Shown here: positions 1-64,000 of the stretch, one piece after another | How positions within the stretch are numbered: the first letter of the stretch is position 1 | Layout of the letters: the number at the start of each line of letters is the position of its first letter | Source of the DNA: Ostreococcus lucimarinus | Lineage: Eukaryota | Strand: one strand, 5' to 3' | Length of the DNA: 64,000 nucleotides | Assembly: GCA_000092065.1 (NCBI GenBank) | Contig: CP000581.1 | The notes under the pieces: model-generated | The model's input: only the letters and a program-made list of their open reading frames with translations | Databases searched by the model: none | Told to the model about the DNA's origin: nothing | Program-made: the position numbers and the translations under genes

Positions 1-964
1 TGGTGTAGTAGTTCGGTCTGTAAGTCCCGCTTGGACTCGACTTCTGTTGTTGCGGCGCGCTCGAGGTGAACTTGGGATTGAGCAATGTCACGTGCCCATC
101 AGCCGAGCGACCAATGTTCGAAGGCTTCTTCACTTCGACCGGCGCCGGCGCCGGCGGTGCGACGGCGGGCGCTGGGGGCGACACGACGGTGACTTCTTCT
201 TCATCCGATTGCTCGCCCATTGCCGGTTCCTCTTCTTCCGCCAGCGGTTCGGTTGAAGTAAAGCCCGGCGAAGTCGCAGGCGCCTTTGCCATCGCTCCCG
301 GCCCAGTTTTCGTCTTCGGTAAGCTCATCATCGGCCGTTTCGCGAAAATCGAACTTCTCGGCTTCGACGGTAATGGTTTCTTCACCTCTACCGCGCGTTT
401 CACCGCCACTTCCGCCGGTTTCGACTCCACCACCTTCTTCGCCGCCGCCGGCGCGGCTTCCTTCTCGGCGAGTTTGAAAAAGTCATCCTCCTCCAACACG
501 TCCCCCCCCCGTGGCGATCTCGGCGACGTCGGCGCCTCCCCACTCGACCTCAACGCCTCGACCTCCTTCGCGATCTGTTTCGCGTACAACATCGCCGCTC
601 GAGACGTATACTTTTGCCCGATGCGTCCTCGTTCCGCCGCGCTCCACCCGTGCTTTGAAAAAAACGCCCTCGCCTTATCGTTCCCTTTCGTCACCCTGAA
701 CACGTCCAGCTCGTTCGCGCTCCACCGATCCATGTTCGCGCTCTTCACCATGCTCACGTGCACCCCGAGCGATCGATGGACGCCCGAGCAGTCGAGACAG
801 ACGAAGACGCCAAAGTTTTTCGACGTCCACTTCGGGCACGGCGATCCGCAATCGAAGCACGCACGATTACCACCCTTGCGCAGGAGCGCGCCGAACAGTG
901 CATCGCGCGCGGCGTCGTCGATCGCCTTCGCGTTCGCGGCGTCGGCGCGCTCGGGCGGCGCCAT
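1..964 (-). CDS. ADP-ribosylation factor GTPase-activating protein (ArfGAP), 3'-truncated at window edge
   Basis: Reverse-strand translation from ATG (plus cat 962-964) gives [82 protein letters not shown]..., the canonical ArfGAP C4 zinc-finger signature. The ORF stays open to position 1, so it is absent from the track (no stop). Confidence 0.75.
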
Positions 965-1471
965 GTTCGCGTCGTCGCGTGCCGCGCGGCGAGATCGAAT
1001 CGACGATCCGTAACCGTAACACGGACCACCGCCCGACGTTCGAATTCAAATCGCGACAGCTCGACGACGCACACGGCGACGCGCGCGCCATCGCCCGGCG
1101 CGATGACGACGACGACGATCGCGCGGTGCGTCGAACTCGCGGACGAACTCCGTCGTGGGTCCGCGCAAGGCGGCGATGGTCGCGCGAAACGAGGCGCGAC
1201 GACGCGCGATGCGGCGACGGTGTTGGAGGTGCGGCGATGCGATTTGAATCTCGCGCGCGCGCGATCGCGCGCGCGCGACGCGACGCGCGCGCGGTCGGGC
1301 GAGGACGGCGCGCGAGGGGCGAAGGACGATTTGACTGACGATGCGGTGTCGCGGAACGGCGACGATGACGCGCGACGGTAGGCGTTGGCGGACGCGCTGA
1401 GCAAGGTGGACCAGGGCGGGGAGGGCGCGAAGGCGCTCGAGTCGACGACGAAGACGCTCACGACGCGGAAG

Positions 1472-4400
1472 ATGATGACGAACGAGAGTAAGAAGGTTCG
1501 GGTGTTGACGGCGCTGTGCGTGTCGGATATCATGCGCGTGTGCGCGCCGGAGGCGCCGATTGCGGGGGATGAGGCGATGCGAGACGTGTACGAATTGTTC
1601 TTGGACGCGCTGGGGAGTTTGAAATCCATCGAGAGCGAGGAATTCGAAGCGGCGAAGAGTTTGTTGGTGAACGTGGCGAACATTGGGCTGTGCGTGCCGA
1701 TGTTGGATTTGGAGTGCGCCGGCGCGGAGACGCTCGTGCGCGATCTGTTCAAGGTTTTACTGGACGCGGTGAACGCGGCCAACTCGACCACGGTGACGGA
1801 AGAAATCAGCAAGGTGCTATCGACGATGATTGAAGAAAGCTCGGACGAGGACACTCCGGTGCCTTCTGACGTGACGTTTGAGGTGTTGTCGCGGTTGATT
1901 GATCCCGTGCGCACGGAGAATCCGGCGTCGTACATGTTAGCGGGCGAACTCGTTCGAAAGTGCGAGCATCAGCTGCACACGCCGATTCAGACGTTTTTGA
2001 CGCAGGCGATGCATGGACTCGTGGATGAAGACGACGCGCTCGCGTCCTTGAGTAAACGTCACGTGGATATCATCGAAGAAATCGCGGTATGCGATCCCAC
2101 GGCGCTCGTCACCGTATGGCCTTCGGTGACGGACGATTTGCAGGCGGATGATTTGAGCACGCGACTGCGAGCGGTGAAGCTCTTCCGTCGAGTGTTCGCG
2201 TACGAGGGATCAACAACGGCCGAGGATTACCCGCACTTGCTGCTCGAGTTCGTTCGTCGATTTAACGACAAGGCGGTTGAAGTTCGCGCGGAAATGATCA
2301 AGTGGAGCTCGAAGTTTTTGAAGACACGCGTCGATCCAAACGCCGCGCTCACCTCTGTGCCGGCGGCGACCGTCATGAAGCAACTACGAGAGCGTTTACA
2401 TGATTTCGACGACACGATTCGTACGGCGTCCATCAACGCGTTGTGTGACGTGTTAGACAAACCGACTTCGACTGAGATTTTCCCGCATGATCTCGTTCTT
2501 GAGATCGGTGAACGCATCAAGGACAAGAAATCGGGGGTGCGAAAGACGGCGCTGAAACGCTTGTGCATCGCGTACCGCGCGTACGCGCAACGCTGCGCCG
2601 ATGACGTGCCGGCTTGGGAAATGAAACGATTTGACTGGATCCCGGGCGCTCTTCTGCGTGCTATCACGATTCCAGATGTGCGCTTACACGTCGTCGAGCC
2701 CGTGCTCGCGATGCTTTTCCCGGCCAAGATGTCCGCCGACTTGCGCAGCACCTTCTGGCTGCGCGCTTTGAACCTCGCCGACGCGTTCACCGTTCGATGC
2801 TTGAAGCATTTCTTGCTCGCCAAGTCTCGTATTCAAGCCGACATGCGTGAGTACTTGCTCCTTCGTTCGAAACTGAGCAAGATGAACAAGAAGGAAGGCG
2901 ACGCTGCGTTGACGAAGATCGTAGACGCCATCAAGGTGCACTTTCCGGATAAGCAAAAGGCGAAAACGGCGATGATGGCGTTACATGCGCAGAAAGATGG
3001 GAATGTTTTCAGATGCATTCAAACTATGTTGAATCCGGAGACTTCTTTCGCGAACGCGGTGAAGGCTGAAGAGGACGCCACAAAGCGTGCGAAGTCTAGT
3101 TCACAAGCGGTGGATCAAGAATTCATTAAGACACTATTGTTGAAGATCCAGTCCGCGCCGTTTGGACGTGAGCACGTGCGCGGCACCCTCAAGGCCGCAT
3201 GTAAGGCTACTCGAGCCGCGCAAACGTCAAAGAACACCAGCACCCCTCAAGGAGTTGTCGTCGCACTCGAACACTTGTGCATTCTCGCTGAAACATTCCC
3301 CAAACTGTTCTCCGGATGTGGCGATGAGATTGACGAATTACTCGATGCTAATGATCAATTGACGGTTACATCTACGTGCAAGGTTGTTTCAGAAGCCGCG
3401 GCGGCGCTCAAAGTAACTCCTCGCCGAGGGTCGATTTGGGAAAAGTTGAAGGTGAAGTGCTCGAGCGGCGATCGAAAGCAAGCCAAGTTGGCGACGAAGG
3501 CGCTCGGTTTGTTACAAATGGATCTCGACGAGCGAATCGATGCCACTGATATCATCGCTGGAGCGACTGCCGGGCAGTTGAGCGATGTTTATCTCCATAT
3601 CGTCGAACTTCTCGCCGAAGACTTGGTCGCCGACTCTGATCTCCCCGCCGTGCTCGGCGCCGTCGGCAGCATCGGCACTTTGCACCAGCAAATCTTCATG
3701 TTACAACTCGCCGAAGTCGAGCAGTACGTGGTCCACACCCTTTTGACGCGTCCACCACCAACGGGCCGCATCGCCGTCGGTGTCGTGAGCGATCTCGCGA
3801 CTTTGCAAGCGTATGGTTTGAAGGCGCTTGCCAAGGCGGCGGCGCATCGTTCCGCCGCCGATACCGTCGAGTCCTCCTTCACTACACGCGTGATCGAGCT
3901 GCTCCATAGCTATGCCGATATCGACTCTTACAAGAATGATGGTATGTTTGCGGAATACTCAGGCACAGATGCTGCGCATTTGCGATTCACCGCATGCAAG
4001 GCAATGCTTGGTATTTCTCGCAACGCGGCGATTGGCTTGGTCAAACCCGACGCCTGGATTTGCGTCTCCATGTTCTTGCATCAGTGTGAGTCCGCGACGA
4101 TGCGCCGCGAAATGGTCGCTAAGTTGAAGAGTGGTCTTGTCGTGCGCCCGGGCGAACGAATGCTCTCCATGATGTGGGCAGCGACGCTCGCGCTCGCGCT
4201 CGTCGACAAGGACAAGAGCGTGCGCGACTCGGCCAACGATGTGTTTGCGAACTGGGTCGCGGCTCAACGGCAAAGATCTGCGGCGATTGCGGCGCAAGCG
4301 GCTACAAAGAAAACCAACGATGACCCATCGCAAAAGTTTTTGATCGTCCACATGCCCGAGTACGTGCTTGTGTACATGGTGTTCCTTCTGACGCGCCACC

Positions 4401-5266
4401 CGCTCGCTCCGAAGACTGCAGAGGAAGGCATGGAGGAGCGCGGGCAGAAGTGGCGTCAAGTGCAGCTGATCATGTCCGCCGCCATTTCTTCTCTGACGCA
4501 CGGTACGAATGGTGATGCAATTCCCGTCACGTGCAAGATGCTACGCCGTTTGAAGACGACGCTCGATAAGGTGAATCCGGGCAACTCGGATTTGATTTAC
4601 TCGCTGAGCGATTTAGCGTTGTTCCTCGTCGTCGATCAGGCCGGCACGAAGGGCTGGGATACGAGTAAGTTTCCTGGACACGTGGTGTATCCGGCACAGC
4701 TTTACAAGACGACGCAGTTTATGGCGAGTGGTCCTCCAGCGAAAGAAGGTGCGCAGCCCGGTCTCGGCGATTACAGTCACTTGCCACGCGGTTACGTTAT
4801 CGTGCGTTCGGTGCCGATCGCATCAACGTCGACCACAACCGCCAAGACGAACGCAAAGGCTACTCAGAAACGATCGCGAAGCAAATCTTCGTCTGCGGCG
4901 ACGACGAGCAAGAGTGCGAAGACGCTGAAGCAAACCAAGTTGTCATTCGCAGCGGGAACTCGAGCGATGCCCGAGCGCACCGCGCGAAGAGACGCCGTCG
5001 TCGACGTCGGCGATCGCGACATTGACAATGAATTCGATGATGAGTACGAAAGTGAAGATGACTACGACGAAATTGACGCGAACACGGCGCTTGTCGTTGT
5101 GTCGTCGCCGCCGACCTCGCCTGGGCCGTTGTCGGAAAACACCACTGCGCACACGCAAGCTAGAAAACGCAAGGTCGACAAAGCGCCTCGCGCGTCGGAC
5201 TTGGACGAACCCATGGTCAGTGCCGTGGACCCCGAGGAAAAACGCTCGAGAAGACGACGAAGATAA
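1472..5266 (+). CDS. PDS5: Sister chromatid cohesion protein PDS5 homolog (HEAT-repeat protein)
   Basis: 1293-aa ORF 1385..5266. The N-terminal block KKVRVLTALCVSDIMRVCAPEAPIAGDEAMRDVYELFL...LVNVANIGLCVPMLDLECAGAETLVRDLFKVLLDAVN matches the conserved PDS5 N-terminus, and the tail is basic with K/R-rich patches. The track start 1385 is TTG; the first ATG is 1472. The N-terminus may extend further via an upstream exon. Confidence 0.65.
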   Translation: MMTNESKKVRVLTALCVSDIMRVCAPEAPIAGDEAMRDVYELFLDALGSLKSIESEEFEAAKSLLVNVANIGLCVPMLDLECAGAETLVRDLFKVLLDAVNAANSTTVTEEISKVLSTMIEESSDEDTPVPSDVTFEVLSRLIDPVRTENPASYMLAGELVRKCEHQLHTPIQTFLTQAMHGLVDEDDALASLSKRHVDIIEEIAVCDPTALVTVWPSVTDDLQADDLSTRLRAVKLFRRVFAYEGSTTAEDYPHLLLEFVRRFNDKAVEVRAEMIKWSSKFLKTRVDPNAALTSVPAATVMKQLRERLHDFDDTIRTASINALCDVLDKPTSTEIFPHDLVLEIGERIKDKKSGVRKTALKRLCIAYRAYAQRCADDVPAWEMKRFDWIPGALLRAITIPDVRLHVVEPVLAMLFPAKMSADLRSTFWLRALNLADAFTVRCLKHFLLAKSRIQADMREYLLLRSKLSKMNKKEGDAALTKIVDAIKVHFPDKQKAKTAMMALHAQKDGNVFRCIQTMLNPETSFANAVKAEEDATKRAKSSSQAVDQEFIKTLLLKIQSAPFGREHVRGTLKAACKATRAAQTSKNTSTPQGVVVALEHLCILAETFPKLFSGCGDEIDELLDANDQLTVTSTCKVVSEAAAALKVTPRRGSIWEKLKVKCSSGDRKQAKLATKALGLLQMDLDERIDATDIIAGATAGQLSDVYLHIVELLAEDLVADSDLPAVLGAVGSIGTLHQQIFMLQLAEVEQYVVHTLLTRPPPTGRIAVGVVSDLATLQAYGLKALAKAAAHRSAADTVESSFTTRVIELLHSYADIDSYKNDGMFAEYSGTDAAHLRFTACKAMLGISRNAAIGLVKPDAWICVSMFLHQCESATMRREMVAKLKSGLVVRPGERMLSMMWAATLALALVDKDKSVRDSANDVFANWVAAQRQRSAAIAAQAATKKTNDDPSQKFLIVHMPEYVLVYMVFLLTRHPLAPKTAEEGMEERGQKWRQVQLIMSAAISSLTHGTNGDAIPVTCKMLRRLKTTLDKVNPGNSDLIYSLSDLALFLVVDQAGTKGWDTSKFPGHVVYPAQLYKTTQFMASGPPAKEGAQPGLGDYSHLPRGYVIVRSVPIASTSTTTAKTNAKATQKRSRSKSSSAATTSKSAKTLKQTKLSFAAGTRAMPERTARRDAVVDVGDRDIDNEFDDEYESEDDYDEIDANTALVVVSSPPTSPGPLSENTTAHTQARKRKVDKAPRASDLDEPMVSAVDPEEKRSRRRRR

Positions 5267-5365
5267 ACGCACGACAATAATGTACCAGATAACGACACGT
5301 TAGACAACTAGATGAACGCCCGATAGATTTTTGACATGTACGAAAATGATATTACACAACCATCG

Positions 5366-6367
5366 TTACAGACGCGTCGACCACTCGTTGGTCGACTCGC
5401 TCTTGAATTTGTCTCCAAAAATGTGCAAGAAGACGCCGACCGCGCCTAATCCTGAGCACAAGCTTCCGGCCAAAAAGTAACAGGCTGGAAATACGAGGTT
5501 GCGTCCGCCGATCCAACTGTTTGTCGCCAATACAACGGCCTTTTCACCGTTAAACTTGTACGTGTTGTAGCGATTCTGTATCGTAAACGTGATCGTGTCG
5601 CCCTTGGCAATATCCGCATTGATCACGCCGACGAGTTTACGGAACTTACTCAGCGCCGCAGTGCGCATCCACGTCGCGAAGTCTTCGTCTGTGTCGACGT
5701 TGCCCGTAATCTGCCCCCCACCGCGAGTCGCTTGATCCGTATTCATATTCGTCGGTGCGTAATCCCCGAGCTTATACTTCAGATCCGATTTCCACGCGAT
5801 GTTCGCAGAGTCGATGGTCGTCGCCGCGCCGTTCACCGCCACCGCGTACGAATCGTTGAAAAAACTCCACGCCTGCACGCCGCAAGGGCTAATCTCGGCC
5901 CCCGCCGACGTCTTTTCGTGCGTCGTGCACAAGCCTTGAGACGGTTTCCCCATCAATTGGAAGTAATCCAAGTCCCTCACGAACGCGCGATGATTCTGGA
6001 AAAAGTTGCTCAATTCGTAGTACACGTACACCGGCTTGTTCATGTTCGACTTCGCCGTGAGCGTCACCGTGCACGTCGTCCCCGCGCCGTTAAACGACAT
6101 TTGCATCGCCTGTTCCGCCGAGGTCGGGAAAAATCCGCTCGCGCACGTCGCCGCGTCGTCGTATCTCTTCACCAGCGTGCGCAGATCGTTGGCGGTGTTG
6201 AAGATCGCCGCACCGACGGCGAAACACGCGACGCCGATGCTGATCATCAACTTCGCCGTGAGCGCGGGCGTGAGCGCCGGTCGCCTGGCCCAGAGCTGCT
6301 GCTGCGAGAACGCGCTGAACGCGGGCTTGCGCGACGTCGGCGCGGTCGTCCGCGCGGCGCCGGCCAT
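5366..6367 (-). CDS. CDC50/LEM3 (TMEM30) family P4-ATPase flippase beta subunit
   Basis: 333 aa with two transmembrane segments flanking a large ectodomain. It carries the CDC50 hallmark YYELSNFFQNHRAFVRD. Confidence 0.8.
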   Translation of the reverse strand: MAGAARTTAPTSRKPAFSAFSQQQLWARRPALTPALTAKLMISIGVACFAVGAAIFNTANDLRTLVKRYDDAATCASGFFPTSAEQAMQMSFNGAGTTCTVTLTAKSNMNKPVYVYYELSNFFQNHRAFVRDLDYFQLMGKPSQGLCTTHEKTSAGAEISPCGVQAWSFFNDSYAVAVNGAATTIDSANIAWKSDLKYKLGDYAPTNMNTDQATRGGGQITGNVDTDEDFATWMRTAALSKFRKLVGVINADIAKGDTITFTIQNRYNTYKFNGEKAVVLATNSWIGGRNLVFPACYFLAGSLCSGLGAVGVFLHIFGDKFKSESTNEWSTRL

Positions 6368-6477
6368 CGCGCGCGAGTCGATATCGTCGCGAAATCGCGT
6401 CGCCGAATGCGGAAGCCGTTGCGAGCCCCGCCGCGGGCTCGCTCCGCACTCGCGCGCGCGCGGTCGTCGCGCTCGCG

Positions 6478-7752
6478 ATGAGCGAACACAAGAAACTGAT
6501 GCGGATGACCGCGCGAGCGTTCTACGCCACGAGCTACGCGCGCGAACGCCTCAACGCGCGCGCGGTGGCGCCGAAACCGACGACGTCGACCGACAAAGCC
6601 AACTCTGGGGACGTCGCGATGATGGACGTGGGCGCCGCGCCGAGCGCGGTCAAGGCGCCGGTGGTGGATAAAAAGACGAAGATCGATGATCCGCGCGTCG
6701 TGGAGGTGGTCGTGGACGCGCTGACGCGACGGACGTGGACGAGAGAGGATGATTTAGCGAACGATCTCAAGTTGAGTTTCAAGCAAGTGCGCAAGTTGTT
6801 GACGTACCTCGAGCGAGAGAAGCTCGTATCGCGGGCGCACGTTCGGGAGAAGGATAAGGCGCGCGCGCAGGCGTTGGCGGAGCGTGGGATAACGGATGCG
6901 CCGGACGTGAAGAAGACGGTGAGTTGGTGCTCGTTGAATTACGGACGCGCGCTCGACGTGACGAGGTATCGGCTGCACGTGATGAAGAAGCAGGCGAGAC
7001 AACGCGTGGATAAGGGCAAGATACACGAGGTGTACGTGTGCGTCGGGCCGACGGAATTTTGTGGGAAGATTTACTCGAGCTTGGACGCGGCGGCGCTGTT
7101 GGATCCGGTGGAGATGGTTTTCAAGTGCTCGAATTGCGGGTGCGAGGTGCGGCAGGCGGGGAAGGACGGGGCGCCTGAACCGGAGGGTGCGGCGAGAGAG
7201 ACCAAAGAAAGCTTGCAGCGGCGATACGACGAACTCGAGCGCCAATTTAAGCCCTTGGAGGCGCAGCTTGCGAAGGCGATGAAGACACCGGCGCCGTTGT
7301 ACGGGACGTTGACGGAGTGGGCGGTGGCGAGAAAGCGATACTCTCAAAACAAGGGCGGCGGCGGCGGTGGCGGCGGTGGGCGGCGAGGCGGTGCCGCACT
7401 CGATGTGCACCTCGAGGAGACTAAATTTGTCGTCGAACTCGGGTCCACGGCGGAGGAACAACAGAAGCAGGCCGAGATTGACGCCATAAAGGTTCAACCA
7501 GAGTGGGTGACGCGCAACCAATTCGAGAAGGAGGATGCCGCGCAGGGCGCCGCGGCGAACGGCGAAGATGCGAAGGATGCGGCGGCGAAACCAACGGCAG
7601 ATAATGAAGTGCAAGAGCAATACCTGCAAGCTTTGCTCTCAGCACTACAAAAACAGCAGGGCGGAAAGAAGCCCGAAGACAAAAAGGAAGAGGTGGCGGC
7701 TGACGTCGCCGCTGCCGTCGACGATATGTTCGACGAGTGGGAGGACGTGTGA
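6478..7752 (+). CDS. GTF2E1: General transcription factor TFIIE alpha subunit
   Basis: Winged-helix region VVEVVVDALTRRTWTREDDLANDLKLSFKQVRKLLTYLEREKLV followed by a zinc ribbon YVCVGPTEFCGKIYSSLDAAALLDPVEMVFKCSNCGCEV (C-x2-C...C-x2-C) and an acidic C-terminus DDMFDEWEDV. Starts with a real ATG at 6478. Confidence 0.7.
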   Translation: MSEHKKLMRMTARAFYATSYARERLNARAVAPKPTTSTDKANSGDVAMMDVGAAPSAVKAPVVDKKTKIDDPRVVEVVVDALTRRTWTREDDLANDLKLSFKQVRKLLTYLEREKLVSRAHVREKDKARAQALAERGITDAPDVKKTVSWCSLNYGRALDVTRYRLHVMKKQARQRVDKGKIHEVYVCVGPTEFCGKIYSSLDAAALLDPVEMVFKCSNCGCEVRQAGKDGAPEPEGAARETKESLQRRYDELERQFKPLEAQLAKAMKTPAPLYGTLTEWAVARKRYSQNKGGGGGGGGGRRGGAALDVHLEETKFVVELGSTAEEQQKQAEIDAIKVQPEWVTRNQFEKEDAAQGAAANGEDAKDAAAKPTADNEVQEQYLQALLSALQKQQGGKKPEDKKEEVAADVAAAVDDMFDEWEDV

Positions 7753-7835
7753 CCACGCTGTGCTCGTTCTAATCAAGATTGATTTAGCTATCATCAATAC
7801 CGATCTGATTTAGACTACACTGTACGTTGATTTTG

Positions 7836-7840
7836 TTACA
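7836..7840 (-). promoter_or_regulatory. Candidate TGTAA polyadenylation signal for the UTP7 transcript
   Basis: Plus-strand ttaca, which is TGTAA on the minus strand, lies 12 nt after the UTP7 stop. TGTAA is the green-algal poly(A) signal. Confidence 0.3.
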
Positions 7841-7851
7841 CACGCGCGATG

Positions 7852-9657
7852 TTACTTGTAGAAACGCCGGAGCGCCTTTGACGTGCCTTCGGGCGCGTAC
7901 GGCGCCGAAGAAGCGGCGCCTGCCGTCGATCCGGGCGCGGCGACGCCACCGCGCTTTTCGGTGATACCAGCTTCGCGCAAACGCTTCGCTTCCATCTTTG
8001 CCAATTTCTTGTCGTCGATGACGTTCAACTGCTTCTTTCTATACCTCTTTGACGTCCTATTCTTGCCCTTCATCTTCGTCTTTTCTTCATTCTTGTCGCG
8101 CTGAGCCTTTCTCGACGACAGCTCAGCCTCGATCGCTTGCTGACGACGCTCAGCTTGTACCTCCTTCGGCACTGCTCGAAGCTTACCGACAGCATCGGGG
8201 TCGAGCTGAATAGTTTCCGAAGGAAGTTTATCGAGCAAACGCGCGACTTCTTGCTCGCGGCGCTGGCCCTTCGTCTCGTACGGGTTCGCCACAAACGTGT
8301 CAAAGTTCGGTTCACCAGCACCTGGAATGAGTAAACTCGTGAATCCACGCGTGTGTCCGACACCTAAAACATCGTCGTACGGGCAAAACTTCATGGAGTT
8401 GATTTTTTGTCCGTGGGAAAACTGGTGCTTCATGTACGGCGAATTTTGCTTCGTCGAGAGTGCGTCCTTCCAGATTTGCACCGTGCTCCCCCAACCAACG
8501 GCGAGCATGCCGCGCTGGGAGATTTGAATGTGATCTGACGGCTGCGCCGAGTAGTACGCGTGTACGGGCATGTACGTGCGCAAATCCCAAACCTTGACTT
8601 GTCCGTCTGATCCCGAAGTCACCATGTACTTACCCCCGTTGTCAATCGCCACTCCTCGCACGGTGCCTCGATGACATAACATCTTCACCAGTGATGTGCC
8701 TTGATTCGGGCTCCACAAAGTCACAGTTCCGTTTTTATGGCCGCAATGCACGACGGCGTTATAATTGCTGTGCGTCATCGCGTTACACTCGCCGAGTTTG
8801 GTGCGATACTGCGCCACAATTTTCCCGTACGTCGTGTCTTGCCAGCGCAAAATCCCTTGATTCCCAATCGAACATAGCAAAAAGTGCTTCGGTAAAAATG
8901 TGAGCTTATTGACATGCATATGATCGTTCAAGCAGTGAACCTCCAGGCCTCGCTTATCGTAAATGTACGTGTACTTGTCTTGCGCCGCGGCGTAAAACTG
9001 TTCGTTGTGCAAAAACTTGACATCTTTCACCGTTTCACGCGCATCCGTCTCGCTAATCATATAATGACGCTGCCACTCCATCATGCTTAGCGCGCCCTCG
9101 CTCGAACCTAACAACAACTCTCGTCCGTTTTGCGAATAATCGACGTAGTACCGTCCCGTTCCCGGCACGTCCAAATCAAACGCCTTCTTCGCGGCGTTCA
9201 CATCCACATTATTCACGATATCCCGCTGTTGATACTGATACGTCCTCTCGCCCTCATCCGCCTCGAGCACTCCCGGTTCTTCGCTCGCCAACCACTTCTC
9301 GTGCGTCGCCGCCGCCGTCGCCGCCTCGTCGGCCAAATTTTGACTCTCTCGCAGCGTCGCGCGCACCTTCTTATCGCTCACGTGCTTGCTCGACACCCGC
9401 TCGCCGACGCGATACTTTTTCGCGCGCTCGCGAAGGTCTTTATCGTACTTTTTCTGTCGGCGCGCCACCGCCTCGGCGTTCATCGCGTCGTCCTCGCGTC
9501 GTCCCGTCGTCGCACCGCCGCCGCCGCCATCATCCTTCGCGCCTCCCACTCGCGCCTCCCGTTCGTACGCCGCCGTCGACGCGTTCAGCGCCGCGAACGT
9601 CGCGTCGAGCGCGGCGTCGCCGTCGGCGTCGTCGTCGTCGCGTCGTCGTCGTCCCAT
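7852..9657 (-). CDS. UTP7: U3 snoRNP protein UTP7 / WDR46 (BING4) WD40-repeat protein
   Basis: 601 aa. WD40 repeats with the conserved UTP7 blocks LEVHCLNDHMHVNKLTFLPKHFLLCSIGNQGILRWQD...NAVVHCGHKNGTVTLWSPN...KMLCHRGTVRGVAIDNGGKYMVTSGSDGQVKVWDLR and a basic BING4 C-terminal region. ATG at 9657. Confidence 0.75.
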   Translation of the reverse strand: MGRRRRDDDDADGDAALDATFAALNASTAAYEREARVGGAKDDGGGGGATTGRREDDAMNAEAVARRQKKYDKDLRERAKKYRVGERVSSKHVSDKKVRATLRESQNLADEAATAAATHEKWLASEEPGVLEADEGERTYQYQQRDIVNNVDVNAAKKAFDLDVPGTGRYYVDYSQNGRELLLGSSEGALSMMEWQRHYMISETDARETVKDVKFLHNEQFYAAAQDKYTYIYDKRGLEVHCLNDHMHVNKLTFLPKHFLLCSIGNQGILRWQDTTYGKIVAQYRTKLGECNAMTHSNYNAVVHCGHKNGTVTLWSPNQGTSLVKMLCHRGTVRGVAIDNGGKYMVTSGSDGQVKVWDLRTYMPVHAYYSAQPSDHIQISQRGMLAVGWGSTVQIWKDALSTKQNSPYMKHQFSHGQKINSMKFCPYDDVLGVGHTRGFTSLLIPGAGEPNFDTFVANPYETKGQRREQEVARLLDKLPSETIQLDPDAVGKLRAVPKEVQAERRQQAIEAELSSRKAQRDKNEEKTKMKGKNRTSKRYRKKQLNVIDDKKLAKMEAKRLREAGITEKRGGVAAPGSTAGAASSAPYAPEGTSKALRRFYK

Positions 9658-9752
9658 CGCTCGCGTCGCGGCGTCGAGTTGTCCCGTCCCGCCCGGGACG
9701 CGCGCGCGTCACACCGCGCCGCCGCATCGCGACGACGCGACGACGCGACGCC

Positions 9753-9998
9753 ATGGCGCACGAACAGAACCCCGAGGCGGTGATGCACCAAGTCAAAGCC
9801 GAGCTCGCGAACGCGTACGCGCAGGAGTTCTTCACGACGGTTCGGGACAAGTGCTTTCAAAAGTGCGTCACCAAACCGGGCGGGTCGATGTCGAGCGGCG
9901 AAGCGACGTGCCTGTCGAGGTGCACGGACAGGTACGTCGAGGCGACGAAGATGATTTCGCACGTCGTGTTGCAAGCGTACTCCAAGGGTGGGGTGTGA
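9753..9998 (+). CDS. TIM13: Mitochondrial import inner membrane translocase subunit Tim13 (small Tim, twin Cx3C)
   Basis: 81 aa with the twin CX3C motifs CFQKC...CLSRC. DKCFQKCVTKPG and ATCLSRCTDRYV match the Tim13 blocks. It is transcribed divergently from UTP7, 95 bp apart. Confidence 0.8.
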   Translation: MAHEQNPEAVMHQVKAELANAYAQEFFTTVRDKCFQKCVTKPGGSMSSGEATCLSRCTDRYVEATKMISHVVLQAYSKGGV

Positions 9999-10156
9999 TC
10001 GATCGCGAGGCGGTGAACGGCGAGAGCGGGAGGAGGGGTCGCCGGGAGGCGCGAGAGGCGGATCGGCGCGCGAAGATGATTGTAATAAGTAATCGATGCG
10101 TAGAATTGAAAGAATCGGTTAATGTTGTCAATGCGTGATGGTGTCGTGCGTCGCGC

Positions 10157-13100
10157 TCACGCGTTGTCGGACTCGGACTCCGCGAGGATGGCGGATTTGT
10201 CTAATCGCGTCGAGCTGTCGTACGCGGGATTGATTTTCGGAAGCGACGAACCGCTGTTGCTCCAATCTTCCAAAAACCACGCACTGCCGCCGCGGACGGT
10301 CAGCTCGGAGGGTTCGACGGGAATTTTGGACATCGACGAGAGGTCATGGGAACTCAAGCCACGCGAGAGCATGGCGCGAACCATTTCGGCGTGCGCGCTG
10401 GATTGCACCAAGACACGCCCGTCGTCGACCGAGCTAAGTTCGTCGGCGTTCAATTTGACCGGTGAGGACGAATTGGATAGCTTCGTCGGACTATGTTTCG
10501 CGAGCGCATTGAAAACGTGCTTATGTCGCTCGTGCAGCGCATCTAAGCCGTTGAGAATGCTCAAATCTATCGACAGCGAGTCACCATCCAAGCCCGTGAG
10601 TCGCCTCGCGAGCTCGAGTTGCGTCAACGGCTCAAGCGCGTCGTTTTCTCGAGCGGCTTCCTCGAGCAAATCAGCTGAACACCACGCGAGTTCGACATCA
10701 CTACTGTCGTGATCACCGTCGAGCGATGTTCGCTTGACACCAGCGTTTTTCGCCCGTAGTTGTCGGTTGATGTACTGAAGAATACGATGCACCTCCATCG
10801 GCGTGGCGACGACGCTAAGCATGTCAGTGACGTGCTTTTGATACGCCATTCTTCTGCTTTGCTCGTCCAAATTATCGATTACGTTCAAGGGTTCGCCTTT
10901 GGCGATGCTACCTTTCTCCATCGCGAGGTCCAGTTCCCAGCTATTGCCTTTGTACACAGACACATCTTCCTCTTCATGATCGCGCTGTTCGACTTCCTGA
11001 GATGCCGTGCTCGCGCGAGTTAACTCGATGTGAAGGCTTAACGCGTCACTGAAACTCGTTGGAATCGCCAATCGTTTCGCTGGTCGCACTTTATTTGGGC
11101 TCGTAAACACGTTATTGTTCGTAAACGAGGCACCGAGCCAATCGTCCGCTGCCTTGAGAATACTACCGCAGCTCGGTCGACGGGTCGGATCCATGACGAG
11201 TGCCGCTTTGATGAGCTTGATGAAATGCTTTGGCACAGTATCAGGGAACGTTGGAGACAATCCTTGCTGAAGCGCACGCCACTGACCCTCAACAGCGGTG
11301 CCTGAAGGATAACCCTTGAGTAATACCATAAGAAGCACACCGACAGACCATACGTCGCACTTCTTCGTGTATGGCTTGCGCCGAAGCACTTCCGGCGCGC
11401 TAAAGAATTTCGTCCCAACGTGTCCTTTCATAGTTTCGTGCGCCAAGCAGAACGTCGCGCTGCCGAAGTCGATTATTTTCAAAGTCGGAATAGCGCCTGG
11501 TTTGGGTGACCACGGCTCTTTGAGCATGATATTGTCGGGCTTCAAGTCTCTGTGCGCGACGCCCAACGAGTGCATGAACGACACTGCCCCGAGTAGTTGG
11601 TTGGCGAATACGCACCAATCACCCTCATCAAAAAGACCGCGTTGCGCGATGGCCTGTATTAATGTTCCACCAGTGTAAATATCGGTCACGATATGAGTCA
11701 CTTCGCTCTTCAATAACGGACTGTCTTCGTACACCATTAACTTCAACGGAAAGTTTGGATGATGCCCACATAATACTTGCAATGCATCGCACTCGTCTTT
11801 GATGGCATTCTCGTCGACTTTCGTGCGCAAAATCGACTTGACAGCCAAGATATCGCCCGTCTTCCGATCGACTGCCCGTCTCACCGAGCCGTAAATACCG
11901 CGGCCGATGAGATCTCCCACTTCCAAGTCGTCGTACACCTTCTTTGACGCAAAGTTTCCGAAATTTCGTCCTTGGTGCACAGTCACGTCTGGACAATCCG
12001 CGTTGGCTTCCTCGATCTCCAACAACTGCTCCCTCGTGAGAGGCTCTCGCTTTTTCTCAGTTCGCGTGTACGAGTAAACTTCGCCGATCACGGGCTCGAT
12101 CACCCTGAGTCGTTCCTCCAACTCGCCGAGCGACGGAATGTCTACGCAGATGGCGGTGATGTCGTCGTGAATCCCGCGAACTTTCAGAACCTTTTCAACG
12201 ATGCCATCCGCGCACGTGTCGGACCCCATGTATTCCATGCACTCGCGCGCGATTTCGCCATCCTTCAAAGCGGAAAAAACCCCGTCCGAGGCGATTAACA
12301 GTCGACATCCCGCGGCTGGGATGCGCACGCGCGTGAACTCTGGTTCGCAGATGAGTGCCGCGCAGTCGAAGTCTCCAAAGGCTCTCGAAACGGCGTAGCC
12401 ACCAGGAAACACGCGCAACGGCCCCAACTCTTCGCCCGCGTTGCCTCGCAGGCGCGCCAGCCTGCACTCGGTCTGAATCAAACGCCTAGCCTCAAACGGA
12501 TCCACCGGGTTGTGATCGCGCGACAGCCGCACGTGCTTGTCTCGATCCTCCGCCGAGATCGCTCCAAACTCCGAGGGATGCGGCAGCATCAGCGCCGCCG
12601 AGTCCCCGACGTTCGCCGTCACCGCGTCGAACGCCAACGCATCATCCCCTCGCCCGCTCACCACGCGCTGTATCGCCACCACGTTCACCGTCGACCCCCC
12701 CTCGGGCGCGGGTCCGTGACAAAAGAAACATCCCGTCGCGTTGCTCATCCCGTACTCGCTCTCCGTCCGCAAAATCGCCCGTCGCATCGCTCGCTCGACC
12801 GTGTCCTCGCCGTCCTCGCCGTTTCCCTCCCGACCGCGCGCCTCCTCGCCCGATCGCGTCCTCGCCTCGAGCATCCGAAACTCGTGCTCCAAGTTTCGTC
12901 CCAAGTGTCGCTCCAGGTACGCCGTCGCCGTGTCGTCCTTGTGCCCGTCGAACACGCAGTACACCGCGCACACGCGCCCGACCGCGACGCGCGCGTCGGT
13001 ATCATCGCGCTCCGTCGCGCACCACGCGTCGACGAGATTCGGGAACACCAGGTAGCCGTCCTGCGCCTTTTTCACGACGCATCGCGCGCGCCAGGGCGCG

Positions 13101-13165
13101 AACGGCGATGGCGCGCACGACGGCGACGAATGCGGCGCCGACGACGGCGCGTCGCGCGCGCGCAT
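10157..13165 (-). CDS. PP2C phosphatase / Ser-Thr protein kinase fusion protein with long C-terminal extension
   Basis: ORF 10157..13978. The N-terminal 270 aa are R-rich low complexity and overlap the upstream gene, so the start was placed at the first ATG (13165) before the PP2C domain. The PP2C motifs are VFDGHKDDTATAYLERHL...IASDGVFSALKDGE. The kinase domain carries GRGIYGSVRRAVDRKTGDILAVKSI, HRDLKPDNIML, DFGSA and GTKFFSAPE. About 350 aa follow the kinase. Confidence 0.7.
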   Translation of the reverse strand: MRARDAPSSAPHSSPSCAPSPFAPWRARCVVKKAQDGYLVFPNLVDAWCATERDDTDARVAVGRVCAVYCVFDGHKDDTATAYLERHLGRNLEHEFRMLEARTRSGEEARGREGNGEDGEDTVERAMRRAILRTESEYGMSNATGCFFCHGPAPEGGSTVNVVAIQRVVSGRGDDALAFDAVTANVGDSAALMLPHPSEFGAISAEDRDKHVRLSRDHNPVDPFEARRLIQTECRLARLRGNAGEELGPLRVFPGGYAVSRAFGDFDCAALICEPEFTRVRIPAAGCRLLIASDGVFSALKDGEIARECMEYMGSDTCADGIVEKVLKVRGIHDDITAICVDIPSLGELEERLRVIEPVIGEVYSYTRTEKKREPLTREQLLEIEEANADCPDVTVHQGRNFGNFASKKVYDDLEVGDLIGRGIYGSVRRAVDRKTGDILAVKSILRTKVDENAIKDECDALQVLCGHHPNFPLKLMVYEDSPLLKSEVTHIVTDIYTGGTLIQAIAQRGLFDEGDWCVFANQLLGAVSFMHSLGVAHRDLKPDNIMLKEPWSPKPGAIPTLKIIDFGSATFCLAHETMKGHVGTKFFSAPEVLRRKPYTKKCDVWSVGVLLMVLLKGYPSGTAVEGQWRALQQGLSPTFPDTVPKHFIKLIKAALVMDPTRRPSCGSILKAADDWLGASFTNNNVFTSPNKVRPAKRLAIPTSFSDALSLHIELTRASTASQEVEQRDHEEEDVSVYKGNSWELDLAMEKGSIAKGEPLNVIDNLDEQSRRMAYQKHVTDMLSVVATPMEVHRILQYINRQLRAKNAGVKRTSLDGDHDSSDVELAWCSADLLEEAARENDALEPLTQLELARRLTGLDGDSLSIDLSILNGLDALHERHKHVFNALAKHSPTKLSNSSSPVKLNADELSSVDDGRVLVQSSAHAEMVRAMLSRGLSSHDLSSMSKIPVEPSELTVRGGSAWFLEDWSNSGSSLPKINPAYDSSTRLDKSAILAESESDNA

Positions 13166-13350
13166 GGCGCGACGACGCTCGGTGCGATGATGTCTCTTCG
13201 CGCGCGCGACGACGGCGCGCGGCGACGCGCGCGGGCGCGGGACTCGCGTCGCGACGCTTCGGATTGTGCGCGAGGTCGACACCGACGCGACGGTCCGAGT
13301 GCCGCGATCGAGCCGCGCGGGACGGAGCGCGAGACGCGGAAGAGAGGACG

Positions 13351-14736
13351 CTAAGGATCGATTAAAAAGGAAGGGAGACCGGTCGCGACGTCCTCGCGAA
13401 GAGATTCGAGGAAAACGCGGTCGGTGAGGGCGAAGGCGTGGGCGAAGGGCCAGGTGGGGACGGAGACGACGGCGGCGAAGCCGCGCGCGACGGCGTCGAG
13501 GTCGCCGCGAGGCGAGTCGTCGGCGACGACGACGCCCTTGGTGACGCGGAACGCGGAGGAAAGCGGACGCGCGTCGGACGACGTCGATGATGATGGTGAT
13601 GGTTGCGACGACGCGCGCGCGGCGAGGAGCCTCTCGGTGGCGAGCTGTCGGACGAATCGAGCGTCGCGGTCCGTCGCTCGGACGTCCGAGGCGACGGTTT
13701 GCGACGGCAGCGTTCGACCGAAGCGGTCGGTGGGGACGGAATCCACGGGGACTTCGTCGTCGAACACGGCCTGGACGCGCTGCTGGCGCCAAAACACGCC
13801 GGGACGGGCGGCGCGGAACTTTGACTTCGGCGTCCATTTCGCCGGAACGCTCAAATCCAAGTAAATGTCCGCCTCCACGAACGCGTCTCTTAGCGCCGCG
13901 CGTCGCGACTGTGGAGTCGTGTGTTCGACGGCGGTGTCGTTGACGTGAACCGTGCCCGAGCCGCCGAGCGACCAACAATCTTTGGCGGCGAAATCATCGC
14001 CACCGTCATCTAAAACTTGCCTCGCCAGCTCGTCGTCCATCGGCAACTGCGCCGTGCCGAGGCTCGCCCACCGCCCGTTCGTCGGAAACGGAAAATGTGA
14101 GCGAGGATTGTTCGCGGGCGACTTCGTCGGCAGCACTCGCAGGACGACACTCACGAGTTGCTCGAGCGCGCACGCGCACGGCTCGAACGACGTCGTCTGC
14201 GTCGTCGTCGGGATCGTCGCGCACACGGTGGGCGTTCCCGAGACGGCGGCGCGATTGGCGCATCGTCGAGCGCGACTCCCGCGCCCATCCTCACCCAAGC
14301 ACACCTCGCGCCCGCCCACGACCAGGCAGAGGACGCATTCGTATCCTAGTTGCGCCAAAATACCGTCCGTCGCGTCCAGCGCGACGACGGCGGCGTCCTC
14401 GCCGGAGCCGCGAAGCGCGTACGCGTCGCCGTCGCCGCGCGCCAACCGCAGCTCGCGCCCATCGCGCGTCAACCCATCCACGTCGTCGTGCGACAGCGTA
14501 AAGACGCGCAAATTGTGCGCGGCGGCGACGTCCGCGAGCTTCAGCGCGCACGCAGCGAGATCGTCGTCGCGCGGGCCGAGCAAGAGCACGCAGGCCTGGG
14601 TGCGTGTCGGAACAGACGACGACGTCGACGCGCGCGACGAGGACGACGAACGGCGACACGAGGACGACGAGTGACGGCGATGGTGCGCGGCGAAGGAATG
14701 CGCGCGCGCGGCTGCGCGCGCGGCCGCGCGCGGCAT
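13351..14736 (-). CDS. Hypothetical protein (no recognisable domain)
   Basis: 461-aa ORF with a real ATG at 14736. It has a non-repetitive central region (CWSLGGSGTVHVNDTAVEHTTPQSRRAALRDAFVEADIYLDLSVPAKWTPKSKFRAARPGVFWRQQRVQ). I could not assign a family from the sequence. Confidence 0.35.
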   Translation of the reverse strand: MPRAAARAAARAHSFAAHHRRHSSSSCRRSSSSSRASTSSSVPTRTQACVLLLGPRDDDLAACALKLADVAAAHNLRVFTLSHDDVDGLTRDGRELRLARGDGDAYALRGSGEDAAVVALDATDGILAQLGYECVLCLVVGGREVCLGEDGRGSRARRCANRAAVSGTPTVCATIPTTTQTTSFEPCACALEQLVSVVLRVLPTKSPANNPRSHFPFPTNGRWASLGTAQLPMDDELARQVLDDGGDDFAAKDCWSLGGSGTVHVNDTAVEHTTPQSRRAALRDAFVEADIYLDLSVPAKWTPKSKFRAARPGVFWRQQRVQAVFDDEVPVDSVPTDRFGRTLPSQTVASDVRATDRDARFVRQLATERLLAARASSQPSPSSSTSSDARPLSSAFRVTKGVVVADDSPRGDLDAVARGFAAVVSVPTWPFAHAFALTDRVFLESLREDVATGLPSFLIDP

Positions 14737-14782
14737 GTTGTGACGAGAAACAAGAACAAGAAATTACAAGACACCGGGACGC

Positions 14783-16369
14783 TCACGCGCCCATGTACAA
14801 TTTTTGTCGGCGAGTGACGACGATGCGGCAGACGGGACAGCGACGCATGCGGCGAGCGCACTTGCGGCACATGCACGCGTGACCGCAGGGAATTAAGACG
14901 CACTGCACGGGTAAGGTCATGCATACGACGCACTCGCTGTCGGGGACGCCGCTGCGGCGCTTGGACTTTGTGACGACGGGTTCGCCGGTTTCGTCTTCCG
15001 AGACTTCGATGGAGGAAGACGGAGGAATTTCGCCGGTGTCTTCGCGGTCATCGCTATCGTTGGAGTGTGCGGCGGTGGGATCGGTGAGTTCCGAGGTGGC
15101 GTCCTCGTTCGTCGCCGGCGGTTGCTCACCGTCGCCGGCGCCGTCCTCGTCGTCAGACGTGCTCAAATCGCTCGCCTCTTCCCACTCATCCATCACGGTG
15201 TTGTCTTCGCGTTGACGTAACAATGGTTCGTGCATCATCAACCGCTGCGCCCGGATTAAGTTGACCTGTTCCACGTGCCGGCAAAGAATGGCGCGAATGC
15301 AACATCCGAGTAAGACGCCGCTCAACATCACGGCGTATTGCCACGTCTCGCCGTACATCCCGGCCGCGCCGTCGTCGACATCACCGCACGCGTCGCCCAT
15401 CCACCCGATGTGACACTCGCAGTGACCGTCGATGACGCAGTCCCCGTGACCGTTACAGTGATTCAAATGCGAGCACCCGTCGCTCAACGGTTGCGGCGCG
15501 GCGTCTCGTCGCACGCACGCCTTGCAGCATCGCAACGGCGTCGAGGGCACGAGCATTGGCGAGCCGAGGGCGCCCATCGCGGATATCACTGACTCAAACC
15601 CACTCACCGCCGCCCCGTTCGTGCCGACAGCCTCGGGCGTGTTCGTTTGCCCGCACGAAACATCGAACCCTTCCTCCGCCGCGCACTCGCACTCGTTCGT
15701 CCCGAGAGCGTTTCCGCTCGGCAACACAAACTTGACCTTGCAGCACTCGCCTTGGTCTTTGGGATAATAAAACGCCGACCCCCGCGTCGTCTGTGCCTTA
15801 TTCACCCGATTGAAGCCTTGCAAGAATGTCCCCGCCGGGCACACCATGTCCTGTCCCGAAGGCGTGCTCGCCCGCGTGGGCACGCAGTCCACGCTCAGCG
15901 CTCTCAAACTCTCGATCGTCGCCTCTCCGTCCGCCGCGTCCGTCACCGCCGGAAACACATCTCGAACCTTTGTCTTACCGTCCAAATCGCTCGAGCTCAG
16001 GCACGGGACGCAGCATATCGCTCGAGATAGCGGCACCAACCCGTCGCCGCGCCCGTCCCGGCCGGCGTACTCGCCGCTCGCCTCGAAACCGCCCACGACG
16101 GCGCCCTCGCGATCGCACTCGAGCCCGTTTGCCGCGGTCGAAAACGTGCACTGACACAGGCCGAGCGTCCGGAGCGTCGCCGGCGGCTCGGTCGCCGCAT
16201 ACGCGCGCGAAGAAGGCGAAATTTCAGTCGATGACGCGACGCGTTCGACGCGCCTCGTGACGGTGAAACCGCCATCGTCGACGTCCGACGGCGCCACACG
16301 CGCGTGCGAGGCGACGAAACATATCGCGATGCACGAGATGAGAAGCGCGCGGCGCGCGATGGCGCGCAT
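14783..16369 (-). CDS. Type-I membrane protein: signal peptide, Cys-rich/EGF-like ectodomain, TM, acidic region, C-terminal C3HC4 RING (putative transmembrane E3 ubiquitin ligase)
   Basis: Starts at MRAIARRALLISCIAICFVASHA (ATG 16369; the track ORF extends to 16534). Has an EGF-like module CSHLNHCNGHGDCVIDGHCECHIGWMGDAC, a TM segment YAVMLSGVLLGCCIRAILC, a D/E/S-rich segment and a RING finger CVVCMTLPVQCVLIPCGHACMCRKCARRMRRCPVCR. Confidence 0.55.
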   Translation of the reverse strand: MRAIARRALLISCIAICFVASHARVAPSDVDDGGFTVTRRVERVASSTEISPSSRAYAATEPPATLRTLGLCQCTFSTAANGLECDREGAVVGGFEASGEYAGRDGRGDGLVPLSRAICCVPCLSSSDLDGKTKVRDVFPAVTDAADGEATIESLRALSVDCVPTRASTPSGQDMVCPAGTFLQGFNRVNKAQTTRGSAFYYPKDQGECCKVKFVLPSGNALGTNECECAAEEGFDVSCGQTNTPEAVGTNGAAVSGFESVISAMGALGSPMLVPSTPLRCCKACVRRDAAPQPLSDGCSHLNHCNGHGDCVIDGHCECHIGWMGDACGDVDDGAAGMYGETWQYAVMLSGVLLGCCIRAILCRHVEQVNLIRAQRLMMHEPLLRQREDNTVMDEWEEASDLSTSDDEDGAGDGEQPPATNEDATSELTDPTAAHSNDSDDREDTGEIPPSSSIEVSEDETGEPVVTKSKRRSGVPDSECVVCMTLPVQCVLIPCGHACMCRKCARRMRRCPVCRIVVTRRQKLYMGA

Positions 16370-16604
16370 GGCGGCGCGTCGCGCGCGATAATGCCGACCA
16401 ACCGCCGCGCGGGGCGAAGTCGAAGCCGCGCCGCGAAACGAAAATCCACGACGAGACGAACGCGCGCGCCCGAAACCGAAACTAAACGACGAAACGATCG
16501 AACACGAGCGCATCGCTCGACGCGCGACGCTCAAACGGCGCTCTTGACGCTCGATTAAATTCTACCCTAGCGCGCGAAGCCGCGCGGTCGCGCCTCCGCG
16601 CCCT

Positions 16605-17015
16605 CTAATCCTCCTCTTCGTCCACGTACGCCCGCCCACCGCCGAACGTGAACGGCGTCCACCGTCCCTGCACGCTCGGCTTCTTCGTGAAGTGCCTGTG
16701 CTTCATCGGTTTGCTCCCGGGCTTACCCTTTTCGCTCGCCAACCACCGCACGTGCGTCTCCACCGCGTTCGCGCTCAGATTCTTCAACCCCACCGCCTTC
16801 TCGTGCCCGTTCGCGTACGTCGCGCGCACGTGCGGGTCTCCTCCTCTTCTTATCTCCGTCGTCGCCTCGGTTGAGTCGCCGTGGACGAGCGCGCGCGCTT
16901 TAAATTCATCCCAGCCTCCACTCAGGACGAACTCTTTGATCCCTCGCGACGTCCCCGTGACGTCGCAGTACACCAGGCGCAGCGCGCGCAGCTGCGCCAC
17001 GCCGCGAATGGACAT
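16605..17015 (-). CDS. MRPL43: Mitochondrial ribosomal protein L43 (yeast MRPL51 family, L51/S25/CI-B8 domain)
   Basis: 136 aa. LRLVYCDVTGTSRGIKEFV aligns to human MRPL43 LSFSVSRDGASSRGAREFV, and KHRHFTKKPSVQGRWTPFT aligns to KPFHTDNPSIQGQWHPFT. Confidence 0.65.
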   Translation of the reverse strand: MSIRGVAQLRALRLVYCDVTGTSRGIKEFVLSGGWDEFKARALVHGDSTEATTEIRRGGDPHVRATYANGHEKAVGLKNLSANAVETHVRWLASEKGKPGSKPMKHRHFTKKPSVQGRWTPFTFGGGRAYVDEEED

Positions 17016-17236
17016 CGCGCGCGCGCGTCGACCGAGCCTCGCGCGCGACGTGCCGAGACGCGTACGCGCGCCGGTGAGTGCGGCGCCGACGCGGCTTGCG
17101 CCATTCGTCGGCGTCGCGCGCCCGCGACGCGCGATCGATGGCGATGCGCGCGTCGCTCGCGATGCGCTCGAGCGCGTCGGCGCTCGAGCTTCGATGCGCG
17201 CGACGCGCGCGCGTCGCGCGCGCGCGACGCGCGGCG

Positions 17237-17884
17237 ATGATGACGTCGGCTGCGAGTGGGACGACGCGCGTGAACGTCCCGAGCGACGCGCCGTCGGACG
17301 CGCTGGAGGCGCTGCGCGCGGTAGAAGTGATGCGCGCGATCGACGGCGCGCGCGTCACCGTGCCCGAGGTCGTCGGCGCGCGAGGCACGGTGGTGGTGCA
17401 GTTCCTGAGGTCGTTTGGGTGATTTTTCGCGAGCGAGCGAGCGGTGGAGCTCGCTCGCGACGCGATACCGACGCTCGATGCGGCCGGCGTGCGATTGGTG
17501 GTGGTTTCGATCGGAACGCTGGAACGAGCGAAGGATTTTAGCCGGGAGAATGATTTTCCGATCGAGTTGCTGTACGCGGACGCGGAGAGCGCGACGTACG
17601 AGGCGTTGAAGCTGCGAAAGGGCGCGAAACAGACGTTCATGGAGAAGTCGACGCCGGAGAGCATTCTGAAGCGATGGAACAAGGATGGAGCGAAAGATTT
17701 GCTCGGGGTGTTGAAGCGTTGGAAGCCGTGGTTGCCGCCGAGACCGGACCAAGGGTATCAACAAGGCGGCTCGTTCGTGTTTCGAGACGGCGTCGCGACG
17801 TACGTCTCGTACGACGTCTCCACGGGAGCGCACGCGCCGTTGGACGACATTTTCGAAGCCGCGGGCGTCTCGACGTCGAATTAG
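17237..17884 (+). CDS. SELENOU: Selenoprotein U / peroxiredoxin-like 2 (PRXL2, FAM213) family protein with in-frame TGA (Sec) at 17420..17422
   Basis: Track ORFs 17078..17422 and 17444..17884 are in the same frame, separated only by TGA at 17420-17422. The joined protein reads ...TVVVQFLRSFG-U-FFASERAVELARDAIPTLDAAGVRLVVV..., which aligns to human PRXL2A AVIMAVRRPGCFLCREEAADLSSLKSMLDQLGVPLYAVV with U at the first Cys of the CxxC. The C-terminal block GYQQGGSFVFRDG..YVSYDVSTGAHAPLDDIFEAAGV matches GEGFILGGVFVVG..ILLEHREKEFGDKVNLLSVLEAA. The first ATG (MMTSAASG...) is at 17237. Confidence 0.6.
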
Positions 17885-17930
17885 TCGCGCGCGTGATCGA
17901 CGCATAGTTTTCCTCGCGCTAGAGCCGCGC

Positions 17931-17993
17931 TCGCGTCCTCGTGACGTCTCCTCGGCCAAGCGGCTTCGGCCTCCGAAGAGATCGATACGACGC
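17931..17993 (+). promoter_or_regulatory. Candidate form-2 SECIS element in the 3'UTR of the SelU-like gene
   Basis: Helix I is cgcguc (17931-36) paired with gacgcg (17988-93). The 5' quartet gUGA is at 17940-43. Helix II is about 10 bp, 17945-54 paired with 17972-81. An unpaired AA sits at 17957-58, followed by an apical ggc(uucg)gcc hairpin. A 3' GA follows at 17983-84. The element starts 47 nt after the stop. Confidence 0.45.
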
Positions 17994-18022
17994 GTTCGCG
18001 ACCCCGCGCGAGGAAACGCAGT

Positions 18023-18027
18023 GTAAA
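18023..18027 (+). promoter_or_regulatory. Candidate TGTAA polyadenylation signal of the SelU-like gene
   Basis: TGTAA lies about 30 nt downstream of the candidate SECIS and about 140 nt after the stop. Confidence 0.3.
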
Positions 18028-18217
18028 ACAATCAACCAGCTCAGAAATCAGCGCTCCCTCGCCGCCGGCGTCGCACCCGTGCATATATTCTGCTATCTCT
18101 TACAAACGCCGCCCCGACGGCTCGCTACGTACGCCGACTCAGTGTCCGTCCCCCTTCGACGCCTTCACGCTCGCCACGCGCTTCATGTACCTACGCGCGA
18201 GCGCACAAACGCGACGA

Positions 18218-18568
18218 TTATTCCGTCAGTCGCCCATCGCGCCGCGCGCGCGTTCGCTCAGACACCATCAAGCGCGACACCGATCGCCATCGCCACCGTC
18301 GCGCCGATCGCCGTCGACGCCTCGCGCGCGACGCGCGTCCGACGCGCGCGCGACGCGTCGATCGAGGTCGCACGCACTCTTTGTATTGACACTTCTCGTA
18401 CACGTGTCGCTCGTGCCCGCACTTCCACGGGAGGTAGAAGGATTTGCGCCTGCACTCGTTCAGTGGGATGAGAAGGTGCGCGCAAAAGTCTCTGTATCCG
18501 ATGTCGAGCTTGGCGCGCTTCATGTCCTCGCGCGAGGCTATCATTTCGCTTTGGTCGGACGAGCCCAT
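18218..18568 (-). CDS. NDUFB7: NADH dehydrogenase (ubiquinone) 1 beta subcomplex subunit 7 (B18, CHCH-domain)
   Basis: MGSSDQSEMIASREDMKRAKLDIGYRDFCAHLLIPLNECRRKSFYLPWKCGHERHVYEKCQYKE aligns to human NDUFB7 [37 protein letters not shown]. The R-rich C-terminal tail may be an over-extension. Confidence 0.7.
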   Translation of the reverse strand: MGSSDQSEMIASREDMKRAKLDIGYRDFCAHLLIPLNECRRKSFYLPWKCGHERHVYEKCQYKECVRPRSTRRARVGRASRARRRRRSARRWRWRSVSRLMVSERTRARRDGRLTE

Positions 18569-18810
18569 GCCTGCGGTGGACGCGCGCGTCGGCGTGTGAG
18601 GCGCGGGGCGAATCGACGAGAGCGAGACGCTGTCGGGTTACGGCGGGCGAGGCCGGACGCGAGAGAAAGACGGGCGGTGACGGTGAAGACTAGGCGCCGT
18701 GAGACCGTTCTCGTAAGAGTACGCGCGGTGCGTTTCGGGCGTTGAATGGGTACGTGTTACACTTGCATGGCGATTGTCTGAGAGTCGCGCGCGCGCGAAA
18801 TCGAAGACGT

Positions 18811-20637
18811 TCACGCCGCGGGCGTTCTGCGCTTGATCTTCATGGGGAGGCCGCCGGCGGTGTGAATGGTGGCGCCCATCTCCATGCCGATATCTTTCGG
18901 GTCCTTTTGTAACTCGAAATCGTATCGGCGAAGCGTCATCGCCATCGCGATGGTGGCTTCGAGCATGGCGAATTGGTCGCCGATGCACTTTCGCGCGCCG
19001 GCGCCGAATGGGATGAAGGCGAAATCAGAGGCGACTTCGTTGGGGTAGAGCCCAGTGAGCAAATCGGGGTTGTATCCGGCCCAGTCTTTGACGCCTGGGT
19101 TCTTGAAAGGGCGCTTGAATCGGAATGGGTCGAATTCGTCGGGGTTTTCCCAGCACTCGGGTGAGCGGTGCAAATTCCACACGCTGATAAAAATATCCAT
19201 CCCCTTGATGAGAGTCACTTCGACATCTCCCGCGCCCTTGGGCAGCGTCACGTCTTCGAGGCATCGACGAATGAGAATCGGTGGCTCTGGGTACAGACGC
19301 AACGCCTCGGCGATGCACAAACGGACAGACTCGAGCTTTTGGATGTCGTCGTACGTGGGCGTTCTGTCGTCGTCGCCGAAGACTTCGTCGATGTCGGCTT
19401 GGATCCTCTTGAGCAATTCAGGCTTTTGCACCAAACAAAACAAGCCCCACGTGAGCACAGCGGCGGTGGTCTCGTGACCAGCGATGAGCATGGTCATCAA
19501 ATCATCGCGAAGCTGCACGTCCGTGACGTCGGCGCCTCGAATGTCGACCAGAAATCGCAACAAGGACGGATCCTTGACTTTGCTGTAATCTCTGTTTTGC
19601 AACTCTTCCAAATCGTCCGTGCCTTCGAACTGTTGCGCTTGCTTGATCAATCCGTTCAACGTGTCGTTGATGATGGACATATTCTTCTTAAACTCGCGCT
19701 GTCGAGGGACGATGTCCGTCGCGAAGGGCAAGTTCCAATAGGGAAAATAAAACGTACTGCGATGCGCCGCCTCTTGCAAGCAGTTGTACACGGCGCTGAT
19801 GATGGGAGACTCCTTTGTCACCGACCCAAAATCGTAGTTGAATACCGCCAAGCCGATAATATCCAAACTCACAGAGCAAAAACGCTCCTCCATGTCCACC
19901 ACTTCGCCGCTCGCCGCGGCTTTATCCAAATTCCGCACGAGCGCGTTCGAGCAGTGACCGAACAAGCCGACCATGTGATCGAGCCACGCCTTGTGAAATC
20001 CCGGCACGAGTTGCCGACGGCGATTCTTCCACACGGCGTACGGCGCTGGAATCAGTCCCTGTCCCATGATTGGCTCCAAAATCTCCGCCAGCACCCCTTT
20101 ATCGAACGAAAACGGCTTCTCCTTCAGCACCTCTCGCACGACGACGGGATCGCTCAGCACCATGAAAACCTTGGGCCCGAACGCCAACTTGAACACCCCA
20201 CCGTACCTTCGAAAGTACGGGTACAGCGCCAAGAAAATCGGTCCCCCCACCAAATCATCGATCACGCCCTCGCACACGGGCGCGTTATCCTTGCTCTCCT
20301 TATCGCCGTACGTCTGCAAAATCTGCGTCACCCACAGCGAGACGATGTCGCGAAACTTGAGCTCCTCGGGCTTGAAATCATCGCTCGGGATCGTCTCCTC
20401 CTCCGGTTCCTTCACCGCCCGCGCGACGACCGCGCGATTCCACGCGTCACCGACCGCGCGTTCGCGCGCGGCGTCGCCCCGCCGCGGCGTCGCGCGACGC
20501 ATCGCGCGCGTCGGCGCCGACAGAGCCGCTAGGGCAACTCTAGCGCTTCGCGCGCGCCGCGCGCCCGCGCGCGCGCGACGCGCGCCGAGCGTCGTCGACG
20601 TCGACACCGCGGCGCTCGATACCATCGCGGCGTGCAT
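18811..20637 (-). CDS. CYP97: Cytochrome P450, CYP97-like (carotenoid hydroxylase type), with chloroplast transit peptide
   Basis: Heme-binding loop FGAGARKCIGDQFAMLEATIAMAMTL. The I-helix block LRFLVDIRG..QLRDDLMTMLIAGHETTAAVLTW closely matches CYP97A/C. The N-terminus is S/T/A/R-rich (MHAAMVSSAAVSTSTTLGARRARAG...). The track start is TTG at 20688; the first ATG is 20637. Confidence 0.8.
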   Translation of the reverse strand: MHAAMVSSAAVSTSTTLGARRARAGARRARSARVALAALSAPTRAMRRATPRRGDAARERAVGDAWNRAVVARAVKEPEEETIPSDDFKPEELKFRDIVSLWVTQILQTYGDKESKDNAPVCEGVIDDLVGGPIFLALYPYFRRYGGVFKLAFGPKVFMVLSDPVVVREVLKEKPFSFDKGVLAEILEPIMGQGLIPAPYAVWKNRRRQLVPGFHKAWLDHMVGLFGHCSNALVRNLDKAAASGEVVDMEERFCSVSLDIIGLAVFNYDFGSVTKESPIISAVYNCLQEAAHRSTFYFPYWNLPFATDIVPRQREFKKNMSIINDTLNGLIKQAQQFEGTDDLEELQNRDYSKVKDPSLLRFLVDIRGADVTDVQLRDDLMTMLIAGHETTAAVLTWGLFCLVQKPELLKRIQADIDEVFGDDDRTPTYDDIQKLESVRLCIAEALRLYPEPPILIRRCLEDVTLPKGAGDVEVTLIKGMDIFISVWNLHRSPECWENPDEFDPFRFKRPFKNPGVKDWAGYNPDLLTGLYPNEVASDFAFIPFGAGARKCIGDQFAMLEATIAMAMTLRRYDFELQKDPKDIGMEMGATIHTAGGLPMKIKRRTPAA

Positions 20638-20751
20638 CGCGCGACGGACGCGCGCGTCGCGTCTGCGTCGCGGAATACCGTTCGTCAACCGACCGCTCGA
20701 GCGCGACGCGACGCGCGCGCGTCAGTCGTCGGCGCGCGCGCGACGGCCCGC

Positions 20752-21537
20752 ATGGCCGACGACGCGGCGCGCGCGCGCGTCGGCGAGCCCGTGGGCGCGC
20801 GCAAGCGTCGATTACCGGCGAGCGTGCGCGACGCGGCGAGACCGAAGGCGAAGACGACGCCGAGAGAGAAATCCGCGCGCGGTGCGAGCGCGCGCGAGAA
20901 CGCGCGGACGACGGCGCGCGGGCGCGCGGCGAATCAGGTGACGGAGAACGCGCGCGCGGAATCCCCGGTGCGCGAGGAAGCGCGTTTGTACGACGTGGTG
21001 TCGGACGACGACGAGGACGACGACGCGGCGGCGCGCGCGGCGGCGGTTCCGACGGCGTCGACCTCGACGGCGACGACGCTGACGAGCACGGCGATCGGGT
21101 GCGTGAAGACCGTCACGGATGATGCGCTCGTGGAGGCGGCTCGATTTTATTGCGGCTCGAGCACGAAAGCGAAAGCGTTGGCGAGCGCGGCGGAGCCGTC
21201 GGCGCCGTCGGCGCCGACGCCGGATTCGCCGCCGCGCGAGCCTCCGCCCGCGAAGCCCGCGCCATCGCGTCGGCCGTTGCCGTGGTCCAATAAGCTCGAA
21301 ACGTTCGATGATATGTTCTCCATGTTCACCGGCGGTACGGCGGCGCCGAGCGGGGTTTCCCAGCCGTCGACGGCGGCGAATGCGAACGCGTCGCGAGGCG
21401 CCGCCGCGGAAACCTTCGTCGAGGCGCTTCGCTCGCAGCCCGATCCCGCGACCGTGACGGCGAAAACCAAGCCCAAACTCAGTTTCGCCGCGCTCATGGC
21501 GAACGACGAGCCGGAATCGTTCGAGGACTCCGATTAG
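20752..21537 (+). CDS. Hypothetical low-complexity acidic/Ala-rich protein
   Basis: ORF 20632..21537; the first ATG is 20752 (MADDAARARVGEPVG...). It contains an RxxL-like segment and a D/E-rich C-terminus, with no recognisable domain. Much of it overlaps a CGCG-rich region, so it may be spurious. Confidence 0.3.
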   Translation: MADDAARARVGEPVGARKRRLPASVRDAARPKAKTTPREKSARGASARENARTTARGRAANQVTENARAESPVREEARLYDVVSDDDEDDDAAARAAAVPTASTSTATTLTSTAIGCVKTVTDDALVEAARFYCGSSTKAKALASAAEPSAPSAPTPDSPPREPPPAKPAPSRRPLPWSNKLETFDDMFSMFTGGTAAPSGVSQPSTAANANASRGAAAETFVEALRSQPDPATVTAKTKPKLSFAALMANDEPESFEDSD

Positions 21538-21925
21538 ACTAGCCCGATTAGAATAGTAATCAGCGCGCATGTACTCCCGGGTGTTTGCCCTAGTCGAAAA
21601 CAGTTGCTCGGCGCGTCGTTCGCCTCGCACACGCCCGCGCGACGCGCGCGCGCTCGGCTGGACATGCTCGCCGCGATCGCGAAACGCGCCGCCTCGTCAG
21701 CGTGCGCCCGGACGGTGCGCGCGACGCGAAGCGACGACGCGCGAGTCGACGATCGCTCGACGCGTGGGATCGATTGCGAAACGATCGGTCGCGCGCGCGA
21801 CGCGGTGACGCGCGCTCGCGCGCTCGAACGACGGCGAAACGAATGACTGATGGATCGCACGCGAACAGACGACGACGCACGCGCGTTGGACGCGGGCGTT
21901 CGCGGCGGATGCGAACGATGAGAAG

Positions 21926-23002
21926 ATGGTCATCGAGACGCCGGTGCCGTTCAAGGGACATCTCATCGTACCGCCGTCGCAGATGGTGGAGACGACGAAG
22001 AGCGAGATTATCGATATGTTCACGCAGGCGTACATGATGCGTCGATTGGAGATCGCGGCGGATGTGCTTTATAAGGGGAAGTTTATTCGCGGTTTTTGTC
22101 ACCTGTACGACGGTCAAGAGGCGGTGTGCGTGGGCATGGAAGCGGCGTTGAATAAGCAAGACGCGGTGGTGACGTCGTATCGGGATCATTGTATTCATCT
22201 TGGTCGTGGAGGGACGCCGCTCGAGGTGATGGCGGAGTTGATGGGACGCGTGGACGGCGCGGCGAAGGGGATCGGCGGGTCGATGCACATGTACCGCCGA
22301 GAGGCAAACTTTTTCGGCGGCAACGGCATCGTCGGCGCGCAGACCGCGATCGGGGCCGGTTTGGGGTTCGCATTCAAGTACAACAAACAACCGAATGTGG
22401 CGGTGACGATGTATGGAGACGGGGCGGCGAATCAAGGGCAGTTATTCGAGGCGCTCAACATGGCGGCTCTCTGGGATTTGCCCGTGATTTTCATGTGCGA
22501 AAACAACCATTACGGTATGGGTACCGCACAAGATCGCAGTGCGAAGAGCCCTGTCTATTACAAGCGTGGGGATTACGTTCCGGGTTTGAAAGTTGACGGC
22601 ATGGACGCCCTCGCGGTGAAGCAAGCGATGAAGTTCGCGAAGGAGTACTGCGTCGCGGGCAACGGCCCGATCGTGATGGAGATGGACACGTACCGTTACC
22701 ACGGCCACTCCATGAGCGACCCGGGAAGCACGTACCGTACGCGCGATGAAATCACGGGCATTCGCCAAGAGCGCGATCCCGTCGAGCGTTTGCGCAAGCT
22801 TATCACTGAACATAATTTGCTCGACGCGACGCAAATTAAGCAAATCGAAAAGGAGCAACGGCGCATCGTCGACGAGGCTGTCGAGCAAGCCAAGGCGAGC
22901 CCGCTGCCGCCGAACGAAAACTTGACTAAAAACATGAACACCAACTTGGAGAACATCGTCGTTCGCGGCGTAGACTCGCAGACTTTCCACGCTTTAGTTT
23001 AA
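21926..23002 (+). CDS. PDHA: Pyruvate dehydrogenase E1 component alpha subunit, mitochondrial type
   Basis: Near-identical blocks to human PDHA1: [68 protein letters not shown] and [23 protein letters not shown]...[26 protein letters not shown]. The ORF starts at ATG 21926 at the mature N-terminus, with no presequence. Confidence 0.85.
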
Positions 23003-23065
23003 GGAGAGACAGCTGACGTGAATAGGAATAAAAATTAAAACCAACAAAACGACGCCGCGACAGAA

Positions 23066-24103
23066 TTATTTGTTAAACGCGTCAACGAGCGTGCCAACCG
23101 CGAAGAGAATGAACAACGAACCGCCCGCGTACGCCACGACGCGCTCAGAAATGTAATCGCCTATGACGTCGCCGATGGTGACGGCTCCGGCGGTGGCGAT
23201 GAAATGCCCCGCGAGCGCCCCGCCGACAACTTGACCTGGGTCAGCCGCAGCGGCTAACGCGATGGTGGCGAAAAACGACTTATCGCCCCATTCGGCGCCG
23301 AACACTAGCGCAGCCGTGGTCGCGATCAACGCCATCTCGTCGTTAAACGTACTACCCAAGCCTTCCACGGCTTCCTTGGCGTCCTCCTCCTCCTCCTCAG
23401 CTTTGCTCTCCTCCGCCGATCGAATCGTTTGCACGCCGAAGAACAACAACAACCCGGCCGCTAAGAAGTCATCCCACGGAACGCTCGTCTCGAACGGCAA
23501 ATTCTCATCCAACTGATGAAGAAACTGGCCGAGCGTCACCGAAATCACCGTCATCGCCGCGAGCGCCCCGTACGTCCCCGCGAACACCGCCTTTTTATCC
23601 TGCTGCAGCGCCAGCAGCACGGCGATGAAGAACGTCTTATCCCCAATCTCACTGAACAAAATTAAAAGCAACCCTTGCAAAAATCCGCCGTCCGCGGCGT
23701 CGTCCGCGACGACCTCAGCCGCCGCGCGCGCGTGCTCGGGCGCCAGCAGCGCGAGCGCCGCCGCCCCCGCCCCCGCCGCGCACGTCCGCACCACCGTCGT
23801 CGCCGTCGTCGCCGTCGCGACTTCGCGCGCGATGGCATCGCGTCCGCGCGCGTCCGTCGCCGTCCCCGCGCGCGTCGTCGTCGCCGTCGTCGCCGTCGCG
23901 CGCGTCGCGCCGACGCATCTTGTGGATAAACTTTTCGTCGCGTTCGAACGCGCGACGCGTCGCGCGGGCGTCCCGCGCGCGCTCGCGCGCGGGACCGCGC
24001 GCGCGAACACCGTCGCTCGCATCGCGCGCGCGAGCCTCGCGGCGCCGGGCGTCGCGCAGTGCGCGACGCGGCGCGTCACTTCGCCGCGCCGGTCGGTCGC
24101 CAT
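23066..24103 (-). CDS. GDT1/TMEM165 (UPF0016) family cation (Mn2+/Ca2+) transporter, PAM71/CMT1-like with long transit peptide
   Basis: Two copies of the family signature E-x-G-D-K-(T/S)-F: SEIGDKTFFIAVLLAL and AEWGDKSFFATIALAA. There are six predicted TM segments and a roughly 130-aa A/T/R-rich N-terminal extension. ATG at 24103. Confidence 0.75.
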   Translation of the reverse strand: MATDRRGEVTRRVAHCATPGAARLARAMRATVFARAVPRASARGTPARRVARSNATKSLSTRCVGATRATATTATTTRAGTATDARGRDAIAREVATATTATTVVRTCAAGAGAAALALLAPEHARAAAEVVADDAADGGFLQGLLLILFSEIGDKTFFIAVLLALQQDKKAVFAGTYGALAAMTVISVTLGQFLHQLDENLPFETSVPWDDFLAAGLLLFFGVQTIRSAEESKAEEEEEDAKEAVEGLGSTFNDEMALIATTAALVFGAEWGDKSFFATIALAAAADPGQVVGGALAGHFIATAGAVTIGDVIGDYISERVVAYAGGSLFILFAVGTLVDAFNK

Positions 24104-25031
24104 GGCGTCGTCCGAGCGCGCGCTCGCGACGCCGTCCTGGCGCGCGGTGTCGCGCGCGGTGGCGGCGCGCGCGATGTGGTACGCGCTCGACGCGCCGTGC
24201 GCGTGGAGCTTGGGCGCGGAGGACGCGCGCGCGGCGCGATGGGACGAAGACGAAGCGACGACGTCGCGGATGGTTGACGAGGACGACCTCGACGACGACG
24301 GCGCGCTGCTGCGCCTGCGCGAGGCGCGCGCGACGAAGCTGACGCACGTTCGAGGGTCGTTCGACGCGCACTTGGTGGACGTGCGGGATTGGTTGGCGCG
24401 GTTCGGCGCGCCTCGCTCGGTGGCGCGGGCCGGCCTCGGCCACGCGGCGTACGGGAGCGAGTTGTTTCCGTGCGCGGTGGCGTCGTTCGGCGCGCATCGC
24501 TCGATGTTTCGCGCGGTTTGTGGGCGCGCGAGCGAGCGGTTGATGTTTCTGTACGCGACGTGCAGTCAGAGAAAGTTTTATCGATGGGCGTTGACGCGCG
24601 CGGGGGCGTTCGATCGAGAGACGGCGGCGGTGAATTTTTACACGGGAGAAACGACGCGCGCGTTGTCGGGATTCGAGATTGCGAGTCTGGCGTTGATACA
24701 CGCGGCGGATATTTTGAGCGTGCAGACGCCGGGGAGGGCGGTGAACACGGCGACGGCGTTCGCGATGTGTTTGGTGGCGAGCGCGGCGGCGACGTTTCGC
24801 GAAGAGACGCGAGACGGAGACGCGGACGCGAGTCTCGTCGATTTCGCCGACGCGCTCGAAAACGACGTCTTGGACGATATCTTAAAAGCCATGGTCGCCA
24901 CGTCCGAGCGGAAAAGCAAAAGCGCGTGGCGAGAGTTGCGCGAAGAGGCGATGGCGCGAGCGCGCCATCGCTTGCGCCGAACGCGAATCGACGCCGTCAT
25001 GGTGATGCGAGCCACGGGCGTTTTGAATTAG
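24102..25031 (+). CDS. Hypothetical protein
   Basis: The 309-aa C-terminal part of track ORF 23625..25031. The 5' part of that ORF is antisense to the GDT1 gene. The first ATG, MASSERALATPSW, is at 24102. The sequence is non-repetitive (HLVDVRDWLARFGAPRSVARAGLGHAAYGSELFPCAV...) but I recognise no family. Confidence 0.4.
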   Translation: MASSERALATPSWRAVSRAVAARAMWYALDAPCAWSLGAEDARAARWDEDEATTSRMVDEDDLDDDGALLRLREARATKLTHVRGSFDAHLVDVRDWLARFGAPRSVARAGLGHAAYGSELFPCAVASFGAHRSMFRAVCGRASERLMFLYATCSQRKFYRWALTRAGAFDRETAAVNFYTGETTRALSGFEIASLALIHAADILSVQTPGRAVNTATAFAMCLVASAAATFREETRDGDADASLVDFADALENDVLDDILKAMVATSERKSKSAWRELREEAMARARHRLRRTRIDAVMVMRATGVLN

Positions 25032-25102
25032 CGTCGCCGGTCGCGACGGGATTCAAACTAGTACGTCAGAGGTAGATACAAAGTTAGATGGTAGCGACGT
25101 TT

Positions 25103-25147
25103 TAAGTCATCGTAGGTGGTGGGATTCTAAGTCATCGTAGGTGGTGG
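25103..25147. repeat. Tandem direct repeat, 2 x about 20 bp (taagtcatcgtaggtggtgg)
   Basis: Exact copies at 25103-25122 and 25128-25147, lying in the 3'UTR/intergenic region after the 24102..25031 gene. Confidence 0.6.
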
Positions 25148-25257
25148 CATGCAACGCCGATTCGCGTCGCCGAGGCCTCTCGCCTAACAACGCGCGCAGA
25201 ACACAACTTTCGAGACATCAATCGTCTCGACGTTGCCGACACCAGTGCGCGTCGCCC

Positions 25258-26362
25258 ATGCGCGCGCGCGTCGATGACATTTTACGCGCGCAGCCTACGT
25301 CGCAGAGTATCCCCGCCGAAGTCGTCGCGTACGAACTCAAGCGACTCATCCTCGAGGTGTGCCCCGCGCGCGACGATTCGCGTCCCGAGGCGCAAGACTG
25401 ACCATGTGACATAGCTCGACGAAAACGTCCACGACAGCGCGCGCTCGTCAACCTGGCCGTCCGTCCGTACATTTTTCGTCGACTCTCTGCAGTTGATCGA
25501 GTCGTCCGAGCCCGCGCGACGGGTCGCTGAAGCGTTGCGCGATTTGGAAGCGAGCTTTCTGATCACGTCTCAAAAACAGCAATGGCTCGACGGCGAACGC
25601 GAGGATTGGCTTGAGACCGTGCGCCTAGTTGCACGAGTGGTTGATCGACCGTTGATGACTTTTGGGTTACTGAGAGTGATTGGTTCTTTGCTGAACGATC
25701 TGGCGATGTCGCTGAAGGAGGGTTCGTTCGTGCCGGCGTTCACGCGCCCTCGGACAGCCGTCGATGCGACGAGGAAATCGTTGTGGCACGCTCGAGTGGA
25801 GGCGATCTTGATCAGTGGTATCGCGACCGACGAGCGCGACGCGCGCGTGCTCGAAGAGCGATACTTTAGCGACGTGTTGCGACTACGCGCGCCCGAGGCG
25901 AGCGAACAGCCGGTTTTGTTGAACGCCACGCGGTTCGTCGCGCCGATGCCTCGCGAAGAAACTCGAGTTCCCGCGGAGCGGGAACGCGAGCTCAGACTCG
26001 CGCAGTCGTACAACTTTTCTACGGATGTACTTATACGAAGACAGGAGACTCGACGGCGATGTGCGCCACGAAGGCTCATGATTAGCGATGAGGACGAAGA
26101 TGATCCTTACAGCGCCGTCGGCGGCGACGCGGAAGAGCTTGAAAGACTTCGCGGCGAGGTCGCTCGATTGCAAATCGAACGCGAGCAAGAGGTATTGTGC
26201 ACGATTTGCTACTCGAACAAGCGTGACACTGTCGTGTGTCCGTGCTTACACTTGATGTATTGCAGCGCGTGCATCGCGCGACTTCGAGACCAGGGAGGGA
26301 GCGAAGCGCGGTGTCCACATTGTCGATGCGCGATGACGGGGTTGTTGCAAATATTCTCGTGA
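25258..26362 (+). CDS. C3HC4 RING-finger E3 ubiquitin ligase (C-terminal RING), probable 2-exon gene
   Basis: ORF 25493..26362 ends with the RING CTICYSNKRDTVVCPCLHLMYCSACIARLRDQGGSEARCPHCRCAM. The track start is TTG, and the first internal ATG lies 53 codons in. A candidate exon 1 (25258..25356, MRARVDDILRAQPTSQSIPAEVVAYELKRLILE) joins in frame through a GT(25357)..AG(25492) intron: gtgtgcc...tttttcgtcgactctctgcag. The intron model is inference. Confidence 0.45.
25357..25492 (+). other. Candidate spliceosomal intron (GT..AG, 136 nt) in RING E3 gene
   Basis: Phase-0 donor gag|gtgtgc. A pyrimidine-rich tract and cag acceptor sit immediately before the frame-0 start of ORF 25493. Removal gives a continuous reading frame. 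Confidence 0.35.
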
Positions 26363-26421
26363 ATGCACGATTTGCCGTTGTTATGTTACAGTACACATTC
26401 GTTTCGACTTGTAATGATCAA

Positions 26422-28308
26422 TTAGTCCGCGAGCACCTTACTAGACCAGCTGAGAGCGAGATTACGCGCGATGTTTGGCCCGTCGCCGACCGCGTTTTGC
26501 ACCAGCTTTTGGATATTGACCTCTCGTTGAAGCGTCGCAACGAGACGTGCGAGCTCGTCCACTTGTAAGCGATCGTCTTCCGTCAACGCGAGGAGCAGTT
26601 GCTGACGAAGTTTAGCGTCCGTAAGAAGTAACCCCGCGCCATCCGTGGCGGTTTCCGTCAAATCGAGGTTCCCGCCGCCGTCTCGCGCGAGATCGATCAA
26701 GTTTTCAAGGCGGCGCCATTGAAACTTGTCTTGCTTGAACAACACTTGAATCAAGCGCTCGCGAAGCGAAACGTCTCGGTCTGTCAATAACCGCTTGGCG
26801 ACGTACGGATACGCGACTTCGAGAAACTTGAAGTCCGGCTTCAACGTCATGCAAATCCCTTCTTGCGTCAACAGCGAGCGGATGACGAGCGAAAACCGCT
26901 CTGGGATGCGAATTGGGTACTGGTACACGAGCTTGTTGAAACTCGACGTCACGGTGCGAAAGTTGAAATTGGCTAACGATGCCGTGCGAGCGTCTTGCCA
27001 AATGTCTTGAAGCGCCGGAACAATGGGCCGCACGTCCGTGCCTGGGGTCAAGAAACCGAGACGAATGAAATCACCCGCCATGCTTTCGTAGTCCTCGTTC
27101 ACCGCGTGCACGACGGCGTCGATGAGCACCTCCTTATTCGTTTGCGTCAGCTGCGCGACGTTCCCAAAATCTACGTACGCGATGCGCCCGTCGCGCATCG
27201 CGAAAATATTACCCGGATGCGGGTCGCCGTGGAATAATCCAAACTCCAACAACTGTCTCAGCCCGCTCACGACGCCCACCTTGATGAACTCCTCGACGTC
27301 GATGCCGGCGTCGACGATGCCTTGCGGATCTGTGCATCGAACGCCATCGATCCATTCCATGGTCAAAATCTTCGACCCGGAGTACTCTTTGTAGTACTTT
27401 GGGATCTTCACGATGGGATCGTCCTTGAAATTGTCGTAAAAATCGCTCAAGTTGCGCCCCTCTTGCACGTAATCGAGTTCCTCCAAGAGCTTCTCGCCAA
27501 ACTCGTCCACGATGAGCTGGGCGTTGCAACCCAACGCGCGCACGGAGTAGCCGTTGATGAACCACGCCAGCGTGCGAAACAATAACAAGTCTCTGTAAAT
27601 GATGGGCTCGATCCCCGGCCGTTGCACCTTGATGGCGACTTCCTCGCCGCTCTCGCGAAGCGTCGCTCGGTACACCTGCCCGAGCGACGCCGCCGCGATC
27701 GGATCGCTCGAAATCACCGAGAACACCTCATCGATCGGTCGTCCGAGCTCGCTTCGAATGATATCAAACGCGGTCGCGTTATCGAACGGCGGCACGTCGT
27801 CTTGAAGCTTGCACAACTCCTCCATGTAATCGCTTCGCACGATATCCGGCCGGTTCGCCAACACCTGCCCCGCCTTGACGAACGACGGCCCCAACTTCGC
27901 CAACTGCACCCTCAGCTGCTCGCTTCGACTCACCACGCGTTCGGTTTCGTTCAACTTATCGTACAGCAACCCACTCGCGAACGCCGTGGCGTTGAACACG
28001 ATCTCCCCGCACCGCGCCGCCGTCCGCGCCGCTTCCCCCGGCCCTCGCATCGCGCGCTCTCTCACCACCGCCGGCGAGTACTTGGGCGCGATCGCGCACG
28101 CCCCGTTCTGCCCGTACAGTTCCTCCACGTCCCTCGCGTCCGGCTGCGCCACCGTCCCCGCGCTCGCCGTCGCGCCGTCGCCTCGCCGCCGCCTCTGGAT
28201 AAGCGCGCGCCGTCCCGTCGCGCCGCCCGTCGTCGCGCGCGTCGTCCCACCGCCGCGCGTCGCGCCGCGCGTCGTCGTCGTCATCATCGCCGTCGCCATC
28301 GCGCGCGT
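26422..28308 (-). CDS. ABC1/ADCK (UbiB) atypical kinase, plastid ABC1K-like
   Basis: Conserved ABC1 domain LAKLGPSFVKAGQVLANRPDIV...AAASLGQVYRATL..EEVAIKVQRPG...HGDPHPGNIFAMRDGRIAYVDFG. The track ORF runs to 28971, but that 5' portion is R-rich and antisense to the next gene. The start was placed at ATG 28308 (MATAMMTTTTRG..., a T/R-rich transit-like peptide). Confidence 0.7.
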   Translation of the reverse strand, partial: TRAMATAMMTTTTRGATRGGGTTRATTGGATGRRALIQRRRRGDGATASAGTVAQPDARDVEELYGQNGACAIAPKYSPAVVRERAMRGPGEAARTAARCGEIVFNATAFASGLLYDKLNETERVVSRSEQLRVQLAKLGPSFVKAGQVLANRPDIVRSDYMEELCKLQDDVPPFDNATAFDIIRSELGRPIDEVFSVISSDPIAAASLGQVYRATLRESGEEVAIKVQRPGIEPIIYRDLLLFRTLAWFINGYSVRALGCNAQLIVDEFGEKLLEELDYVQEGRNLSDFYDNFKDDPIVKIPKYYKEYSGSKILTMEWIDGVRCTDPQGIVDAGIDVEEFIKVGVVSGLRQLLEFGLFHGDPHPGNIFAMRDGRIAYVDFGNVAQLTQTNKEVLIDAVVHAVNEDYESMAGDFIRLGFLTPGTDVRPIVPALQDIWQDARTASLANFNFRTVTSSFNKLVYQYPIRIPERFSLVIRSLLTQEGICMTLKPDFKFLEVAYPYVAKRLLTDRDVSLRERLIQVLFKQDKFQWRRLENLIDLARDGGGNLDLTETATDGAGLLLTDAKLRQQLLLALTEDDRLQVDELARLVATLQREVNIQKLVQNAVGDGPNIARNLALSWSSKVLAD

Positions 28309-28588
28309 CGCGTCGCGCTCCAACGCCCTCGCGCGCGTCGCGCGCGCCGTCGTGTGCGGACGCGCCGTGACGTCGACGCGCCCGCGCGCGCGCGGCGATT
28401 CGATTCGTCGCCGCCGACGCCGACGCGACGCGTTTTCGCGCGTTTTCGCGCGCGCGCCGAATCGCGAAAATTTCGTCGCGTCGCGTCGCGTCGCGCGCGC
28501 CGCGTTCGCGACGACGCCGCGCGCGCGATGCGTCGGCGCGAACGCGCGCGTCAGACGGCGACGCGGCGATTCGATTCGATTCGCGTCG

Positions 28589-29179
28589 ATGCGCGCGCTC
28601 GTCGCGGCGGCGCTCGTCGCGGCGCTCGTCGCGCTCGCGGCGGCGCGCGGCGTCGCGAGCGCCGCGCCGCCGGCGACGATCGCGGCGTCGCGGGACGCGA
28701 TGGATTCGCTGCCGCGCGACGACGACGACGCCGCGCGACGACGGTTGCGATGCAACGCGTGCGCGGCGGCGTGCGACGCGCTCGTGCGCGATCTCGCGCG
28801 GGAGCGCGCGCGGAGGGGCGGGACGCTGACGCGCGCGCTTGCGGACGCGACGATGGAGGCGACGTGCGCGCGCGCGGGGGAAGAGCTCGGGTTGACGATG
28901 CGCGACGGGCGGGTCACGGAGACGTTCGCGGAGGACGACGGGACGGCGCGAGCGAGAGGGCGATGGATCACGGTGTACGCGCGGGAGGCGTGCGCGAGGC
29001 TGATCGATGGAGAACACGACGATGCGTTGATGACGTTCGGGAAGCGGGACGACGGCGGGGCGCGAATGGAGGCGAGGGAGGCGCTGTGTCACGCGAGAAC
29101 GGGGACGTGCGAGAGCGCGTCGGCGGCGCGCGCCGCGAACGAGTTGGAGGCGCGGGATCGGCGGGATCGCGAGCTTTAG
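28589..29179 (+). CDS. CNPY: Canopy/MSAP (DUF3456, saposin-like) family secreted protein with ER-retrieval-like C-terminus
   Basis: Signal peptide MRALVAAALVAALVALAAARG. The Cys pattern matches human CNPY2: RCNACAAACDALVRDLARE to HCGACRALVDELEWE, ATMEATCARAG to LEEICDRM, YAREACARLIDGEHDD to FACESIVEEYEDE, and LCHARTGTCE to LCSKRTDLCD. The C-terminus is RDREL (compare HDEL). It lies inside longer antisense/alt-frame track ORFs. Confidence 0.55.
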   Translation: MRALVAAALVAALVALAAARGVASAAPPATIAASRDAMDSLPRDDDDAARRRLRCNACAAACDALVRDLARERARRGGTLTRALADATMEATCARAGEELGLTMRDGRVTETFAEDDGTARARGRWITVYAREACARLIDGEHDDALMTFGKRDDGGARMEAREALCHARTGTCESASAARAANELEARDRRDREL

Positions 29180-29228
29180 CGAAGTAGTGTGGTGTGCATG
29201 CATCACGTGTATATTTCTAACGCTAGTA

Positions 29229-32200
29229 CTAGGAAATCGTGTGTTGCGTAGACGGATCCTCGTAGTCGCGGCTCGGTAAGACGCGAGGCGCCGGAATCGG
29301 CGAATCGTCCCACACTCGCGATCGTGATCGTAAAGGCACCAAGTCGTCCGATCGGTGCGTGTCTTGCGCGTTGTCGTCGTCCGTGCCCAATGAGATCATG
29401 GAATTGGACGTGAGTTGCGTGCGCGGATCTTCACCGATTGGGTTGTCCGCATCTTCGGCCACCGTGGGCTGTCGGGGTAGTTGCAACGACAAGCGACGAT
29501 TCGGCGAACGCGACGTCGCGTTCGCGACGCCAGACTCGATGTCGAACTCGATCGATCGTCGATCAGAGTCGATCGATCGTCGCGGCATCGTCGACTTTTG
29601 AGCGTTCAATCGGTTGTCTGGGCCGATGAAAATGGAGCGTTGTCGCGAAACCTTGTTCGACAAGCCTCGTAAAAATTCCCTCTTCTTTTGCGCCCTGAGC
29701 GAAGTTCTCGATTTACCAGAGGTCGGCGATTGCAAGAGCTTGTCGGTCGGGATGACGTAAATGAGCAAATCATTGACGCTCTCAAACGTGCAGTAACCAT
29801 CCCTGTCGGGCTCCACGGGAAGTGATTCAGATGCGGATTCGTCCACGGACATCTTCGCCGCGAGCGCGGCGAGATTTTGAGACGAGCCGCGCACGAGACC
29901 ATTTTTCCCGAATTTCAACGCCGACAAGCGCGACTCAAGCTTACTCTCAAGCGCGCTCGAAGCCGACGTTGTTGCGTTGGATAGCATGCCCGTCCGTTTG
30001 AAAGTCACGACGCACGGCGCTGGGATGTTGCCGCACGTATTGTTGTACAGAGATCCACGAAGCAAAATCACCACTTGTCTGTCGTCGTGCTCGAGTTTTG
30101 ATCCTTGCGAAATTTTCACGAGTTTACCCGCGCGTACGAGTTTATTCACGGGAAGATCCGGTAAGACGCTATCTAGTTCGCTGCGCAACACGGTCTCCGC
30201 CAACAAACCGAGCACCACTCGCCACATAAACTCGAGCGTTTCCGCCTCACGAAGATCGCCGCGTAGGCTGTCCAAAAGTGAGCGCGGAAGGACGAAACCA
30301 AACATAGTCGTCTGCGCCGTCGCACGAATACCACTACGATTTGGTTCTTCTTCATTCGCGTCATTTGCCAGCGCTTCGTACAAGGCCAAAGCCCACGCGT
30401 GCGGATGCGACTTACAGCCTGCCGTAATTTGTTGCGTCGCATCCGCCGCAGACTCGATGAGTACGACGCCGTTGCCGACAAGCATAATTCCGTCGTTCAA
30501 CTTGACATTGGGGTCGATGATGATGTCACCCACGTTAAACTCTACAACTTCTGCTTCTCGAAGGAAGTGTTTACGAATCTCTCGCGACTTGATGCCCACG
30601 CGTTGCGTGAAATCAAAGAGCGGAATCGCAGCGAGGATGCGGCCAGGTGACGTACGCGATGGTGGGAGCGGATGCATAATCAGCCTTTGAAGGTAGAGGT
30701 CGTGCTCGGCCTGTAACATTGATCCTTCCGATTCGTCCAGCAATCCCGTATGCGTCAAGAGTTTTGTTTCTTCCATCGTCACCTCCAGAATTTCACGCGC
30801 GAGTGCCTCGGATCTCAGCGAACGCGCCACAGCGTTGTGAGCGTGCTGCATCTCTTTCAGCATTTCAACGGCTTGGACGACCTCGGTATCCGACTCGAAG
30901 AGAACATCTCGCACATGATGTGACTTGATGGACGTTTCGTTTGCTAGATTTTCGCCGACACCAGCCTTTGTGAGTGTATAACTCTTTGCCAGCTCGGCGA
31001 CTTCCGATTGCGCTTCCTCCTTGGCTTGCTCTTCCTCTTCGTTTTTGCCTAGTAAAGATTTGAATTGCTCTGAAGTCAAGCGATGGGCACTAATTAGGGC
31101 ATGTAAACCTTGCATTTGACGTCTCGTGCCCATCCAGCCTTCTTCGACGAGCCTGAGGTAACGCAAGGTTTTGATGATTCGCATACCCCACGCTCGACGT
31201 TCAAACGCCTTGACGACGGCGCTCTTCACGCGGCTCTGCTTCATGAAGCGGTTGAACTCGTCGAACGTACACAATACGTTCGATTTTGACTTATCAGTTG
31301 CTCGCTCGCAGGCGATAAGCAACCCGTGAGCAACTTTTGCGTCAATCAAGTCGTCTTCAAGCATCGACCAGACTTCTTTACAGAGCCCGGCCAAGAAACG
31401 ATCACGCATCTCGTGCATGAGCTGAGCGTCCATTTTCGCGATCTCGTGCTTGAACTCGATTTCCGTTTCGTCTGTTTGTGTGCGAAGGAATGGCACGAGC
31501 TGCTTAACCGCCGTGAAGTCGGGCGCGCCGAGATACTGCGCACCAGTTTGGTCCAGCTTTTCGTCGTAGTGCGCGAGCGCGCGCTCGTGAATGGCTTTGC
31601 GAGCAGCCAATAACGTTCGGTCGTGACTAAGCCCGGGCGTAAGCAGGCCGACAATGCGAAGCATAGCTGCCGCAGAAGATGCATTGATTAACAGCGTCCC
31701 AATCACTGCGGCGGAAACCATTACGAGCGTCAATCCACGCTCTCGCTTTGTGAAATGCGCATCATCCTCCAACACGACGAGCGCGAGCGCCAAACCGACA
31801 GCGCCACGTAGACCGCTCCAAATGGCTATAAAGGTCTCACGCATGCTTAAGACGTGTCCTTTGTAGTAGTTCATCCACGGAAACAGCATCGCCGTGACGA
31901 CAAAACGAATTATGTTGAGGCACAAGTAGAGGAGAATACCCCACCCCAGGTCGCTGGCTTTGATGTCCAGTTCGCCGAGCAAAATATCTGCGACGATCAG
32001 AAAACCGGCAAGAATGAATACGATGGTGTTAGCCGCGTATGTTAGCACCTCCCAAAAGTGATGCATAGAGTGTTGTATGTTGCCCTTGAAAAACGTTCTG
32101 CCCTTGGCGCTCAGGTACCATCCGAGAACGACGACGGCAAGCACGCCGCTGCACTTGATGACGATTTCGGCGAGCATGAAAGAAATATAACCAGCAAAAA

Positions 32201-32972
32201 GAGTGATGGTAATATCTACTAAATGGTCTTTATGGGAATTTCGCAACCAAATCAAGCACAGTTCGCCGACGACGACGCCGGTGATGACTGATAAGATGGG
32301 TTGAGTGATTAAATCCTTCATCACATCTCCGAACGAGAGATGCTCGCCTTTTGCGATCGCCAAAAAAACGTTGAAGACGACGATGGCGGTACCATCATTC
32401 ACGAGCGACTCGCCTTCGATCAAATGTCCCAAAACTTTACTCGCCCCGACCTCCTTCAAGATGGCGACGACGGCGACGGGATCTGTCGCCGCCAAAATCG
32501 ACCCCACCATCATACAAAATGCCCAGCTAAAATCGAACGGAAACACGCGTAACACGCACCCAGTGAGCGCCATGCTCATCAACACTCCGGGCCCGGCCAA
32601 GATCAACACCTTGGGCAGCACCTTTTTCAGCGTGTGCCACTCCATCGAAAACGACGACTCAAAAATCAACGCAGGTAGGAAACACGCCAACAACACGTGC
32701 GGGTTGATCCCACCCCACGCGCTCAGCGACGCCTCTAACAGTCCCAAGTCTGCGTAGTAATACACCACCGCCATGACCATGCCGATGATGAACAGCACAA
32801 CCGTGTACGGTACCGACGTCCCGTGAAGCGCCGTCCTCGCCGCGCTGCCGACGGCTAGAGAGATGAATATGAACCACAGCGGTGCCGTCGCATCGTCGTG
32901 CGCTGCGGCGTTGACAGCCGTGGCGTTCGACGCCGCCGCGCTGAGCAGCGTGCGACCGACGCGAGGCGTCAT
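29229..32972 (-). CDS. Na+/H+ exchanger (CPA1/NHE) with long cytoplasmic tail containing cyclic-nucleotide-binding-like domain(s)
   Basis: 1247 aa, ATG at 32972. The N-terminal roughly 450 aa contain about 12 TM segments, with the NHE signature ATDPVAVVAILKEVGASKVL..LIEGESLVNDGTAIVVF. The tail has an S4-like basic stretch RAWGMRIIKTLRYLRL and CNBD-like segments AIPLFDFTQRVGIKSREIRKHFLREAEVVEFNVGDIIID...GIMLVGNGVVLIE and LVRAGKLVKISQGSKLEHDDRQVVILLRGSLY. Confidence 0.75.
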   Translation of the reverse strand: MTPRVGRTLLSAAASNATAVNAAAHDDATAPLWFIFISLAVGSAARTALHGTSVPYTVVLFIIGMVMAVVYYYADLGLLEASLSAWGGINPHVLLACFLPALIFESSFSMEWHTLKKVLPKVLILAGPGVLMSMALTGCVLRVFPFDFSWAFCMMVGSILAATDPVAVVAILKEVGASKVLGHLIEGESLVNDGTAIVVFNVFLAIAKGEHLSFGDVMKDLITQPILSVITGVVVGELCLIWLRNSHKDHLVDITITLFAGYISFMLAEIVIKCSGVLAVVVLGWYLSAKGRTFFKGNIQHSMHHFWEVLTYAANTIVFILAGFLIVADILLGELDIKASDLGWGILLYLCLNIIRFVVTAMLFPWMNYYKGHVLSMRETFIAIWSGLRGAVGLALALVVLEDDAHFTKRERGLTLVMVSAAVIGTLLINASSAAAMLRIVGLLTPGLSHDRTLLAARKAIHERALAHYDEKLDQTGAQYLGAPDFTAVKQLVPFLRTQTDETEIEFKHEIAKMDAQLMHEMRDRFLAGLCKEVWSMLEDDLIDAKVAHGLLIACERATDKSKSNVLCTFDEFNRFMKQSRVKSAVVKAFERRAWGMRIIKTLRYLRLVEEGWMGTRRQMQGLHALISAHRLTSEQFKSLLGKNEEEEQAKEEAQSEVAELAKSYTLTKAGVGENLANETSIKSHHVRDVLFESDTEVVQAVEMLKEMQHAHNAVARSLRSEALAREILEVTMEETKLLTHTGLLDESEGSMLQAEHDLYLQRLIMHPLPPSRTSPGRILAAIPLFDFTQRVGIKSREIRKHFLREAEVVEFNVGDIIIDPNVKLNDGIMLVGNGVVLIESAADATQQITAGCKSHPHAWALALYEALANDANEEEPNRSGIRATAQTTMFGFVLPRSLLDSLRGDLREAETLEFMWRVVLGLLAETVLRSELDSVLPDLPVNKLVRAGKLVKISQGSKLEHDDRQVVILLRGSLYNNTCGNIPAPCVVTFKRTGMLSNATTSASSALESKLESRLSALKFGKNGLVRGSSQNLAALAAKMSVDESASESLPVEPDRDGYCTFESVNDLLIYVIPTDKLLQSPTSGKSRTSLRAQKKREFLRGLSNKVSRQRSIFIGPDNRLNAQKSTMPRRSIDSDRRSIEFDIESGVANATSRSPNRRLSLQLPRQPTVAEDADNPIGEDPRTQLTSNSMISLGTDDDNAQDTHRSDDLVPLRSRSRVWDDSPIPAPRVLPSRDYEDPSTQHTIS

Positions 32973-32990
32973 CGCGCGCGGGGACGACGC

Positions 32991-33057
32991 GATTTCACGT
33001 CACGGCAACGTTTAGCAAGACAATGCCGTCACGTCACGTCACGGCACGTCACGCGTG
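32991..33057. promoter_or_regulatory. Cluster of tandem ACGTCA/TGACGT (CRE / as-1 / C-box-like) motifs immediately upstream of the NHE start codon
   Basis: Two stretches, tcacgtcacggc at 32995-33006 and ccgtcacgtcacgtcacggcacgtcacgcgtg at 33026-33057, give at least six GTCAC/ACGTCA half-sites 20-85 bp 5' of ATG 32972 on the transcribed strand. Confidence 0.35.
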
Positions 33058-33290
33058 AAAACAGCACGACGAACGAAGACGCGGCCGCGCGGCAACGCGA
33101 TCGCGCGGCCGCGCGCTCGAGCGGCGACGGCGAACGCCGCGAGCGCCGCGCGTGGTTTACGCTCGCGCGCGGACGTGTGCTGGAGGCGCGTCGTGACAAG
33201 GCGCGGTCACCTCGTCGGTTAAAGAAACCCGGGAGTCGTGAGGTTTGCACTCGTTGTTGAATTGAAGTGGTTGTATTACACGACGAAACA

Positions 33291-36216
33291 TCATTGAATG
33301 CGCGCACCAACGCGCGCACAGTACTCTGACAATGCCACTTGAACTTCCTGAGGGGTTTGGACGACGATGGATGCGATCGGGCGCTGAGAGGAGAATCGTG
33401 CCAGCGTCTCGGCGACGTGGCGCCTGACGTCGACGACATCCGGCACCGGATCCTTCTCCTTCACCGCACCTTGGGTGAGCTTGGAGTAAGACGCGGCGTA
33501 TCCGGCGTTGGCTTCAAGCTCTTCGAGTAAGGCGTCGTCGTCCTCGCCGACGGGTTCGTCGTCGTCGGGCTTGATGCACTGCTGGACGACGCCCGAGAGG
33601 AGCTTAGCAAAGGCTCCTGGACGATCGACCACGGGTGGGCACTCGGTGAGAAACTTAAGCGCAGCCACGCACGTGAGCTTACGCTCGGTCTTTCCCGTGA
33701 CACCAACGATATCCACCGCGACTACGTTTTCTAAAATCATGTCAAAGATGCCCTGCTGCACTTTGTTCATGCTATCCATCACGCTCGACGGACCGTGTTT
33801 GACGCACAACGCCGACGTGAACACGACCAAGCATCTGCTAAACTTGGGAGTGCGGCTAGTTTGTTGACGTTGAAACAGGATGCTCCAGATCGTGGGCAAA
33901 AATGGCGCCCACGCATCCAAGGCGAGAGATTCCACGAAAGAATTTAAAATGTAAAATCCTTGATGATCCTGCGCCTTGCTCGAGACAAGCTTTTGGAACA
34001 CGCCCAAGACACCTTGCAAGTGACCGCTGGCGACAATGGCTTGCGAATTCTTGGTGAGGTAAGCTTTGAGCAAGCGCACGAGCGGGGTGACGTTCGCGCG
34101 CCGGTCCCACATGAGCGGAGTCAGTAGAGCGGGAAAGATGGCCATGTACGACTCGGGGAGCGTCGCGCCCGCCGGATAACTCTCAATCATCTGCGCCAAC
34201 AACTGGAAGACGTATGGAGTGAACTCCACGACGTCGGCCGTCAACACGTGTTGATAGGCCGGAAAGAGCAACTGCTCAAACTGACCCATGAGCGCGGCTT
34301 CGTTGCTGACGTTTTTGACCAACGATGCTACGGACTCGAACAAATAATGCGCAAAGGTTGGGTTTCTAGGATTCTTGCACAGCTCGAGCAACATCCCACT
34401 CAACTGCTGCAAACAAATCGTCGCCACAGGTTTGACGTCTGCGCCGCTAAACGCGACGACGCGCATGACGCACTTCATCACATATTCATTTTCCGCGCTA
34501 TCGGGAATGGTGAACGCGTGGAACATGTTGGTGTAGAGTTGCTGACTCAAAGGCGCGATGTCGCCCGAGACGTATCTCGGCACGCCCGGACCGTCGCGAA
34601 CGGTGAGCAGACGTTCAAAGCAATTTGCCGCGTAGGAGTGCACGACGTTTTCATCTGTCGCGAGCAACTGCACAATCGCCGGTAGCAACGGCCCAGCGAT
34701 CGTCTTGGGGATCTGTTGTCGAAACATCGTCAAAAACTTGAGTGCGTCGGCGCGCACAACGGCGTGCGACGCGCCCTTCGCTGCCTGCAGCTCGGGCGCG
34801 ATGTGTTGATTGAAAAAGTCAATAATGTTGACTAAATCGTTCGTCTCCGTCGCACCTTTCACGAGCGACTTCGAGCGCACCGTCAAAGCCATGACCAAAT
34901 AAATTGCAGCGTCTTTCGCCTTCCAAAACTTCTTCGGGTCCGCGGAGTACTGCGCCAACAATGAGCTGACGTAGCCAGTGACTGCGCTTGTGACGTGCTC
35001 GGGAAATTTCGCCGTGAGCGCCTTGACGAGCTCGCACGCGCCTCGACGACGCGTATCTGCGTCACTGCCCTCCAGATCCCGTCGGATGTATTCCACGTGA
35101 TTATCGTTGAATAACTCTTCGTCTTCATCTCGAAACTGCAAGTTTGGAATGATGATGTTTTCGCACACTTGACGAAGCGTGTCGGGCGACTCGAACAATT
35201 TGTGATGCACGCTACTCGCCACTGTGGTGAGAAACTTCACACCCGACGTCACTAAATGATCCCGATTCGTCGCCAGGTCCGTGGACATGAGAAGTGTCCA
35301 CACATCTTGGACGAACTGTTGCAAGTAAGGCGCAAACTCTTCCTCATTTTTCTCGATGTAGAGGTTGATATTGTCGCACACCGCCGCCTTGAGTTGGTCA
35401 GCCTCGCTCGCTTTATCGTCATCCGTACTCGCCAATCCGGGCGGAGCTTGGTACGTCAAGAACTTGTGAAACACGCCCATCCACCCCGCCATGGCATCTT
35501 CGAAAACTTCGGGCAACTCCTGGCTATTCAAACTATAGAAGACTCTGCAAATCAACCGCAAGCACTGCAACAACTGACGCGTGAGCTCAACATTCGCCCC
35601 GCTCGCGTCTAACGCCGCGCTCACCTCCAGCGTCAGCTCAAGCAACGGCTTCGAAAACGTATCCAACACATACTTGAGCTCTTTATACAGCTCCTCTGTC
35701 TTCATCGCTCCGCGGTATCGCTTGAATATCGCGTTCGCCGTCGTCAACACGCCCGCCACGTCCCGAAAGTCCCTGTTCCCCGCGCTTCCGAGTCTCTGCA
35801 CCAGCTCCGGAAGTAATCCTTCCCATCGTTCGGGGAAATCGACCGCACATATTATGCTCAACGCTTCGCTCAACTGCGCCGACACCAGCTTGGGCGCGCG
35901 CAGCATCAGCCCCACGATGGCGCCTCGGCAGCGCGTCTTTTCGCCCTCGCTCGTCCCCACCGGTTTCACCGCCCCCACCTCATCCGGTTCGCTCGGGTCC
36001 CAGTTCTTCTTCACCATGTTCTTAAACGTCACCGCCGCGCTCTGTCGCGTCATCGCATCGACGTGGTCGCTCGCCGCGAGCTCCAGGACGCGCAAAAGGA
36101 ATCCATCTTGGATCGATCTCGAGCGCAGAAACTCTTCAGCGCTCGCGCGTTGCGACGCGTCAGCGCTGAGCGACGCCTGCAGCGCCGCGACGAGGGCTGA
36201 TGTGTCGTCGGACATC
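33291..36216 (-). CDS. CSE1: Exportin-2 / CSE1 (CAS) importin-alpha re-exporter
   Basis: The N-terminal importin-beta N domain and CSE1 blocks align with yeast Cse1: LQASLSADASQRASAEEFLRSRSIQDGFLLRVLELAAS...AAVTFKNMVKKNW...VDFPERWEGLLPELVQRL...VLTTANAIFKRYRGAMKTEELYKELKYVLDTF. The track start is TTG at 36233; the true ATG (MSDDTSALVAAL) is at 36216. Confidence 0.85.
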
Positions 36217-36468
36217 GATCCAGCGGACGCCAACGCGAAGCGGCGAGGACTCGACGCGAAGCGCGTGAAACTGAGGAGGAAGAGCGCAGCGGCGGCTCAA
36301 CGCGCGTTCGAACGCGCGTGACGCAAGACGCGAGACGGGTGCGGGCGCGTGCGTGGCAAATGATGATGAATGCATTAAATCGAGAATGTGTGTTTAATGT
36401 GTGTTTAAGAAATGTTTGCGCGTGTGTGATAAAGAATATGTTGAAGGCTGAGCGCGAAAGGCGTCGCC

Positions 36469-38394
36469 TCAGCTCGGTCCCATCGAGATTGGAACACCTT
36501 GCGAGGAAGCCTTGGAGCCAAGTTTTTCCTTCATGGTGTCCGTGGTCGAGCCCGGGGCGTCTTTGTAGTTGCCTAAAAACCTTGAGCGGAGTTCGCGGAA
36601 CATGGCGTCAGCCCTGTTGCCGCTCGTAGCGATGCCATCCTTCGTGCGCGAGACGCCGTCGAGCATGTCGTCGATGGACACCAATTGTCTACCGTCGCGT
36701 ACGCTCAATAATGCGGCTTCGTTGGCGACGTTGGCGAGCTCGGCGCCGGTGAAGCCTGGTGTGGCGCGAGAAATAACGTCGCACACAACGTCGACGTCTT
36801 CCTCGAGATCCAAACCGCGCAAGTGCACTGACAAGATTTGCGCTCTCCCTTGCTGCGTTGGCGGGCCGACAAACACGCGTCGCGTCAAACGACCGGGACG
36901 CAACAGCGCCGGATCGAGCGCGTCCGGTCGGTTCGTCGCAGCTAAAATCAAAATTCCACTGTCCTTGGCGAATCCGTCCATCTCTACCAGCAATTGATTG
37001 AGCGTTTGGTCGCGTTCTTCGTTCAGACCCGCGCCTCGCCGCGATCCGACGGCGTCGAGTTCGTCGATGAAAATAATCGCAGGTCTGGCCTTTCGCGCCT
37101 CGGCAAACAGCTCGCGAACGCGCGCCGCACCGCGGCCGACGAACAGTTCGACAAACTCGGACGCGGCGACGGGGAAAAACGCAACGCCGGATTCGCCCGC
37201 CACCGCGCGAGCGAGTAGCGTCTTACCCGTCCCCGGCGGTCCGACCAAAAGGCACCCCGTGGGAAGTCTGCCGCGAACGTTCTTGTACTTTTCGGCGTTC
37301 TTCATGATTTGCACCAATTCAAAAAGTTCGGCCTTTGCCTCTTGCACGCCCGCCACGTCGGCGAACGTCACCTTGTCGGCTTCGTCTGTGCGCGCAGCCT
37401 TTTTCCGCTTTTTATCGCCCGCACCGCTCTGTCTGTTGATGGCGTTCCGCATGATGATCATGAGCGGAATGATAGGCAACCACATCGCGAGCACGGTGAA
37501 CATACCGCGGGACGCCAATCTCGACACCGCCGCGGGAACCGCGCCGAATTCCACCCCCGCGGCTTCGAGCTTCTTCATCAGCTCTGCGTCGCCGACCAAT
37601 CGTTTCGTCTGCAGCGTTCTCGCACGCCCAACCGCCGCATTCGGCTTCAAATCGTACAACAATCGCGTCGACCCTTCCTCAAATCGCACCGTCGATATCT
37701 TCTTGCCCTTTAAATCCTTCAAAAACGAACTGTACATCGTCGTCGGCACCACCGGCGCCGCCGCCTTCTTCGCGTTGTGTCCCCTTATCGCCATCCCCGC
37801 CCCGACCGTCGCCGCCATCACCAACCCCAGCCTCCCCAGGCGCGTTCTCGCGCTCATCGCGATCGCTCGCGCCGGCGTCGCGATCACCAACCACACCAGC
37901 ACCGCGAACGCGCGTCGCGCCACCAGCCCGAGCAGCAGCGTTCGCGTCGCCACCCAGCGCCACGCCGAGAACGGTTTCCGCTCCACCGGCCCGAGATCAT
38001 CCGACGCCGCGCTCGCGCTCGCGCTCGCGTCATCCTCCCCACTCGCGCGTTCCGTCGCGCCGCCGTCGCCGCCATCGCGCGCCGCCGTCGCCGTCTTCGT
38101 CACCGCGTCCCGCTCGACGTCATTGCCTTCGCGCGCGTTATCCACCCCCTGCGGCGTCGACACCGCGCGCGCGCGGCTCTCGAGCCCCCGCGCGAGCGCG
38201 CCGTTCGCACCCGCATCGCTCGCGCGCGCTCGCGCGCCGAGCGCGGCGCTCGCGACGCCCCGGCGGTCCCGCGAACGCGTCGCGCGCGACGCCGACGTCG
38301 TCGTCGCGAATCCTCGCGCGCGGACGACGCCGCGCGGCGCGCTCGCGCGCGCGCGCGCGGCGCGCATCGCGGGCGACGGCATCGTCGTCGTCAT
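36469..38394 (-). CDS. FtsH-like AAA+ ATPase with FtsH N-terminal membrane topology but lacking the M41 peptidase domain
   Basis: A/R/T-rich presequence, two TM segments flanking an extracytoplasmic domain, then the AAA module GVQEAKAELFELVQIMKNAEKYKNVRGRLPTGCLLVGPPGTGKTLLARAVAGESGVAFF...IIFIDELDAVGSRRG...ATNRPDALDPALLRPGRLTRRV. The ORF stops about 90 aa after the AAA lid, where FtsH would begin its HEXXH protease domain. No downstream coding space remains before the CSE1 start. Confidence 0.7.
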   Translation of the reverse strand: MTTTMPSPAMRAARARASAPRGVVRARGFATTTSASRATRSRDRRGVASAALGARARASDAGANGALARGLESRARAVSTPQGVDNAREGNDVERDAVTKTATAARDGGDGGATERASGEDDASASASAASDDLGPVERKPFSAWRWVATRTLLLGLVARRAFAVLVWLVIATPARAIAMSARTRLGRLGLVMAATVGAGMAIRGHNAKKAAAPVVPTTMYSSFLKDLKGKKISTVRFEEGSTRLLYDLKPNAAVGRARTLQTKRLVGDAELMKKLEAAGVEFGAVPAAVSRLASRGMFTVLAMWLPIIPLMIIMRNAINRQSGAGDKKRKKAARTDEADKVTFADVAGVQEAKAELFELVQIMKNAEKYKNVRGRLPTGCLLVGPPGTGKTLLARAVAGESGVAFFPVAASEFVELFVGRGAARVRELFAEARKARPAIIFIDELDAVGSRRGAGLNEERDQTLNQLLVEMDGFAKDSGILILAATNRPDALDPALLRPGRLTRRVFVGPPTQQGRAQILSVHLRGLDLEEDVDVVCDVISRATPGFTGAELANVANEAALLSVRDGRQLVSIDDMLDGVSRTKDGIATSGNRADAMFRELRSRFLGNYKDAPGSTTDTMKEKLGSKASSQGVPISMGPS

Positions 38395-38617
38395 CGCGCG
38401 CGTCGACCGTCGCGTCGCGCGCGCGCGTCGAACACTGGCGCCGTCGGCGGGCGACTCGTCTCCTCAGTCAGCGACGCGCGGCGACGCGCGGCGACGACCT
38501 CGACGCGCGGCGCGCGCGAGCGGCGCGAGCGCCGTTCGAAGACGTCGGCGCGCGCGCGCCGCCGCGACGTCGCGGCGGCGCGGGACGCGCGCACCGCGCG
38601 AAGAGCCGCGCGACGTC

Positions 38618-41600
38618 ATGGCGGCGGCTTCGACGACGACGACGCGCGCGCGCGACGACGACGCGGGACGACGCGGGACGACGCGGGACGACGCGATGCG
38701 CCTCGACGCGATCCTCGAGAGCGTTCGAAGGGACATCGTCGGACACGGGGCGACGTTCGGCGGGGCGTACGGGACGAAGTCGCTGGTGTACGCCGACTAC
38801 ACGGCGAGCGGACGGGCGTCGCGAGCGGTGGAGCGGTGCGTCGCGCGAGACGTGCTGCCGATGTACGCGAACACGCACACGTCGACGTCGACGACGGGGT
38901 CGCAGACGTCGTGCTTTCGAGCGGAGGCGAGACAGGTGGTGGCGCAGTGCGTGAACGCGCGGGTGGGATACAGCGATAGACACGCCGACGTGGTGACGTT
39001 TACGGGAAGCGGGAGCACGAGCGCGATCGATCGGTTGGCGCGAGCGCTCGGGATGCACGTACCGTTACCGGTGAACGCGCCGAGGGAAGCGAGGCCGGTC
39101 GTGTTCGTCGGACCGCACGAACATCACAGTAATATTTTGCCCTGGCGCGAGTCGTGCGCGATTGTGGTGGAAATTCCAGAGGAAGAGAGCTCGGGAATGG
39201 TGGACGTGGACGCGTTGCGCGCGGCGCTGCGCGCGTACGCGTCACACGCGACGCTGATTGGAAGTTTTAGCGCGGCGAGTAACGTGACGGGGGTGAGGGC
39301 GGATGTGAATTTAATCACGGAGACGTTGCATCGAGGAAACGCGTTGGCGTTGTGGGACTACGCCGCCGCCGCGGCGTACGTCGACGTCGACATGAACCCG
39401 GTAGTTTTCGACGAAAACACCGGTGCGTTGAATCCGTACGTATACAAAGATGCGATATTTATGTCACCGCACAAGCTTCCGGGAGGGCCGGGTGCGCCCG
39501 GGATTTTAGTGGCAAAACGCGCATTGTTCGTGAACGAAGTGCCGAGCGAACCGGGCGGAGGAACTGTCTTTTATGTCACGAGCACCGATCACCGGTATTT
39601 AAGCAACAGAGTGGAGCGCGAAGAGGGTGGGACTCAAGACATCGTTGGAAGCATCCGCGCTGGCTTGGCGTTCCAAATGAAAGCTAACGTGGGGACGTCG
39701 TTGATTGAAGCGGCGGAGGAACGACTGCGACGACGATTGTTCGACGAGCTGGAGAAGGATGAGAATATTTGCTTACTCGGACCTCGGGCGAATTCGACGA
39801 CGAAGCGCTTGCCTATTGCGTCGTTTCTCATACGAGCCCCAGCGGTGGATTCGAAAAGTAGGTTTCTACACTACTCATTCACGTGCGCGGTGTTGAACGA
39901 CGTCTTCGGCGTGCAGGCGCGAGGCGGATGCGCGTGCGCAGGGCCGTACGCGCATCGTCTTCTCGGAATATCTCCAGCTGATGCAGCCGCGATCGAGGCG
40001 CACTTGCTAGACAAAGCCGAAGTATTACGACCTGGTTTTGCGCGCGTCAGTTTGCCATACTTCGCGTCTGATGCTGAGATTGAGTACACGTTGGCCGCGG
40101 TACGCGCCGTCGCCGCGCACGGCTGGCGCTTGCTGCCGATGTATCGCATGGACGCCAAGACGGGTGAATGGAGACACGCCCTTCGAGCACGAAGTTTCCC
40201 TGAACGCAAGTGGCTCGCACACATGCAGTTTCCTGTAGATTCGGAAGAAATACACGAATCACCGCCGAGTGAAGAGGAGATATCTCGCCGACTCGACGAA
40301 CAATTGAGCGTCGGGATGCGCATTCTGGAAACGTGCGGTCAGTATCGCGACGGTGAACAACAAGGCAAAGCGAAGAACGGTCAGTTACGCATGCCGAATT
40401 CAGGTGGTATGGCTGCGGATGAGCGCATGGTGCTCGCTGGAGGCCGCGGCGACGACGACTCGAGGCTCGCTTACGACGAGGGCGAAGAGGACGACGACGC
40501 TCCTGAGCCGACGACGAATATCGAGCGCGGCGACGCGCTTCGTTGGTTCATGTTTCCGTCCGAGGCGGCTGCCTTGCTTTCAATCGCGCTTCCAGAGCAC
40601 TCGCACAGCGGAATACTACCACTTAGTTACGTGCCTCCAACTGGGACGATCACCGGCGCATTGCGTCCGCCGAATATTTGCGGCGCTCGCGAATCGGCAC
40701 CAAACGCACACGGTCAAAGTTACCGAACCGAAAGCAGGAAACACCCACTGCGCGTGACGGAAGAGTCGGGAAGTATTCGATCGGGCTTGATTCATCAGCG
40801 AGCGGCACCGTTTTGTGTAGGTGATGCACCGAGCGCACCACAGCCTTCAGTCGCAGAGGCTGAATTTCGCGCCGAATCGACGCTCGAACCGCGCGTGCGA
40901 GAGCTCACACTCGACGTGTCACCACCGATGAAAGAAGTGACGGTGACGGAAGATAGCATGTCCGAAAAACGTGTTCCGATGACAAATGATCAAACGCTTG
41001 ATGGTGCCGTCAGAGAAAAAGAAGTGAAAAAGAAGAGACACAAGTTCGCCAAGCCGTCACCAAAGTTGTTGCGCATGGTGAACCAGGCGATACAAGACTT
41101 TGACATGATTCAACCCGGAGACCGTATTTTGCTTGGTCTTTCGGGAGGTAAAGATTCTCTCGCAATGTTACACATTCTGATGTGCATGATGTCGCGTTAT
41201 CCGCCCGGAACATTTACTCTCGCGTGCGCGACAGTAGATCCCGGCACCGAGGCGTTCAATCCTCGGCCTTTGATTCCTTATGTGGAATCTCTCGGCATCG
41301 AGTACCATTATCTCGAAGAAGAAATCATGGCGATGGCGGACGCGCACATGACTGGTGACAGTATTTGTGCGTTCTGCGCGCGTATGAAACGGGGCGCTCT
41401 ATACACGTGTTGTCGCAAGTATGGTTACAACAAGCTCGTTCTAGCACAACATTTAGATGACTGTGTGGAGAGTTTCCTGATGAGCACAATGTACAACGGA
41501 ACGATGCGAACGATGAAAGCGTCGTATCTCATCGACGAGGGTGATATCACTGTCATTCGTCCCGCCATTTACTTACGCGAGAAGGCTTTACGTGACTTTT

Positions 41601-42112
41601 CTTACGAAGCGGGATTGCCCGTCATCAACGAAAATTGTCCGGCGTGCTTCGAAGCGCCCAAGGAGAGACAGAACATCAAGAAACTTTTGTCTCGCGAAGA
41701 AAGTTCGTTCCCATCGCTGTATTCGTGCATGCGTAATGCGCTAATGCCACTTTTTGATCCTGCCGCTATGGATATACTATCTATGATTCGAGAAACAATC
41801 GATGGGAGAAACAAGTTTAAGGAGCGCGCCAAGGCGCAACGCGCCGAATCTCTCGCAAACGGGAAGTGCAATCCCAAACGCGGAGAAGTTTCAATCGCCA
41901 AGAATGGTGCGAACACCGAGCCTGGGACTGAGCTTAACATCAACGAACCGATAGAACTGTCCAGTGCGTCAGAGATGCAGCTACTGGCAGAGTTAAATAA
42001 AAGGCGTCGTGAACGCATTCGCCAAACCACGAAAACCAACGACAGTGAATTCGACGCCGATTTAACGGAGAAGCAAGTGTTTTGTACCGCAGAAGGATGC
42101 AAACGTGAGTAG
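38618..42112 (+). CDS. Fusion protein: class-V aminotransferase (cysteine desulfurase/selenocysteine lyase-like) domain + TtcA-type PP-loop tRNA 2-thiocytidine synthetase domain
   Basis: Track ORF 36998..42112. The first roughly 540 aa are antisense to FtsH; the real start is assumed at ATG 38618 (MAAASTTTT...). The N-terminal domain shows [15 protein letters not shown]...[16 protein letters not shown], a PLP-Lys motif [17 protein letters not shown] and GGCACAG. The C-terminal domain aligns to E. coli TtcA: [41 protein letters not shown] to [54 protein letters not shown] to CSLCSRLRRGILY, and [15 protein letters not shown] to LGHHRDDILQTLFLN. A 9-bp repeat (gacgcggga) x3 lies at 38655-38690. 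Confidence 0.7.
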   Translation: [1164 protein letters not shown]

Positions 42113-42153
42113 ATTTTCTAGATCAATGTAATTGTATATTTTCAACGTTGTTT

Positions 42154-45100
42154 TTAAACTAACAATTGCGTGTCGTCGTCGTCAGCGCCGAGTTCAATAG
42201 TTTCGTATCCTTGCGAGAGGTCGATTTCATCGGACGCTTGTCTCTTGGCTTTGCGAGCCGGCGCGGGGCTAGCGCTTTTATGATTCAATTCCTGCTTCTG
42301 ACGCGCTGCCTCCGATTTTGCACACGATTCGGCGTAAGTTACGTATTCTTTGCACTCCTTTGCGCCTGGCAAGCTCTCAATCATCAGGCGAATGTGCGGG
42401 AGCGAGTAGCCAAAAAACTCTGGACCAGAAATCGCTGTCTTCTTCGCAACTTCGCCTCTAGCCTCGCGCGCAACTTTCGCTCGCTTGAGAACTTCAGCCC
42501 ACGCGGCGGTGGCGCTTTTGGCGACGATCCGCTCGCATCCGTGTTCGGCGGTGAGGGTGAACTGTGGTTCACCTTTTGGCCCTTCCGTGATCTCTTGCTC
42601 CCATTTACAGCGCTCGTCCAAGTTGTCCAATCGAGGGTACACGCGCACCGTCTTGAATCCGACAGGCAAAATGTACTGCTGCGTCACGAAGTCTTTTTTG
42701 TTCTTTATCTCTCCCAAACATTCGATCATGACGCCACTAACTGGACCTATCGGCATACGCAGATTACCGTCGTTGTCTCGCTTTGACTCTTTCAAAAATG
42801 TTTGCGCCTTGAGTAGCTTTTCCATCGTCGTACCAGAACCACTTCGCGGAGCGCCTTTAGGCTTCTTCTCACGCGGTAACTTGGGCGCCTTGGGCACCTT
42901 GGGCTTCACTGGGCGCTCAATTTTAGGCGGAGGCTCGTAAGATTTACCTCCGAGAACATTGAACACGCGCTTCACGCGATTACTCAAGAACCTTCCGTGG
43001 ATCCACTCGGGCTCGGCGTTCACGGCTTCTGTTTCAGTTTCGGCAATCGCGATTTCATCTTCGACGGGATGTTTCATCTTCTTTTCCTTCTTCGGCTCTG
43101 GCGCGATTTTCCCCGCAAAGTTGACGGCGAACGGCAAATCAACGTCGTCGCGGATTTCAGAATATTTCCCGAATCCATGTTTGAGCGTACCAACGACCAA
43201 CGCGCGATCGTGATCTTCTGTCCACCATTCCGCCAACGGCTCGGCGTGAAGTTCGGGGATGGGCATGCCTTCAGCCGTCAGGGCATTAGCGAATCCACCG
43301 GCCTTCTGAACGGCGCTAATGCCGCCTTGCAAGAGCTCGAGGCGAATCATATCGTCGCTGGCTCGTCCACGCAGGAAGTTATTGAAACCTTGCTCAGCCA
43401 TGATGTACGTGAGGTAATCTCGGCCTTCTTCTTCCGGCAGCGCTTTTTCATCGGCGTCTTCGTCAACCGTCACGACAGCGACAAGATTCGGGAACAGTTC
43501 AGACGAAAGTGACTTCATCGCTTCTTCGACGTAGCATCTACAGAAGAGCTTCACATGCGCGAGCGTTTTGTTCTCCTTGAGTTGCGAACGCTCTTTGATT
43601 TGCTCCCACATGCTCCAACCAAACAGCATAAATGATGCAACAACACGTTTGCGTTCACCCCACGACCACTGGAACGCATTCACGGAGTTCTGCTTCTCCA
43701 TCGCCAGCTTTTCAGCAGCTTGGAGTTTCTTCATGAGCTCCTCGGCTTCCGCCTTGCGTTCCTCCTCTGCCGCCGCCGCCTCGGGCATGAGCTTCTGCCA
43801 GAAATTAGGATCATCGAGCGAGACGCCATCGGCTGACCCACCGCCGTCGATAAATGTCGCAGTCGCAAACGTACTCGGTCCCGCATCATCCGTGTTCTCC
43901 TCCGAGCTCTTGATCAGTTTCTTTTCAGACTTGGCGAGAATATCGACGATGCTTTCGTTGCACCATTGTTGCGCGCGACTTTCATCCTCAGTGAACAGCC
44001 CGTACGCGCCGTGCTTGAGCAACTCTTCGATCTCTTTTCTCGACGCCGCGGCTGATTTCTCTTCCTTTTCTGCGCTCCCAAAGATGGCTTGTTCGAGACC
44101 GAGTTTCATCGACGCCCGCGTAAACATTTCCTTTTCGTACGTGGCCCGCATGACGAGTCGATATACCTGGACTTGGCGCGTTTGCCCGATGCGATGCGCT
44201 CTCGCGAGCGCCTGTGCATCGTTTTGCGGATTCCAGTCGCTGTCGAACATAACGACAGTGTCAGCCTGGACGAGGTTGATGCCTTGGCCTCCGGCGCGCG
44301 TGGAGAGGAGAAACAGAAAAGTGTCAGAATCCTCAGCGCAATACTTGTCGATCGCTTCTTGACGTGCTTTGCCGGTGATGCTACCGTCAAGTCGCACGTA
44401 AGAGTGACCTCGTGCGCGGCAATAATCCTCCAGGACGTCCAAAACGCGCGTCATTTGACTGAAGATGAGAGCTCGATGCCCACCTTCGCGAAGATGCGGA
44501 AGGAGCTTGTCCAAGAGCTGCAACTTTCCCGCGCTCGATACCAAGGCAGTGGTGCTCGCGCCTTCCGGCGCGATGGCAGCTTCGACGCCGTCGAGCAAAA
44601 ACGGGTGCTGGCAACACTTACGGACTTCCATCATGATGTTCGCAAAGTTTGCAAAACTCTCTCTCGAGTCGCAACCTTGCCGAAGAAAGGAAAAGTTACG
44701 CTCAAATAATGCACGATAGCACTTTTTCTGCAAAGGCGCGAGCTCGCACTCGACAAGTGTCTCACTTCGCGGTGGTAACTTTTGCTCGACGTCGCGCTTC
44801 AGTCGACGCAGCAAGTACGGACCAAGAACCTTTTGTAAACGCTCGACTTGCGCAGCCTTTGCCATGCCTCCAAACGCTTCTTCAAACTCCTCCGCGTTGG
44901 AGAAGTGCTTAGAATCGACAAAGTTCAGCAACGACCAGAGCTCGGTGGTGTTGTTTTGAAGCGGAGTGCCCGTGAGTAAGCAAATGCGCTCCACCGCGAG
45001 GCTGTTCAAATCGTTCCCAAGCTTACCTCCAACTCGTTTCAAGCGATGCGCTTCGTCGACGACCATCGTACTCCATTTTGCCTTCGCGAAAGATTGGCGA

Positions 45101-46374
45101 TCGGCAGTAATCGTTTCATAAGTAGTGAGGACGATATTAGCCTTAAACGCTCGCGATATGCTCTGGGTTTCGTCAACTGGGTGATACCAGTCGTGTTCTC
45201 GCGCGAATTCGCGACCGGCTTGCTTGCCGACGTGCGTCACCACGTACGCGTCCGGGACCCAGCGCTGCGCCTCGCGCTCCCAGTTCACAATCGTTGAAAG
45301 GGGAACGACGACAAGAGCAGGGAGACCTGGCCGCACTTGCAAGCAGTGATGTATGAGAGCTAGCGCCTGCGCAGTTTTCCCGAGACCCATCTCGTCCGCC
45401 AAGATGCACCCGCGTCCGGCTCGGAAGTTGAACGCCATCCACTTCACGCCTTCCTTCTGATACGATCGCAACTCGTCGGACTCTCCGTACGAGTCGCGCA
45501 CGGTGTCGGCATCGTACGAACTCCACGCATTGGCGACGTCCTCATCCGTCTCCGCATCAACGATGGCTTGGCGCTCGCGCGCCGCTGAAGCGCGGCTTCG
45601 GACGCGTTCAAACTCTTCCAAAGCGCTCGCACCACCTTCCATCTCGCGCACGGCAGTTATATCTTCCCAATTCGTCTCGTCATAACTCATTCGAGACCAC
45701 TTCACGCACACGAGTGTTCTGTCCACCTCTTCAAACATCGAAAAGACGCGGTCGACGACCAAGTAATCCGGTTTGACGTCCACGCACGGCCCGAGCTCCT
45801 TTGGATACTTATCGAAATACCTCGCCACACGCATCTTACCCTGCACACCACATGTCGGATCGTTTTCCAACGCCGTGACTTTCACCCACGTGCAATGCGC
45901 GTACGACGTACCTTTCCACTTTATCAACGTCTCCGTCTCCTCCTTTTCGCATCGTCGCCACCCGACGATGCTCTCCACTTCTCCCAACCGCTTGCTCTCC
46001 GCCGATTCTCGCGCCCACTGCCCTTCTTCCCACGCATGCATCCCACGCATCGCGTCTCTCGCGCACTCCATCGTCACAGACCGCTCGATCGCGTCCGCCT
46101 CCCCTCGCCTCGCCTCGCCGTCCAGCACGTCTCCCCAATCCACCTTTGCCCGCTTCTCAGCGCTCCCTTCCTCTCGTCCTTCGCTCACAGGCGCCTTCGA
46201 CGAATTCATGGGTTTCATCTCGAGCAGATCTTGCGCCGCGAGATCGACGTTCCCGTGTCTACGCTCGAGCACGGCGCTGATTACGTTCGCATCGAGCTCT
46301 TTGAATGCGCCCTCGAGCGAGCGTTGTTCGGAGCGATAGAGCGGACGCGTGCGTGGTCGCGACGCGGGAGACAT
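42154..46374 (-). CDS. CHD: CHD-type chromodomain-helicase-DNA-binding SNF2 ATPase with N-terminal CUE-like motif
   Basis: Chromo region ESIVGWRRCEKEETETLIKWKGTSYAHCTWV. The SNF2_N domain carries LRSYQKEGVKWMAFNFRAGRGCILADEMGLGKTAQ...DEAHRLKR. The helicase-C domain carries ALIFSQMTRVLDVLEDY...DGSITGKARQEAIDKY...FLLSTRAGGQGINLVQADTVVMFDSDWNPQNDAQALARAHRIGQTRQVQVYRL. The N-terminus FKELDANVISAVLERRHGNVDLAAQDLLEM is CUE-like. The track start is GTG at 46503; the first ATG is 46374. Confidence 0.8.
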   Translation of the reverse strand: MSPASRPRTRPLYRSEQRSLEGAFKELDANVISAVLERRHGNVDLAAQDLLEMKPMNSSKAPVSEGREEGSAEKRAKVDWGDVLDGEARRGEADAIERSVTMECARDAMRGMHAWEEGQWARESAESKRLGEVESIVGWRRCEKEETETLIKWKGTSYAHCTWVKVTALENDPTCGVQGKMRVARYFDKYPKELGPCVDVKPDYLVVDRVFSMFEEVDRTLVCVKWSRMSYDETNWEDITAVREMEGGASALEEFERVRSRASAARERQAIVDAETDEDVANAWSSYDADTVRDSYGESDELRSYQKEGVKWMAFNFRAGRGCILADEMGLGKTAQALALIHHCLQVRPGLPALVVVPLSTIVNWEREAQRWVPDAYVVTHVGKQAGREFAREHDWYHPVDETQSISRAFKANIVLTTYETITADRQSFAKAKWSTMVVDEAHRLKRVGGKLGNDLNSLAVERICLLTGTPLQNNTTELWSLLNFVDSKHFSNAEEFEEAFGGMAKAAQVERLQKVLGPYLLRRLKRDVEQKLPPRSETLVECELAPLQKKCYRALFERNFSFLRQGCDSRESFANFANIMMEVRKCCQHPFLLDGVEAAIAPEGASTTALVSSAGKLQLLDKLLPHLREGGHRALIFSQMTRVLDVLEDYCRARGHSYVRLDGSITGKARQEAIDKYCAEDSDTFLFLLSTRAGGQGINLVQADTVVMFDSDWNPQNDAQALARAHRIGQTRQVQVYRLVMRATYEKEMFTRASMKLGLEQAIFGSAEKEEKSAAASRKEIEELLKHGAYGLFTEDESRAQQWCNESIVDILAKSEKKLIKSSEENTDDAGPSTFATATFIDGGGSADGVSLDDPNFWQKLMPEAAAAEEERKAEAEELMKKLQAAEKLAMEKQNSVNAFQWSWGERKRVVASFMLFGWSMWEQIKERSQLKENKTLAHVKLFCRCYVEEAMKSLSSELFPNLVAVVTVDEDADEKALPEEEGRDYLTYIMAEQGFNNFLRGRASDDMIRLELLQGGISAVQKAGGFANALTAEGMPIPELHAEPLAEWWTEDHDRALVVGTLKHGFGKYSEIRDDVDLPFAVNFAGKIAPEPKKEKKMKHPVEDEIAIAETETEAVNAEPEWIHGRFLSNRVKRVFNVLGGKSYEPPPKIERPVKPKVPKAPKLPREKKPKGAPRSGSGTTMEKLLKAQTFLKESKRDNDGNLRMPIGPVSGVMIECLGEIKNKKDFVTQQYILPVGFKTVRVYPRLDNLDERCKWEQEITEGPKGEPQFTLTAEHGCERIVAKSATAAWAEVLKRAKVAREARGEVAKKTAISGPEFFGYSLPHIRLMIESLPGAKECKEYVTYAESCAKSEAARQKQELNHKSASPAPARKAKRQASDEIDLSQGYETIELGADDDDTQLLV

Positions 46375-46596
46375 CGCGGCGCGCGCGATGTGCTCTGTGT
46401 CACCGCGGGTCGCCGCGCGGGACGTCGCGCGCGACGTGGTGTGATGCGGTGCGCGCGCGTTCGATCGATCGACAGCTCGAGACTGAAATTTGAAATCAAA
46501 CACGACGCGGCGGTCGGAAGGACGCGGTGGATCGAACGCGGACGCGGAATAAATGAACAGACGAATGTGGTATTAATAGGAATATGTCGTGAGGCG

Positions 46597-47931
46597 TCAA
46601 CGCTTCGATGCCTTGGACGCGGCGATGACTTGGTTGACGACGCTCGCGGTGTCGCTCGGCGCCAACGATTTGGCTTTGCGAAACGCGTCTTCGGCGGCGT
46701 CCGGCTTGCCGACGGTTCGGAAAAAAACGCCTTGGGCGAGATAGCCGCGGAAATCTTCGGGATGTTCCGTGATGACGGCTTCGTACGCGATTTCCGCGTC
46801 CTTGCCGTGGCCCTTCCAGGCACTCTGTACGCGCGCCTCGAGCAGTCGTCCGTCGACTTCGTCGACCCAACCCTTCTTCGAAAACGTCTTGGCGTAATCG
46901 AGGGCGAGACCGTTTCGGCCGTCTTTACCTAAAGCGTCGAGAAACCCGCGCAAAAATGAAGGCGAAGGCGCGGTTTGCTGACCTTTGCCCAAGACGTCGG
47001 CGTCGATGATGGAGCGGAAAGCCTCGACGGCGCGTCTCGGCTGCCCATCCGCTATCCACGTCTCCGCGAGCGCGCTCACGTTTTCTTCATTCGTCGGATC
47101 GACGGCGACGAGGCGTTCTAAGTATGGCAACGCTTTCGGGTAATCATCCAGCGCGAGGAAAGACTGCGCCGCTTGCCGAAGCTTGTCCGCGTCCTCCGGC
47201 GCCGCGCTCAGCGCCTCCACGACGGCGTCCGCTTGCTTCTGCACCTCCTCCTTCACGCTGTCGCTCAATCCACCCTTCCCCTGAGGAATCGCCGCTTGAA
47301 ACGTGAGATCGCTCGGAATGAACACGACGACCAGCGCGCACGCCGCCAAGAAGCTCACGACGCGAACGAGCGTTTGATTCCCGTCCTCGTCCTCGCTCGC
47401 CGTCGCCCCGCGCTCCTCGTCCATGTAATTCGCCATCGGTCCCGCCGGCTTCGCCGCGCCGCCGCCTCCGAAACTCACCTTCGCGTCCATGTCGAACGTC
47501 CCGCTCGCGCCGCTCGTCCCGCGCGCGCCCTCTCGCCTCTTCTTCGCCGCGTCCGCGCGCACCGCCTCGAGCTTTTCGTCGAAGCTCGCCCCGACCGTCG
47601 TCGTCGTCGTCTCCTCCGCGTTCGCGCGCGCGTCCGCGCGCGCCCCGACCCGCGCCATCGCCTCGTCGAACTCCCGCGTCCGTCGACCGTCGTCCTCGGC
47701 GAACTCCTGCGTGCGCGCGCGTCCCTTTCGTCCCCTTCGCGTCGTCGGCGCCTTGCCCTTTTTCCGATCGTTCCGACGCGGTTCCGGCGTCGCCGACGCC
47801 CGCGTCGTCGTCGCGCGCGCCGCGACTCGCCCCGTCATCATCGTCGCCGTCGTTCGCCGCGCGCGCGCGGCTCGCGCGTCGCGTACTCGCGCGCGCGCGC
47901 GCGGATAACGCGTTGATGATGACGTTTGCAT
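46597..47931 (-). CDS. TPR-repeat protein with transit-peptide-like N-terminus and one TM segment (putative plastid/thylakoid)
   Basis: 444 aa, ATG at 47931. R/T/A-rich N-terminus, a TM segment LVRVVSFLAACALVVVFIP, then TPR-like helices (ALDDYPKALPYLERLVAVDPTNEENVSALAETWIADGQPRRAVEAFRSII...). Confidence 0.5.
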   Translation of the reverse strand: MQTSSSTRYPRARARVRDARAARARRTTATMMTGRVAARATTTRASATPEPRRNDRKKGKAPTTRRGRKGRARTQEFAEDDGRRTREFDEAMARVGARADARANAEETTTTTVGASFDEKLEAVRADAAKKRREGARGTSGASGTFDMDAKVSFGGGGAAKPAGPMANYMDEERGATASEDEDGNQTLVRVVSFLAACALVVVFIPSDLTFQAAIPQGKGGLSDSVKEEVQKQADAVVEALSAAPEDADKLRQAAQSFLALDDYPKALPYLERLVAVDPTNEENVSALAETWIADGQPRRAVEAFRSIIDADVLGKGQQTAPSPSFLRGFLDALGKDGRNGLALDYAKTFSKKGWVDEVDGRLLEARVQSAWKGHGKDAEIAYEAVITEHPEDFRGYLAQGVFFRTVGKPDAAEDAFRKAKSLAPSDTASVVNQVIAASKASKR

Positions 47932-48020
47932 CTCGACGCCTCACTGTTTACCCACACGAAGACACCCATGGACGTCGTTCGCGACGCCGCGCGCGCCGCA
48001 CACGACGACGCGACCGCGCC

Positions 48021-48772
<752 letters not shown>

Positions 48773-48966
48773 TATCGCGTCGCGCGACGAAATCGCGACA
48801 TTCGAAACACACTCACGATCACGCGCTCGATCGATCGATCGTTCGTTCGTTCGTTCGATCGATCGGCTCTGTACCATAGCGACGACGATTTCTGTAAATA
48901 CATTCCCGCGCACCTCCGCGCCGCACACGCCGACGCCCGTCGCGCTCGATCGCGCGCTCGAACGCG

Positions 48967-49710
48967 ATGGCGGACGCGATGATGGACGAGTTCATGAAAT
49001 TCCAAGCCGAGATGGACGCGATCGGCGCGAAAGACGCCGAGGCGAGCGAAAACGCGCCGACGGACGCGCCGACGGACGCGCCCGCGCCCGCGCGCGCGGT
49101 GCCGGGACCGACGCCGCGACCGGCGCCGCGACCGATCGCCGCGCACGGACGGGCGACGATCGCGCGCACGGCCGAACGCGTGCCCGCGGGACCGACGGCG
49201 CCGCCGCCGCCGCCGCGCGCGGCGTACGCGTCGACGGCGACGACGACGCACGGAAGAGTGATCCCGGGCGTGGAGTACAAACCGATCGGTAAGGCGCTGG
49301 CGCGGAAGGCGGGGGGAGATAAGTGGGACGATTCCTCGCTGGCGGAGTGGCCGGAGGATGATCACAGGATATTCGTCGGGGATTTAGGGAACGAGTGCAA
49401 CGACGAAATGCTCGCGCGAGCGTTCGCGAAATATCCGAGTTTCGCCAAGGCCAAGGTGGTGATGGATAAGATGAATCCGGGGAAGAACAAGGGGTATGGA
49501 TTCGTGTCGTTTCTTGACATCGGGGATTACGCGCGGGCGATGAAGGAGATGGCGGGGAAGTTTATCGGAAACCGGCCGGTCAAGTTGCGCAAATCGACGT
49601 GGAGCGAACGCACCGACGATAAGCGTCAAGTTAAGGGTTTGGGCGGGAAGAAGCGCGGAGTCCCACTGCACAAGCGTAAGCACATTCCCATCGGGCCTTC
49701 GCTGAAATAG
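48967..49710 (+). CDS. RBM42: RNA-binding motif protein 42 (RBM42), RRM protein
   Basis: The C-terminal half aligns with human RBM42: KWDDSSLAEWPEDDHRIFVGDLGNECNDEMLARAFAKYPSFAKAKVVMDKMNPGKNKGYGFVSFLDIGDYARAMKEMAGKFIGNRPVKLRKSTW to KTWEDPSLAEWDPNDFRIFCGDLGNEVNDDILARAFSRFPSFLKAKVIRDKRTGKTKGYGFVSF.... The N-terminus is Pro/Ala-rich. Confidence 0.8.
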   Translation: MADAMMDEFMKFQAEMDAIGAKDAEASENAPTDAPTDAPAPARAVPGPTPRPAPRPIAAHGRATIARTAERVPAGPTAPPPPPRAAYASTATTTHGRVIPGVEYKPIGKALARKAGGDKWDDSSLAEWPEDDHRIFVGDLGNECNDEMLARAFAKYPSFAKAKVVMDKMNPGKNKGYGFVSFLDIGDYARAMKEMAGKFIGNRPVKLRKSTWSERTDDKRQVKGLGGKKRGVPLHKRKHIPIGPSLK

Positions 49711-49952
49711 CTCGATTAGCGATAGCGTGTCACGATTAAGTTAGTTCGCTTTGGCGATTCACAACAACAAGTCTTCTACGGTTCTTCTAGGTCACCTTCG
49801 TCGTTCATTCGTTCGTTATCATAATCCTTAAACCTGCGCGCGCGAGAAAGCGCATGCTCGTTCCGTCAGTCATCGCGCGTGAAATCGTGGTCTCGACGTT
49901 CGTCGCAAACGTTCGCATTCGCATCAGTAAACTTGTTCCTCGTCACAGAATT

Positions 49953-50930
49953 TCAGTTGGAACTTGTGCATTTTGAAAACAAGAAGATTACATCTCGTGC
50001 GTCGCGCGTTGAGACATCACATCGAGTGTTCGCGCGACGTACCATGCCCTGCTGCGCGGCGAGTTGGCGGAGATACTCCACCTGCGCGCGTTGATCCGGC
50101 GGCAACACCGCGATTTGCTGGGGCGTCATCGCGAGCACTTGTCGCAACAGCGCCTGCTGTTGATCCATCGGTGGCTGCGCCACCGCCACGGGCGGCGCCG
50201 GTGGAGGTGGCACTACCGCGCGCACCGGCGGCGGCGGCGGCGGTGCCGTGCGCATTCGCGACGCCTGCTGCCCGACCAAATGCGGCGCCGGCGCCGGCGC
50301 CGGCGCCGCGGCCCCACTCGGCGGTTTCACCATCCCCAGCACCAACTGCGCCTGAAACAACGCCAGCGATAACTGCGGATTCTGTATCAACAGCGTCCTC
50401 GCCTGCGCGGGATCACTCTCCGTCATCTGTTTCATCTGCGACATGATCTCGTACATCTGCGTCGGCGTGAGATCCGCCACGCGTTTCGTCAACAAATCCA
50501 TCGCCGCTCCCGTCGCCGACGTCGCGCCCTCAAACGCGTGTCGCATCCCCATCTGATTCGCGTGTTTCGCCATCGCTTGCCCGACCGGCGCGTCCGCGCG
50601 CAGCCGTCCCGGCGCCGCCGCGTTCGCGTTCGCGTTCCCGTTCCCGCCGCCCGCGCCTCCCGCGCCGCCGCCCTCTCCCTTCATCGTCTCCGCGTGATCA
50701 ACGCGCAGTTGTCTCCCGTTGTACTCGCGTCCGTTCACGTTCCGCACCGCGCTCATCGCCGTGGCGTAATCATCGAATTCCACGAACCCGTATCCCTTCA
50801 GCTTCCCCGTGTCGCGATCGGCGACGAGCCTGAGCTCGCGCACCGGCCCGACCTCGCCGAACACGTCCCGCAGGCTCGTCTCCGTCGCGTCGTACGGGAT
50901 GTTCCCGATGAAGACGGTGCCCTCGGGCAT
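49953..50930 (-). CDS. CSTF2: Cleavage stimulation factor subunit 2 (CstF-64): RRM + hinge + C-terminal domain
   Basis: RRM VFIGNIPYDATETSLRDVFGEVGPVRELRLVADRDTGKLKGYGFVEFDDYATAMSAVRNVNGREYNGRQLRVD. Hinge LTPTQMYEIMSQMKQMTESDPAQARTLLIQNPQLSLALFQAQ. C-terminal domain QQQALLRQVLAMTPQQIAVLPPDQRAQV. The track start is GTG at 50960; the ATG is 50930. Confidence 0.8.
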   Translation of the reverse strand: MPEGTVFIGNIPYDATETSLRDVFGEVGPVRELRLVADRDTGKLKGYGFVEFDDYATAMSAVRNVNGREYNGRQLRVDHAETMKGEGGGAGGAGGGNGNANANAAAPGRLRADAPVGQAMAKHANQMGMRHAFEGATSATGAAMDLLTKRVADLTPTQMYEIMSQMKQMTESDPAQARTLLIQNPQLSLALFQAQLVLGMVKPPSGAAAPAPAPAPHLVGQQASRMRTAPPPPPPVRAVVPPPPAPPVAVAQPPMDQQQALLRQVLAMTPQQIAVLPPDQRAQVEYLRQLAAQQGMVRRANTRCDVSTRDARDVIFLFSKCTSSN

Positions 50931-50980
50931 CGCGTCGCTTTTTGACGCCCTCGACGTCACCTCGCGACGCTCGCGTCGGC

Positions 50981-52012
50981 ATGCGCGCGTCGTCGCGTCG
51001 CCGCGCGCGCGCGCCGACGGCGCGGCGGTTTTTCGCGCTCTTTTCGTCGCTCGCCGTCGCGGCGCGCGCGGCGCCGGACAGGGTCGGCTGCGACCGGAAG
51101 GTGTCCGGCGTCGACATCATGACGAAATCGAGGATAATGGACCGGACGCCGAGCGTCGGGTCGTTCGTGACCGCGAGCGCGCCGACGTACGGGCCGAACG
51201 ATCCGATAACGATCACGCTCACCGGTTTGGCGCGCGCGGCGTTCGCGCACGCGAGCGCGGGGACGGCGACCACCATTTCTGGATTCACCGCGAAGTCGTG
51301 CGGCGGGACGGCGCAGCAGTACGCGAACTCGGGCGCTTCGGGAACGAAGACGTTCACGTGGACGGCGCCCGCGGATCTCACGAGCGTGTCGAGCGTGGAT
51401 ATTTCGGCCGGGTACGCCGCCGGGCAAGGCGCGGTGACGAGACAGACGATCACGCTGACTCGAGCGCCGGGGGCGGCGTGCGCGACGAACCAACGCGTGT
51501 CGAGCGGCGCGTGCGTCGCGTGTCCGGCGGGATCGACGCGCGCCGCGGGCGATCCGGTGTACGGCGGCGATACGACGTGTACGGCGACTCTGTGCGCGAC
51601 GAATGAACGCGTATCGAACAACGCGTGCGTCGCGTGCGCCGGGTCGGCGACGAACGCCGCCGGCGACGACGCCACGCAATCGGATACGACGTGCGACGGC
51701 GCGGCGTGCGCGTCGAACCAACACGTCTCGTCCAGCAGCTGCACCGCGTGTCCCGCGGGCACGACGCGCGCCGCGGGCGATCCGGTGTACGGCGGCGATA
51801 CGACGTGTACGGCGACCGCGTGTGGGGCGAATGAACGCGTATCGAACAACGCGTGCGTCGCGTGCGCCGCGTACACCACCAACGCCGCCGGCGACCTCGC
51901 CAACGGCGGCGACACCGCCTGCGACGCCGCCTCGGCCGCGCCGGCCGGTCCAAAATTTATCGTATTCGCCCTCTTCACCGCCCTCGCGTGCGCGTGCGCG
52001 CGCGTCGCTTGA
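50981..52012 (+). CDS. Secreted/GPI-anchored-type surface protein with four tandem ephrin-receptor-like (TNFR/EGF-like) cysteine repeats
   Basis: Signal peptide MRASSRRRARAPTARRFFALFSSLAVAARA, ATG at 50981; the track start 50942 is TTG. There are four repeats of CxTN(Q/E)RVSxxxCxxCxxGxxxxxGDxxxxxDTxCxxxxC, for example ACATNQRVSSGACVACPAGSTRAAGDPVYGGDTTCTAT. The C-terminus is hydrophobic, PKFIVFALFTALACACARVA. Antisense track ORFs 50770..51978 and 50957..52018 are rejected. Confidence 0.55.
   Translation: MRASSRRRARAPTARRFFALFSSLAVAARAAPDRVGCDRKVSGVDIMTKSRIMDRTPSVGSFVTASAPTYGPNDPITITLTGLARAAFAHASAGTATTISGFTAKSCGGTAQQYANSGASGTKTFTWTAPADLTSVSSVDISAGYAAGQGAVTRQTITLTRAPGAACATNQRVSSGACVACPAGSTRAAGDPVYGGDTTCTATLCATNERVSNNACVACAGSATNAAGDDATQSDTTCDGAACASNQHVSSSSCTACPAGTTRAAGDPVYGGDTTCTATACGANERVSNNACVACAAYTTNAAGDLANGGDTACDAASAAPAGPKFIVFALFTALACACARVA
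51470..51930. repeat. Tandem duplication (about 228-230 bp period) inside the ephrin-like repeat coding region
   Basis: gcgcgccgcgggcgatccggtgtacggcggcgatacgacgtgtacggcgac occurs at 51536-51587 and 51766-51817. gaatgaacgcgtatcgaacaacgcgtgcgtcgcgtgcgcc occurs at 51601-51640 and 51829-51868. These near-identical DNA copies encode the Cys-repeat modules. Confidence 0.65.
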
Positions 52013-52060
52013 TTTCATTTCATTTCAATTCAATTCAATTTAATTTTTTTCGCCCTCTCG
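52013..52060. repeat. AT-rich (ttcaat/caatt)n low-complexity spacer between the ephrin-like gene and PRP4 kinase
   Basis: tttcatttcatttcaattcaattcaatttaattttttt is the only strongly AT-rich intergenic stretch in the window. It is a likely terminator/promoter spacer. Confidence 0.4.
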
Positions 52061-52159
52061 GTGCGGTGTGATTTACATTCTTCTTCGATTCCTTTGCCTT
52101 CATCGCGCGCCCGGCGCGACGCCGCACACGCCCGCGCGGCCGCGCGTCGCTCGACGCGA

Positions 52160-53740
52160 ATGACGGCGAACGGCGCGCGCGATGCGCCGTCGACGACGTC
52201 CTCGACGCCGCGCGCGAAGCGGAAACGCGCGCTCGAAGGCGCACCGAACGACGACGACGACGATGATGATGTCGACGCGAACGTCCGCGCGTGGCGCGCG
52301 ACGCGCGCGACGGACGACGACGACGACGAGGCGTCCGAAGAGATCTCAGCGACGGCGTTCGGCGCGGAGGACGACGAGGAGGCGCTGATCGAGGCGAGAC
52401 GGAAACGACGCGCGGAGATCATGGCGAAACACGGGGCGACGAGCGCGCGCGCGGCGACGGCGAACGCGGAGACGACGACGACGACGCGCGACGCGAGCGC
52501 GACGATGGCGACGAAGACGAAGACGGTGGTGCGGACATCGGCGACGACGGTCGCGGTCGGGGATATGTTCGGAGAGGATTCGGATGAAGACGCGTTGTAC
52601 TTGAATCCGACGGACGTCGGCGGCGACGCGAAGCGCGCGAAACGCGCGGGAGGGGCGGTGGATATGTCCAAAGGTTTGGCCGATAATTGGGACGATGCCG
52701 AGGGATACTACTGCGCGCGCATCGGCGAGGTGTTGGATGGGCGGTACACGATCACGGCGCACCTCGGTAAGGGGGTGTTTTCAAACGTCTTGCGCGCGGT
52801 GGACGAGTCAAAGACGGAGGGCGAGCCGAGTGAGGTGGCGATTAAAGTCATTCGGTGCAACGACTCCATGTACAAGGCGGCGCAGCTCGAGATTGACATA
52901 TTACAGAAACTCAGTGGAAGTGATCCCGAGAATAAGCGACACTGCGTGCGCTTCGTGCGGCACTTTGAGTATCGCGAGCACGTGTTCATGGTGTTCGAGT
53001 CGTTGGCGATGAATCTGCGCGAGGTGATTAAAAAGTTTGGCCGTAACGTCGGCATCAACATCAAAGCCGTGCAGGCGTACGCCACTCAGTTGTTCATCGC
53101 GCTGAGACACTTGAAGAACTGCGGCGTGGTGCACGCGGACATCAAGCCCGACAATGTTCTAGTCAACGAAAGCCACAACGTATTAAAGTTGTGCGATTTC
53201 GGCAGCGCGATGTTCGACGGCGACAACGAGTTGACGCCGTATTTGGTGTCGCGATTCTATCGCGCGCCGGAGGTGATTCTTGGACTGCCGTATTCGCATC
53301 CTATGGATTTGTGGTCAGTCGGATGCTGCTTGTACGAACTGTTCACCGGTAACATCTCGTTCCCGGGTCGCTCAAACAATCACATGCTAAAGCTCATGCT
53401 CGAACTCAAAGGGCCCGTACCGAAAAAGTTGCTTCGCCGCGCTTTGTTCAAGGATAATCACTACGATCCCATGGGGATATTCTCGGTCGTCGAGGAAGAT
53501 CCCGTGACGAAGAAGAGTATTCGCCGTCTCGTTCGCGACGCCAAACCGACAAAAGATTTATCGAAAATATTCACGCGCGACTCCGACATGAGCGACGGCG
53601 AGCGCAAAAAAGCGCTTCAGTTGGCCGACTTGCTCAATCAGATCTTCAATATCGATCCGGAGAAGCGCATCACGGTGCTCGACGCGCTGCAGCACCCGTT
53701 CATAGTTGAAAAAATATCATCCGCTTCCGATGGCAAATGA
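52160..53740 (+). CDS. PRPF4B: Serine/threonine-protein kinase PRP4 homolog (pre-mRNA processing 4 kinase, DYRK family)
   Basis: The kinase domain aligns nearly residue-by-residue with human PRPF4B: GKGVFSNVLRAVD...VAIKVIRCNDSMYKAAQLEIDILQKLSGSDPENKRHCVRFVRHFEYREHVFMVFESLAMNLREVIKKFGRNVGINIKAVQAYATQLFIALRHLKNCGVVHADIKPDNVLVNES..LKLCDFGSA...TPYLVSRFYRAPEVILG...MWSVGCCLYELFTGNISFPGRSNNHMLKLMLELKG. The N-terminus is RS/D/E-rich. The track start is GTG at 52061; the first ATG is 52160. Confidence 0.85.
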   Translation: MTANGARDAPSTTSSTPRAKRKRALEGAPNDDDDDDDVDANVRAWRATRATDDDDDEASEEISATAFGAEDDEEALIEARRKRRAEIMAKHGATSARAATANAETTTTTRDASATMATKTKTVVRTSATTVAVGDMFGEDSDEDALYLNPTDVGGDAKRAKRAGGAVDMSKGLADNWDDAEGYYCARIGEVLDGRYTITAHLGKGVFSNVLRAVDESKTEGEPSEVAIKVIRCNDSMYKAAQLEIDILQKLSGSDPENKRHCVRFVRHFEYREHVFMVFESLAMNLREVIKKFGRNVGINIKAVQAYATQLFIALRHLKNCGVVHADIKPDNVLVNESHNVLKLCDFGSAMFDGDNELTPYLVSRFYRAPEVILGLPYSHPMDLWSVGCCLYELFTGNISFPGRSNNHMLKLMLELKGPVPKKLLRRALFKDNHYDPMGIFSVVEEDPVTKKSIRRLVRDAKPTKDLSKIFTRDSDMSDGERKKALQLADLLNQIFNIDPEKRITVLDALQHPFIVEKISSASDGK

Positions 53741-53839
53741 TAAATAGCGATTAGAACAGTGTAAAAACATCGGAACGACGCCGACGTCGCTTCGAAAAGC
53801 AATGTGTGTTTGTTCGTTAAAACGCGTTCTCTAAGTTTC

Positions 53840-55171
53840 TCAACGTCCGCCGGGCAACCCAGACCAGGCCCCCGCCTTCTTCTTTGGTTCTTCCTTCGGC
53901 TTCGCCGCTTCCTTCGGCTTTTCCGGCTCCGGCGCCTTGATGCCTTCAGCCATGGTTTCGTCAAAGTTGAGCATGGCGCTGCCCTTGAAGATTTTGTTAA
54001 ACGCGAGCGTGACCTTGAATCCACCATCCATGGTATCGGTGACGTCCTTTCTCAATCGATGGCTCAGGCAGGGGCCGATAACGCGGGCGATGTCTTCCAT
54101 CGTGACTTCAGTGCGACCTTCGAAGGCGACGAGAGCCTTGGCGGCGCGAGTGACTACGATGTCCCCGCGCAAACCGTCAACGTTGACCAAGGCGCAAACG
54201 CCAGAAATCTTCAACGCAAAATCACGATCCATGGTCACCGAAGGCAAGAGTTTTTGAGCGGCGACAATCTTCGCCTTCAACGCTTCGGTTTCTTCTCTAC
54301 ACTCCTCCGTGTAGCCCTTCGGATCGCGCTCGTACGCCAACTTGTTCATCACCAACTCCGTACGTTGATCCATGTCGAAGATTGTTCTGATGTTCACCGC
54401 CATCCCGAAACGATCGAGAAGCTGAGGACGAAGTTCACCCTCCTCCGGGTTGCCGCTACCGATCATGATAAACTTCGCCGGGTGGGTCAACGAGATGCCT
54501 TCGCGCTCCACAGTGTTCCAACCGCCCGCGGCGGAATCGAGGACGACGTCCACGAGCGAATCGTCCAACAAGTTCACCTCATCAATGTACAGCAAACCTC
54601 TGTTCGCTTTCGCCAACAAACCGGGATCGTACGCTTTCGTACCCTCGCTCAGCGCCTTTTCGATGTCGATGGTCCCACAAATGCGATCCTCCGTCGTCCC
54701 GAGCGGCACCTCCACCATCGGCACGCGCATCTTCGCCGTCTCCAACGTCTCGCCTCTCTGAAACGCCTCCCGCACGTCCGGTCCCATGAGCTCCGGATTC
54801 GTCGGCGACGAATTAAACGGGTCATTCTTCACCACGTCGATCTCCGGCAGCAACTGCACGAGCGAGCGCACCGACACGCTCTTCGCCGTGCCGCGGTCGC
54901 CCATGATGAGCACCCCGCCGATGGCGCTATCCACCACGTTCAGCGTCAGCGCCAGCTTCAGCTCCTCCTGCGCCACGATCTTCACGAACGGGAACGACGC
55001 CGACTCGCTCTTCGCCCGCGTCACCGTCGCTCGGCGCGCATCGCTCGCGCGCGCGCGCCCACCGACCGTCGTCGCCGCCGTCGCGCGCGCCCGCGTCTTA
55101 TCCGCAACCGCGCGCGTCGTTCGCGCGCGCGCGGCGCCGGGCGCGCGGCGCGGCGCGCTCGAGCACCGCAT
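53840..55171 (-). CDS. CHLI: Magnesium-chelatase subunit ChlI (AAA+), chloroplast, with K/P/E-rich C-terminal extension
   Basis: [55 protein letters not shown]...[74 protein letters not shown] is diagnostic of ChlI. The track ORF extends to 55849, but that region is R-rich and reaches the HisD promoter. The start was set at ATG 55171 ([28 protein letters not shown]..., transit-peptide-like). Confidence 0.8.
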
Positions 55172-55427
55172 TCCGTGCGTTCGCGAGGTGCGCGCGCGTC
55201 CGTCGCGATCCGCGCGTCGCGATCGCGCGTGTGCGGCGCGCGCGCGACGCGCGATCGTCGCCGTCCGAGACGTCCGAGAAAACCAGCCCCGATCGCGATC
55301 GCGCGCGCCCGGGCGCCTGACTGTTTGCCCACACGACGACGTAGGTTTTGCGACGCCGACGCGTCCGAGACGGCCGAGACGACGCGCGGTGACGTCACAA
55401 CGCGACCGCACGACGCGCGCGACGCAC

Positions 55428-56876
55428 ATGTCCGCGGCGCGCGCGCGCGCGGCGAACGCGCGAACGACGCGCGCGGCGCGCGGACGCGTCGCGGGCGCAC
55501 GCGCGGGCGCGCGCGGCGAGCGCGCGGGCGCGAGACGAAGGATCGCTCGACCGGCGGGGGCGACGGCGGCGACGACGGCGTTCGACATGCGGACGTACGT
55601 CGAGCGCGATCTCACCGCGGAAGAGCGCGTGGAGGTGATGCGTCGACCGCGGGTGGACTTTACGAGCATCCTGGACACGGTGAAGCCGATCGTGGAGGCG
55701 GTGGGAACGCGCGGGGACGCGGCGGTGCGCGAGTACACGAGCAAGTTCGACGGCGTCGATTTGGAAGCGGTGACGGTGCGCGTGGATGAATTGCCCGATC
55801 CCGTGCTGGATGATGATGTGAAGAAGGCGTTTGACGTGGCGTACGACAATATCGCGGCGTTTCACGCGGCGCAGGCGAAGAGCGGGGACGTGGACGTGAC
55901 GACGATGCCAGGGGTGCGCTGTCGACGCGTGTCGAGACCGATCGGAGCGGTCGGACTGTACGTCCCGGGCGGCACCGCGGTGTTACCGAGCACGGCGCTC
56001 ATGCTCGCGGTGCCGGCGAAGATTGCCGGGTGCGAACGCGTCGTGCTCGCGACGCCGCCGCGCAAGGATGGTTCCATCGTTCCGGAGGTGCTGTACGTGG
56101 CGAAAAAGGCGGGGGTGACGCACATTCTCAAGGCTGGCGGCGCGCAAGCGATCGCGGCGATGGGATTCGGCACGGAAACGTGCCCGAAGGTGGATAAGCT
56201 CTTCGGTCCGGGGAATCAGTTTGTGACGGCGGCGAAGATGTCGCTGCAAAACTCAGACGCGATGGTTTCCATCGACATGCCCGCGGGCCCGAGTGAGGTG
56301 CTCGTCATCGCGGATAAAGACGCCCCCGCCGCCCACGTCGCCGCCGATCTCTTGTCTCAAGCCGAGCACGGGCCGGACAGCCAGGTGGTTTTGGTGACGT
56401 TCCCGGACGTGGATTTGAAGGCTATCACGGACGCCGTGGCGGACCAAGCGAGCAAGCTCCCGCGCGCCGAAATCACCGCCAAGGCGCTCGGCCACTCCTA
56501 CGCCGTCGTCGTTGACGACATGGCGGCCGCGTGCGATTTTAGCAATCGATACGCTCCCGAGCACTTGATCGTAAACGTCGAAAATGCGGAATCATGGTTA
56601 CCGCAGTTAGACAACGCCGGTTCCATCTTCCTCGGGCGCTGGACCCCAGAATCCGTGGGCGATTACGCCAGCGGCACCAACCACGTTTTACCCACCTATG
56701 GCTACTCTCGCATGTACTCCGGCGTATCCTTGGACTCTTTCGTTAAGTACATGACGGTTCAAGAGCTCACCAAGGAAGGTTTAGACGCGCTCGGTCCTCA
56801 CGTCGCCAGGATGGCGGCGGTCGAAGGTTTGGACGCGCACAGATCCGCCGTGACTTTACGCTTAGGCATCGACTAG
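55428..56876 (+). CDS. HISD: Histidinol dehydrogenase (HisD/HDH) with N-terminal transit peptide
   Basis: It lies within track ORF 54786..56876. The start was set at ATG 55428 ([23 protein letters not shown]...). The HisD core is conserved: [13 protein letters not shown]..., [51 protein letters not shown] and [64 protein letters not shown]. Confidence 0.85.
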
Positions 56877-57063
56877 CCCACTGTTGAATTTATATTCTTT
56901 TGCCTAAATTTGCGAACGACCGTTTGTCAACCATCGCCGACCGCCGTCCTCGCGCTTTTGCGCCGCCGCGTCGCGTTTGCTCGCCGGCGCCTCCTCCCAT
57001 CTTGTCGCTCAGGTCGCGCCACTCCTCCGCGCCCTCGAGCGCGTCGGACTCGCTCGAACGACG

Positions 57064-58242
57064 ATGAACGTCGACGAGGCCGAACGATGTTGCGACATCG
57101 CGCGCGCCGCGCTCGATAACGCGTCGTCCGAGGCCGATCTTGAAAAGGCGCTGAGGTTCATCTCCAAGGCACTTAAACTCGATTCCACGAGCGCGCGCGC
57201 GAACAAGCTCCGCGCCGACGTCGAGAGCAAACGCGTGAAAGGATTTAGTGGCAGCGCGTCCGCGAGCGCGAGCGAAAACGGGCGAAACGGCGAGGCGAAT
57301 GGGCGATCGGCGAGTCAGCCCGGGACGCAGCGTCGCGCGAGCGCGACGACTTCGGCGCCGAGCGGTGAAAAGAGCGCGAAGCGAGGGACGCCCGAGCAAG
57401 AGAAACTCATCGCGAATGTGAAAAAGGCCGGTGCGGATTATTATCGAGTGCTCGGGATCGAGCGCGGTGCGAGCGACGCGGACATAAAGAAGGCGTACAG
57501 AAAGTTGGCGTTGAAGCTGCACCCGGACAAGTGTCAAGCCGCGGGGGCTGAGGAGGTGTTTAAGACGGTGAGTAAAGCGTTCGCGTGCTTGAGCGATCCG
57601 AACAAACGTGCGGCGTTCGATCGATATGGGAGCGATGATCCACAGCAAGCAGGCTTCGGGCCGGGGATGCGTCGACGCGGGGGCGCGGGTGGCGCGCAAG
57701 GGTTCGGCTTCGACGACGATATCGATCCTGCGGACATTTTCAACATGTTCTTTAACGGAGGCATGCCGGGCGGTATGGGTGGGTTCGGCGGACCGGGGTT
57801 CAGAGTACACACGTTCGGGGGTGGGTTCCCGCGCCAGAGGCAGCACTCGGGCGGGGCGAGAGGTCCTCACGTGGACGATAGCGCGACCGTGATTCGCAAC
57901 ATACTGCATCTTCTGCCACTGTTGATTCCAATTCTGATGTGGCTATTGACGCCGGCAGAGGAGCACTTTTCCATGCATCGATCGAAAGAACATCCAGACT
58001 TGCTTCGCACGTCGCGCATGGAGTTGCCGTTTTACGTCAACAAACACATCTTTGAGCAAAAGTTCCCCAAGGGTGACCAGCAACGCTCGATGGAGCATCG
58101 AATCGAGAACGAAATCATCAATCGTTATCGTCGGCAGTGCGACTACGAGCGTCAGAGTTGGACGAGCAAGAGGCCACACTGCGAGCATTTGCGAGAGCTC
58201 CAAAAAAAGTATCCGGAGCTCAACGTGTTTTCGCCGTGGTGA
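57064..58242 (+). CDS. DNAJB12: DnaJ homolog subfamily B member 12/14-like (ER-membrane J-protein, DUF1977 C-terminus)
   Basis: N-terminus MNVDEAERCCDIARAALDN, compare DNAJB12 KDEAERCISIAL. J domain DYYRVLGIERGASDADIKKAYRKLALKLHPDKCQAAGAEEVFKTVSKAFACLSDPNKRAAFDRYG. Then a G/F-rich region, a TM segment IRNILHLLPLLIPILMWLL and a conserved C-terminal domain. ATG at 57064, inside track ORF 56977. Confidence 0.7.
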   Translation: MNVDEAERCCDIARAALDNASSEADLEKALRFISKALKLDSTSARANKLRADVESKRVKGFSGSASASASENGRNGEANGRSASQPGTQRRASATTSAPSGEKSAKRGTPEQEKLIANVKKAGADYYRVLGIERGASDADIKKAYRKLALKLHPDKCQAAGAEEVFKTVSKAFACLSDPNKRAAFDRYGSDDPQQAGFGPGMRRRGGAGGAQGFGFDDDIDPADIFNMFFNGGMPGGMGGFGGPGFRVHTFGGGFPRQRQHSGGARGPHVDDSATVIRNILHLLPLLIPILMWLLTPAEEHFSMHRSKEHPDLLRTSRMELPFYVNKHIFEQKFPKGDQQRSMEHRIENEIINRYRRQCDYERQSWTSKRPHCEHLRELQKKYPELNVFSPW

Positions 58243-58339
58243 TGAGCGACACTACAATCCTCCTTAGGTCTTTACTAAATACACATCTTAGTAGTTGAGT
58301 TGAAGAAACGTTTACATTCGTAACAACGCGGCTAATGGG

Positions 58340-59515
58340 TCAAGTTGGTAGACGCGCGAGCGCGAAGAGCGTAAACAAACGCGTGAAAAGAAGCAACACT
58401 ACGGACGCGAGCGCGAAGCACACGGCGAGAACCCAGTACTGAACGTGCATTCTGTGGCCAGCAAATTTGCCTTTAAATATGACGTCGTACGTACCGCTTG
58501 CGAATCCTCGCAGCGCGGCCATCGTCGCCGTGCCCGTCGTGGCGAGCACCAATCGACGGTTTTCGCGAGTCTCCGTCGCCGCCTGGAACAACTCTTTCCA
58601 AGTCCCGAAGAGCGCGGGAGAGTGAATCTCTCCGTCTGTGTGCGCATTGTGGACTCCGTTTGAGCGCGGTGGTGTCTGCGCCACCGGGGTGAAGCGCGAA
58701 GCCAGTGGACTTGTCGGCGAATCGTCTCGCTTTGACGCCGCGTACGAGCCCCCGCGAAGCATCTCATCGGGGTGCATCGCCATTTCCATCGACGCGACGA
58801 CGTACGTGCGAACGCTCGTTTCCACCATAGCGTGCATCATCTCTAAGAATACCGCCTTGTTGGCTGGATTTCGAACCGCCTCAAACATATCGGCGTACAT
58901 GTTATCGTCGCCCATCGTGCGCACGTACGTCGTCATCGCCGCGTCCACAAGCTCTCGACCGAAGTCTACGACTAAATTTTTGTTCTTCGACTTCTCCAAG
59001 AACGCCACCGCGCGATCCGCCGCGCTCGGACGCTCAACCGCCTCGCCGTCGCCAGCGTCGTCGAACCCGGCGATCGCTCGCAGCACCTCCGCGTTATCCT
59101 TCGCCACGCTCACCATCGCGCCGAGCAAGCTCTTGCTCGTTTCACCCACAAAGTCGCTCACCGCGCGCAACCGTTTCGGTTCGAGCAGCGCGTCGACGAT
59201 GGATTCCATCAACGTATCGCTCTCCGCCGCGTCGCCGCCGCTCGAGCTCGCCCCCGCGCTCGTTCGTTTCGTCACCATCCTCGCTCCCGCGCTCGCCCCG
59301 ACCGCCGCTCCGTGCGCCACCGCCGTCGCCACGCGCGCCACCGCCGCGGTCACCTCGGGCGCCTCCATCAGCGCGCACGCTCGCGCCAACGACGCCGGCG
59401 GCGCCGCGTCCCCGTCCCCGTCCACCACGTAATCCTTCACGTCCGCGCTCACCCTCTGCAGTATCTCCCCCAGCGCGACCGCCGCCGCGCAGTACGACAT
59501 CGTCGCTCGCACCAT
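58340..59515 (-). CDS. Hypothetical protein with C-terminal transmembrane anchor
   Basis: 391 aa, Ala/Val-rich but non-repetitive, with a C-terminal hydrophobic segment VQYWVLAVCFALASVVLLLFTRLF. No family recognised. Confidence 0.35.
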   Translation of the reverse strand: MVRATMSYCAAAVALGEILQRVSADVKDYVVDGDGDAAPPASLARACALMEAPEVTAAVARVATAVAHGAAVGASAGARMVTKRTSAGASSSGGDAAESDTLMESIVDALLEPKRLRAVSDFVGETSKSLLGAMVSVAKDNAEVLRAIAGFDDAGDGEAVERPSAADRAVAFLEKSKNKNLVVDFGRELVDAAMTTYVRTMGDDNMYADMFEAVRNPANKAVFLEMMHAMVETSVRTYVVASMEMAMHPDEMLRGGSYAASKRDDSPTSPLASRFTPVAQTPPRSNGVHNAHTDGEIHSPALFGTWKELFQAATETRENRRLVLATTGTATMAALRGFASGTYDVIFKGKFAGHRMHVQYWVLAVCFALASVVLLLFTRLFTLFALARLPT

Positions 59516-59789
59516 TCGTTGGTACGACTCCGTCGTTCGCGCGTGTTCGTACGCTAGCGTCGTCGAAACGTTTCCATTCCGTCAGTCGATGCGCGCGTCG
59601 ATTGTTCGCGCATTCGTCGCCCTCGCGCGTCGCTCGCGCGCGCGTCGCGCGCGTCGCGCGTCGCGCGCACCGTAAAATCCAAGCGCGAGCGCGCCCGCGG
59701 CGCACGCCGCCCGTCGCGCGACGCTCGGCATCGCGACGCGTCGCACACTGCGACGCGCGGCGATTCGCGACGCCTCGGCGCGCGTTTCG

Positions 59790-60785
59790 ATGGCCTCGCG
59801 CGTCGCCGCGCGCGTCGCCGCGCGCCTGCGCGCGGCGCGCGACGGCGCCGCGTCGACGCGCGCGATCGGCGGCGCGCGCGCGATCGCGACGCGCGCGACG
59901 ACGACGGGAGAGGAGGATGAAGACGCGAATGCGAATGCGAATTCGCCGCGCGTCGAGACGACGACGCTGTATCGACGCGCGCTGAAGCGCGCGCGGCGGC
60001 TGCCGGACCCGTGCGCGCGACACTTCGCGCGCGAACGATTCGCGAGCGCGTTCAGGCGATACGCAGAGGTGACGAGCGCGAGGGAGATCGAGAAGAGGCG
60101 AGGGGAGGCGGCGCGATGGACGCGGCGGCTGCGGCGAAGCGGACGCGACGACGACGATTATCGGGCGGTGCTGGAACGCGCGTACGGATTGCGAGGAAGG
60201 ATGAAACACATGGTGAAAGCGTGCGAGGAGGAGTGCGGGGAGGGGGCGCCGGTGAAGACGCGACGGGCGACGCGGTTCGCGCTGCCGGCGACGAACGAAC
60301 GCACGGGGGAGACGTACTCGTTGAGATATTTGTTCTCCGCGATGGAGGCGCAGCGCGCGGCGGGGGGGGAGACGGAGGATGAGAGCTTAGCGGCGCAGAT
60401 GCGAATGTTGCGGTTGAGGGTGCCGCGGTATTTTCATCCCAACGGCGTCGCCGCGCGAGCGACGAATGCGAGGGCGAATGAGCAAACCGACGACGCGTCG
60501 ACGACGGCGGATTTCGTGCGCGTGTGGCCTTGGGAAGCGGCGACGGAAGAAGATCTGGCGAACCCATCGCCGTCGTACGGGATCGGTACGATGGCCAGTG
60601 CGGAAAGCTGGGAGATGGTGCACTTGGCGCTGTTGAAGACGACGTTCGTGCCTTTGATGATGGAACGCGTGAAGACGATGAGTCGACGCTCGAGACGCGT
60701 GTACGAACGCACGTTTGATCTCGAGCGCACGTTCGTTTCCGTGGACGATATCGACGACGTTCATGAAGGTGATTTCTCGGCGTGA
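59790..60785 (+). CDS. LYR-motif (Complex1_LYR) family protein with mitochondrial presequence and long C-terminal extension
   Basis: Presequence MASRVAARVAARLRAARDG. The LYR domain is TTLYRRALKRARRLPDPCARHFARERFASAFRRYAEVTSAREIEKRRGEAARWTRRL. The C-terminal roughly 200 aa are of unknown function. Confidence 0.45.
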   Translation: MASRVAARVAARLRAARDGAASTRAIGGARAIATRATTTGEEDEDANANANSPRVETTTLYRRALKRARRLPDPCARHFARERFASAFRRYAEVTSAREIEKRRGEAARWTRRLRRSGRDDDDYRAVLERAYGLRGRMKHMVKACEEECGEGAPVKTRRATRFALPATNERTGETYSLRYLFSAMEAQRAAGGETEDESLAAQMRMLRLRVPRYFHPNGVAARATNARANEQTDDASTTADFVRVWPWEAATEEDLANPSPSYGIGTMASAESWEMVHLALLKTTFVPLMMERVKTMSRRSRRVYERTFDLERTFVSVDDIDDVHEGDFSA

Positions 60786-60826
60786 TAGAGTTTTAGAGTT
60801 AGAAGGTTGTTAGTAGATTTAAGCGA

Positions 60827-61858
60827 TCATAGCTCGGCTTCCGCGAAGACTTGCGCGTCGTCGTCGTCAAACGCCTCGGGAGACCACGCAATACCCGCGG
60901 TCGCCACGTCGTCAGGTACGCGACCACCCATGCGTTCTATCGATTCGCTTAATCGCTCGATCGCGAGCGATTTCGATTTATCGCTTTGACTCAAAGCCTC
61001 GATCATGCGCCTCGCTCGATGAACGCCTCTAGTCATTTCCTCCTTTTCGCGGATCGATTCCAGCAGTTGCTCCGCCAACGCAGCGACGAACGGATCGCTC
61101 GGCGTCGCACCCGACATCAGAAACGATCTATACTGTTCGATCATGTCCTCACGAATTCGATGCGCTATTTGATCCACCTCTGCCGCCTTTTGAGTCGAAC
61201 GAACGTGCTCGCTCCACTCGCGAAGTCGGTGCGCCGATTCGTCCTCGTCTCCCGCGCCTTCGTCCTCCATCGTCATCGGCGGCGCCGACGCCGTCTCCGG
61301 GCCTTCTAAGCCGTCATCATCGACTAACACGCGCCTCGGTGGCCCTATGGGCGACGCCGATCGTCGAAGACCGCTCGGCGACACGATGCGAGGCGACGAC
61401 GCCGGCGACGAACCCGCGCCGCCGGGCGACGACGCGGCGCCACCGAATTCGCGCCCTCGTCGCGTCGTCCCGCTCTCCGGCGACGCTCCGACGGCGATGG
61501 AAATCTCTCGCAGCGCTTCCGCCACGCGCGCGAAGCTATCGACGGTCACGCGTCCATCCGGTCCTCGGCGCACGAGCTCGAGCGCCGCTCGCACCTCCGG
61601 CGTCGTCTCCGCCAGCGCCTCCAGGTGTTTCAGCGCCGCGTCCACGCTCGCGTGCGCGTCCGCGTCGTTCGTCGCGTCGGCGCGCGCGCTCGACGGCGCG
61701 TACTGCGCCCGCAGGCGGTCGCGCGGGGAGGATGCGTGTTCGAACTCGCGTTCAAATTTGCCGGCGGAAACGTCGACGGTGTGCGGCGGTGCGACGTACG
61801 GACGCGCGGGCGACGCGCGCGCGCGCAGGTTTTCCATGCGCTGTCTCAAGTTTTCCAT
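60827..61858 (-). CDS. Hypothetical protein (Ser/Pro-rich middle, conserved-looking C-terminal helical region)
   Basis: Track ORF 60827..62137. Its 5' 93 codons overlap the Mpv17 gene in another frame, so the start was placed at ATG 61858 (MENLRQRMENLRARA...). The C-terminal region HRIREDMIEQYRSFLMSGATPSDPFVAALAEQLLESIREKEE is non-repetitive. No family recognised. Confidence 0.35.
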   Translation of the reverse strand: MENLRQRMENLRARASPARPYVAPPHTVDVSAGKFEREFEHASSPRDRLRAQYAPSSARADATNDADAHASVDAALKHLEALAETTPEVRAALELVRRGPDGRVTVDSFARVAEALREISIAVGASPESGTTRRGREFGGAASSPGGAGSSPASSPRIVSPSGLRRSASPIGPPRRVLVDDDGLEGPETASAPPMTMEDEGAGDEDESAHRLREWSEHVRSTQKAAEVDQIAHRIREDMIEQYRSFLMSGATPSDPFVAALAEQLLESIREKEEMTRGVHRARRMIEALSQSDKSKSLAIERLSESIERMGGRVPDDVATAGIAWSPEAFDDDDAQVFAEAEL

Positions 61859-61974
61859 CGCGCGGTCGATGCGAGCGCGCGCGCGCGGCGGAGTGTCGCG
61901 GCTCGAGTTCGGCGCGGCGGCGACGCGGCGCGTAACCGACGATATTACAATATTACGGGACGAGCGCGACGAAT

Positions 61975-62724
61975 CTATCGCTTCTTGGCGTTCTTGTTCG
62001 CCGCCGGCGCGGGTTTGTTCAGGTTGATGCTCAAGATGACGTTCCACACGATGGAACACGCGGACATGTACAACACCTGGTGCTTGGTCGGGACGAAGGC
62101 GAAGTTGACGCTCGACGCCGGCACCCAGAAGGACCAACCGGCGCGAAGCGTCGGTAAGGCGTCTCGGCGCACCTTGCCCGGATACTCAGCGACGGTGCCG
62201 CCCCAGATCGCTCCCCACAGAAAGAACGTCGTCACGACGATCGGCCCTAACACGGCTTGGTTTAAGAAGACCTTGGCCGCGAACGGCGAAAGCGATTCGG
62301 CGGTGAGCGCGAACGCGCGCGCCGGAAACTTTGAAGCCAGCGCGATGTACCAGTGATGCTGCACGGGACCGTAGAAGAAGAAGTTATACAACGCTTGTTT
62401 CAGCGTGCGCTCGAAGTCGTGCGCTTCGACGACCGGGGCGGCGTTTTTATTCTTCTTTGAACCGACGGCGTCTCGCGCCGCCGCGCGTCTCGCGCCCGCG
62501 TCCCGTTTCTGCGCCACCGTGTCCCCGACGCACCCGAGCGCCGCGCACACGAGCGCAGATTTCAACAACGGCTTACCTTCGATCGCGTTGATGACATCTT
62601 TAGCCCCAGCGCGCGCGCGCACGCTTCGCGACGCGCGCTTGTTCGCGTCGAAGTGTCCCTTACCGTTGGACGAAAACGGCGAACGACCGCGGCCGAACGA
62701 CGACGACATCGGACCGAAGCGCAT
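61975..62724 (-). CDS. Mpv17/PMP22 family peroxisomal/mitochondrial membrane protein (SYM1-like)
   Basis: 249 aa with four TM helices and the family C-terminal block GWSFWVPASSVNFAFVPTKHQVLYMSACSIVWNVILS. ATG at 62724. Confidence 0.7.
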   Translation of the reverse strand: MRFGPMSSSFGRGRSPFSSNGKGHFDANKRASRSVRARAGAKDVINAIEGKPLLKSALVCAALGCVGDTVAQKRDAGARRAAARDAVGSKKNKNAAPVVEAHDFERTLKQALYNFFFYGPVQHHWYIALASKFPARAFALTAESLSPFAAKVFLNQAVLGPIVVTTFFLWGAIWGGTVAEYPGKVRRDALPTLRAGWSFWVPASSVNFAFVPTKHQVLYMSACSIVWNVILSINLNKPAPAANKNAKKR

Positions 62725-62882
62725 GTCGAGACGGTATCACGCGTTCGTGTCTTTCCGCGACGAGCGCTGTTTCGCTCGTTCGCGGCGATCGCGCCGAGGA
62801 ATGCCGCGCGGAAGCTCCTGGACCGCGCGTCGTCCCGATGGGACAAATGTGCACTTTTTGGACACTTCGTCGTTCGACGCGC

Positions 62883-63149
62883 TCAGCCGCCGCTGATCGG
62901 CGGTACGACCGCGAGCTCGTCTCCAGGCTTCAGCGCGGTGTCGGCCTCGCGCGCGCGGTCGACGTAGGACTGGTTCAGCGCGAACACGGCGGTGAGAAGG
63001 ACGGACTCGAGCTGAGGGTAGAGCTCGAGCAGACGCGCGCGCGCCGTGGCGACGGTCGGTGAGGCGTCGGCGTCAAGATCGACGGACGCGGACGATGTTT
63101 CGGCGAGCTCGCGCGCGCGGGCGAAGAAGAGGACGGTGATGGTCGTCAT
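62883..63149 (-). CDS. MOCS2A: Molybdopterin synthase sulfur-carrier subunit (MoaD / MOCS2A)
   Basis: 88 aa with a ThiS/MoaD fold (VLFFARARELAETSSASVDL...LKPGDELAVVPPISGG) ending in the diagnostic C-terminal Gly-Gly. Confidence 0.75.
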   Translation of the reverse strand: MTTITVLFFARARELAETSSASVDLDADASPTVATARARLLELYPQLESVLLTAVFALNQSYVDRAREADTALKPGDELAVVPPISGG

Positions 63150-63320
63150 GGTTTGACGTTCGAGCGCGGGCGCTGCGCGCGAGGAGCGCTTCTACGAATC
63201 GAAAGATACATCACAACGATCGCGACCTCGAGGATTCAACGATTTGCTATTCGTTCGCTTTGAACGCTATTAATAATGTTTATGTATGGCAACGGTGCCG
63301 CGCGCGGCTTGGCGCGGGGT

Positions 63321-64000
63321 TCACTTTTCCGACGCGCCGTACCCACCCTGCTCGGCTTTCAACAACGACGATCCCACACTCGGTTCGTTGCCCGATTCCA
63401 ACTCATCGTCGTATTGTTCGCCTTCGAGCTCTGGGAACAAGCAAAAGTACAGTTCAATGAGAATCAAGACGAAGCAGAGCGAAAAACAAAACATCGCCGC
63501 GAGTTGCAGCGTCGACGTCAAGTCGAGTCCAAAGATTTCAAACTTGAACGGCGTGATCAAGCCCTTTCCGTTCGGAAGCACGAGGACATCGTCGGGTTCC
63601 AAGTACACGTCATCGCCGCGCTTCACACTCCACTTTTTTGTGGAGCCAGCGACGCAGGATCTACCATCCGTCAGCGGATAATTTTGCTCCGTGTACAAAC
63701 CGCACGTGCCGTACCCGCCTTCGCCGAGCTCCATGGAGAGCTTGGCATATCCATCTTCGCCCCAATCCGAGTCGTACGAGTTCTTCATTATCCAATACCC
63801 TTGTTTCGACTGCTGGTCGTAGCCCCAGCCCACTAAAACAGCGGCGTGGTTAATTGCGAGAAGCGGGTCGCTATCCGCCGGCGGGCAGTCGTGTAGGCGC
63901 ACGATGCCGCCGCCATACAACTGCAGCGGTTTGATGTTCACGCCGACCGCCACCGTTTGCTGCTGCAGCGCACGCATGAGATTGATGAGCGTCGATTCCC
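63321..64000 (-). CDS. Papain-family (C1A) cysteine protease, C-terminal part, with C-terminal TM segment and acidic tail; 5' end beyond window
   Basis: INHAAVLVGWGYDQQSKQGYWIMKNSYDSDWGEDGYAKLSME matches the papain His/Asn region (NHAV..VGYG...YWIVKNSWG..WGE.GY). It is followed by a hydrophobic stretch LQLAAMFCFSLCFVLILIELYFCLF and an acidic tail. The reading frame stays open past 64000. Confidence 0.7.
   Translation of the reverse strand, partial: ESTLINLMRALQQQTVAVGVNIKPLQLYGGGIVRLHDCPPADSDPLLAINHAAVLVGWGYDQQSKQGYWIMKNSYDSDWGEDGYAKLSMELGEGGYGTCGLYTEQNYPLTDGRSCVAGSTKKWSVKRGDDVYLEPDDVLVLPNGKGLITPFKFEIFGLDLTSTLQLAAMFCFSLCFVLILIELYFCLFPELEGEQYDDELESGNEPSVGSSLLKAEQGGYGASEK

Follow-up and report, generated by a model that had tools for sequence, protein, structure and literature searches.

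A predicted PP2C phosphatase and a CDPK-like kinase joined in one chain with a family-specific helical tail in Ostreococcus lucimarinus and related picoalgae

The locus at 10157..13165 (-) of the window analysed here, a 64,000-nucleotide stretch of Ostreococcus lucimarinus contig CP000581.1 (assembly GCA_000092065.1), is, judging by its sequence, a single nuclear gene for a bifunctional signalling enzyme with predicted activities. The product almost certainly combines a PP2C phosphatase, a CDPK-like kinase, and a helical C-terminal domain in one chain, and the explanation that we favor overall, with roughly even confidence, is a bifunctional enzyme with a self-acting switch on its tail. Kinase-phosphatase fusions are rare and are informative since phosphorylation of the chain can be set, timed, or reset by the chain itself. 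In addition, Ostreococcus is a genetically tractable model alga, the O. tauri kinome is very small (133 kinases), and the tail of a family member is phosphorylated in vivo with a peak at dawn. The architecture itself is no discovery; it has already been catalogued in Pfam-based tables and O. tauri supplements, and the family is unstudied.

The coding sequence consists of 1,002 codons plus a stop; it is free of internal stops, needs no intron, and translates continuously (this and all features below lie on the minus strand). Independent assemblies call an identical 1,002-aa product, and the corresponding cluster at 99% identity has 169 members. The ortholog in Ostreococcus tauri is Ot01g05370/ostta01g05490 (XP_003074601.1, UniProt Q01FP2), found here as the P0006 cluster (60% identity over 95% of the query, with the exact published phosphopeptide included), and an ABC1 kinase gene close by is consistent with chromosome-1 synteny to O. 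tauri. This ortholog has been labelled 'CAMK-like' and 'PP2C fragment', and later 'PP2C with kinase domain', with PEPKR-type used in the text. In a literature search by accession (Q01FP2, XP_003074601, ostta01g05370), the kinome paper alone names it; no functional study was found, and it appears in kinome tables and phosphoproteome supplements only.

The older entry as merely a 'PP2C fragment' might indicate an annotation artefact, with two adjacent genes read as one ORF, or a pseudoenzyme in which one domain is catalytically dead, and the exact 1,002-aa model was located in Logan and ENA assemblies only, with no counterpart among the named entries of NCBI or UniRef. However, such a reading is extremely improbable. 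Against an artefact stand the 1,002 codons without a stop, the newer O. tauri label, and the complete ORFs in transcripts of both close and more distant homologues, which span all parts and show that this is one gene. In our alignment of 18 full-length sequences from picoalgae of the Ostreococcus and Micromonas types (the query and P0002-P0018), as well as in more distant members, the PP2C domain, a D[VI]TV linker motif, the CAMK-like kinase, and the tail (LSV, QLEL, LH.RH) are all present, and every full-length homologue keeps the fusion. Against a pseudoenzyme, no catalytic residue of either enzyme varies across the 18 homologues. The first-pass annotation, which had placed a phosphatase and a kinase in one chain, is therefore upheld.

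The PPM/PP2C domain covers about residues 28-345 (12131..13084) and was recognized by its catalytic motifs and by PF00481, with 59.2 bits for the whole protein against a cut-off of 20.3; the homologues likewise score above threshold, and the segment qualifies as a PP2C fold. The catalytic positions are D36 (KKAQDG), D73-G74-H75 (FDGH), D188 (GDS), D265 (FGD), D294-G295 (ASDG), and D334-D335 (HDDIT). Among these, D36, D73/G74, D294, and D334/D335 align with the DGH, DG, and DN/DD motifs of PPM1K and plant PP2Cs, with the assignment of motif 1 (KKAQDG) based on position and on the conservation of D36. In PPM1A, the acidic residues that coordinate the metals in motifs 1, 2, 8, and 11 are D38, D60/G61, D239, and D282. 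The metal-binding Asp positions, which had been marked for checking, are present and invariant in the 18 homologues, and the N-terminal domain is a putative Mn/Mg-dependent PP2C.

The Ser/Thr protein kinase domain (residues 411-677; 11135..11935) matches PF00069 with 165.2 bits in the Pfam search of the whole protein. Its catalytic core is complete and invariant, as the first reading of the sequence had proposed: the Gly-rich loop (G421/G423/G426), the VAIK Lys (K443), the alphaC Glu (E458), HRD (H538-R539-D540), N545, DFG (D566-F-G568), and APE (A590-P-E592) are all there, together with D604 and R663. In a PDB sequence search, the best 60 matches were CDPK, CaMKI/II/IV, and SnRK2 kinases plus one RSK chain, and the nearest database relatives of the domain are mostly proteins in which a kinase is combined with EF-hands. 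Sequence similarity thus places the kinase in the CAMK group, CDPK-like rather than AGC, which agrees with its original description as CAMK-like.

The two domains are separated by a linker of 65 residues (346-410; 11936..12130). A cyclic-nucleotide-binding (CNB) domain is roughly 120 aa long. Therefore, the short linker, which has no Pfam match of any kind even at E<=10, does not contain one, and no CNB domain (PF00027) was matched in the whole protein at E<=1 or in the longer linkers of Micromonas-type homologues at E<=0.1. The cNMP-binding domains that had appeared to be absent at first sight are indeed absent, and the Pfam searches of the whole protein, the linker, and the Micromonas-type homologues found no degenerate remnant between the domains either. 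What the linker does contain is a family signature motif, DVTVHQGR (residues 393-400; 11966..11989), which was recognized by its conservation between the PP2C and the kinase. D393, T395, and V396 are invariant among the 18 homologues, and D[VI]T[VI] stands between the two domains in every more distant member checked; its spacing from the PP2C end is much less variable than its spacing to the kinase start.

Arabidopsis PP2C19 (At2g20050) and rice PKG also have a PP2C at the N-terminus and a kinase at the C-terminus, and dual kinase and phosphatase activity has been reported for rice PKG (PMC11775391). This shared order is what would favor descent from a PP2C-cNMP-kinase protein of the At2g20050/plant PKG type that lost its CNB domains. 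However, PP2C19, compared here by description, combines two cNMP-binding domains with an AGC-like kinase that is predicted to be inactive in Arabidopsis (PMC13017905), whereas the query has no CNB domain, a CAMK/CDPK-like kinase with all catalytic residues, and a 325-residue tail. The PP2C domain of the PP2C19/plant PKG type belongs to clade L. A PP2C-profile search returned only generic PP2Cs outside the family (<=96 bits; named plant matches mostly 'PP2C 11'), and a cNMP_binding domain is present in 0 of the 120 matches listed; the PP2C domain of the query thus appears to have no specific kinship to CNB-bearing proteins. Furthermore, the O. tauri tables set the ortholog apart from the cNMP-binding AGC kinases. 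Together with the linker results, this makes CNB loss very unlikely, and the resemblance to At2g20050-type proteins that the first-pass annotation had suggested is limited to domain order.

The 325 residues that follow the kinase form a family-specific helical domain confined to Ostreococcus- and Micromonas-type picoalgae. A tail profile gave 28 matches among 1.84 billion representatives, all of them behind a PP2C and a kinase, and the tail contains no known domain, in keeping with its first description as uncharacterised. It begins with a post-kinase segment (residues 678-757; 10895..11134) that is predicted to be disordered and contains a pseudosubstrate-like motif, R694-P-A-K-R-L-A700-I-P702 (11060-11086). 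The pattern R.A[RK].L[AS][ILV]P is kept in all 9 Ostreococcus-type sequences, among which P0003 has Ser as the central residue, and was not found in Micromonas-type sequences. In the full-length AlphaFold model, the post-kinase segment and the DVTV motif both have pLDDT <50, and the model speaks neither for nor against pseudosubstrate docking of either R694-P702 or the DVTV motif. The helical core (residues 758-890; 10496..10894) is marked by the motifs YQKHVTDMLSV, LLEEAA...TQLELARRL, and LDALHERHKHVF. The C-terminal region (residues 891-1002; 10160..10495), defined by conservation and pLDDT <50, is mostly disordered and includes a helix, HAEMVRAML (residues 925-933, within 10160..10495), and an aromatic-acidic motif, SAWFLEDWS (residues 961-969; 10259-10285). 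Micromonas-type sequences finish with a comparable motif, SWWEEETVEA or SWLDERTVDA.

CDPKs are the nearest relatives of the kinase domain, both proteins have a regulatory region behind the kinase, and the PP2C occupies the place of the short variable N-terminus of a CDPK. The protein could accordingly be a degenerate CDPK, in which the tail is a relic of the junction and calmodulin-like domain without Ca2+ binding and the PP2C has replaced the variable N-terminal domain. We consider this unlikely, as alignment of the tail with the CDPK activation domain revealed no significant similarity (hhalign E 0.36) and EF-hands are lacking: Pfam matched none in the protein, and the EF-hand loop pattern occurs in 0/28 family members versus 4 matches in each control CDPK.

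The C-terminal region also carries a candidate regulatory phosphosite, L933-S-R935-G-L-S938-S-H-D-L942 (10340..10369), located through a phosphopeptide of the O. tauri ortholog. In vivo, the tail peptide GLSSYNLSATEK carries phosphate at position 3 (or 4) and at position 8 (PMC4143559 Additional file 1; PMC10540734 Table S2). These sites are pS921 or pS922, plus pS926, and their counterparts in the query are S938 (10352-10354) and S943 (10337-10339), respectively; the published peptide is confined to the P0006 cluster. Its doubly phosphorylated form peaks at dawn in O. tauri, which suggests that the switch may be tied to the day-night cycle. CDPK/CaMK-type and SnRK kinases share the substrate consensus Φ-x-R-x-x-S-x-x-x-Φ, and the tail site, which reads Φ-x-R-x-x-S-x-x-x-L, fits it. 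R935, G936, L937, S938, and L942 are invariant among Ostreococcus-type sequences; R935 is invariant in 18/18, and S938 is not kept in all Micromonas-type sequences. A second candidate site, [KR][KR]xS[LIFM]D (S814), lies in a tail loop of most Ostreococcus-type and three Micromonas-type sequences and is absent or substituted in the remaining ones.

In the mechanism that we tentatively propose, an intramolecular kinase/phosphatase switch, the kinase would phosphorylate its own tail at the conserved S938, a site that fits the consensus of the kinase's class, and the tethered PP2C would strip the phosphate off again. The chain would thus be a self-contained, self-resetting phospho-switch, and the tail would fill the regulatory role that belongs to the calmodulin-like domain in true CDPKs, without Ca2+ binding. 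The earlier idea of a self-regulating module is plausible and gains indirect support, since the tail of the ortholog is phosphorylated in vivo. S938 could also be phosphorylated by a different kinase. AlphaFold confidence is low in the linker (residues 390-407), in the segment after the kinase, and around S938, and the model therefore lends no structural support to docking into either active site.

Alternatively, the kinase and the PP2C might act in trans as paired enzymes on one or more shared external substrates, holding phosphorylation at a robust level that does not depend on concentration; the tail would then serve targeting or substrate recruitment only, and other kinases, by phosphorylating it, would provide a separate input. 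This is possible but doubtful. The catalytic sites of both domains are intact, the conserved tail is not predicted to touch either domain in the model, and in Arabidopsis the PP2C domain of PP2C19 alone is necessary and sufficient for function on the external substrate NPH3 (PMC11775391). Conversely, the phosphorylated tail site fits the consensus of the protein's own kinase class, and tethering kinetically favors an intramolecular reaction. Action in trans and the bifunctional enzyme with a self-acting tail switch are compatible and do not exclude one another.

If the intramolecular switch is true, the protein would offer a simple system for how opposing activities shape signalling dynamics within one protein, and it would show CDPK-like kinase regulation without calcium; if not, it is one more catalogued multidomain kinase. 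A bacterial protein of Mycobacterium tuberculosis, Rv1364c (PAS - PP2C - kinase - STAS), has a C-terminal domain on which its own kinase and its own phosphatase act in opposition, the one adding phosphate and the other removing it (PMC9138534). It is the closest functional analogy to the proposed mechanism, as an analogy only, and the query, unlike it, is eukaryotic. The kinase and STAS tail of Rv1364c are not known to be related to those described here, a Hanks-type kinase and a helical tail. A more far-reaching version, which we regard as decidedly improbable, would derive the protein from a CDPK that gave up Ca2+ sensing and acquired a built-in PP2C, leaving a calcium-independent phospho-switch that resets itself. 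Its own kinase would write the tail site and its own phosphatase would erase it, contributing to a pre-dawn phosphorylation wave ('phospho-dawn') in picoalgae; single-chain partner-switch modules like Rv1364c would then have a eukaryotic counterpart.

A Ser/Thr kinase and a PP2C also share one polypeptide in VTC3 (At2g40860), which is conserved in land plants and algae (bioRxiv 10.1101/2025.04.03.647133). Compared by description, VTC3 has its kinase N-terminal to the PP2C, the reverse of the order in the query. The O. tauri tables list two other 'PP2C-K' genes, Ot12g00410 and Ot03g04580, and one or the other may be of the VTC3 type.

On the minus strand at positions 10157-13165, an unbroken frame of 1,002 codons runs from ATG to stop, and its translation contains all the motifs named in the first-pass annotation. 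The PP2C domain, complete kinase and tail described there are real: Pfam assigns residues 68-307 to the PP2C domain (59.2 bits; cut-off, 20.3) and residues 415-671 to the protein kinase domain (165.2 bits), with a spacer of about 65-70 residues between the two and a tail of 325 residues C-terminal of the kinase. The identical 1,002-aa product is called in independent assemblies amid ordinary eukaryotic genes, and 18 full-length relatives turned up among the 5.8 billion proteins searched, every one with both PP2C and Pkinase: a cluster at 99% identity (169 members), eight further Ostreococcus-type homologues (956-1,013 aa; identity 55-85%, covering 94-97% of the query), and nine longer Micromonas-type homologues (1,076-1,274 aa). 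Complete transcript-derived ORFs come from a close relative (968 and 971 aa), from Micromonas pusilla (UniRef A0A7S0I7J6, 1,170 aa), and from a distant family member (1,472 aa). Therefore, on this comparative evidence, PP2C, kinase, and tail belong to one gene and not to two, the possibility that the earlier annotation had raised against itself.

The exact product was seen in Logan and ENA assemblies only; the 40 cluster members listed include none from NCBI or UniRef, and the reference gene model at this locus may be different or truncated, like the early O. tauri model ("PP2C fragment"). In a bacterial-code ORF listing, the frame runs on upstream of the ATG to 13978; being Arg-rich and overlapping, in a different frame, an ORF of 461 codons, this stretch was rejected as coding. 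That ORF (13351-14736, minus strand), directly upstream, is a gene call in independent assemblies and has no Pfam match even at E ≤ 10. GC3 falls from 0.88 (codons 1-120) to about 0.55 (codons 600-840) and is 0.77 near the 3′ end, with 0.68-0.85 in the neighboring genes; the dip could reflect an effect of the gene's ends or constraint that varies along its length.

The kinase was correctly called CAMK-like: its top 60 sequence matches in the PDB comprise CDPKs, CaMKI/II/IV, SnRK2, and a single RSK chain, and the nearest database proteins outside the family are mostly 467-482-aa kinases with EF-hand domains, i.e., CDPKs (33-41% identity). The reported absence of cNMP-binding (CNB) domains also stands, as Pfam found no cNMP_binding domain in the whole protein, in the PP2C-kinase linker even at E ≤ 10, or in Micromonas-type linkers, which are longer. 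However, the suggested kinship with PP2C-cNMP-kinase proteins of the At2g20050 type is unsupported. In Arabidopsis PP2C19 (At2g20050), two cNMP-binding domains accompany the PP2C and the kinase (PMC11775391), the latter being AGC-like (PMC13017905), and outside the family a PP2C-domain profile search matched only generic PP2Cs (≤96 bits), with a CNB domain in 0 of the 120 matches listed. The likeness to PP2C19/PKG therefore extends only to the order of the domains, and the fusion looks, from these sequence comparisons, to have arisen independently. The protein is a distinct, lineage-restricted variant of "kinase fused to PP2C" proteins.

The architecture is already catalogued but uncharacterized. 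For O. tauri as well as two Micromonas strains, "PP2C Pkinase" was tabulated with Pfam 24 (PMC2939887). In the O. tauri kinome paper (PMC4143559), Ot01g05370 is classed as "CAMK-like" and also entered with the phosphatases, as a "PP2C fragment"; the text calls it a PEPKR-type kinase, and the phosphopeptide table, which gives it as "calcium-dependent protein kinase, putative" (XP_003074601.1, Q01FP2), assigns to it GLSSYNLSATEK with phosphates at positions 3 and 8. This peptide is an exact substring solely of the P0006 cluster (a homologue 60% identical to the query); therefore, Ot01g05370 is, by sequence match, the ortholog. Genes flanking the PP2C-kinase gene match O. lucimarinus RefSeq proteins; the Tim13 ORF (9753-9998, plus strand) is identical to Ostreococcus lucimarinus CCE9901 XP_001415643.1, and the adjacent WD40 ORF falls in the same cluster as A4RRX4 of that species. 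About 13 kb away, an ABC1 atypical kinase gene (26422-28971, minus strand; PF03109, 237.6 bits) fits O. tauri Ot01g05460 (OSA1), a neighbor of Ot01g05370, which supports chromosome-1 synteny. Elsewhere, an open frame of 1,704 codons (36998-42112, plus strand) has an Aminotransferase class-V (NifS-like) domain (residues 597-1029) and, in the same frame, a PP-loop ATP_bind_3 domain (residues 1377-1542); its start overlaps a 641-codon ORF (36469-38394, minus strand), and it may represent either a fusion or a pair of genes sharing one frame.

The tail is well conserved across Ostreococcus-type sequences, and four helical motifs, [YF]xRxxxx[MLI]LSV, LExA...Q[LI]E[LI], LxxLHxRH, and M[VL]xAMLxR, allow its alignment with the Micromonas type; an aromatic-acidic motif near the C-terminus, SAWFLEDWS, likewise has Micromonas-type counterparts. 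A pseudosubstrate-like motif after the kinase (R-x-A-[KR]-x-L-[A/S]-Phi-P, residues 694-702) is confined to the Ostreococcus type. Between PP2C and kinase, D[VI]TV (residues 393-396) is invariant in all members, the most distant included, and its spacing to the PP2C end is far less variable than that to the kinase. In the Micromonas-type P0010-P0018, this linker is of low complexity (100-200 residues) with a conserved Cys-rich GC[LF][AS][CF]L, which aligns to NFG[ND]F of Ostreococcus-type proteins and is possibly a site for lipidation or for a metal.

The O. tauri phosphoserine lies within MMSRGL(pS)SYNL, equivalent to L933-S-R935-G-L-S938-S-H-D-L942 in O. lucimarinus. This follows the pattern hydrophobic(-5)-x-R(-3)-x-x-S-x-x-x-hydrophobic(+4), the consensus preferred by CDPK/SnRK/CaMK-type kinases. 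R935, G936, L937, S938, and L942 are invariant across Ostreococcus-type sequences, and R935 in 18/18 homologues. A later diel phosphoproteome reports the same site under ostta01g05490 (the newer name of Ot01g05370), with the annotation "PP2C with kinase domain"; in its doubly phosphorylated form, the tail peptide has its peak at ZT0 and its trough at ZT16 (3.5-fold change, p 4.9e-7; PMC10540734 Table S2). Published phosphoproteomics hints that tail phosphorylation is regulated. As the simplest reading, we infer that the chain's own kinase would phosphorylate S938 and the tethered PP2C would remove the phosphate, so that one chain would form a self-contained switch or timer, with the tail filling the regulatory place held by the calmodulin-like domain in CDPKs. 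Rv1364c (PMC9138534) and rice PKG (PMC11775391) are precedents for opposing activities in a single chain. However, the serine is not strictly conserved among Micromonas-type sequences, and the AlphaFold model predicts no confident contact; about equally probable is that PP2C and kinase both act in trans on shared substrates, with the tail as a targeting module. A second basic-x-Ser-hydrophobic-Asp site, KRTSLD (S814; residues 812-815, window 10721-10732, minus strand), lies in a disordered loop of the tail core and is kept in the majority of Ostreococcus-type sequences and in three of the Micromonas type, with Ala instead in the homologue P0014.

Follow-up and report, generated by a model that had tools for sequence, protein, structure and literature searches.

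The window analyzed here is a 64,000-nt stretch of the Ostreococcus lucimarinus CCE9901 genome. The feature at 17138..17884 on its plus strand is almost certainly an intronless gene encoding a Trx-fold selenoprotein that belongs to the AAED1 (PRXL2C/SELENOU2-like) branch of the Prx-like2/AhpC-TSA_2 family. A preliminary description of the locus had pointed out that a TGA is all that separates two adjacent open reading frames (17078..17422 and 17444..17884) of the same frame. Indeed, the two frames lie 366 nt, or 122 codons, apart in a single register, and the TGA is the sole stop codon between them. The features of the gene, including a SECIS element, a poly(A) signal, and a stable hairpin just downstream of the UGA, are compiled in Table 1.

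The gene is already known, and our reading is a correct rediscovery. It was published in 2007 as a "Trx-fold selenoprotein" of O. lucimarinus at Chr_1 [945135, 945881] (Lobanov et al. 2007, Genome Biol 8:R198, PMC2375036). In Additional file 2 of that paper, the sequence is headed "Trx-fold protein". The published 747-nt CDS corresponds to 17138..17884 and has the same length, and the protein is identical to ours (MAMRASLAMR...VVQFLRSFGUFFASERAVELARDAIPTLD..., with U at residue 95). According to the same source, the gene was detected with SECISearch, 29 selenoproteins were predicted in O. lucimarinus, and 75Se labelling and a Sec tRNA were reported for O. tauri (PMC2375036). ARAGORN detected no tRNA genes in the 64-kb window, and hence no tRNA-Sec there. 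A neighboring protein of 136 aa (L43) exactly matches O. lucimarinus XP_001415982.1. The discovery value of the present analysis is small, as the 2007 paper already gives the gene with its Sec residue and chromosome coordinates; the full selenoprotein gene model can nevertheless be recovered by reading the raw sequence alone. Two details would be inexpensive to follow up: the conserved post-UGA hairpin, a possible Sec redefinition element (SRE), and the monoselenol UxxA active site in a Cys-free protein. Neither is mentioned in the accessible parts of the text and supplement of the 2007 paper (PMC2375036).

The start codon had been placed at 17237, 99 nt further downstream than in the published model. 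The ATG at 17138 is the likelier start, because the published model uses it and because an N-terminal extension is present in every orthologue that reaches upstream. In O. tauri, L006, L011, and L014, whose contigs all extend far enough upstream, this extension comprises 35–50 residues, is rich in R/A/S/T and poor in acidic residues, and follows the first in-frame ATG. Its composition points to an organellar destination, most likely the plastid, and the plant homologue carries the name "AAED1, chloroplastic". A GC-rich imperfect repeat (17111-17233) overlaps the coding region of the extension.

Table 1. Features of the Trx-fold selenoprotein locus (window positions)
Feature	Position	Strand	Details or basis
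Full CDS, Trx-fold (AAED1/PRXL2C-like) selenoprotein	17138..17884	+	248 codons + TAG; Sec is codon 95
R/A/S-rich N-terminal extension, putative organellar transit peptide	17138..17275	+	residues 1-46; orthologue comparison
Segment removed as "intron" in RefSeq XP_001415644.1	17396..17437	+	42 nt; codes for VQFLRSFG-U-FFASE
In-frame TGA, selenocysteine codon (codon 95)	17420..17422	+	invariance and Cys alignment
Stable hairpin, candidate Sec redefinition element	17427..17465	+	starts 5 nt after UGA
AhpC-TSA_2 (Prx-like2) domain match	17450..17815	+	PF13911; residues 72-193 of the 215-aa query starting at 17237
Stop codon TAG	17882..17884	+	translation
SECIS element, form 2, GUGA type	17932-17994	+	constrained folds, covariation, pattern scan
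SECIS helix I	17932-37 with 17989-94	+	
SECIS quartet, G + UGA + C	17941-45	+	partner C-GA-U at 17983-86
SECIS helix II	17946-55 with 17973-82	+	9/10 positions paired
SECIS unpaired AA	17958-59	+	
SECIS apical mini-stem, GGC(UUCG)GCC	17962-71	+	
TGTAA poly(A) signal	18022..18026	+	documented species signal

Selenocysteine codon and 3′UTR elements

The TGA is invariant, in syntenic loci, in all Sec-form relatives that were fetched. Six of these are further lineages of the Ostreococcus type, two are Mamiellales-like and more distant, and one is a chlorarachniophyte (Amorphochlora). At least nine lineages show the same TGA, in genome and metagenome assemblies that are independent of one another. 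As the preliminary description had proposed, the U falls on the first Cys of the CxxC motif: it aligns with the Cys of FGCPFC, FGCFFC, FGCPCC, RRPGCFLC, and RNFLCYTC in Cys homologues, as well as with that of RHFGCPCC, and the close relative L017 has TGC at this codon. The alignment of the read-through protein with its relatives, suggested earlier as a check, reveals conserved flanking residues and mostly synonymous changes. Specifically, the 14 codons around the TGA carry 3–6 synonymous versus 1–2 non-synonymous changes per Ostreococcus-like lineage, and amino-acid conservation continues upstream of the TGA (PSDAPSDALEALR..., VVxFLRSFG). This substitution pattern indicates protein-coding constraint on the frame both 5′ and 3′ of the UGA.

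Every element that had been described for the 3′UTR stem-loop is present, and its assignment as a SECIS element is supported by both architecture and covariation. The hairpin begins about 47 nt past the TAG, as stated earlier, and the GUGA core lies 57 nt past it. Manual and constrained folds recover the same architecture, once per 3′UTR, in all seven Ostreococcus-like orthologues. Helix II, which is also recovered by RNAalifold, is 91% paired with compensatory changes at five of its ten pairs; none of 500 shuffles reaches this score, and the core is invariant. A SECIS pattern scan of both strands of the window yielded two sites, compared with a mean of 0.3 in 30 Markov-2 simulations, and the chance expectation for a given 150-nt 3′UTR is, by arithmetic, about 4e-4. 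The site downstream of our gene is the only one outside coding sequence. The other (61117-61152, minus strand) lies inside a 436-aa open reading frame (...AHRIREDMIEQYRSFLMSG...) and is a chance match that fits the expected 0.3. With a SECIS covariance model, the gene's own site scored 70.6 bits and the next best 17.1 bits. This next-best site, at 33013-33058 (minus strand), consists of intergenic CGTGA/GTGACG repeats with no 3′ GA in register and is not a SECIS element. The Rfam SECIS covariance models gave no match on a 2.1-kb slice, nor on a 121-nt slice even at E ≤ 10, and the Rfam scan of the whole window at gathering thresholds returned no SECIS either. The putative cause of this miss is the Ostreococcus-type architecture, with its GUGA core and its apical mini-stem. 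Since the whole 96-nt region is no more stable than its shuffles (z −0.9), folding energy by itself would not identify the SECIS element.

A TGTAA signal follows, as noted earlier, although the position then given (18023) is off by one base. UGUAA serves as the predominant poly(A) signal in O. lucimarinus (PMC6413133). A single TGTAA is located 138–179 nt past the stop codon in five of the seven Ostreococcus-like lineages, while the background is 0.41 per kb per strand.

Protein family and predicted active site

The read-through product matches Pfam AhpC-TSA_2 (PF13911) with 85.2 bits (cut-off 27; E 5.5e-24), and a second, weaker match to AhpC-TSA extends across the TGA position. A PDB sequence search with the protein returned no relative at E ≤ 1. 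The fold was therefore approached through an AlphaFold model (pLDDT 86) of P0015, a Cys homologue with 47% identity. In this model, Cys97, which corresponds to the U, is predicted at a strand-to-helix junction immediately before helix 98-117. A fold search of the PDB with the same model identified human prostamide/prostaglandin F synthase (PGFS/PRXL2B; 9usa, E 1e-7) as the best match, followed by PrxQ/BCP peroxiredoxins. In the homologue model, the predicted fold is that of a thioredoxin, and helix α1 begins at the redox residue.

The active-site motif is UxxA (U-F-F-A), not UxxC, and lacks a resolving Cys. U-F-F-A is found in the Ostreococcus-like lineages, and UxxC is kept in the more distant Sec forms L013 and L016 and in Amorphochlora. 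The mature protein contains no Cys at all.

Alternative readings of the locus

Public annotation uses a different model, in which a 42-nt intron beginning with GT and ending with AG removes the TGA, leaving a 200-aa protein without selenocysteine (XP_001415644.1) whose junction joins GARGTVV directly to RAVELARD. However, the excised stretch encodes the β1-α1 active-site segment present in all homologues (FRSFGCPFCQE and similar), and its splicing would delete the catalytic residue. Across seven lineages, the stretch evolves as coding sequence, with mostly synonymous codon changes that include six-fold-degenerate Ser, Arg, and Leu switches, and the conserved SECIS element in the 3′UTR also speaks against the model. 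The intron is spurious, and there is only a very slim chance that the RefSeq model is right; as a result of this intron, XP_001415644.1 still lacks the active site. Alternatively, the TGA could be a genuine stop, leaving a pseudogene or two short open reading frames, or it could be an assembly error. Standard gene callers do split the locus there in every assembly, and 40 of the 45 database homologues are fragments of about 145 aa that begin just after the Sec position, the annotated Amorphochlora protein included. Such fragments are the expected product of gene callers stopping at the UGA. The recurrence of the TGA in independent assemblies and the conservation upstream of it argue against both versions, and neither half alone would be predicted to form the thioredoxin fold, which makes the probability of a stop or an error practically negligible. 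It is also exceedingly improbable that a near-cognate tRNA for Cys, Trp, or Arg decodes the UGA instead of Sec-tRNA, with an unrelated hairpin in the 3′UTR. Sequence alone cannot prove which amino acid enters, and the Rfam models did not match. Nevertheless, the hairpin has all the SECIS determinants, an invariant core, and covarying helices; the redox Cys position is the classic site of Sec/Cys exchange, at which a relative has TGC; and the large Sec-dependent proteome reported for this organism uses the same GUGA-type SECIS (PMC2375036).

The remaining question concerns the branch of the family, in which SELENOU1, SELENOU2, and SELENOU3 correspond to PRXL2A, PRXL2C, and PRXL2B, respectively. 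The gene had been assigned to the PRXL2/SelU family. The PRXL2/AhpC-TSA_2 part of this assignment stands, whereas SelU applies only in the broad sense and the SelU1/PRXL2A branch does not. Orthology of the gene with SelU proper (SELENOU1/PRXL2A), as implied by the earlier comparison with human PRXL2A, would be in line with the shared Pfam family and the Sec at the homologous position. However, the scores of the protein are only 22 bits (human PRXL2A) and 31 bits (O. lucimarinus SelU), both at about 25% identity, as compared with 93.6 bits for plant (Castanea) AAED1 (38% identity, E 2e-27) and 42 bits for chicken AAED1 (E 1e-9). Its motif is LRSFG-U-FFA and not the RRPG-U/C-xxC that defines SelU sensu stricto. 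Furthermore, the 2007 paper lists a separate O. lucimarinus SelU gene with the motif MRRPGUVLC and aligns the present gene with proteins now called AAED1 (PMC2375036). Orthology with SelU proper is accordingly highly unlikely, and the pairwise scores indicate closest similarity to the AAED1/PRXL2C-like branch.

Post-UGA hairpin, proposed mechanism, and known systems

The hairpin that starts shortly after the UGA has an MFE of −30.6 kcal/mol (z −4.1), none of 200 shuffles is equally stable, and no other 48-nt window of the CDS is as stable. In seven of the eight lineages compared, its stability exceeds that of synonymous recodings (z −2.7 to −4.5); the remaining lineage, L006, lacks it. Its covariation is modest, with compensatory changes at three of nine pairs. 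Among the Cys-form controls, L017 (TGC) keeps the hairpin, and L018 carries an insertion, perhaps an unspliced intron, immediately 3′ of the Cys codon. SREs have been described as lying a short way 3′ of the UGA (review, PMC8704476), and none of the papers searched ties Ostreococcus selenoprotein genes to them. The hairpin is possibly an unreported feature. That it is a functional SRE, preserved throughout Mamiellales because selection acts on synonymous sites, is a tentative proposal that we consider possible but on balance doubtful. If true, SRE-type recoding stimulators would operate in green-algal Sec decoding and not in animals only. SREs of SELENON (SEPN1) and SELENOT were reportedly described by Howard and colleagues in 2005. 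The candidate resembles them as a coding-sequence stem-loop that follows the UGA-Sec codon by a few nucleotides, but it shares no sequence similarity with them, is missing in L006, and is kept in the Cys-form L017. More speculatively, the hairpin, whose loop begins 21 nt downstream of the UGA, could represent a relic of a bacterial-type SECIS element; the Trx-fold family has been classed as homologous to bacterial selenoproteins (Lobanov et al., PMC2375036).

By analogy with established eukaryotic Sec decoding, SBP2 would bind the kink-turn of the SECIS element and recruit eEFSec with Sec-tRNA[Ser]Sec, upon which the ribosome would insert selenocysteine at UGA codon 95. The stable hairpin may slow termination in an SRE-like manner and thereby aid Sec insertion. 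In the protein, the Sec probably acts as the redox nucleophile at the N-terminus of helix α1, following strand β1 of a peroxiredoxin-like thioredoxin fold, because the equivalent residue sits there in the model of the Cys homologue. Given the UxxA motif and the absence of Cys from the mature protein, the oxidized selenium would be resolved by an external thiol such as that of glutathione or thioredoxin, in the manner of 1-Cys peroxiredoxins. The enzymatic activity, reductant, and localization of the Trx-fold selenoprotein are what we infer from these comparisons.

Among known proteins, PRXL2B (PDB 9usa/9us9) and PrxQ/BCP are the best structural matches to the P0015 model (E 1e-7 to 1e-5). They share the thioredoxin fold with the catalytic residue starting helix α1, but they carry Cys instead of Sec, and at 12–21% identity a common substrate specificity cannot be assumed. 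SELENOU1/PRXL2A, found in fish, birds, diatoms, and Ostreococcus, has the AhpC-TSA_2 domain, the homologous Sec position, and a 3′UTR SECIS element in common with our gene, but it forms a paralogous branch with an RRPGUxxC motif and is encoded by its own gene in the O. lucimarinus genome. The nearest named relatives are the plant and animal AAED1/PRXL2C (SELENOU2) proteins, which share the Prx-like2 fold, the redox position, and the N-terminal extension. They differ in having Cys within CxxC, whereas our protein has Sec within UxxA, with neither a resolving nor any other Cys in its mature form. The SECIS element conforms to the Ostreococcus type depicted in Fig. 1 of the 2007 paper, with an unpaired G before the quartet, form 2, and a mini-stem (PMC2375036). 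The G before the UGA, the form-2 AA bulge, and the apical mini-stem are shared by all seven Ostreococcus-like orthologues; the O. lucimarinus mini-stem is short (3–5 bp), and the more distant Sec-form relative L016 has AUGA in place of GUGA. Finally, the Trx-fold selenoprotein gene of that paper is the present gene itself without any difference, sharing the start MAMRASLAMR, and its O. tauri orthologue corresponds to our loci L003-L005.

Gene identity and the RefSeq model

The gene has a SECIS, a poly(A) signal and, where the redox Cys of homologues stands, a recoded UGA; the observation of the preliminary description is confirmed and its interpretation supported, with three refinements, which concern subfamily, start codon and active-site motif (UxxA). 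The two ORFs it had joined lie in one frame, and the TGA is the only stop that divides them. The read-through protein is exactly the 'Trx-fold protein' of Lobanov et al. (2007, Genome Biol 8:R198, PMC2375036), who reported 29 selenoproteins in O. lucimarinus. Its entry in Additional file 2 begins MAMRASLAMRSSASALELRCARRAR, continues VVQFLRSFGUFFASERAVELARDAIPTLDAAGVRLVVVSIGTLERAKDFSRENDFP, and is aligned with O. tauri, Thalassiosira, Arabidopsis, rice and chicken homologues. The published location, 'O. lucimarinus (Chr_1 [945135, 945881])', spans 747 nt, exactly the length of the gene in the window. Since both protein and span match, the analysis rediscovers a selenoprotein gene already known since 2007. 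Its remaining value lies in a RefSeq mis-annotation and a candidate SRE-like hairpin.

The public model XP_001415644.1 (200 aa) reads ...GARGTVV|RAVELARD..., and the segment VQFLRSFG-TGA-FFASE is missing, being handled as a 42-nt GT...AG intron. This intron is spurious, and the model lacks the Sec codon and the active-site segment with its catalytic residue. The neighbouring 136-aa mitochondrial L43-like protein exactly matches XP_001415982.1, encoded on a 1,152,508-bp contig of O. lucimarinus CCE9901. The gene order RING/EGF protein, L43, Trx-fold selenoprotein, NDUFB7 and cytochrome P450 recurs on several longer contigs of relatives with Mamiellales-like genomes (L001–L008, L011 and L016).

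The start proposed earlier, 17237, is probably not the true one. Every orthologue with enough upstream sequence has an R/A/S/T-rich N-terminal extension of 35–50 aa, which supports the start at 17138 and suggests organellar targeting; a plant homologue carries the name 'chloroplastic'. In the short intergenic stretch from which this gene and the L43 gene diverge lies a GC-rich imperfect tandem repeat (GCGTCGCGCGCGCGCGACGCGCGC), which overlaps the gene's 5' end and most of its presequence codons.

Coordinates of the features in the window
Feature	Position (strand)	Detail
Conserved gene order	14783–20688	
L43-like gene	16605–17015 (-)	
Upstream ORF	17078–17422	ends in the TGA
Tandem repeat	17111–17233	period 24/50
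Trx-fold selenoprotein gene	17138–17884 (+)	
RefSeq 'intron'	17396–17437	
Sec codon	17420–17422	codon 95
U-F-F-A motif	17420–17434	codons 95–99
Hairpin 3' of UGA	17427–17465	begins 5 nt past UGA
Downstream ORF	17444–17884	
SECIS helix I	17932–37 with 17989–94	
SECIS core	17941–45 with 17983–86	
SECIS helix II	17946–55 with 17973–82	
SECIS unpaired AA	17958–59	
SECIS mini-stem		GGC(UUCG)GCC
TGTAA	18022–26	
CGTGA/GTGACG cluster	33013–33058 (-)	
Tandem repeat	51473–51902	228 bp, 1.9 copies, 86% match; 114-bp sub-period
Second SECIS-pattern site	61117–61152 (-)	in 436-aa ORF, 60827–62137 (-)

The Sec codon, active site and family

A homologue search returned 45 proteins, 40 of which are fragments of ~125–160 aa whose N-terminus lies just after the TGA position, the expected product of gene callers that stop at UGA. 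The few full-length homologues have Cys at this position (Phaeomonas, FRSFGCPFCQE; a metagenomic homologue, FMRSFGCFFCWE; Castanea AAED1, LRHFGCPCCWE), which bears out the placement of U at the first Cys of the family CxxC motif. In DNA fetched from relatives, an in-frame TGA occupies the identical position in a near-identical strain (L001/L002), O. tauri (L003–L005), four further Ostreococcus-like lineages (L006–8, L009/10, L011/12 and L014), two more distant lineages (L013 and L016) and the chlorarachniophyte Amorphochlora amoebiformis (GCA_054601695.1, L015, about 1170–1215). At the Amorphochlora locus the sequence runs FFRSFG-TGA-MFCQ and then enters an intron; P0021, the protein annotated there, begins at the Met directly after the UGA and looks like another truncated selenoprotein model. 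The metagenome relative L017 (687–1124) has TGC (Cys) where L016 (1123) has TGA.

The protein sequence is also conserved on the 5' side of the TGA. Over the 14 codons that RefSeq treats as an intron, 3–6 synonymous versus 1–2 non-synonymous codon changes are seen per Ostreococcus-like lineage, including switches among Ser TCG/AGC/AGT, Arg AGG/CGA/CGG and Leu CTG/TTG/TTA/CTC. This pattern reflects protein-coding constraint and excludes an intron, a true stop and a sequencing error.

In place of UxxC or CxxC, the Ostreococcus-like lineages (orthologues L003, L006, L009, L011 and L014) have U-F-F-A, in which the second Cys is exchanged for Ala. Cys is absent altogether from the mature proteins of O. 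lucimarinus, O. tauri, L006 and L011, which implies that the enzyme works by a monoselenol mechanism and relies on an external reductant. L013, L016 and L015, the Sec forms further removed, retain UxxC. The protein would act as a Sec-dependent thiol-peroxidase-like or oxidoreductase enzyme.

When searched with C in place of U, the read-through product matches Pfam AhpC-TSA_2/Prx-like2 (PF13911) at 85.2 bits (cut-off 27, E 5.5e-24), and a weaker AhpC-TSA match covers the TGA position. The proposed SelU/PRXL2 assignment thus holds in the broad sense, since current nomenclature equates SELENOU1/2/3 with PRXL2A/PRXL2C/PRXL2B (PMC13134290; see also PMC3473315). The subfamily differs: BLASTP gave 93.6 bits (38% identity) to Castanea AAED1, 42 bits to chicken AAED1, 31 bits (25% identity) to O. 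lucimarinus SelU (MRRPGUVLC), which is a different gene, and 22 bits to human PRXL2A. On these scores, the gene belongs to the AAED1/PRXL2C-like branch. In the AlphaFold model of P0015, a Cys homologue with 47% identity (pLDDT 86, pTM 0.82), the U-equivalent residue lies after strand 86–92 and directly before helix 98–117. Among PDB structures, this model is matched best by human prostamide/PGF synthase (PRXL2B, 9usa; E 1e-7) and next by PrxQ/BCP peroxiredoxins.

The SECIS element and poly(A) signal

In each Ostreococcus-like orthologue, the first 300 nt of the 3'UTR contain a single GTGAC. Folding with the quartet bases held unpaired yielded one common architecture in all seven, comprising a long helix I, an internal loop, the quartet, a helix II of 9–10 positions, an AA-containing unpaired stretch and an apical mini-stem. 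The quartet is G-UGA-C opposite C-GA-U (C-GA-C in O. tauri). Helix II was recovered unaided by RNAalifold; in the trimmed alignment, pairing holds in 91% of its cells and compensatory changes occur at 5 of 10 pairs, a covariation score reached by 0 of 500 shuffles, while slid registers reduce pairing to 28–55%. Helix I differs in sequence in each lineage and forms in all. The common fold and the covariation thus substantiate the SECIS-like hairpin noted earlier, which matches the Ostreococcus SECIS of Lobanov et al. (PMC2375036) in its unpaired G before the quartet and its mini-stem. SBP2 would bind this hairpin and recruit eEFSec with Sec-tRNA to decode the UGA, as in the standard eukaryotic pathway.

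The Rfam SECIS models did not match the 3'UTR hairpin, presumably owing to its GUGA core and apical structure. The SECIS of L016 has an AUGA core. A simple pattern (GUGA...AA...GA with helices) scanned on both strands of the window found 2 sites versus 0.3 expected; the second falls within a long ORF and is taken as a chance match. A covariance model from the orthologues scored the SECIS site at 70.6 bits and everything else in the window at 17.1 bits or less. One weak hit is not a SECIS but a CGTGA/GTGACG repeat cluster (GCGTGACGTGCCGTGACGTGACGTGACGG...GCCGTGACGTGA) between two minus-strand genes, which could act as a promoter or as some other cis element.

The TGTAA signal proposed after the SECIS is present, one base before the position 18023 first assigned. 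In O. lucimarinus, UGUAA is documented as the main signal for polyadenylation, at 30.4% of sites (PMC6413133). In five of seven Ostreococcus-like lineages one TGTAA lies 138–179 nt past the stop, the background frequency being 0.41 per kb per strand; the O. tauri gene has TGTAT instead, which is among the variants listed (PMC6413133).

The hairpin 3' of the UGA

In a sliding-window scan, no other part of the O. lucimarinus CDS is as stable as the hairpin just past the UGA (MFE -30.6 kcal/mol, z -4.1; 0 of 200 dinucleotide shuffles as stable). Among eight lineages, which are not independent, UGA-adjacent windows rank among the top few in seven. The native 54 nt are likewise far more stable than synonymous recodings of the same peptide in 7/8 (z -2.7 to -4.5; no more than 0.6% of the recodings equally stable), including UxxC lineages, whose peptide differs. 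The hairpin is absent in L006, and in the codon alignment it covaries modestly, with compensatory changes at 3 of 9 pairs. The Cys-form L017 retains it, with synonymous sites from -30 to +42 near-frozen relative to L016 at an overall nucleotide identity of only 74%; its upkeep may therefore be independent of Sec decoding. Our literature search found no paper tying this gene to an SRE. SREs have been described downstream of the UGA in SELENON and SELENOT (PMC8704476), and the hairpin, a candidate SRE by analogy, resembles them in its position 3' of the UGA.

Follow-up and report, generated by a model that had tools for sequence, protein, structure and literature searches.

The window analysed here is a 64,000-nucleotide (64-kb) stretch of Ostreococcus lucimarinus DNA. 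Its minus strand carries an uninterrupted ORF that starts with ATG, ends with a stop codon at 36469-36471 and encodes an FtsH-like ATPase (Table). The distance to the start codon of the next gene, given as about 250 bp in an earlier note made from the sequence, measures 253 bp. In the syntenic relative L001 the genes follow one another in the same order, Aminotran_5/PP-loop, FtsH-like, Cse1, with a gap of 270 bp between the last two. Public metagenome annotations give this gene the loose labels 'AAA+ ATPase' or 'Zn protease'.

Table. Features of the FtsH-like gene and its downstream neighbour, in window coordinates.
Feature	Position	Strand	Remarks
CDS of M41-less FtsH-like ATPase (FtsHi3 orthologue)	36469..38394	-	complete, single exon, 641 aa + stop
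Residues 1-134: transit-peptide-like presequence, then acidic low-complexity stretch	37993..38394	-	predicted disordered
Residues 144-210: two consecutive predicted helices	37765..37965	-
Residues 218-287: FtsH_ext (periplasmic-type) alpha/beta domain	37534..37743	-	between membrane segments
Residues 290-323: TM2 helix, then Lys/Arg-rich stretch	37426..37527	-	KD maximum 2.14; Lys/Arg-rich stretch on the ATPase side
Residues 381-510: AAA+ core	36865..37254	-	Pfam AAA, E 1e-41
Residues 537-577: AAA lid, small subdomain	36664..36786	-	Pfam AAA_lid_3
Residues 591-641: tail in place of M41	36472..36624	-	51 aa
Intergenic spacer before CSE1/exportin gene	36216..36468	-	253 bp; no M41 coding potential
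CSE1/exportin gene	33291..36215	-	974 aa; next downstream on the same strand; ATG at 36215

The first 60 residues of the protein hold 13 Arg, 16 Ala, 14 Ser/Thr and only two acidic residues (Asp43 and Asp60), a composition that fits the transit-like presequence claimed in the earlier note; together with the plant orthologue it points to a role in targeting. The first of the two helices that follow (144-182) has a hydrophobic core at 162-180, and the second (185-210) aligns with the TM1 of the family. The Pfam match to FtsH_ext (PF06480) is weak and below cut-off in the window protein (E 0.068, 13.8 bits) and passes the cut-off in many orthologues. In the AF2 model residues 221-286 adopt an alpha/beta fold, and pLDDT exceeds 90 in the 10-residue blocks that span 221-250 and 261-280; the top Foldseek match is full-length E. 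coli FtsH, with 414 columns aligned. Helices thus flank an FtsH_ext fold, as the FtsH membrane topology proposed earlier had it. The 'N-terminally relocated M41 domain' that reviews describe for FtsHi3 is this normal FtsH periplasmic domain, PF06480, and not a swapped protease.

The AAA module, likewise, is as intact as the earlier note had described it. Walker A (GPPGTGKT, 385-392), Walker B (IIFIDE, 440-445), the pore loop LFVG with a family-specific Arg421 (417-421), the DGF inter-subunit motif (473-475) and the second region of homology, TNRPDALDPALLRPGR (487-502), were all located. Over 81 family sequences Walker A and B, V419-G420, DGF, the sensor-1 Asn488 and Arg499/Arg502 are invariant, and the pore-loop Phe418 is kept in at least 90%.

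What follows the ATPase is not a protease. A Pfam scan found no Peptidase_M41 (PF01434) in the window protein, the HEXXH motif (HE..H) is absent from all 641 residues, and tblastn with a green-algal M41 query against the whole window returned nothing, the best E being 3.0. The TIGR01241 FtsH_fam profile aligned over positions 22-406 of 598 and scored 410.8 against a cut-off of 600. With neither M41 nor HEXXH the protein is not a canonical FtsH, and the lack of M41 that had been read from the sequence is upheld. The earlier note had the ORF stop about 90 aa after the AAA domain, a figure that needs correction: the stop lies 131 aa past the Pfam AAA core, and the protein ends 64 aa past the AAA lid and 51 aa past the whole AAA plus lid module. 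The sequence that it quoted there, SIDDMLDGVSRTKDGIATSGNR, is found at residues ~574-595.

The 51 residues that take the place of M41 begin with a predicted helix (ADAMFRELRSRF, 595-606), continue with a variable low-complexity spacer and close with a conserved terminal peptide, QGVPISMGPS (36472-36501). The helix is amphipathic and aromatic, and reads FRELRSRFLGNY in the window protein and ELxKLFPWMPS in angiosperms. The terminal peptide is invariant and specific to the clade: Mamiellales have (Q/N)G(V/L/A)(P/S/G)(I/L/M)S(M/Q)(G/P)P(S/T), core chlorophytes QP(L/M/Y)GS and seed plants LGYQ(T/S)LS. Compared with a 72%-identical syntenic orthologue, whose C-terminus falls at the same residue, the tail has 76% amino-acid identity, and 44% of the identical residues are encoded by different codons. 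High amino-acid identity despite differing codons indicates that the tail is under purifying selection. This two-part conserved tail is the sole under-described feature of the gene.

These data bear on whether the gene model is simply truncated, as a pseudogene, through an assembly or sequencing error, or because a downstream peptidase exon was overlooked. The unusual length for an FtsH speaks for truncation, and nothing else does. Against it, NCBI, JGI and ENA assemblies contribute several further proteins of 641 aa to the 90%-identity cluster; the Logan assembly SRR1179203 also yields the same 641-aa protein, from DNA that is 100% identical and therefore not independent. Orthologues at 70-80% identity share the ...PISMGPS-stop ending, and the same C-terminal peptide ends orthologues from three Mamiellales clades. 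The stop codon is genuine, and not the sequencing error that had been considered earlier. A missing M41 exon is ruled out, since a domain of ~200 aa (600 nt) is too big for the 253-bp spacer, and M41 coding potential was found neither in the window nor in L001 or L002; the earlier judgement that such an exon is unlikely was sound. Furthermore, sets derived from transcriptomes contain complete ORFs without M41 (MMETSP P0105; EukProt plant ORFs P0132 and P0134). P0101, an 828-aa protein with M41, was considered as a full-length isoform and rejected as a transcript-assembly chimera, with a partner switch at residue ~440. Together with the purifying selection on the tail, these results leave truncation with next to no probability.

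Relatives of the window protein share its architecture. M41 is missing from every one of the 234 single-AAA relatives recovered in Mamiellales, core chlorophytes and land plants, as judged from precomputed Pfam lists and a phmmer M41 screen. These relatives carry 8-219 residues after the AAA module, typically 30-90, some of them being fragments. Members with an identifiable source organism all come from green algae or land plants. A cluster 48% identical to the window protein (P0087) includes Micromonas pusilla CCMP1545 XP_003063012.1, and the clade of the window protein belongs to another genus of Mamiellales. The Marchantia protein P0117 matches the window protein with E 2.7e-111, and in more than 20 plants the proteins closest to it bear the name 'probable inactive ATP-dependent zinc metalloprotease FTSHI 3, chloroplastic'. 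The link to Arabidopsis AT3G02450 runs through such RefSeq/UniProt-derived orthologue names, not through its own sequence. Most of the top of the library-wide phmmer list is taken up by proteins that have 2-6 AAA modules in tandem and so gain from additive scores; canonical single-AAA FtsHs are few in it.

A neighbour-joining tree of 70 AAA modules (243 columns, Kimura distances) recovered the M41-less family as monophyletic in 194 of 200 bootstraps, against an outgroup limited to FTSH7/9, two canonical FtsHs of plastid type and M41-linked modules from bacteria. The clade includes the land-plant 'FTSHI 3, chloroplastic' proteins and excludes FTSH7/9 and the other M41-bearing FtsHs. FTSH7/9, which entered the tree as database sequences, are monophyletic in 200/200 bootstraps, join the streptophyte FTSHI3 clade in 0/200, and form a monophyletic group with the family in only 14/200. 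Within the family, Chlorophyta (187/200) separate from Streptophyta (200/200), as expected under vertical descent. Against most family members from land plants and core chlorophytes the window AAA module reaches 310-340 bits, against FTSH7/9 255-267 bits. The pore-loop signature FVGRGAAR (FVG-R-GAAR) is present in all 31 family members and in none of the 39 other modules.

The gene is therefore a new member of the known FtsHi3 family, in which the lack of a protease is already established in plants. By its FtsH-type AAA+ module, its FtsH_ext domain, the absence of M41 and its place in the tree, it is very probably the Mamiellales orthologue of plant FtsHi3. Since the window protein falls in the FTSHI3 clade, the earlier finding is correct and not new, the M41-less architecture having been described for plant FtsHi3. 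One could argue that a canonical plastid FtsH of Mamiellales shed its M41 independently and only resembles FtsHi3; domains are easily lost, and the outgroup samples the named paralogues incompletely. Such convergence is, however, hard to credit given the monophyly with a topology like that of the species tree, the derived FVGRGAAR confined to the family, and a tail layout common to the whole of it.

What might such a protein do? Because the ATPase and pore residues are all invariant or nearly so, the likeliest mechanism is that of an unfoldase or translocase driven by ATP, and the unfoldase or translocation motor put forward in the earlier note agrees with what has been proposed for the plant orthologue. 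FtsHi3 would be a nuclear-encoded, plastid-targeted, membrane-anchored FtsH descendant that probably lost the whole M41 domain once, before the chlorophyte/streptophyte divergence, and whose AAA+ motor remained fully competent. It may form a ring-shaped ATPase, presumably a hexamer, at the envelope membrane of the chloroplast. Polypeptides would be gripped by the aromatic pore loops (Phe418), threaded or extracted at the expense of ATP without being degraded, and then released or handed to partner proteins.

The composition of the presequence is consistent with a chloroplast envelope location, and the localisation itself is drawn from the Arabidopsis orthologue. The protein might instead be targeted to mitochondria or another membrane, and serve there as an Msp1/ATAD1-like extractase. 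In picoalgae an Arg-rich presequence is an ambiguous signal, and this one shows little conservation, with 43% identity to that of the orthologue. Yet the land-plant orthologue resides in the chloroplast envelope and the members with an identifiable source are confined to green algae and land plants, and we regard a location outside the plastid as improbable.

FtsH hexamerisation is normally driven by the M41 protease ring, and a partner could supply the M41 that it needs. FtsHi3 might join M41-bearing envelope FtsHs of the FtsH7/9 type in a mixed hexamer, as a subunit without proteolytic activity that modulates or opens their protease ring, instead of forming an autonomous motor. FtsH7/9 and FtsHi3 have the FtsH_ext domain and the envelope location in common, and the DGF inter-subunit signalling motif is intact. 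A common FtsH7/9-FtsHi3 complex has been suggested (PMC8197885), and the literature places them in the same group (PMC9020784). The tree argues against it, as FTSH7/9 are not the sister of the family, and we hold a mixed hexamer to be somewhat unlikely. It would be a variant of the mechanism that leaves the identity of the gene as it is.

The short conserved tail probably stands in for M41 in assembly or docking. A more specific idea, which we put forward with considerable doubt, is that the tail is a two-part docking module and not a remnant. It could fasten the ATPase ring to a separate partner, much as HbYX tails do for proteasomal ATPases; the partner might be a protease, a translocon or a scaffold. 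If the tail docks, FtsHi3 would be a 'split' AAA machine whose function is set by its partner. As an intron-less, single-copy orthologue in a compact Ostreococcus-like genome, the gene could offer a simple system for finding partners and substrates.

Several membrane-bound AAA+ systems invite comparison. Msp1/ATAD1 extractases combine a membrane anchor with a single AAA+ ring and no protease, and thread membrane proteins from the bilayer. They come from another AAA subfamily, possess just one TM, at the N-terminus, lack FtsH_ext and are not found in plastids; their likeness to the window protein is a functional analogy only. FtsH7/FtsH9 of the chloroplast envelope resemble the window protein in their FtsH-type AAA module and in an FtsH_ext domain set between TM helices. 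They differ in keeping a full M41 with HEXXH and in their pore loop, YVGMGASR, and they stand in a clade of their own.

The Ycf2/Orf2971-FtsHi motor (FtsHi1/2/4/5 and FtsH12; Fhl1-3 and Ctap1 in Chlamydomonas) is likewise built of FtsH-derived, membrane-anchored AAA+ proteins, which are proteolytically inactive and reside in the inner envelope. Structures of this import motor (8xku, 8xqw, 8xks) are among the top Foldseek matches, with a structure-based identity of only 22-43%. In its subunits a pseudo-protease domain persists and makes up the lower ring (bioRxiv 10.1101/2024.09.02.610899), whereas nothing in the window protein resembles M41. AtFtsHi3 does not belong to this complex.

The closest counterpart is FtsHi3 of land plants. 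Arabidopsis FtsHi3 (AT3G02450) was already known to lack M41 (PMC8197885). It resides in the chloroplast envelope in a ~1-MDa complex, apart from the 2-MDa Ycf2-FtsHi motor, and the literature is divided on whether it touches importing preproteins. FtsHi3 is retained in Passiflora species that have lost ycf2 and most motor subunits (PMC7488351). The window protein differs from those of land plants in detail: overall identity is 36-41%, its disordered N-terminal region is longer, and its terminal peptide reads QGVPISMGPS, compared with (P)LGYQTLS in seed plants. In common with land-plant FtsHi3 it has a presequence, FtsH_ext set between two membrane segments, an intact AAA+ module and, in place of M41 and HEXXH, a C-terminal tail of only ~45-50 aa (51 in the window protein); both fall in one NJ clade and carry the FVGRGAAR signature. 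For plant biologists, to whom an FtsHi3 without a protease domain is familiar, the finding changes little. The M41-less architecture, the catalytic residues and the two-part tail are shared by very compact picoalgal genomes and angiosperms, a conservation that argues for a core, ancient plastid function, which would be independent of the Ycf2-FtsHi import motor.

The FtsH-like gene (36469..38394, minus strand) is an uninterrupted frame of 641 codons with an ATG start. Its AAA module, claimed in an earlier note, is retained, with Walker A and B, pore loop and second region of homology all present. Pfam finds no Peptidase_M41 match in the protein and an HE..H motif is absent. Likewise, of the 598 profile positions in the NCBIfam FtsH equivalog TIGR01241 only 22-406 are aligned (score 410.8 against a cut-off of 600), in agreement with the claim that the protein ends before M41. 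The stop had been placed about 90 aa past the AAA module; its position before M41 stands, whereas from the end of the AAA+lid module we count 51 aa, the earlier figure hinging on the module end chosen.

Features of the FtsH-like protein, its C-terminal tail and the divergent neighbouring gene
Feature	Residues	Nucleotides (strand)	Sequence or source
Disordered region	1-134		AlphaFold2 model
Long helix	144-182	37855-37965 (-)	AlphaFold2 model
Long helix	185-210		AlphaFold2 model
FtsH_ext	218-287		Pfam, weak match
Alpha/beta domain	221-286		AlphaFold2 model; block-mean pLDDT >90 over 221-250 and 261-280
TM2 helix, then AAA module	290-323		AlphaFold2 model
AAA core	381-510		Pfam, E 1e-41
Walker A	385-392		GPPGTGKT
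Pore loop	417-420		LFVG
Walker B	440-445		IIFIDE
Second region of homology	487-502		TNRPDALDPALLRPGR
AAA lid	537-577		Pfam
Tail	591-641	36472-36624 (-)	
Tail linker (first tail element)			R(T/A)(K/R)xG(V/I)
Tail helix; protein end disordered	595-606		AlphaFold2 model
Amphipathic aromatic tail helix			FRELRSRFLGNY; ELxKLFPWMPS in angiosperms
Terminal peptide, Mamiellales			(Q/N)G(V/L/A)(P/S/G)(I/L/M)S(M/Q)(G/P)P(S/T)
Terminal peptide, core chlorophytes			QP(L/M/Y)GS
Terminal peptide, seed plants			LGYQ(T/S)LS
Aminotran_5/PP-loop fusion gene		38618-42112 (+)	1164 aa

A tblastn search with a green-algal FtsH M41 domain found no M41 coding sequence, either in the window's 64 kb (best E = 3.0) or in two related loci, bearing out the view that a missing exon is unlikely. 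The next gene on the same strand encodes a CSE1/exportin (974 aa; IBN_N, Cse1, CAS_CSE1) whose ATG at 36215 leaves 253 bp, matching the gap of about 250 bp noted before. The Logan assembly SRR1179203 encodes an identical protein with Cse1 253 bp further on; its DNA is 100% identical to the window and is thus not independent evidence. The 90%-identity cluster of the protein has 92 members, several of them 641 aa (NCBI, JGI and ENA assemblies). In the syntenic relative locus L001 gene order matches the window (Aminotran_5/PP-loop, FtsH-like of 617 aa, 270-bp gap, Cse1), and the FtsH-like protein, 72% identical, terminates at the residue homologous to the window protein's end. Between the two loci the tail is 76% identical, with different codons at 44% of identical residues, indicating that it is translated and under purifying selection; the AAA module is 91% identical, with different codons at 45%. 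Complete M41-less ORFs also occur in transcriptome-derived sets (MMETSP P0105; EukProt P0132 and P0134). An MMETSP transcript with M41 (P0101, 828 aa) was rejected as a full-length family member, being an assembly chimera: for the greater part of residues 161-440 it shares 88-97% identity with the M41-less P0055 (50% in a single window of 40 residues), and past ~440, at the conserved pore-loop motif SEFVELFVG, it changes into a canonical FtsH of the thylakoid type. Chimeras of this kind could mislead automatic annotation in this family.

The divergent upstream gene, 223 bp from the FtsH-like ATG, fuses a class-V, cysteine-desulfurase-like aminotransferase to an ATPase of the PP-loop type (ATP_bind_3) whose CxxC motifs recall TtcA. 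L001 has this fusion as well, as a 1140-aa protein encoded at 2207-5629 (-); a sulfur-donor/thiolase fusion enzyme is a possible identity. G+C is ~60% overall, which together with the neighbouring genes points to a green picoalga with a compact nuclear genome. Taken in steps of 2 kb over the 64 kb, G+C alternates between ~0.53 and 0.70, and it reaches 0.68 at 38-40 kb, just upstream of the FtsH-like gene.

M41 is absent from all 234 single-AAA relatives recovered (some of them fragments; window protein and P0101 not counted), which carry 8-219 residues, typically 30-90, past the AAA module. Three Mamiellales clades are represented; one includes Micromonas pusilla CCMP1545 (XP_003063012.1), and the window's clade is of a different genus, probably Ostreococcus-like. 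The remaining relatives belong to core chlorophytes (Chlorella, Parachlorella, Myrmecia, Apatococcus) and to land plants from Marchantia on. A Marchantia query matched more than 20 plant proteins source-named 'probable inactive ATP-dependent zinc metalloprotease FTSHI 3, chloroplastic'; an M41-less FtsH is already a known kind of architecture. FtsH7/9 have been put closest to FtsHi3 (PMC9020784). We built a neighbour-joining tree, the sole method used, from 70 AAA+lid modules (243 columns, 200 bootstraps), including real FTSH7/9 database sequences; the modules sampled were those of the family, FTSH7/9, two plastid-type canonical FtsHs and bacterial M41-linked proteins, with no named FtsH1/2/5/8/11/12 or FtsHi1/2/4/5 and no AT3G02450. 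The M41-less family was monophyletic in 194/200 bootstraps and FTSH7/9 in 200/200, and streptophyte FTSHI3 grouped with FTSH7/9 in none of the 200. Inside the family, Chlorophyta (187/200) and Streptophyta (200/200) formed separate branches, agreeing with the species tree as expected under vertical descent. A derived signature directly past the pore-loop aromatic, FVG-R-GAAR, marks all family members (31/31) and none of the other modules (0/39); at this position FTSH7/9 have YVGMGAS/AR. Scores of the window AAA module are higher against most land-plant and core-chlorophyte members (310-340 bits) than against FTSH7/9 (255-267 bits). From the signature, the scores and the tree, with its limited paralogue sampling, we conclude that M41 was probably lost once, ahead of the chlorophyte/streptophyte divergence, and that the window gene is the likely Mamiellales orthologue of FtsHi3. 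Bit-score lists are headed by tandem proteins (P0010, P0012, P0239-P0242 and others; the few with names belong to Mycobacteriales and Acidimicrobiales), because domain scores add up over their two to four FtsH-like AAA modules, which precede one HEXXH M41.

In place of M41, a common tail layout recurs across the family: linker, amphipathic aromatic helix (in W-containing versions in mosses and chlorophytes), variable spacer and fixed terminal peptide. The spacer has no fixed length and, in two Mamiellales clades, a Gly/Asn/Ser-rich composition, whereas the extreme C-terminal peptide is fixed inside each lineage (QGVPISMGPS in the window's Mamiellales clade; QGVSISQGPS and QGVG(L/M)SMPPT in the other two). 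Judged from sequence, this combination looks like a putative short linear docking motif; the further reading, of a split AAA machine defined by the tail as its docking module, we regard as unlikely. No description of the two-part tail was found in the FtsHi3 literature examined, and nothing at the locus apart from the tail goes past existing knowledge.

An AlphaFold2 model (81-sequence alignment, mean pLDDT 73.6) places helices around an alpha/beta domain. Against the PDB, Foldseek ranks a model of full-length FtsH from E. coli first (414 columns aligned), followed by Arabidopsis and Chlamydomonas Ycf2/Orf2971-FtsHi motor chains and FtsH crystal structures. Thus the N-terminal half has ordinary FtsH topology, as had been proposed. 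Residues 1-60 hold 13 Arg, 16 Ala and 14 Ser/Thr, with Asp43 and Asp60 the only acidic residues. A long additional helix (144-182), with a 19-residue hydrophobic core at 162-180, lies directly before the TM1-aligned helix and may either cross the membrane as a third segment or lie in its plane; the Marchantia orthologue has a comparable amphipathic stretch. Reviews describe the protease domain of FtsHi3 (and FtsH7/9) as 'swapped' or added N-terminal to the ATPase (PMC8197885, PMC6460958, PMC9020784). The region concerned (window residues 218-287) is the FtsH periplasmic domain PF06480 and there is no domain swap; the statement stems from the InterPro name of PF06480, 'Peptidase M41, FtsH extracellular'.

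Across 81 family sequences, Walker A Gly385/Gly388/Gly390/Lys391/Thr392, Walker B Asp444-Glu445, pore-loop Val419-Gly420, the DGF inter-subunit motif (473-475), sensor-1 Asn488 and Arg499/Arg502 are invariant, and pore-loop Phe418 is kept in at least 90%. This pattern would be expected of an active, ring-forming, substrate-threading AAA+ motor, not of a decaying pseudo-enzyme. The protease ring normally drives FtsH assembly, and an M41-less protein working in mixed rings with FtsH7/9-type partners is a live alternative. The residue pattern supports the earlier suggestion of a protease-less unfoldase or translocation motor; as it lacks a protease chamber, it would be expected to unfold, extract or translocate polypeptides, not degrade them.

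Arabidopsis FtsHi3 resides in the chloroplast envelope in a complex of ~1 MDa, distinct from the Ycf2-FtsHi motor of 2 MDa; mutant plants are pale, and the protein has been suggested as an alternative import motor (PMC8197885; PMC9020784). In Passiflora species without ycf2, FtsHi3 is the only FtsHi kept (PMC7488351). According to the same paper, FtsHi3 was not found in association with importing proteins, in conflict with a review (PMC8197885). Together the plant data fit a motor role but do not settle it. In the Chlamydomonas motor all six core subunits keep pseudo-protease domains (bioRxiv 10.1101/2024.09.02.610899). Thus FtsHi3-type proteins differ in architecture from these subunits, the window protein and its FtsHi3 relatives having no M41.

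Follow-up and report, generated by a model that had tools for sequence, protein, structure and literature searches.

A fused cysteine desulfurase-like and TtcA-family gene of Ostreococcus lucimarinus, encoding a probable self-supplying tRNA thiolation enzyme

The window, which is the whole stretch of 64,000 nucleotides of Ostreococcus lucimarinus DNA analysed here, contains a single open reading frame in which a desulfurase-like PLP module is followed by a TtcA-family PP-loop module. The protein is a new member of a fused family that has already been described. The explanation that we favour, and regard as probably correct as a whole, is that the ORF forms a single nuclear gene without introns in a green picoalga of the Mamiellales type, that this gene is an ortholog of the 'IscS/CsdA-TtcA' fusion of Aplysia, which is present across eukaryotes, and that its 1164-aa product would be a probably cytosolic, bifunctional tRNA-thiolation enzyme, namely an s2C32 synthetase that supplies its own sulfur. 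The gene and its 5' flank have the following parts.

38618..42112, + strand: complete CDS, 1164 codons plus stop, intron not needed
38395..38617, no strand: divergent intergenic spacer of 223 bp to a minus-strand AAA-ATPase gene
38618..38695, + strand: non-conserved N-terminal extension, aa 1-26 (7 Asp, 5 Arg)

The frame begins with an ATG at 38618, ends with the stop codon at 42110-42112 and is open throughout, as the preliminary description of this DNA had read it, and both the donor-like and the acceptor-like enzyme are encoded within it and thus covalently joined. The assignment to a desulfurase-like and a bacterial-type TtcA domain is borne out by Pfam, NCBIfam and the catalytic residues alike. 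Three independently made assemblies contain the same ORF: L002, L003 and L004, the last with 3 nt differences. The gene order around it also matches in independent metagenome assemblies, and the head-to-head pairing with the AAA-ATPase gene recurs in L003, where the spacer measures 173 bp.

The features of the N-terminal module are these.

38696..40603, + strand: desulfurase-like PLP module, aa 27-662 (alignment A2, Foldseek)
38786..40084, + strand: Pfam Aminotran_5 core, aa 57-489 (E 5.8e-30)
39473..39475, + strand: K286, PLP Schiff-base lysine in an SPHK motif, aligned with the SufS 'SGHK' lysine
39929..39937, + strand: C438-A-C440 loop, RGGCACAGP opposite SufS RSGHHCAQP
40346..40519, + strand: lineage-specific acidic low-complexity insertion within the N-module, aa 577-634, missing from bacterial homologs
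40538..40564, + strand: LRWFMFPSE motif, aa 641-649, marking the C-terminal end of the module

The desulfurase hallmarks named previously are all present: the YADYTASGR motif (aa 58-66), the 13-residue PLP-Lys motif (aa 283-295), whose K286 aligns with the PLP lysine of SufS, and the GGCACAG loop (aa 436-442), in which C440 occupies the position of the catalytic, persulfide-forming Cys of SufS. K286 is invariant both in the alignment of fused proteins (A1) and in that with bacterial homologs (A2), and C438 and C440 are invariant in 25/25 fused and 8/8 bacterial proteins. The EHHSN(I/L)LPW motif and R476 are conserved in the fused family; altogether the catalytic Lys, Cys, His and Arg of desulfurases are invariant in the alignments. 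Foldseek matched the module to Nfs2, SufS and CsdB with target-normalised TM-scores of 0.76-0.82. It has in common with the type-II desulfurases (SufS, CsdA, CsdB and plastid Nfs2) the fold and the positions of the PLP Lys, EHH(A/S)N, the substrate Arg and the catalytic Cys. Nevertheless identity to these enzymes is only about 21%, a CxC loop stands where they have HHC, the PLP-contacting Gln of SufS is replaced by Ala in the window family, and the module is extended at its C-terminus by about 170 aa that end in LRWF. Moreover, no counterpart of their SufE/SufU partner is evident for the window protein. The SufS model TIGR01979, whose cut-off is 475 bits, gave 104, and the remaining desulfurase-family models scored far under theirs. 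As the scores lie far below the SufS, CsdA and IscS cut-offs, the module is, judged from its sequence, a distinct subfamily apart from those three families.

The module is also related to standalone bacterial proteins of 555-590 aa, annotated only generically as 'aminotransferase class V-fold PLP-dependent enzyme', with which aa 27-662 are colinear from end to end (A2; 45-50% identity, with about 50% over 96% coverage). Both carry RGGCxCAGPY, and the bacterial form of the C-terminal motif is LRWFPLPxE. L641, R642, W643, F644 and P647 are invariant with respect to the bacterial homologs, W643 and F644 also in all 25 fused proteins, and the AF2 model has a helix at aa 647-661 (pLDDT 84-90). Within the acidic insertion pLDDT falls below 50 at aa 577-591 and 608-634, with a helix predicted at aa 597-606. 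The standalone CxC family occurs in at least 597 bacterial species genomes, its hosts including Actinomycetota, Myxococcota, Chloroflexota and Acidimicrobiia. Unlike the window protein, its members are not fused to TtcA: a TtcA-like gene lay within 10 kb of the standalone gene at 0 of 80 bacterial loci, no conserved neighbour of that gene was found at the loci examined, and no desulfurase adjoined the bacterial TtcA-like genes examined.

The remainder of the protein comprises a linker, the TtcA module and a C-terminal tail.

40604..41032, + strand: true inter-module linker, aa 663-805, poorly conserved, mostly predicted disordered, translated
40739..40753, + strand: short K-H-P-L-R motif, aa 708-712, conserved within the linker
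41015..41776, + strand: TtcA-type PP-loop ATP-pyrophosphatase module, aa 800-1053 (NCBIfam NF007972, E 3.1e-57)
41141..41158, + strand: PP-loop SGGKDS, aa 842-847, ATP-binding/adenylation motif, aligned with E. coli SGGKDS
41366..41377, + strand: C917-A-F-C920, aligned with Cys122 and Cys125 of E. coli TtcA
41636..41647, + strand: C1007-P-A-C1010, aligned with C210 and C213 of E. coli TtcA
41798..42109, + strand: C-terminal tail, aa 1061-1164, helical/disordered, non-TtcA, ending in FC(1156)TAEGC(1161)

The Pfam scan that had been proposed as a check matched ATP_bind_3 (aa 837-1002, E 1.1e-11) as well as Aminotran_5. The SGGKDS, CAFC (aa 917-920) and CPAC (aa 1007-1010) motifs and the 10-residue motif at aa 944-953 are all present. 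E. coli TtcA is a dimer in which Cys122, Cys125 and Cys222 are essential and are the ligands of a [4Fe-4S] cluster (Bouvier 2014, PMC4081106). The 'Cys222' of these authors is residue 213 in RefSeq numbering, so that C1010 stands opposite the third cluster ligand. SGGKDS is invariant in 25/25 fused homologs (A1), and C917, C920 and C1010 are likewise kept in 25/25. Homology to E. coli TtcA, with the same PP-loop and the three cluster cysteines, extends over 245 residues at 34% identity (E 2e-46) and not across the whole of the last 330 aa, as had been stated; the C-terminal region of the E. coli enzyme is missing. Instead the domain groups with a clade of short (about 250 aa) bacterial TtcA-like proteins, showing 52-56% identity to gammaproteobacterial and alphaproteobacterial members. 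With 194 bits it lies under the curated equivalog cut-off of NF007972 (272), for which reason it is classed as TtcA-family and not as a proven equivalog; its closest bacterial relatives reach 200-217 bits and E. coli TtcA 514. For both modules, equivalence of function is what we infer from the sequence. E. coli TtcA relies on IscS in trans, whereas in the window protein the presumed sulfur source is part of the same chain.

Other PP-loop models matched far less well (TilS 47 bits, TtuA 34, NcsA 30). Ctu1/Ncs6/NcsA and TtuA belong to the same superfamily and follow the same cluster-plus-adenylation logic, but they are much weaker matches to the window protein (30-34 bits against 194 for TtcA) and they receive sulfur from ubiquitin-like thiocarboxylates. 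Because of the weaker matches and the different sulfur source, the label 'Cytoplasmic tRNA 2-thiolation protein 1' on the Hondaea ortholog looks like a mis-annotation.

A low-complexity linker of roughly 230 aa had been described. The linker exists but is about 145 aa long, the residues up to about 662 belonging to the N-module. Frame 0 of this region has no stop, against 10 in each of the other two frames. Relative to L002 the indels are of 3, 6 and 3 nt and the mismatches by codon position number 65, 57 and 145, and pN/pS is about 0.39 against L002 and L003 alike. The codon periodicity of this divergence, indels that keep the frame relative to the closer relative, and the pN/pS show that the linker is translated. 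P710 of the K-H-P-L-R motif is nearly invariant among the fused homologs (A1).

The architecture had been thought not to be described. However, 114 of the top 120 homologs have both Pfam domains, these being proteins of prasinophytes, oomycetes, brown algae, labyrinthulids and euglenids, so that the fusion is indeed found in related algae, as it had been suggested to check; a profile search added fused members from Rhodelphis, Vitrella and the insect Cimex. Transcriptome-derived sequences (MMETSP, Trinity assemblies, Euglena) are among the fused homologs. GenBank labels the Pseudoscourfieldia ortholog 'tRNA-cytidine(32) 2-sulfurtransferase' and UniRef the Cimex ortholog 'tRNA 2-thiocytidine biosynthesis protein TtcA'. 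Moreover, a preprint of September 2026 describes the fused gene from Aplysia and from 28 molluscs and notes it in birds and insects, together with the first eukaryotic s2C32, which was found on cytosolic tRNA-Lys(UUU) of Aplysia, a carrier of the fused gene; the link between gene and modification is correlative, without a knockout (bioRxiv 10.64898/2026.09.27.754811).

In a motif-level comparison, supported by the insect ortholog, Aplysia californica LOC101861551 (1177 aa) has the same module order, with a COG0520-type domain ahead of a TtcA-like one, and a similar length, and shares the PLP Lys, the C-x-C loop, SGGKDS, CxFC, CPxC and a long, poorly conserved linker. The spacing from the Lys to CxC is 152 aa in the window protein and 147 aa in Aplysia, while the linker, after reassignment, compares as about 145 aa with the 405 aa quoted for Aplysia. 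The window gene differs also in its green algal host, its lack of introns and its additional C-terminal tail with a Cys pair. Cimex lectularius XP_014244961.1 is colinear with the window protein (46% identity in the desulfurase part, E 3e-133; 50% in the TtcA part, E 8e-72) and has LRWF in common.

That the two halves might be separate genes, or be joined by a missed intron or stop in the linker or by a chimeric assembly, is suggested by the public calls P0066 (640 aa) and P0124 (479 aa) on one contig and by the Micromonas commoda RefSeq model, a 501-aa 'partial' protein. The split in L005, a long-read 'pilon' contig, is however due to three +1 frame slips, the homologous peptide running on through frames 0, 1, 2 and then 0. 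The stop-free window linker with its third-position-biased divergence and 3/6/3-nt indels, the one ORF in three further independent assemblies and in more than 100 homologs including transcriptomes, and the uniform RNA-seq coverage reported along the Aplysia gene (bioRxiv 10.64898/2026.09.27.754811) largely refute this explanation, which retains hardly any probability. A recent bacterial acquisition of the TtcA half, grafted onto an algal gene, is scarcely more credible. It would fit the lower GC of the TtcA part (0.49, against 0.71 at the 5' end) and its identity to proteobacterial proteins. The difference in GC had been noted before and is real, at 48.7-49.7% in 300-nt windows and not the 40-48% given, but it is nothing special, since 13 of the 15 long ORFs in the window fall likewise from 5' to 3' and the 3' end of the convergent neighbour is equally GC-poor. 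The phylogeny of the TtcA half, proposed with a bacterial origin in mind, gathers the fused eukaryotic domains into a single clade that excludes those of bacteria (bootstrap 90/100), and the same fusion occurs from euglenids to insects. The desulfurase part forms a eukaryote-only clade as well (100/100), and eukaryote-only clades for both halves suggest that a single fusion event lies behind the eukaryotic family. It seems that two genes of bacterial type, which are not linked in the bacteria sampled, were joined on one occasion only.

Import of the enzyme into plastid or mitochondrion, where it would thiolate organellar tRNAs, is quite improbable. In its favour, A, S, T and R are frequent among the first 12 residues, TtcA is of a bacterial type just as organellar tRNAs are bacterial-like, and long N-terminal extensions occur in the homologs of Prasinoderma, Pseudoscourfieldia and Pylaiella. 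Against this, the R/T-rich organellar presequence proposed earlier is not conserved: the extension reaches only about 26 aa past the start of the bacterial homologs and includes 7 Asp, aa 1-21 have pLDDT below 50, and the extension is all but absent from the relatives P0007 and P0012, whereas the neighbouring AAA protein shows the acid-free presequence typical of this genome. A hidden upstream exon has little room, as the divergent neighbour lies only 223 bp from the ATG. Moreover, the gene is kept in non-photosynthetic oomycetes and insects, and the s2C32 of Aplysia lies on a tRNA-Lys(UUU) treated as cytoplasmic, which also bears mcm5s2U (bioRxiv 10.64898/2026.09.27.754811). As a transit peptide the extension is therefore not convincing, and the protein, judged from sequence features, is probably cytosolic. 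A different chemistry is unlikely, yet deserves more weight than import: the PLP module could be a selenocysteine lyase, a C-S lyase or another class-V enzyme, and the PP-loop module could act on another nucleoside, position or non-tRNA substrate. Both modules score under curated equivalog cut-offs and belong to uncharacterised sister clades (the bacterial 'TtcA family' of 200-217 bits and the 555-590-aa PLP family), the CxC loop and LRWF extension are absent from SufS, and the standalone PLP family, being without a TtcA neighbour in bacteria, must have another role there. On the other hand TtcA is by far the top PP-loop family, the three essential cysteines and the desulfurase catalytic residues are invariant, and Aplysia has s2C32 together with the gene (bioRxiv 10.64898/2026.09.27.754811).

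For the favoured thiolation enzyme we infer the following mechanism. The SufS-like N-module would bind L-cysteine on PLP-K286 and pass its sulfur to C440 as a persulfide, possibly relayed by C438. In the TtcA module a [4Fe-4S] cluster would be held by C917, C920 and C1010, and the SGGKDS PP-loop with ATP would adenylate O2 of cytidine 32 in selected tRNAs. The flexible linker may allow the TtcA module to reach the persulfide in cis or across a homodimer, whose sulfur would be transferred to the free iron of the cluster and then displace AMP, giving 2-thiocytidine (s2C32). In this way the fusion would dispense with a diffusible relay.

We put forward tentatively the wider proposal of a self-contained, relay-free cytosolic thiolation (from cysteine to C440 persulfide, cluster-bound sulfur and s2C32) that is independent of mitochondrial NFS1 and of Urm1/Uba4 and descends from one ancient fusion. 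If it is true, 2-thiocytidine would be widespread and overlooked in algae, oomycetes, euglenids, alveolates and many animals, inherited through a single ancient joining of two bacterial-type genes, and the N-module would provide the first functional handle on the large bacterial CxC 'desulfurase-like' family.

The gene at 38618-42112 (+) of the window is a single open reading frame of 1164 codons, with its stop codon at 42110-42112. Its product carries two Pfam domains, Aminotran_5 (aa 57-489, E 5.8e-30) and ATP_bind_3 of the PP-loop family (aa 837-1002, E 1.1e-11), and matches in NCBIfam the SufS subfamily (aa 54-448, E 9.6e-30) and TtcA NF007972 (aa 800-1053, E 3.1e-57). Among PDB sequences the first half matches type-II cysteine desulfurases and the second half TtuA. 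These matches lie well past chance level. The reading frame and the Pfam and NCBIfam matches bear out the central claim of the preliminary description, namely that a desulfurase-like domain and a TtcA domain are fused in one ORF; the motifs that it quoted were all found where it had placed them, and its reading of the protein as a sulfur donor joined to its acceptor is supported. The exact protein was not found in a 15-billion protein collection, which holds the near-identical version P0001 (encoded at locus L004), two amino acids different.

The ORF list pushes this frame upstream to a TTG at 36998, and the stretch 36998-38617 (+) is open for 1.6 kb, antisense to the gene of an AAA-ATPase. 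The extension was rejected as part of the gene: about 150 codons before 38618 contain no ATG, and the homologs begin at the equivalent methionine. Because the codon evidence favours the plus frame, the TTG extension and three ORFs on the minus strand of the gene (38468-39058, 39871-40323 and 41602-42102) were taken for frame artefacts of GC-rich DNA. The open frame 36998-38617 (+) is such an artefact and could mislead ORF-based gene calling. The AAA gene itself (36472-38394, minus strand) encodes a 641-aa FtsH-like AAA+ protein with AAA and AAA_lid_3 domains, in which the domain search gave no Peptidase_M41 match. On the other side, at 42157-46374 (-), a 1406-aa chromatin remodeler with Chromo, SNF2, Helicase_C and CHD1-type HTH domains and C-terminal FYRN and FYRC faces the studied gene in tail-to-tail orientation, the two stop codons being 41 bp apart.

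A stop codon or an intron hidden in the linker would make the two halves separate genes, and in L005, a related alga's metagenome contig assembled from long reads and polished with pilon, the gene is indeed called as two proteins (P0066 and P0124). This is the sole relative so called. Three +1 frame slips fall in its GC-rich linker (L005 5500-6000), and since the homologous peptide goes on in the next frame after every slip, the two separate genes were rejected as an artefact of assembly and gene calling. In Micromonas commoda, too, the RefSeq model (XP_002505782.1) is just a partial protein of 501 aa. In the window the linker is free of stop codons in frame 0, and each alternative frame contains ten. 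Its frame-agnostic DNA alignment with the relative L002 (about 78% protein identity) has indels of 3, 6 and 3 nt, and the mismatches number 65, 57 and 145 at codon positions 1, 2 and 3; third-position mismatches also prevail against a second relative, L003 (about 72% identity), but there the indels of the DNA alignment are 6, 7, 12 and 13 nt. The pN/pS of the linker is about 0.39 against both relatives, and that of the two domains 0.07-0.19. The linker is translated. Moreover, 3 nt distinguish the window gene from L004, an independently assembled metagenome contig, and both L003 and L004 keep the neighbours, with the AAA ATPase head to head and the Chromo-SNF2 gene tail to tail. A single gene across the linker is thus upheld by the open frame, by the codon-periodic divergence and by these syntenic copies.

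The roughly 230-aa low-complexity linker of the preliminary description had to be divided, because of colinearity with bacterial proteins and of helices in the AlphaFold2 model. Over 96% of its own length, the N-terminal half is about 50% identical to a very large family of standalone bacterial proteins of 555-590 aa. Eight of these, when aligned, are colinear with window aa 27-662, have the RGGCxCAGPY loop in common and terminate at an invariant LRWFPLPxE, which corresponds to window aa 641-649. Confident helices are modelled at aa 552-572 and 647-661. A true linker therefore exists, of about 145 aa, and the rest belongs to an extension of the PLP module with an acidic insertion:

Parts of the former linker, with the evidence for each

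Part of the former linker, plus strand: conserved C-terminal extension of the PLP module (bacterial alignment)
aa 577-634, plus strand: acidic, lineage-specific insertion within the PLP module (bacterial alignment)
aa 663-805, plus strand: true linker, about 145 aa, mostly disordered (conservation and AlphaFold2)

Within the otherwise disordered linker a motif K-[HYF]-P-x-R is conserved (window 40739-40753, aa 708-712). It spans Mamiellales, oomycetes, labyrinthulids and Chrysoparadoxa, and could be a docking or processing site. The TtcA core is followed by a tail of about 100 aa, which ends in FCTAEGC in the Mamiellales-like clade (window 42083-42100, aa 1156-1161) and in C..CxPC[YFH]EL, also given as C..DGxYCxPC[YFH]EL, in ochrophytes. 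Oomycete and euglenid homologs have neither the tail nor either cysteine ending. This cysteine-pair tail could be a lineage-specific metal-binding or sulfur-relay element.

HMMER alignment with solved SufS proteins places SPHK of the window protein opposite SGHK, so that K286 is the PLP lysine, and RGGCACAGP opposite RSGHHCAQP, so that C440 occupies the position of the persulfide-forming cysteine; a further stretch of 10 residues stands opposite EHHANLVPW. In the second half, 245 residues align with E. coli TtcA (34% identity, E 2e-46), C122/C125 of the latter being opposite C917/C920 and C210/C213 opposite C1007/C1010. Across 25 aligned fused homologs H285, K286, C438, C440, R476, SGGKDS, C917, C920, C1007 and C1010 are invariant. 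The AlphaFold2 model (mean pLDDT 69) has two well-folded bodies, aa 30-530 and aa 810-1005, and gives target-normalised TM-scores of 0.76-0.82 with the structures of Nfs2, SufS and CsdB. SufS is a dimer. TtcA is likewise a dimer, active only in the [4Fe-4S] form, the cluster being bound by three essential cysteines (Bouvier et al., PMC4081106). The cysteines of RefSeq E. coli TtcA (L001 6014-6949, ttcA) fall at 45, 122, 125, 191, 210 and 213, so that the Cys219/Cys222 of Bouvier et al. 2014 must be RefSeq 210/213; their Cys200, Cys219 and Cys222 correspond to 191, 210 and 213 with an offset of nine, and Cys122/Cys125 agree (PMC4081106).

Going by the families of the two modules, the PLP module would desulfurate L-cysteine and leave a persulfide on C440, and the TtcA module would adenylate C32 of target tRNAs with ATP. 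The tethered modules may then hand the sulfur, in cis or across the dimer, to the free iron of the [4Fe-4S] cluster, from which it would substitute for the activated oxygen of C32. Every residue needed by this scheme is conserved. The 64-kb window contains no tRNA gene in which C32 could be inspected.

Two further suggestions did not survive comparison. An organellar presequence had been proposed, but the window protein reaches beyond the start of the bacterial homologs by only about 26 residues, of which seven are Asp; the N-termini of the family are unalignable, and the relatives P0007 and P0012 are almost without an extension. Little room is left for an upstream exon, because the spacer to the divergent neighbouring gene is only 223 bp. 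The protein is thus probably not targeted to an organelle, as judged from its sequence. In contrast, the neighbouring AAA+ protein (36472-38394, minus strand) begins with a long stretch that is free of acidic residues, rich in A, R, S and T, and similar to a transit peptide. The low GC of the TtcA part had been regarded as special. The GC of the gene does drop from 0.71 to 0.49 along its length, but the 3' end of the convergent neighbour is equally low, and the first quarter is markedly more GC-rich than the last in 13 of the 15 long ORFs of the window, above all at third codon positions, which makes the GC profile of the whole window a saw-tooth between 0.49 and 0.77.

The architecture had also been thought undescribed. 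Both Pfam domains are present in 114 of the 120 best database matches (930-1420 aa), several of which are transcriptome assemblies. Their named sources include the green algae Prasinoderma and Pseudoscourfieldia, the oomycetes Phytophthora, Aphanomyces, Saprolegnia, Pythium, Albugo and Peronospora, and also Pylaiella, Chrysoparadoxa, Hondaea, Mucochytrium, Paraphysomonas and Euglena. Among named relatives, a partial Micromonas commoda model comes nearest to the N-terminal half (74% identity), and the window accordingly belongs to a Mamiellales-type picoalga. When 1.84 billion representative proteins were searched with a profile, most of the best 150 matches measured 900-1400 aa and many covered both modules in one stretch; ten that were looked up add Rhodelphis marinus, Vitrella brassicaformis and the insect Cimex lectularius. 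The window and Cimex proteins align colinearly (46% identity in the PLP domain, 50% in the TtcA domain), with a stretch of 11 residues identical and LRWFM-PSEA in common, and the window protein is orthologous to this animal member of the fused family. Names already exist in the databases: the Pseudoscourfieldia and Pycnococcus orthologs are 'tRNA-cytidine(32) 2-sulfurtransferase' in GenBank, and the JGI label on family members is 'selenocysteine lyase/cysteine desulfurase/tRNA(Ile)-lysidine synthase'. For a long time 2-thiocytidine was held to be a modification of bacteria and archaea only. A preprint of 28 September 2026 (bioRxiv 10.64898/2026.09.27.754811) describes s2C32 on Aplysia tRNA-Lys(UUU) as the first eukaryotic s2C, together with an 'IscS-TtcA' fusion of 1177 aa that joins a CsdA domain to a TtcA-like domain and has the conserved Lys, a C-x-C pair, SGGKDS, CSFC, CPAC and a poorly conserved linker; the fusion was found in 28 mollusc species and is reported for birds and insects. 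No earlier description was found in the literature. Given the breadth of fused homologs and this preprint, the architecture is real and is neither new nor confined to the window alga.

As for its origin, the TtcA domain is much closer to short (about 250 aa) bacterial 'TtcA family' proteins of Thiotrichales, Chromatiales, Thiothrix and Rhodobacteraceae (52-56% identity) than to E. coli TtcA (34%). These short proteins score 200-217 bits against an NCBIfam equivalog cut-off of 272 (E. coli TtcA, 514), and among non-fused proteins their clade (L006-L009; P0171-P0240) is nearest to the eukaryotic domain. At the loci inspected, the short gene lies immediately upstream of a Lip_A_acyltrans (lipid-A acyltransferase-family) gene, with an overlap of a few bases at its end. 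Neighbour-joining trees separate the fused eukaryotic sequences from the sampled bacterial ones with bootstraps of 90/100 for the TtcA part and 100/100 for the PLP module, a result that is suggestive but short of final because only best hits were sampled and the method is simple. From the eukaryote clade four short 'bacterial' sequences were removed, P0131 (an MMETSP transcript), P0146 (Phaeothamnion), P0135 and P0172, which were, or seemed to be, pieces of eukaryotic genes. The standalone PLP family (L014-L093; P0255-P0359) consists of class-V PLP proteins of 555-590 aa with the invariant RGGCxCAGPY loop and a C-terminal LRWFPLPxE, and occurs in at least 597 bacterial species genomes, including Actinomycetota, Myxococcota, Chloroflexota and Acidimicrobiia. 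No TtcA-like gene was detected by tblastn near the standalone gene at any of 80 loci (1.33 Mb in all, with flanks of up to 10 kb on either side), neighbour clustering gave no recurrent neighbour (the most frequent family was at 7 of the 80), and the neighbours of three further standalone genes contained no operon precursor. Nor did a desulfurase gene adjoin either of two bacterial TtcA-like genes that were inspected. Within this sampling no operon that could have preceded the fusion is visible, and the two modules look to have been joined once, in eukaryotes.

The window gene is an algal addition to a known eukaryotic enzyme family, and its locus is within the family pattern throughout. In a marine green picoalga the same fused gene is found intact, with purifying selection acting on it, and through the searches the family now takes in stramenopiles, euglenids, Rhodelphis, chromerids and insects, which argues for an old and widely retained eukaryotic pathway. 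Moreover, its compact intron-free genes are convenient material for the biochemistry of a direct hand-over of sulfur from a desulfurase to a [4Fe-4S] thiolase.
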